From Spirochaetia bacterium (GTDB taxonomy: Bacteria > Spirochaetota > Spirochaetia > CADAEX01): 10,678 bases of DNA. A model generated the notes under the pieces. It had not been told where the DNA came from. It saw nothing but the letters and a program-made list of their open reading frames with translations, and made no database searches. How positions within the stretch are numbered: the first letter of the stretch is position 1; the number at the start of each line of letters is the position of its first letter. Positions 1 through 10,678 of the stretch are shown here, in pieces. The DNA is taken from positions 1-10,678 of the forward strand of contig CAXXHA010000002.1 of NCBI GenBank assembly GCA_963662265.2. Reading direction: 5' to 3'. The translations under genes were made by a program, and so were the position numbers.

Positions 1-84
1 TCTGGCTGAAAAAGTTTTAATAAGCCATCAGGGATGGCCCCCCTGAAGATCGATGATTTATGTCATTATACGAGGCGGTTCAAA

Positions 85-930
85 ATGAAAAGAGATTTCA
101 GTAAAAATCTGGTAGTGATAACCGGTTGTGACAGCGGTATCGGTAAAAGCCTGGCTGAAGTATATTTGCAAAATGGCTATTCTGTCTTAATATCATATCT
201 GCAGGACAATCCCTTCCATCCAGGCAAACAGCTTTTTACAGAACAGCTTGACATAACTGATGAGAAATCAATCATTAATTTCCATAAAACAATACTTGAA
301 GTCTTAAAAAAAGGACTTAAATTAACTTTTTTAATAAACAATGCAGGCATTGCCATGGGCGGGCCTGTTGAGGACTTGCCTGTGAAAATATTCAGACAAG
401 TCTTTGAAGTAAACTTTTTCGGTTTGATTTCCCTGACCCAAAAAGCAATTCCCCAACTGATCAAAGACAGGGGCAGAATAATTATTATAGGTTCAATGGC
501 CGGTAAAATTGCCATGCCGTTTTTATCACCTTATTCTGCAAGTAAATTTGCTCTGGAAGGTTTTAGCGACTCTCTTAGAAGGGAATTATTGCCCTTTGGT
601 GTAAAAGCTGTTTTACTGGAACCTGGCGGTATTGCAACGCCAATCTGGTCAAAGGCAAAAACACAGGACATTTCATTTATCGGGGAAAAATATCTTCACA
701 GCATGAAAAAATTTGAAGAAAAGTTTATCGATCCCAATTTAAAAGCCATGTCGCCAAATAAAGCAGCCTTGAAGATTTTCAGAATTATCGGCAAGAAACA
801 TTTAAAATCCCGCTATCTGATTGCTGAGAATAAAGTAAGTGCATATCTGCCCCTGCTGATACCGGTTAAACTTTTTGACAGTCTCGTATTAAAGCTTTTT
901 GATATGAATTACGGTAAAAAGAATTATTAA
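85..930 (+). CDS. Classical short-chain dehydrogenase/reductase (SDR), NAD(P)-dependent oxidoreductase
   Basis: TGCDSGIG (TGxxxGxG), NNAG, catalytic Ser in GSMAG and YSASK (YxxxK). The start is moved from 34 to ATG 85, which follows the SD-like GAGGCGG (72-78) and places the Rossmann motif about 10 residues in. Confidence 0.95.
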   Translation: MKRDFSKNLVVITGCDSGIGKSLAEVYLQNGYSVLISYLQDNPFHPGKQLFTEQLDITDEKSIINFHKTILEVLKKGLKLTFLINNAGIAMGGPVEDLPVKIFRQVFEVNFFGLISLTQKAIPQLIKDRGRIIIIGSMAGKIAMPFLSPYSASKFALEGFSDSLRRELLPFGVKAVLLEPGGIATPIWSKAKTQDISFIGEKYLHSMKKFEEKFIDPNLKAMSPNKAALKIFRIIGKKHLKSRYLIAENKVSAYLPLLIPVKLFDSLVLKLFDMNYGKKNY

Positions 931-1004
931 AATATAAATAATTTGAAAAGTTGAATTAAGTTAAATGATGAAGATTGATTTTAAAAAATATAATAAAAAC
1001 AGCA

Positions 1005-1110
1005 CATCTAAATCAGTTGGAGCAGATTTGATTTTTTATCACGGTTCTTGTAGGGCAAGAACACGTGCCAACACTACGGACAGATAAACAGCTTAAATAG
1101 GTCCAATACG
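1005..1110 (+). mobile_element. Possible degenerate integron attC-like remnant (hairpin element)
   Basis: Intergenic segment more GC-rich than its flanks. Core hairpin CACG-GTTCTTG-taggg-CAAGAAC-a-CGTG (1040-1067) lies within TCACG...CGTGCCA. It is preceded by ATCTAAA-TCAGTTGGAGCAGA (imperfect R''/L'') and followed by CAGCTTAAATAG (imperfect L'). There is no intact GTTRRRY. Confidence 0.4.
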
Positions 1111-1190
1111 GATAAAAGTAGTAAAAATGACAATAGAATATAGCGAAATAATAAAAATATGGAATATAGTACTTACATGGCAGTCTCAGT

Positions 1191-1230
1191 AAAAAAGCCG
1201 ATAGATGGTGTTTCCATATACTATCGGCTT
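1191..1230 (-). terminator. Rho-independent terminator of the tautomerase gene
   Basis: AAGCCGATAG (1195-1204) pairs with CTATCGGCTT (1221-1230), with an inner ATGG/CCAT pair. A6 at 1191-1196 gives a U-tract on the minus strand, just past the stop codon at 1238. Confidence 0.85.
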
Positions 1231-1237
1231 ATCATTA

Positions 1238-1432
1238 TTACTTGTTTTTCAGTATTTCTTCCAGCGATGTACCGCCAATACCCCAGTTATTAACAGGGTA
1301 TTCCTTTATTAAAACAGTGAATGAAGATTCAGGTATTGATGTTATTTCTGATGCAGTTTTTGTCAGTGATTTAATTAATTCTTTCTTTTGTTCATCTGTA
1401 GCATGTGCAGCTTCATAAGTGATAAATGGCAT
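1238..1432 (-). CDS. 4-oxalocrotonate tautomerase family protein (DmpI-like)
   Basis: 64 aa starting M-P (catalytic Pro1 after Met removal), with 'EQKKELIKSLT' helix and 'NWGIGG' motif. SD AAAGGGG lies upstream on the minus strand. Confidence 0.93.
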   Translation of the reverse strand: MPFITYEAAHATDEQKKELIKSLTKTASEITSIPESSFTVLIKEYPVNNWGIGGTSLEEILKNK

Positions 1433-1479
1433 ATAAAACCCCTTTGAAATAAATTTGAAAACCTTAACATCTTTAAAAG

Positions 1480-1610
1480 GTATCCATGGAAACTATAATA
1501 TATCAATAAAGTTTCCATGTCAACTAAATAACGGTTTAAAATATACTTGTACATCACAATAAGGAATTTATGGTTTGTAATGCGCAGTGAAAGAATGTTG
1601 CTGGGGAAAC
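1480..1610. promoter_or_regulatory. Three 14-bp pseudo-palindromic operator boxes, likely MarR sites
   Basis: GTATCCATGGAAAC (1480-1493), GTTTCCATGTCAAC (1511-1524) and GTTGCTGGGGAAAC (1597-1610), each followed by TA. The ideal palindrome is GTTTCCATGGAAAC. Confidence 0.7.
1495..1523 (-). promoter_or_regulatory. Sigma70 promoter of the tautomerase gene
   Basis: Minus strand TTGACA (1523-1518), 17 nt spacer, TATTAT (1500-1495). Confidence 0.75.
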
Positions 1611-1626
1611 TAATCAATGTTATATT
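1598..1626 (+). promoter_or_regulatory. Sigma70 promoter of marR
   Basis: TTGCTG (1598-1603), 17 nt spacer, TATATT (1621-1626), with an extended -10 TG at 1618-1619. Confidence 0.55.
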
Positions 1627-1657
1627 TTGATAATATAAACGGGGAAAAATAATTTAT

Positions 1658-2110
1658 ATGCTTATGAAAGATAATGAACTCGGGCCAGTGGTAATAGGGA
1701 AATTGATGAATATCGGGGGGATGCTGCAGCGGAAAGCAAATAAATTGCTTTATCCGGTAGGTTTAAATCAGCAGCAGTTCTCCATTTTATTTGAAATAAG
1801 AAAAGCTGAAAGAGTAAGTCAAAAGTCGATGGTTAACCGTCTTGTGCTGGAAAAGGCACATGTTTCAAAAATAATCAGTAAACTGCATAAAATGGAACTG
1901 ATAGTGATTGAACCTTCTAAGGAAGATAGGCGTTCTTCGTGGATATCTATAACTCCCAAAGGAATAGAAACTGTAACACAATGCAAGGAAATCTTTGCAG
2001 AATGGAATAAGGAATGGATAAACAAAATGGATAAAAATGATTGCATATCCATGATTGATAATTTATCAGTTCTTCAGAATATTCTTAAAGAAGATATTCA
2101 AAACGATTGA
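1658..2110 (+). CDS. MarR-family transcriptional regulator
   Basis: 150 aa. 'GLNQQQFSILFEI', winged HTH 'KAHVSKIISKLHKMELI' and wing motif 'EDRRSSWISITPKG' (DRR...TxKG). Confidence 0.95.
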   Translation: MLMKDNELGPVVIGKLMNIGGMLQRKANKLLYPVGLNQQQFSILFEIRKAERVSQKSMVNRLVLEKAHVSKIISKLHKMELIVIEPSKEDRRSSWISITPKGIETVTQCKEIFAEWNKEWINKMDKNDCISMIDNLSVLQNILKEDIQND

Positions 2111-2172
2111 TCATTATCAGGAATAGTAAAAGAAAATTAAAAGGTATTATTTAAACAAAATTGGAGGATAAA

Positions 2173-2586
2173 ATGGAATTAACTCAAAAAGAAATAGAAC
2201 AGATAAAAGAAGATGTTAATTTGAAATTCAACGAACTGGTTGAAGCCAGCAAATCACTGGATTTCGACCGGTACATGGAATTCATCGACAGGGAAAACTT
2301 CTTAGGTCTGAACCCGGATGGAAGCGTTCTTCATTCAGGAGAAGAACTGGCACAGATATATAGGCCTGGTTTCTCAATGATGGAAAAAATAGAATCACTG
2401 GAATTCAATAAGGTTAAAATAAATGTAATTAATAAAACTACTGCAGTATTGGTTAATGAGTTTAATGACTGTACCAGGTTGAAGAATGGTGAGAAATATT
2501 CAAGTGAAGGGGGAGGCCTTCAGGTATGGTCGCTGAAAAATGATTCCTGGAAATTAGTAAGTATTTCAAGCAGTAATAAACAGTAA
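2173..2586 (+). CDS. NTF2-like/SnoaL-like (DUF4440-type) protein
   Basis: About 137 aa: N-terminal helix, 'LDFDRYMEF', 'NPDG', and C-terminal strands 'QVWSLKNDSWKLVS', typical of the NTF2 fold. ATG 2173 follows GGAGG (2163-2167). Confidence 0.8.
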   Translation: MELTQKEIEQIKEDVNLKFNELVEASKSLDFDRYMEFIDRENFLGLNPDGSVLHSGEELAQIYRPGFSMMEKIESLEFNKVKINVINKTTAVLVNEFNDCTRLKNGEKYSSEGGGLQVWSLKNDSWKLVSISSSNKQ

Positions 2587-2594
2587 TAATTTAT

Positions 2595-3200
2595 ATGGAA
2601 ATTGAAATAAAACCCTACTGCAGCAGTTTCTATAATGATGTTCTCACACTCTTCAACAATGCATTCGGAGATAAGTTTGCCTGCATCATAAAAGATGAGA
2701 ATAAGAGAAAAGAGTTTTCTCATGATGCAGGTTTTGTCTATAACAGGTGTTTTCCCGGCAACCTGATAGCTGTCATGGATAATAAACTTTACGGATATCT
2801 CTGGCTTGATTACAAGGGGCAGAACAAGGGAAAACATGTTTTTAACAGCAATATACTCAAGATAATAAAAAGATACGGGCTTTTTAAATGTGTAAAAGGT
2901 CTTATGCTTGCTGTTGTATTTGACTACACTCCTGTTGAAGATGAACTCTATATCGAATCAGTTGCTGTAGCTCCCGAATCACGGGGTATGGGGCTTGGTA
3001 CAAAATTCCTTGAATATGCGGAAAAGTTTGCAATGGACAGGGGTTTTAAGAACATTACTCTTCATGTGATTGAGGAAAACAGCAGGGCAAAGAAGCTGTA
3101 TGAAAGGTTCGGATTTGAAACAGTCTCTGTTTTTTATTCAAAGTTAACAGCTTCAGTTACAGGGCTTAACAGGGTTTATTTCATGAGGAAAAATATATAA
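2595..3200 (+). CDS. GNAT-family N-acetyltransferase
   Basis: Motif A 'LYIESVAVAPESRGMGLGTKFL' (RxxGxG) and motif B 'LHVIEENSRAKKLYERFGF'. It starts 8 nt after the upstream stop. Confidence 0.95.
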   Translation: MEIEIKPYCSSFYNDVLTLFNNAFGDKFACIIKDENKRKEFSHDAGFVYNRCFPGNLIAVMDNKLYGYLWLDYKGQNKGKHVFNSNILKIIKRYGLFKCVKGLMLAVVFDYTPVEDELYIESVAVAPESRGMGLGTKFLEYAEKFAMDRGFKNITLHVIEENSRAKKLYERFGFETVSVFYSKLTASVTGLNRVYFMRKNI

Positions 3201-3282
3201 ATATTAAATACACTTTTTTAAACATAAATAACACTATATTCTGATTAATTGAATGTATTTTATCTGTAAATTATTCTTCAAA

Positions 3283-4005
3283 TTATCTTTTATTTATACA
3301 TAAACTTCCCTGGTATTTATCAAGCAGACTAATAATTCTGTTCCTGACCGATATCATTTCAGGAGACTGCAGGTTATTCTGTTTCTGAGTTTTGTTTATT
3401 CTGAACTCTTCAAGTATTGATGCAGGATTTTTACCCAGCACAATAATTCTGTCAGCCAGTATTAAAGCTTCGTCTATTTCATGAGTTACATAAATGAGAG
3501 TACGCTTTTCATATTCTATTAAACTCAGAATACTGTTTAGAAGATTCATTCTCAGGCTGTAATCCAGTGATTTAAGCGGTTCATCCATAAGCAGCAGTTC
3601 CGCAGGATAAAAAAATCCCCTTGCGATTGATATTCTCTGTCTCATCCCGCCGCTGAGCTGATCAGGTTTGTATTTTTCAAATCCTTCAAGATCAACAAGC
3701 TTTATTAGCTTTTTCAGTTCCGACCTGTCAGCGCCTGGATTAACAATTGATATGTTATTCTCTGCATTTTCCCATGGGAGAAGCCTGTCCTCCTGGAAAA
3801 CGTAACTTACCTTGTTGAAGTTGCGGTATACAGATCCGTTTGAAGGCTCAAGATTTCCCGATATCAGATTTAAAACTGTTGTTTTTCCGCAGCCCGAAGG
3901 ACCAATAATGCATATAATTTCCTCTTTATCTATGTTCAAAGAAAGATCAGAGATAATATTTCTTTCATTGAATGACAGGTTTATATTTTCCAGTTTAACT
4001 ATCAT
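3283..4005 (-). CDS. NitT/TauT-family ABC transporter ATP-binding protein
   Basis: Walker A GPSGCGKT, 'VFQEDRLLPW', signature LSGGMRQR, Walker B LLLMDEP, H-loop VTHE. The likely start is ATG 4005 (MIVKLENI), overlapping the permease end by 11 nt. Confidence 0.95.
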   Translation of the reverse strand: MIVKLENINLSFNERNIISDLSLNIDKEEIICIIGPSGCGKTTVLNLISGNLEPSNGSVYRNFNKVSYVFQEDRLLPWENAENNISIVNPGADRSELKKLIKLVDLEGFEKYKPDQLSGGMRQRISIARGFFYPAELLLMDEPLKSLDYSLRMNLLNSILSLIEYEKRTLIYVTHEIDEALILADRIIVLGKNPASILEEFRINKTQKQNNLQSPEMISVRNRIISLLDKYQGSLCINKR

Positions 4006-4744
4006 TTTTTCCCACCAGTTTTCCAGCGCCATGCTGAGTCAAAATACAGAATATGATTATTATCAGTCCAAGAGAGAAGACTTTTTCAGTTTCAAGATTC
4101 ATTCTTGCCTCTGTCAGCAATGCTCCGATTCCTGTCCCTGCCGAGAGCACTTCTCCCATAACAAGCATTTTCCAGCTTAATCCAAGCATTATTATCAGTC
4201 CTGATTTTAAATAATTTATAAGGGAAGGAATAATAATTTTGAATATTATTCTTGTTCTTGAAAACCTGAATGTATGTCCCATCTCTATGAGTTTGGGATC
4301 AATATTTGCAAAGCCTTCACAGAGATTGACTGAAAGAATAGGGAAGGAAACAACAGTTACTATAAAGATTGTGGCTTTACCGTTCAGGCCGAACCATATC
4401 ATTGCCAGTGTTATATACAGAATAGGGGGGATACTCTGAAGAAGATATATAACCGGCGATATAAAATCCTTAAGCGGTTTTATAATTCCCATCAATAGGC
4501 CGAATGTAATTCCCAGTATCAGCGACAGCGACAGTGCTGTTAAGAGTCTGATGCAGCTGACAATAAGCGCATTATAAAACACAATATCCCCGAGACTGTT
4601 AAAAAGACTCTTTAAAGTCATCATTGGTCCCGGAAGTATCACTGCATTATAATGCATTGAAGTTATCTGCCATAAAAAAATAATTACAAATACTGTAACC
4701 AGTTTTTTTATTCTGTATTTTGATACAATAAATCTATTTTTCAT
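3995..4744 (-). CDS. NitT/TauT-family ABC transporter permease
   Basis: Multiple hydrophobic segments, 'ILPGP', 'LQSIPPI...WFG', and EAA-like loop 'LIEMGHTFRFSRTRIIFKIIIPS'. It overlaps the SBP gene by 11 nt. Confidence 0.95.
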   Translation of the reverse strand: MKNRFIVSKYRIKKLVTVFVIIFLWQITSMHYNAVILPGPMMTLKSLFNSLGDIVFYNALIVSCIRLLTALSLSLILGITFGLLMGIIKPLKDFISPVIYLLQSIPPILYITLAMIWFGLNGKATIFIVTVVSFPILSVNLCEGFANIDPKLIEMGHTFRFSRTRIIFKIIIPSLINYLKSGLIIMLGLSWKMLVMGEVLSAGTGIGALLTEARMNLETEKVFSLGLIIIIFCILTQHGAGKLVGKNDS

Positions 4745-5726
4745 AATTCAGGTAAAAATCATCTGCCGGAAGTTTTCCTCCGATAACTGCCGGTTTCATA
4801 CTGCAGAGAAGTTCAAAGTATTTTTCCACATCAGCTCTGATTTCATCCGGCTTTTTGAATACTAAATTTAATTTATCTATTGAGCCTGCAATAAGATCTG
4901 CTGGTGCATTTATATGTTTTTCTGCAAGTTTACCTGAGAGCTCTGTATTTTCAGAAACAGTATTTACAGCTTCTGCGAAAGCGCTGTTAAATTCTGTTAA
5001 GAAAGGGATACCTCTTTCCATTGCGCTTGTTTTTGCTATCATACAGAATCCCGGCATTTTATATCCGTTCCCTGCAATTTGTTCCCAGTCGCTGCAGTAT
5101 TCGCTTATAATTCTGTAGTTTTTTAAAGATTTTCTGTGAGCTGTTACAAAAGGCTGAACATCGACAGCATATGAAATACTGCCCTGAGAAAGAAGCTGGG
5201 CTATTTCACTGTGATTTGAATACACAATCTTTAAATCCTTTCTTGCTGTAAGTCCGTGTTTTCTCAGGAAAAGCTGTGTTGTCATGTCAGGTACCGAACC
5301 TCTTGAAGGTACATAGAGTACTTTTCCTGCCAGATCTTCCCAGCATCTGCAGTTCTGATCTGTTGTGCTCAGAAAAAGGCCTCCCCATTGAAAAACATTC
5401 ATCAGTTTTATATCAAAATTCTTGTTGAAAAGTATTGATGCTGAGTTTGAAGGCAGGAGAATAAAATCAACATCGTCTGACTGGGCAAGAGCCATCATTG
5501 CTTCCATGCTTGTATATACTTTTACTTCAACATCAGGAATATCTGATTTTTTATTTTCCTGAAGCCTGAATGCTGGCAGTATTACAGGTGAACGGGGACC
5601 TGCTATAACAATTTTATTATCAATTTTTCTGTCGTTCGTTTTTTCCAGGTTTTCACTGTTCCCTGCTGAGTAAACAAAACTTGTGAATATTAATAAAACA
5701 GCTGTAAGTATTATTATTTTTTTCAT
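4734..5726 (-). CDS. NitT/TauT-family ABC transporter substrate-binding protein
   Basis: Signal peptide MKKIIILTAVLLIFTSFVYSA, PBP2-type 'WEDLAGKVLYVP...PD' motif, and SD AAGGAG. It is the first gene of the ABC operon. Confidence 0.92.
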   Translation of the reverse strand: MKKIIILTAVLLIFTSFVYSAGNSENLEKTNDRKIDNKIVIAGPRSPVILPAFRLQENKKSDIPDVEVKVYTSMEAMMALAQSDDVDFILLPSNSASILFNKNFDIKLMNVFQWGGLFLSTTDQNCRCWEDLAGKVLYVPSRGSVPDMTTQLFLRKHGLTARKDLKIVYSNHSEIAQLLSQGSISYAVDVQPFVTAHRKSLKNYRIISEYCSDWEQIAGNGYKMPGFCMIAKTSAMERGIPFLTEFNSAFAEAVNTVSENTELSGKLAEKHINAPADLIAGSIDKLNLVFKKPDEIRADVEKYFELLCSMKPAVIGGKLPADDFYLNYEK

Positions 5727-5766
5727 TCCAACTCCTTGTTATATTATAAATTAATACAATCTAAAC

Positions 5767-5795
5767 TTGTTTTACAAGTCTAAGTAGTTTAAGAT
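5767..5795 (+). promoter_or_regulatory. Candidate sigma70 promoter of the Crp/Fnr gene
   Basis: TTGTTT (5767-5772), 17 nt spacer, TAAGAT (5790-5795). Confidence 0.4.
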
Positions 5796-5810
5796 GATTA
5801 ACGGAGGCTA

Positions 5811-5832
5811 AACAGTATCTGGAGATACAGTT
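5811..5832. promoter_or_regulatory. 22-bp palindrome, candidate binding site of the adjacent Crp/Fnr regulator
   Basis: AACaGTATCT-GG-AGATACaGTT has 9 of 10 arm positions symmetric and lies between the divergent ABC operon and the crp gene. Confidence 0.65.
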
Positions 5833-5834
5833 AT

Positions 5835-6521
5835 TTGAAAATTATGGAAAAAATTATTACTGTTCTGCTTGAATGCAGATTGTTTTCCGGATTGAATAGG
5901 GCTGAATTAATTAGTTTACTCAATACGCTTGAATATAAAACTCATACCTATAAAAAGGGTGATTACCTGATGAGGATGGATAAACCATATCCGTATATAT
6001 CTGTAATACTGAATGGAACTGTAGAAATTCACAAACAACTTACAAACGGTAACCGTTTATGTATTGAGATACGAGACAGCGGAGAAATGTTTGGAGGGGC
6101 TGTTGTATTTGCACCTGATGGAAAAGAAACAGGTTGTGAAATTATTGCAAGATCAGCAGGTTCTCTTTTTCAGCTTTCAAAATCCAATGTCAATAAGATG
6201 CTTGCTGAGTGTCCCCGGGCAGGGCAAAACCTCAATATGATATTTTCAGAAAGAGTTATTACATTTCAGAAAAAAATGGAGCTTTTAAGTTATTCATCCA
6301 TTAAACAGAAAATTGCTTTCTACTGCAGAAATTTTATAAAACCCGGCAAAGACGGTATAATGCAGCTTCCTTTTTCAAAATCCAAATGGGCCGAAGTCAT
6401 GAATATTTCCAGACCCTCATTGATGAGAGAACTGAAGAGTCTGGAAGATGAAAAATCTCTTATTATAAACAATGACAGAACTATCAGCTTAGATAACAGT
6501 CAAATAGATAAATATCTTTAG
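5835..6521 (+). CDS. Crp/Fnr-family transcriptional regulator (HcpR-like)
   Basis: cNMP-binding beta-barrel 'YKKGDYL...ILNGTVEI...GEMFG', then 'SIKQKIAFY' and HTH 'FSKSKWAEVMNISRPSLMRELKSL'. The start is TTG 5835 (GGAG at 5821) or ATG 5844. Confidence 0.95.
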   Translation: MKIMEKIITVLLECRLFSGLNRAELISLLNTLEYKTHTYKKGDYLMRMDKPYPYISVILNGTVEIHKQLTNGNRLCIEIRDSGEMFGGAVVFAPDGKETGCEIIARSAGSLFQLSKSNVNKMLAECPRAGQNLNMIFSERVITFQKKMELLSYSSIKQKIAFYCRNFIKPGKDGIMQLPFSKSKWAEVMNISRPSLMRELKSLEDEKSLIINNDRTISLDNSQIDKYL

Positions 6522-6570
6522 AATGATGTGAAATAAACAGACGATTCAATCAGAATCAGTTTTGTTTTGA

Positions 6571-7581
6571 TCAATGTAAATTTTGAAGCTTCAGTGAATG
6601 CCCCTTGTCTTTGCTTACTGTTCTTCCGGCCCTGTTTAAGACATTTTTAGCTTCTTCCACTGATACATAACGTTTATTTGTTGTAATCTGAAACTCATAT
6701 TCTATCTTATCTGTTCTGCTCTTAAGAAAAGGATTACAGTTAGGCATTATAACATTGGCTCCCCCCTGAGTAAGCGCCCTGTACTGACCGTTATCAGGAT
6801 CAAGAGTCGCAACTGTGTTGGCTGCCGCCATATGAGTATTGCCTGTGACAATTCTTGTAAGCGCAAAAACCCTCAGAAGCAGATCAAAATCACCTGAAGG
6901 TTCATCTTTAAGCGGTGTTTGGGCATGGGGGATAAAGGGACCGATATTTATCATGTCAGGCTGGAAGTCCTGGAAAAACAGTATATCATCTGCAAGGTCA
7001 TCAATAGTCTGTCCCGGTAATCCTACTATATTTCCTGTTCCCACCTGGTAACCTGTTTCTCGTAACATATTGATTGCATTGATCCTGTCTTCAAGCTCCA
7101 GGCCTGAACGCATTTTCTTATAGAGTTTCGGATTCATTGTTTCATGTTTCATCAGGTAGCGCTCAGCTCCGGCATCTCTGAATGCTGTCATATCATCACG
7201 GGAACGTTCTCCAAGGCTCAATGTAACAGCTATATCTGAATTATCCCTGATGCGCTTGATAACAGAACTCATCACATCACGTGTAAAGAAAGGATCTTCA
7301 CCAGACTGAAGTACTACTGTTTTCAATCCGCTTTCTGCGATAGCCTGTGCTGTATCCACTATTATATCCTCAGTCATTCGAAACCTTTTGCAGTCTTTAT
7401 TGTCTCTGAGGAGACCGCAATAAAGGTCATTGCACCTGCAATAGCTTGAGAAGTGGATTACTCCCCTGAGCTGAGCTGAGTCGCCTAAATGTGTCTTTCT
7501 TGCCCTATCAGCTTCGGAAAAGAGTGATTCCTGATTTTTATCATCACGCAGATAGTCAATAATTGTTTTCTTGTTCAACAT
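6571..7581 (-). CDS. HydE/BioB/PylB-family radical SAM protein, closest in motifs to [FeFe]-hydrogenase maturase HydE but with an atypical cluster motif
   Basis: 'LRGVIHFSSYC', 'TVVLQSGEDP', 'TLSLGER', 'AGAERYLMKHET', 'VGLPGQT', 'IGPFIPH..TPL' and 'GANVIMPN' are HydE-type blocks. The motif reads CRCNDLYC rather than CxxxCxxC, so the hydE symbol is withheld. SD GAAAGG lies upstream. Confidence 0.9.
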   Translation of the reverse strand: MLNKKTIIDYLRDDKNQESLFSEADRARKTHLGDSAQLRGVIHFSSYCRCNDLYCGLLRDNKDCKRFRMTEDIIVDTAQAIAESGLKTVVLQSGEDPFFTRDVMSSVIKRIRDNSDIAVTLSLGERSRDDMTAFRDAGAERYLMKHETMNPKLYKKMRSGLELEDRINAINMLRETGYQVGTGNIVGLPGQTIDDLADDILFFQDFQPDMINIGPFIPHAQTPLKDEPSGDFDLLLRVFALTRIVTGNTHMAAANTVATLDPDNGQYRALTQGGANVIMPNCNPFLKSRTDKIEYEFQITTNKRYVSVEEAKNVLNRAGRTVSKDKGHSLKLQNLH

Positions 7582-7625
7582 TTGTGTTACCTTTCTGAAA
7601 ATGTATTCACTGTTATCTTTACTGA

Positions 7626-7654
7626 ATGATAAGAATAATGATATTGGAGGTCAA
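7626..7654 (-). promoter_or_regulatory. Sigma70 promoter of the HydE-like gene
   Basis: Minus strand TTGACC (7654-7649), 17 nt spacer, TATCAT (7631-7626), about 45 nt upstream of the ATG. Confidence 0.65.
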
Positions 7655-7900
7655 TGACTTAAGCAAGAAAAATAGTAAAAACTGAGAATATTAGACCAGT
7701 AAAATGCGGGGTGTGATTTTTAATTTTTTCATGTATAATAAAGAATTGTAAAACAATTAAAATATTTTTAATATCTTGAATATGATTATTTCATCAGCAG
7801 AAATTGTTTTATTAACTTTAAAAGTGGAGGTAATTCTTGTAAATCCGGTATTTTGCTGTAACAGAACTGTATAAAAACTGGAAAACAAGAATGAAATAAT

Positions 7901-8284
7901 ATGAATGAATTAAAATCCGGAATTAAACACAGGATCGAATATACTGTTAAACCTGAAGATTCCGCAAGCAGCTATGGATCAGGGCTTCTTGAAGTTTTTG
8001 CAACACCTGCTATGATTGCGCTTATGGAAAAATGTTCCATGGAATGTGTTCAGGAACATCTTTCAGAGGGATACGGGACTGTCGGCACTCTGGTAAATAT
8101 AAAGCATCTTAAAGCTACAAAAATAGGCAAAGTTGTAACTGCAGAGAGTTATCTTACCCTGGTTGACGGCAGACGACTTGAGTTTGAAGTCAATGTCTAT
8201 GAAGATAATGAATCTGTCGGCAGTGGTAGCCATGAGAGGTTTATTATCAACAATAAGAAATTCCTTGAAAAGATTGGAATGTAG
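7901..8284 (+). CDS. Hotdog-fold thioesterase, fluoroacetyl-CoA thioesterase (FlK) family
   Basis: 'VFATPAMIALME', 'TVGT..NIKHL.AT..G', 'VDGRRLEF' and 'G.HERFII'. Thr35/Glu43/His69 have the same spacing as the FlK Thr42/Glu50/His76 triad. Confidence 0.93.
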   Translation: MNELKSGIKHRIEYTVKPEDSASSYGSGLLEVFATPAMIALMEKCSMECVQEHLSEGYGTVGTLVNIKHLKATKIGKVVTAESYLTLVDGRRLEFEVNVYEDNESVGSGSHERFIINNKKFLEKIGM

Positions 8285-8322
8285 GGGGAGAGGCTGGTTC
8301 CGGCAGACAATTTTAAAATTAA

Positions 8323-8955
8323 ATGAAAAATATTATAAGGAATATAAGTAAACATTCTCATTATCCATTGTTTTATCCACTAATGATGAGTGAAGATGAA
8401 AAAAAATTATTTGATGATACAATAAAACATTCAAAGAATTATCTCGAATATGGGTTGGGGGGAACTACTTTGCGCAGCATCCAGAAATCAGGGGCAAATA
8501 TTTTTTCAGTTGATACGAGTGAAGCATGGATTGAATATATGCGTCAGTATTTAATTATTAAAAAGAATGAGAATAAAAGGTTATCTATTTTTTATCTGGA
8601 TATTGGTCCAACGAGGCAGTTTGGATACCCAGTTTCAACAAAGAATAAATCAAGTTTCCCCTTATATTCATCAGATATTTTTAAAAGGATAGATAAAGAT
8701 ATAATAGATCTTGTTATGATTGACGGCAGGTTCAGGGTTGCATGTACATTGAAAATTATAATTGAATGTTACAGTAATCCGGAACTGAGGATCTTGTTTC
8801 ATGATTTCTGGGACAGGCCGCAGTATCATATACTGCTCAAATATCTGGATACAATTGATGCAGCAGATACATTAGGTTTGTTTTCAATAAAAAAGGCCCC
8901 TGATCCGGATGAACTGGCACAGGATTATGAAAAATATAAATATAATCCGTTTTAA
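8323..8955 (+). CDS. Hypothetical protein, class I SAM-dependent methyltransferase-like fold
   Basis: Motif I 'YLEYGLGGTT', 'FSVDTSEAW', 'DLVMIDGRFRVAC' and 'ILFHDFWDRPQY'. Confidence 0.75.
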   Translation: MKNIIRNISKHSHYPLFYPLMMSEDEKKLFDDTIKHSKNYLEYGLGGTTLRSIQKSGANIFSVDTSEAWIEYMRQYLIIKKNENKRLSIFYLDIGPTRQFGYPVSTKNKSSFPLYSSDIFKRIDKDIIDLVMIDGRFRVACTLKIIIECYSNPELRILFHDFWDRPQYHILLKYLDTIDAADTLGLFSIKKAPDPDELAQDYEKYKYNPF

Positions 8956-9066
8956 ATAATGAAGCTCCTATACCGGGTCATAAAATTCTGTTTTGATTCT
9001 GTCTTAATAACGTCACTCCCTTGTAATATTTCAATTTCAGCAATATATTATACATAATATAAATAC

Positions 9067-9095
9067 CGGTTTTCTGATAAAGAAAACTGTTGTTT
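9067..9095 (+). terminator. Hairpin with T-rich tail: possible intrinsic terminator, or operator next to the S1 promoter
   Basis: CGGTTTTCT (9067-9075), loop GATAA, AGAAAACTG (9081-9089), followed by TTGTTT. Confidence 0.4.
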
Positions 9096-9118
9096 GCAGA
9101 AAGTCATGATTATATAAT
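9090..9118 (+). promoter_or_regulatory. Sigma70 promoter of the S1 gene
   Basis: TTGTTT (9090-9095), 17 nt spacer, TATAAT (9113-9118). Confidence 0.6.
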
Positions 9119-9239
9119 ATAGATGCAGATCAGAAGCGCTTCAGTATGACAGTAAAACAGAAATCTGCCAGTTATAGTTGAGAATCAGTAAACCAGTCTG
9201 CATCACTTATAAAAATATATATCCGGAGTAAATAGCAAA

Positions 9240-10412
9240 ATGAGCAAAGATAATGCGAATGTAAACGAAGAAAGCTTTGAAGAGCTTCTTGAAAACAGTA
9301 TGACAGGTGTAAACGACCTGAAGCCTGGGCAATTAATCGAAACCACTATTGTATCTATTTCAGATACAACAATTTTCCTTCAGCTGAGCGGCAAGAGCGA
9401 AGGTGTTATGGATACAGCTGAAATGGTTGATAAAGAAGGCAACATCACAGTAAAGGAAGGCGACACAATAAGCGCGTACTTTCTGAAAGCGCAGCATGGA
9501 GAACTCCACTTTACAACAAGAATCAGCGGAGACAAGGCTGCAAAGGATATTCTTGAAAATGCCTATGAAAACGGTATTCCTGTGGAAGGTACTGTTGAAA
9601 AGGAAATCAAGGGCGGATTTGAGGTAAAGATCGGTGAATCAAGAGCATTCTGTCCCTTCTCCCAGATGGGAATGAAGAGAGTTGAAGATGCTTCTGTTTA
9701 TGTGGGAAAACACCTCACATTCAAAATTATGGAGTACAAGGAGAAAGGACGAAACATCCTTGTATCAAACAGGGCAATTCTCCAGGAGGAGAGAAATACA
9801 CAGGTTGAAATCCTCAAGAAAACTCTTAAGAAAGATATGAAGGTAAAAGGTACTGTTAAGTCTCTTCAGAGTTTCGGGGCTTTTGTTGATCTTGACGGTG
9901 TGCAGGCTCTTCTTCCTGTATCAGAAATATCAAGAAGCCGTGTAGATGATATCAGCAAATTCCTTAAAGAAGGCGATGAGATAGAAGCTGTGATTATCAA
10001 CCTTGACTGGGACAGGGAAAGAATTTCACTTAGTATGAAAGAGCTTCTTTCTGATCCATGGGATGAGGCAGCTTCAAAATACAAGAAAGGTTCAAAACAC
10101 ACAGGTAAAGTTGTCCAGATTACAAAATTCGGAGCTTTTGTTTCTCTAGAGCCTGGTTTTGACGGTCTTATCCATATTTCAGAACTCGAAGGTGATACAA
10201 GGGACGGACGAAAGCCTGTTGTACTCAAGAAGGGACAGGAAGTTTCTGTAAAAATCAATGATATTGATTTGGGACAGAAGAGACTTTCTCTCAAGCCTGT
10301 ATCAGAAAATGAGGCAGATTCAGGTTATCAGAACTACATGGATTCAGACACAGAAACATATAATCCTTTTGCAGATCTTTTAAAAGACAGGGCAAAAAAA
10401 ACTGATAAATAA
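9240..10412 (+). CDS. rpsA: 30S ribosomal protein S1 family, short form with four S1 domains (possibly a paralog)
   Basis: 'SFEELLE', 'GKSEG', 'KGGFEVKIG..RAFCPFSQM', 'NILVSNR', 'FGAFVDLDGVQALLPVSEIS' and 'FGAFVSLEPGFDGLIHISEL', with C-terminal 'NPFADLL'. SD GGAG lies upstream. Confidence 0.88.
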   Translation: MSKDNANVNEESFEELLENSMTGVNDLKPGQLIETTIVSISDTTIFLQLSGKSEGVMDTAEMVDKEGNITVKEGDTISAYFLKAQHGELHFTTRISGDKAAKDILENAYENGIPVEGTVEKEIKGGFEVKIGESRAFCPFSQMGMKRVEDASVYVGKHLTFKIMEYKEKGRNILVSNRAILQEERNTQVEILKKTLKKDMKVKGTVKSLQSFGAFVDLDGVQALLPVSEISRSRVDDISKFLKEGDEIEAVIINLDWDRERISLSMKELLSDPWDEAASKYKKGSKHTGKVVQITKFGAFVSLEPGFDGLIHISELEGDTRDGRKPVVLKKGQEVSVKINDIDLGQKRLSLKPVSENEADSGYQNYMDSDTETYNPFADLLKDRAKKTDK

Positions 10413-10467
10413 GCATTTATAGCTTAGAATTATTTAATATTACTGCTCATTTCTGCGGGAGCTGACA

Positions 10468-10678
10468 ATGGCTGAAAAAAAGAAACAGATTAAGAAAACT
10501 GAAAAAAGGCCCCCTTTAAGGGAAAAATATCTGACAGAACTTGAAAAGCTTCTTGAAGATGTCCCTGATGAGGGGCTTTTGTTTCTTATCAAGCAGGCAA
10601 GCATACTTGTCCATAATGCTGCTGTCGAAGAGGAAAACCGGAAGAAGACTGAAGCCTCTGAAAGAGAGGCATCAGAAC
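10468..10678 (+). CDS. Hypothetical protein, 5' part only (runs off the window)
   Basis: GGGAG (10457-10461) then ATG 10468. The frame is open to the window end: MAEKKKQIKKTEKRPPLREKYLTELEKLLEDVPDEGLLFLIKQASILVHNAAVEEENRKK... It is absent from the ORF track because there is no stop codon. Confidence 0.8.
   Translation, partial: MAEKKKQIKKTEKRPPLREKYLTELEKLLEDVPDEGLLFLIKQASILVHNAAVEEENRKKTEASEREASE

Follow-up and report, generated by a model that had tools for sequence, protein, structure and literature searches.

The window analysed here, a stretch of 10,678 nucleotides from a Spirochaetia bacterium, carries on its minus strand (6571–7581) an intact open reading frame for a 336-aa homolog of HydE, which we refer to as P0001. 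This protein exceeds the cut-off of the NCBIfam equivalog model for HydE (TIGR03956; 278.9 bits against 254.6, or 279.3 bits when the genome was scanned) and the gathering threshold of Pfam PF04055 (64.5 bits against 29.5), the latter match comprising residues 54–201 and profile positions 13–164 and leaving the region of the cluster motif unaligned. Structures of T. maritima HydE (TmHydE) are matched by phmmer at E 1e-83, and the AF2 model of P0001 (pLDDT 94.5), which is a predicted structure, superimposes on ten TmHydE entries with TM scores of 0.91–0.92 and an rmsd of 1.4–2.0 Å; P0001 shares its fold with TmHydE (PDB 3cix/3iiz/5few), and the two are 42–43% identical where the structures align. 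Among other radical SAM families the closest are methylornithine synthase PylB and biotin synthase BioB, which have the (beta-alpha)8 radical-SAM barrel in common with the model (TM 0.86 for PylB 3t7v and 0.79–0.80 for BioB) but are only about 20% identical to P0001, and it scores far below the cut-offs of both family HMMs (140.4 bits against 348.2 for PylB, 85.1 against 225 for BioB). On the evidence of reading frame, HMM scores and structure matches, P0001 is a full-length, HydE-derived protein with the (beta-alpha)8 radical-SAM fold, the fold being that predicted by the model.

An earlier note on this locus, made without database searches, had credited the gene with its own promoter and Shine-Dalgarno sequence. 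Both features exist as sequence matches on the minus strand: a Shine-Dalgarno-like AGAAAGG at 7590–7596, 8 nt before the ATG, and a promoter-like TTGACC-17-TATCAT at 7626–7654. The promoter is a consensus match only, since such sites are no more frequent in the region (4) than in shuffled sequence (4.9 ± 1.9). No terminator-like site was found in 6400–8000, and no Rfam family reached its gathering score anywhere in the window. There were no RNA data among the sequencing runs listed, so that expression of the gene is without evidence.

A variant cluster motif and its authenticity

Radical SAM enzymes are typified by a three-cysteine site, CX3CX2C. P0001 has only two of the three canonical cysteines found at this site in HydE and across the superfamily, its motif being CX3DX2C, or in full C48-R-C50-N-D52-L-Y-C55 (7417–7440, minus strand). 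The codons, read on the minus strand and in frame, are TGC (7440–7438), AGG, TGC, AAT, GAC (7428–7426), CTT, TAT and TGC (7419–7417). The phmmer alignment places C48, D52 and C55 opposite TmHydE C63, C67 and C70 respectively, and C50 (7432–7434) opposite a lysine. When P0001 was aligned with the best 150 hits from a set of 50%-identity representatives, 144 of the 151 sequences had Cys-Cys-Cys, five lacked the N-terminus, and Cys-Asp-Cys occurred only in the query and the representative of its own clade, which is the one member that the Asp clade has among those 150.

A sequencing or assembly error, or a mutation private to one genome, is one possible explanation of such a substitution, and it is all but excluded. 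The Asp52 codon, GAC at 7426–7428, differs from TGC at two bases, beyond the reach of any single miscall. Logan contigs from four runs, representing two samples and two studies, span 6400–7765. Two of these are identical to the window, which may derive from them; the other pair, belonging to the second sample and study, differ from it at 10 positions, none of them within 7417–7440, and carry the same motif codons. Because of these second-sample contigs, Asp52 cannot be put down to assembly error. Within the gene, the second sample differs from the window by seven synonymous and three non-synonymous changes, among them M149R at a position conserved in the clade, and just upstream, at 7765, its contigs part from the window sequence. 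The error hypothesis is contradicted further by the presence of Asp52 throughout the clade described below and in 27 of 27 genome loci, and no support for it remains. We also considered that the contig had been mis-binned, and rejected this; the window ends match genomes of the same genus at 80–89% DNA identity.

Asp52 defines a clade under purifying selection

A tree was built from 117 full-length sequences, that is, 116 of the 120 best hits (four short sequences being excluded) together with the canonical HydE of the same genome. The 80 sequences that possess both His43 and Asn255 form one clade with support of 1.0, and 79 of them have Asp52; the sole exception, P0080, has Cys52 and lacks a cysteine at positions 49 and 50. 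At nucleotide level an Asp codon is present in each of the 27 named genome loci in which this position is covered (GAC in 17, GAT in 10). C48, Y54 and C55 are invariant among the 34 clade members of alignment A1, and the cluster and SAM motifs are kept across 57–76% identity. Of 378 pairs in total, 157 had dS below 2 and were estimable, and dN/dS was below 1 in every one (median 0.17, maximum 0.47). In all 27 comparisons of the window gene with the named loci dS was saturated, so these pairs yield no ratio. P0001 therefore belongs to a distinct, monophyletic, HydE-derived clade in which aspartate takes the place of the middle cysteine of CX3CX2C, and in which the first and third cysteines, the aromatic residue before the third and the SAM-binding motifs are kept under purifying selection.

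These results bear out the main claims of the earlier note: its reading of the motif holds at the level of codons in an intact frame, as does its point about the two-base difference, and its proposal of an unusual HydE-like subfamily is supported by Asp52 in 79 of 80 clade members and 27 of 27 loci and by purifying selection in 157 of 157 pairs. It would have been refuted had all close homologs possessed Cys52, and they have aspartate, or had the family already been characterised. We found no description of an Asp-variant HydE or of a HydE/Nif-like operon in the literature searched, which missed most subscription-journal papers and supplements, nor any paper there containing the motif as a text string. 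The note had also asked whether C50 is conserved; it is not universal (54/80).

No fusions involving the clade protein were found among proteins of 589–2000 aa; the six matches there at E≤1e-60 are 35–42% identical and so fall outside the clade. Long open frames (L020, G418) that cover the clade gene together with a NiFe-large-subunit-like gene were not accepted as fusions.

SAM-binding motifs are retained and the substrate pocket is remodelled

P0001 has the same SAM motifs as TmHydE. The 'GGE' motif is retained as Q92-S93-G94-E95 (7297–7308, minus strand; 95–100% conserved in the clade), and QSGE, TLSLG, RYLxKHET and GxGNIVGLPGQT are all present, with conservation of 84–100% among clade members. 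There are no conserved C-terminal auxiliary-cluster cysteines in the clade.

The upper substrate pocket departs from canonical HydE in several clade-specific columns, which we describe using the cavity residue names given for TmHydE (R54, T134, R155, T269, M224 and M291; PMC11826987, PMC10114646). Position 43 (7453–7455, minus strand; TmHydE E58) is His in 79 of 79 Asp52 sequences and Glu in 37 of 38 Cys52 sequences, the exception being the clade member P0080. The triplet A254-N255-T256 (6814–6822, minus strand; TmHydE T268-T269-A270) likewise separates the clade from canonical HydE; Asn255 occurs in 80 of 80 clade members, and the equivalent T269 is among the TmHydE residues that contact the CN ligands (PMC11826987). 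Just after strand beta8 lies Cys282 (6736–6738, minus strand), equivalent to TmHydE W294 and three residues beyond M291; M224 and M291 are named for TmHydE in PMC10114646 and anchor this numbering. Every one of the 80 clade members has Cys282, compared with 5% of the 37 canonical HydEs, and its column contains cysteine in only three of the 151 aligned sequences; any role for it is inferred. In sum, the clade differs from TmHydE by E58→H, P266→A, T268→A, T269→N and A270→T, by cysteine at position 294 and T295→N, and by a four-residue insertion after beta8. R39, T120, R141, M210 and M279, the equivalents of TmHydE R54, T134, R155, M224 and M291, are invariant in the clade. Thus the upper substrate pocket differs from that of canonical HydE and the lower-pocket residues are kept.

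This pattern bears on one option in the earlier note, namely that the protein is a non-radical scaffold or pseudo-enzyme, a carrier or chaperone of a metal fragment that lacks the SAM-cleaving cluster. In its favour, one canonical ligand is gone, the Pfam radical-SAM match begins only at residue 54 and so skips the motif, and the lower 'product' pocket is kept while the upper pocket is changed. Against it, C48, Y54, C55 and the SAM motifs vary little or not at all across 57–76% identity, a degree of conservation not expected of a protein that could do without SAM and the cluster. The option is weakened, since every SAM-binding motif is retained, and we consider it very improbable.

Candidate ligands at the cluster site

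If a cluster is bound, the identity of its third protein ligand must be inferred; there are cysteines in the clade other than C48 and C55, and either Cys49/50 (73/80) or Cys282 (80/80) could be the real third ligand. The sole Cys52 member, P0080, has Cys282 as well.

One alternative is a shifted triad, the CxCx4C set put forward in the earlier note, in which C48, C49 or C50, and C55 bind the cluster and Asp52 is not a ligand, serving instead in hydrogen bonding, acid/base chemistry or tuning of the potential. Three observations favour it: a cysteine is present at 49 and/or 50 in 73 of 80 clade members; Cys50 is enriched in the clade (54/80, against 4/37 canonical HydEs); and P0080, the only member with Cys52, lacks both extra cysteines. 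Several observations oppose it. The extra cysteine is not fixed in place, being at position 50 in 54 members and at 49 in 24, with five having both and seven neither, and is thus variable between +1 and +2. Six Asp52 members have neither (P0025, P0034, P0058, P0068, P0081 and P0082), as do the genome loci L033 (CRHDD) and L039 (CISND). Furthermore, Cys49 is found in 17 of 37 canonical HydEs whose CX3CX2C is intact, and Asp52 (79/80) is far more conserved than either extra cysteine. The shifted triad is weakened by these data and we regard it as unlikely.

A second alternative is that the lost cysteine is replaced from a distance by Cys282, which sits at the upper end of strand beta8 beside beta1. 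Its presence in the whole clade and its rarity in canonical HydEs speak for this, as does its location three residues past the M291 equivalent on a strand that adjoins beta1, from which the cluster loop originates (DSSP of the model). However, strand alternation may turn the side chain away from the barrel interior (an inference without a measured distance), P0080 carries Cys52 in addition to Cys282, and the neighbouring residues are also remodelled (N283 and the insertion at 285–288), which would fit a role in the substrate pocket equally well. A remote ligand is very unlikely on this evidence.

Ligation by Cys/Asp/Cys, the remaining option in the earlier note, stands as the most economical reading; it is inferred and has not been shown, the AF2 model containing no cofactors and providing no distances. 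Precedent for a carboxylate ligating one Fe exists outside the superfamily. Asp-ligated [4Fe-4S] clusters occur in Pyrococcus furiosus ferredoxin, Bacillus subtilis Fnr and the NB-protein of dark protochlorophyllide reductase, each with aspartate in a cysteine position of the cluster motif, as in the clade; unlike the clade, these are not radical SAM enzymes. To our knowledge, no radical SAM cluster has an Asp ligand.

In sulfate reducers the clade gene lies in a Nif-like operon

The clade gene is normally found, as the earlier note could not have seen, within a Nif-like operon of sulfate-reducing bacteria. A NifH-like gene lies directly downstream of the clade gene in all 28 named genome loci, and two PF00148 (NifE/N-like) genes are present in 26 of these, the two misses being at contig ends. 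Scores of the PF00148 proteins fall well short of all curated Nif/Bch cut-offs (NifE, 31–44 bits against 505; BchN, 34 against 324). A gene resembling the large subunit of NiFe-hydrogenase is directly upstream in 19 of the 28 loci, HydF is present in 14, where it often adjoins the clade gene on the upstream side, and an AspA-like gene in 12. The usual hosts are sulfate-reducing Desulfobacterota and Thermodesulfobacteriota.

Canonical hydE is often found beside HydF and AspA-like genes (PMC11736057), neighbours that it shares with the clade gene in sulfate reducers; it differs in that the clade gene is coupled to NifH/NifEN-like genes and its host genomes mostly lack HydG. The arrangement also recalls that of NifB with NifH and NifEN, in which the gene of a radical SAM enzyme accompanies a NifH-type ATPase and a NifE/N-type pair, although in the clade operon the radical SAM partner is derived from HydE and not from NifB.

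Most host genomes lack HydG

In each of five sulfate-reducer genomes the clade gene is the only HydE match above cut-off; all five encode an [FeFe]-hydrogenase and none has a HydG above cut-off. The clade gene was found in 18 of 151 genomes sampled from Desulfovibrionaceae, for which completeness was not reported; all 18 are HydA-positive and 15 lack HydG, against 21 of the other 65 HydA-positive genomes. The Fisher p for the association of the clade with HydG absence is 1.4e-4, a value that overstates the evidence, as related genomes are not independent. Nor is a missing HydG specific to the clade, because 15 of the 83 HydA-positive genomes have no HydE, HydG or clade match at all. Three of the 18 clade genomes have HydG and a canonical HydE, and in four a second HydE match lies near a HydA. 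G402 has, between AspA and HydF, a divergent HydE-like gene whose CX3CX2C is canonical, and it is possible that this is the working HydE in that genome. The link between the clade and [FeFe]-hydrogenase maturation is consequently an inference, resting only on neighbourhood and co-occurrence. How [FeFe]-hydrogenases are matured in organisms without the full HydEFG set is an unresolved question (PMC11216029).

The spirochaete copy is an orphan

The genome to which the window belongs is 90.6% complete and contains, elsewhere, a canonical HydG-HydE pair, together with HydF and four HydA-like genes. No NifE/N-like or NiFe-large-subunit-like match was found in it, and NifH-like queries returned only P-loop matches at 25–28% identity. 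No copy above 42% identity was found in 30 relatives, and the clade gene was absent from 400 other genomes of the class at E≤1e-90. S1 homologs at 62–69% identity are labelled Spirochaetia by their sources. The closest homolog of P0001 is P0077, 80% identical and called as a 264-aa protein that starts at the equivalent of Met69; its shortness may signal decay in the spirochaete lineage, which remains no more than a possibility. P0077 shows about 80% identity to the window protein that it matches, as does the S1 homolog P0275. For each of them a longest contig of 159,881 nt is reported, from which we infer only that they share one contig. We infer that the spirochaete copy is an orphan paralog, existing beside the canonical pair (a situation not foreseen in the earlier note) and probably acquired horizontally from a Desulfovibrionaceae-like donor.

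It might then be merely a functionless passenger on its way to decay. Several facts are consistent with this: the Nif-like and NiFe-large-subunit-like partners were not found, a canonical HydE adjoins HydG in the same genome, the gene is missing from the 400 class genomes searched, M149R is carried by the second sample, P0077 is called N-terminally short, and the second-sample contigs diverge just upstream of the gene. Against it, the reading frame is intact and P0001 deviates at only three columns that are at least 95% conserved in the clade (range for the clade, 0–10), synonymous differences from the second sample outnumber non-synonymous by seven to three, and the identity of about 80% shown by P0077 and P0275, with their presumed shared contig, suggests long co-residence with the host lineage. 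On balance we lean slightly against the passenger hypothesis, and it cannot be dismissed.

Discussion

We propose the following account, each step of which is inferred. The clade protein would still bind a [4Fe-4S] cluster and SAM, for which there are no biochemical or structural data, and the carboxylate of Asp52 would be the third protein ligand, forming a Cys/Asp/Cys site in which Cys49/50 at most assist. HydE acts on the HydG product, [Fe(Cys)(CO)2(CN)], converting it through attack of the 5'-dA radical on sulfur. The clade protein may carry out radical chemistry of the HydE type with a substrate different from this cysteinyl-Fe(CO)2(CN) complex. In sulfate reducers its partners would be the NifH-like and NifE/N-like proteins whose genes follow immediately, and the clade set may be a way of making an organometallic Fe cofactor without HydG, because most of the host genomes lack that enzyme. 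The spirochaete copy, without Nif-like partners, would be a horizontally transferred gene that is still under constraint. Taken jointly across ligation, substrate, pathway and transfer, this explanation seems to us as likely to fail in some part as to hold throughout.

A bolder reading, which we offer only as a possibility, is that the clade constitutes the radical-SAM part of an undescribed HydG-independent pathway in sulfate reducers. Its partners there would be the NifH-like ATPase, the NifE/N-like scaffold, HydF and often the NiFe-large-subunit-like protein, and together they would either build the [2Fe] subcluster for [FeFe]-hydrogenase or make an organometallic Fe cofactor of a new kind; the window gene would be a single, laterally transferred piece of that pathway.

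NCBI gives proteins of this clade the name HydE, and they clear the equivalog cut-off for that family, despite changes at one defining residue and in the pocket. Were the proposed ligation true, the Cys/Asp/Cys SAM cluster would be the first among radical SAM enzymes, and the conserved Asp clade would widen what is known of how the SAM-cleaving cluster can be coordinated.

Identity of the gene and its cluster motif

The minus strand of the window, read from 7440 to 7417, gives the codons TGC AGG TGC AAT GAC CTT TAT TGC, which translate as C48-R-C50-N-D52-L-Y-C55 in frame with an intact open reading frame of 336 residues at 6571-7581(-). The encoded protein, P0001, scores 278.9 bits against the NCBIfam HydE model TIGR03956 (cut-off 254.6) and far under both cut-offs for the PylB and BioB family models; the Pfam radical-SAM model gives 64.5 bits, with the aligned part starting at residue 54. 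Among PDB sequences, phmmer matched P0001 to HydE of Thermotoga maritima (TmHydE) at E 1e-83, pairing C48 with C63, D52 with C67 and C55 with C70, and placing C50 opposite Lys. Since D52 is set on C67, the Asp falls exactly at the position of the second cluster Cys, and this part of the earlier note held. An AF2 model of P0001 is confident (pLDDT 94.5) and superposes on TmHydE with a TM of 0.91-0.92.

The gene is covered by contigs of four public runs, from two samples and two studies. Two of these are identical to the window and are possibly its source. The other sample's two contigs differ at ten positions, none of which lies in codons 48-55; the GAC codon at 7426-7428, which the earlier note had wanted verified in reads, is unchanged there, so the variant held.

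A conserved Asp-variant branch of HydE

A search of 90%-identity clusters was scored for 8000 candidates and the best 120 were listed; identity to P0001 runs at 58-80% as far as hit P0083 and then falls to 50% or less, while a 232-residue fragment, P0087, carries the variant motif and is 63% identical over 68% of the query. All of the 120 hits but the short P0077, P0079, P0083 and P0087 were aligned with the genome's own canonical HydE, making 117 full-length sequences; position 52 is Asp in 79 of these and Cys in 38. To avoid circularity, the clade was defined by H43 and N255 rather than by Asp52. The resulting 80 sequences form one clade with support of 1.0, and 79 of them carry Asp52, the single exception (P0080) having Cys. 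The codon is GAC in 17 and GAT in 10 of the 27 named genome loci that cover it. Of 378 pairwise comparisons, 157 had dS<2, and in every one of these dN/dS stayed below 1 (median 0.17, maximum 0.47). An exhaustive search of 50%-identity representatives returned P0062 as the sole clade member among the top hits; the remaining 149 comprised 144 with Cys-Cys-Cys and five without the N-terminus. Because clade conservation, codon usage, dN/dS and these counts agree, the Asp52 variant is real, selected and limited to a single, tight HydE branch. The earlier note had suggested an unusual subfamily rather than a private mutation, to be supported by conservation of D52 across genomes with dN/dS<1; both were found. 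Conservation of C50, which it also raised, is not universal, with Cys at that position in 54 of 80 members.

Within an alignment of 34 clade members, C48, Y54 and C55 are invariant, as are the equivalents of TmHydE R54, T134, R155, M224 and M291, residues named in PMC11826987 and PMC10114646 (numbering was transferred with M224 and M291 as anchors). The SAM-binding motifs QSGE, TLSLG, RYLxKHET and GxGNIVGLPGQT are 84-100% conserved in the clade; that the protein has no SAM-cleaving cluster at all is, in our judgement, very unlikely. Clade-wide changes are E58 to His43, C67 to Asp52, a His to Arg158, P266/T268/T269/A270 to A252/A254/N255/T256, a hydrophobic residue at 294 to Cys282 and T295 to Asn283; in addition, residues 285-288 are an insertion of four, and a stretch of C-terminal positions differs as well. 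We infer, from sequence alone, that the machinery for binding SAM, like the lower 'product' pocket, is retained and that the upper pocket, which we read as the site that receives HydG's cysteinyl-Fe complex in canonical HydE, has been rebuilt.

Candidate ligands for the cluster

One possibility, proposed in the earlier note, is that a shifted Cys (a CxCx4C set) holds the cluster. An extra Cys occurs at +2 in 54 clade members and at +1 in 24, with both in five and neither in seven, and six of these seven have Asp52; canonical HydE, of the CX3CX2C form, also has an extra Cys, at +1 in 17/37 and at +2 in 4/37. A residue that moves, is sometimes absent and occurs in canonical HydE too does not generalise, and this explanation is unlikely. 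No auxiliary-cluster Cys at the C-terminus is conserved across the 80 members. A further candidate, invisible to the earlier note, is Cys282, which is invariant in the clade, rare outside it and placed by the AF2 model at the top of strand beta8, beside beta1, the strand from which the cluster loop arises; no distances were measured, and we hold it very improbable as a ligand.

Among the loop residues Asp52 alone is a universal candidate; the one member without it has Cys there, as is typical of a ligand position. Asp-ligated [4Fe-4S] clusters have precedents in Pyrococcus furiosus ferredoxin, Bacillus subtilis Fnr and dark protochlorophyllide reductase. In the absence of binding data, whether Asp52 ligates the cluster could fall either way. 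The mechanism is unresolved, though narrowed, and all functional statements are inferred.

A Nif-like operon in sulfate reducers

In a scan of species-representative genomes, 28 clade loci turned up, hosted by Desulfovibrionaceae, Desulfobacter, Desulfospira, Desulfofervidaceae, Thermodesulfatator and Thermodesulfobacterium. A NifH-like gene directly follows the clade gene in all 28, its match starting at or a few bases from the end of the clade-gene match in 26, and two PF00148 genes come next in 26/28, both misses being contig ends. A gene resembling the NiFe-hydrogenase large subunit lies directly upstream in 19/28. Within 8 kb are found HydF (14/28), an aspartate-ammonia-lyase-like gene (12/28), HypD (11/28), HypF (4/28) and [FeFe]-hydrogenase (5/28). 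The NifH-like protein scores 249 bits with PF00142 and 277 bits with TIGR01287, under its cut-off of 394, and both cluster Cys are conserved; the NifE/N-like pair scores 97 and 91 bits with PF00148, far under every curated Nif/Bch cut-off, and the large-subunit-like protein 320 bits with PF00374. Against the NiFeSe family the large-subunit-like protein scores 247 bits vs a cut-off of 600. Compared between L018:6091-7908 and 13 relatives in loci L016-L043, it keeps only one Cys and one His of the N-terminal metal motif and conserves the C-terminal DPCxxC; no small-subunit gene was noted beside it.

In five clade-bearing genomes the clade gene is the sole HydE match above cut-off, HydG is above cut-off in none, and [FeFe]-hydrogenase is present in all five. 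A family sample of 151 Desulfovibrionaceae genomes, which are related and so not independent and for which completeness was not reported, contains the clade gene in 18. All 18 have HydA; HydG is absent at the profile threshold from 15 and any other HydE match from 11. HydE and HydG are both present in three of the 18, and a second HydE match lies near HydA in four. The other 65 HydA-positive genomes include 41 with canonical HydE and HydG and 21 without HydG; 15 of the 83 HydA-positive genomes (G407, G408 and G422 among them), of unknown completeness, have no HydE, HydG or Asp-clade match at the thresholds used. In one genome, G402, a divergent HydE-like gene at L067:1486-2484 (198 bits, below the HydE cut-off, with a canonical CTRQCTYC motif) is flanked by an AspA-like gene and HydF; a HydA gene is close by, and the Asp-clade/Nif-like operon is some 10 kb away.

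Together with the Nif-like genes beside it, the clade gene might constitute a HydG-independent route of cofactor assembly. We lean against this route and offer it only as a hypothesis, because the genomes are related and of uncertain completeness, some show no maturase match, and some clade genomes possess HydG or a second HydE. According to PMC11216029, an alternative maturation pathway for [FeFe]-hydrogenase probably exists in organisms without HydEFG.

The spirochaete copy

The genome has 3.77 Mb at 90.6% completeness, and the window takes up all of one 10.7-kb contig in it. Homologs of its S1-domain gene, 62-69% identical, are source-named Spirochaetia, Sediminispirochaetaceae or Oceanispirochaeta. 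At its ends the contig aligns with two same-genus genomes at 80-89% DNA identity, on which ground mis-binning was rejected; neither genome has a substantial DNA match to the middle of the contig, about 2100-9200. An intergenic repeat of about 86 nt at 1011-1096 has 24 matches in the same two genomes (G001, G002) and folds better than 200/200 shuffles (z -2.6), and no Rfam family matches it.

Elsewhere the genome encodes a canonical HydG-HydE pair (HydE motif CRKNCTYC), HydF with an AspA-like neighbour and four HydA-like genes. The NifE/N-like and NiFe-large-subunit-like proteins have no match in this 90.6% complete genome, and NifH-like queries found only P-loop proteins at 25-28% identity. 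No copy above 42% identity occurs in 30 close relatives, nor any match at E<=1e-90 in 400 other genomes of the class. The window neighbours, a convergent Crp/Fnr-type regulator, an ABC transporter, an FlK-type thioesterase (7901-8284) and, downstream of it, a 210-residue ORF at 8323-8955(+) that matches no Pfam family at E<=0.001, include none of the clade's usual operon genes. The gene has a GC content of 43% vs 32-38% around it, and the best named hits to P0001 are 77% identical. Horizontal acquisition from a Desulfovibrionaceae-like donor is the most economical account and a likely one.

Continued constraint on the window copy is supported by only three deviations at clade-conserved columns and by a 7:3 ratio of synonymous to non-synonymous differences from the second sample, the latter three being A27V, M149R and D194E. 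Decay in the spirochaete lineage is possible, given M149R and the short-called P0077. M149R (window 7136, codon 149) affects a position occupied by Met in 97% of clade members and rests on one contig per run, at depths of 5.7 and 2.8. P0077, the closest homolog at 80% identity, is called as 264 residues from the Met69 equivalent and so without the cluster motif; it probably derives from a related spirochaete, whose copy would be syntenic and may be truncated, and apparently shares its source with an 80%-identical S1 homolog, P0275. The second sample's contigs, X4 and X5, track the window over 6400-7765 and are unlike it beyond, so the upstream neighbourhood of the gene differs between the two strains.

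Significance

NCBI names clade members HydE. The open-access literature searched, supplements excepted, mentions no Asp-variant HydE, CX3DX2C motif or HydE/Nif-like operon (the hydE network in Fig. S3 of PMC11736057 might show the cluster); papers bearing on the subject are PMC10114646, PMC11826987, PMC8855341, PMC11216029, PMC3543383 and PMC11736057. The Asp-variant branch should be of interest to specialists in radical-SAM enzymes and hydrogenases, an interest tempered by the orphan status of the window copy and by the inferred nature of all functional statements.
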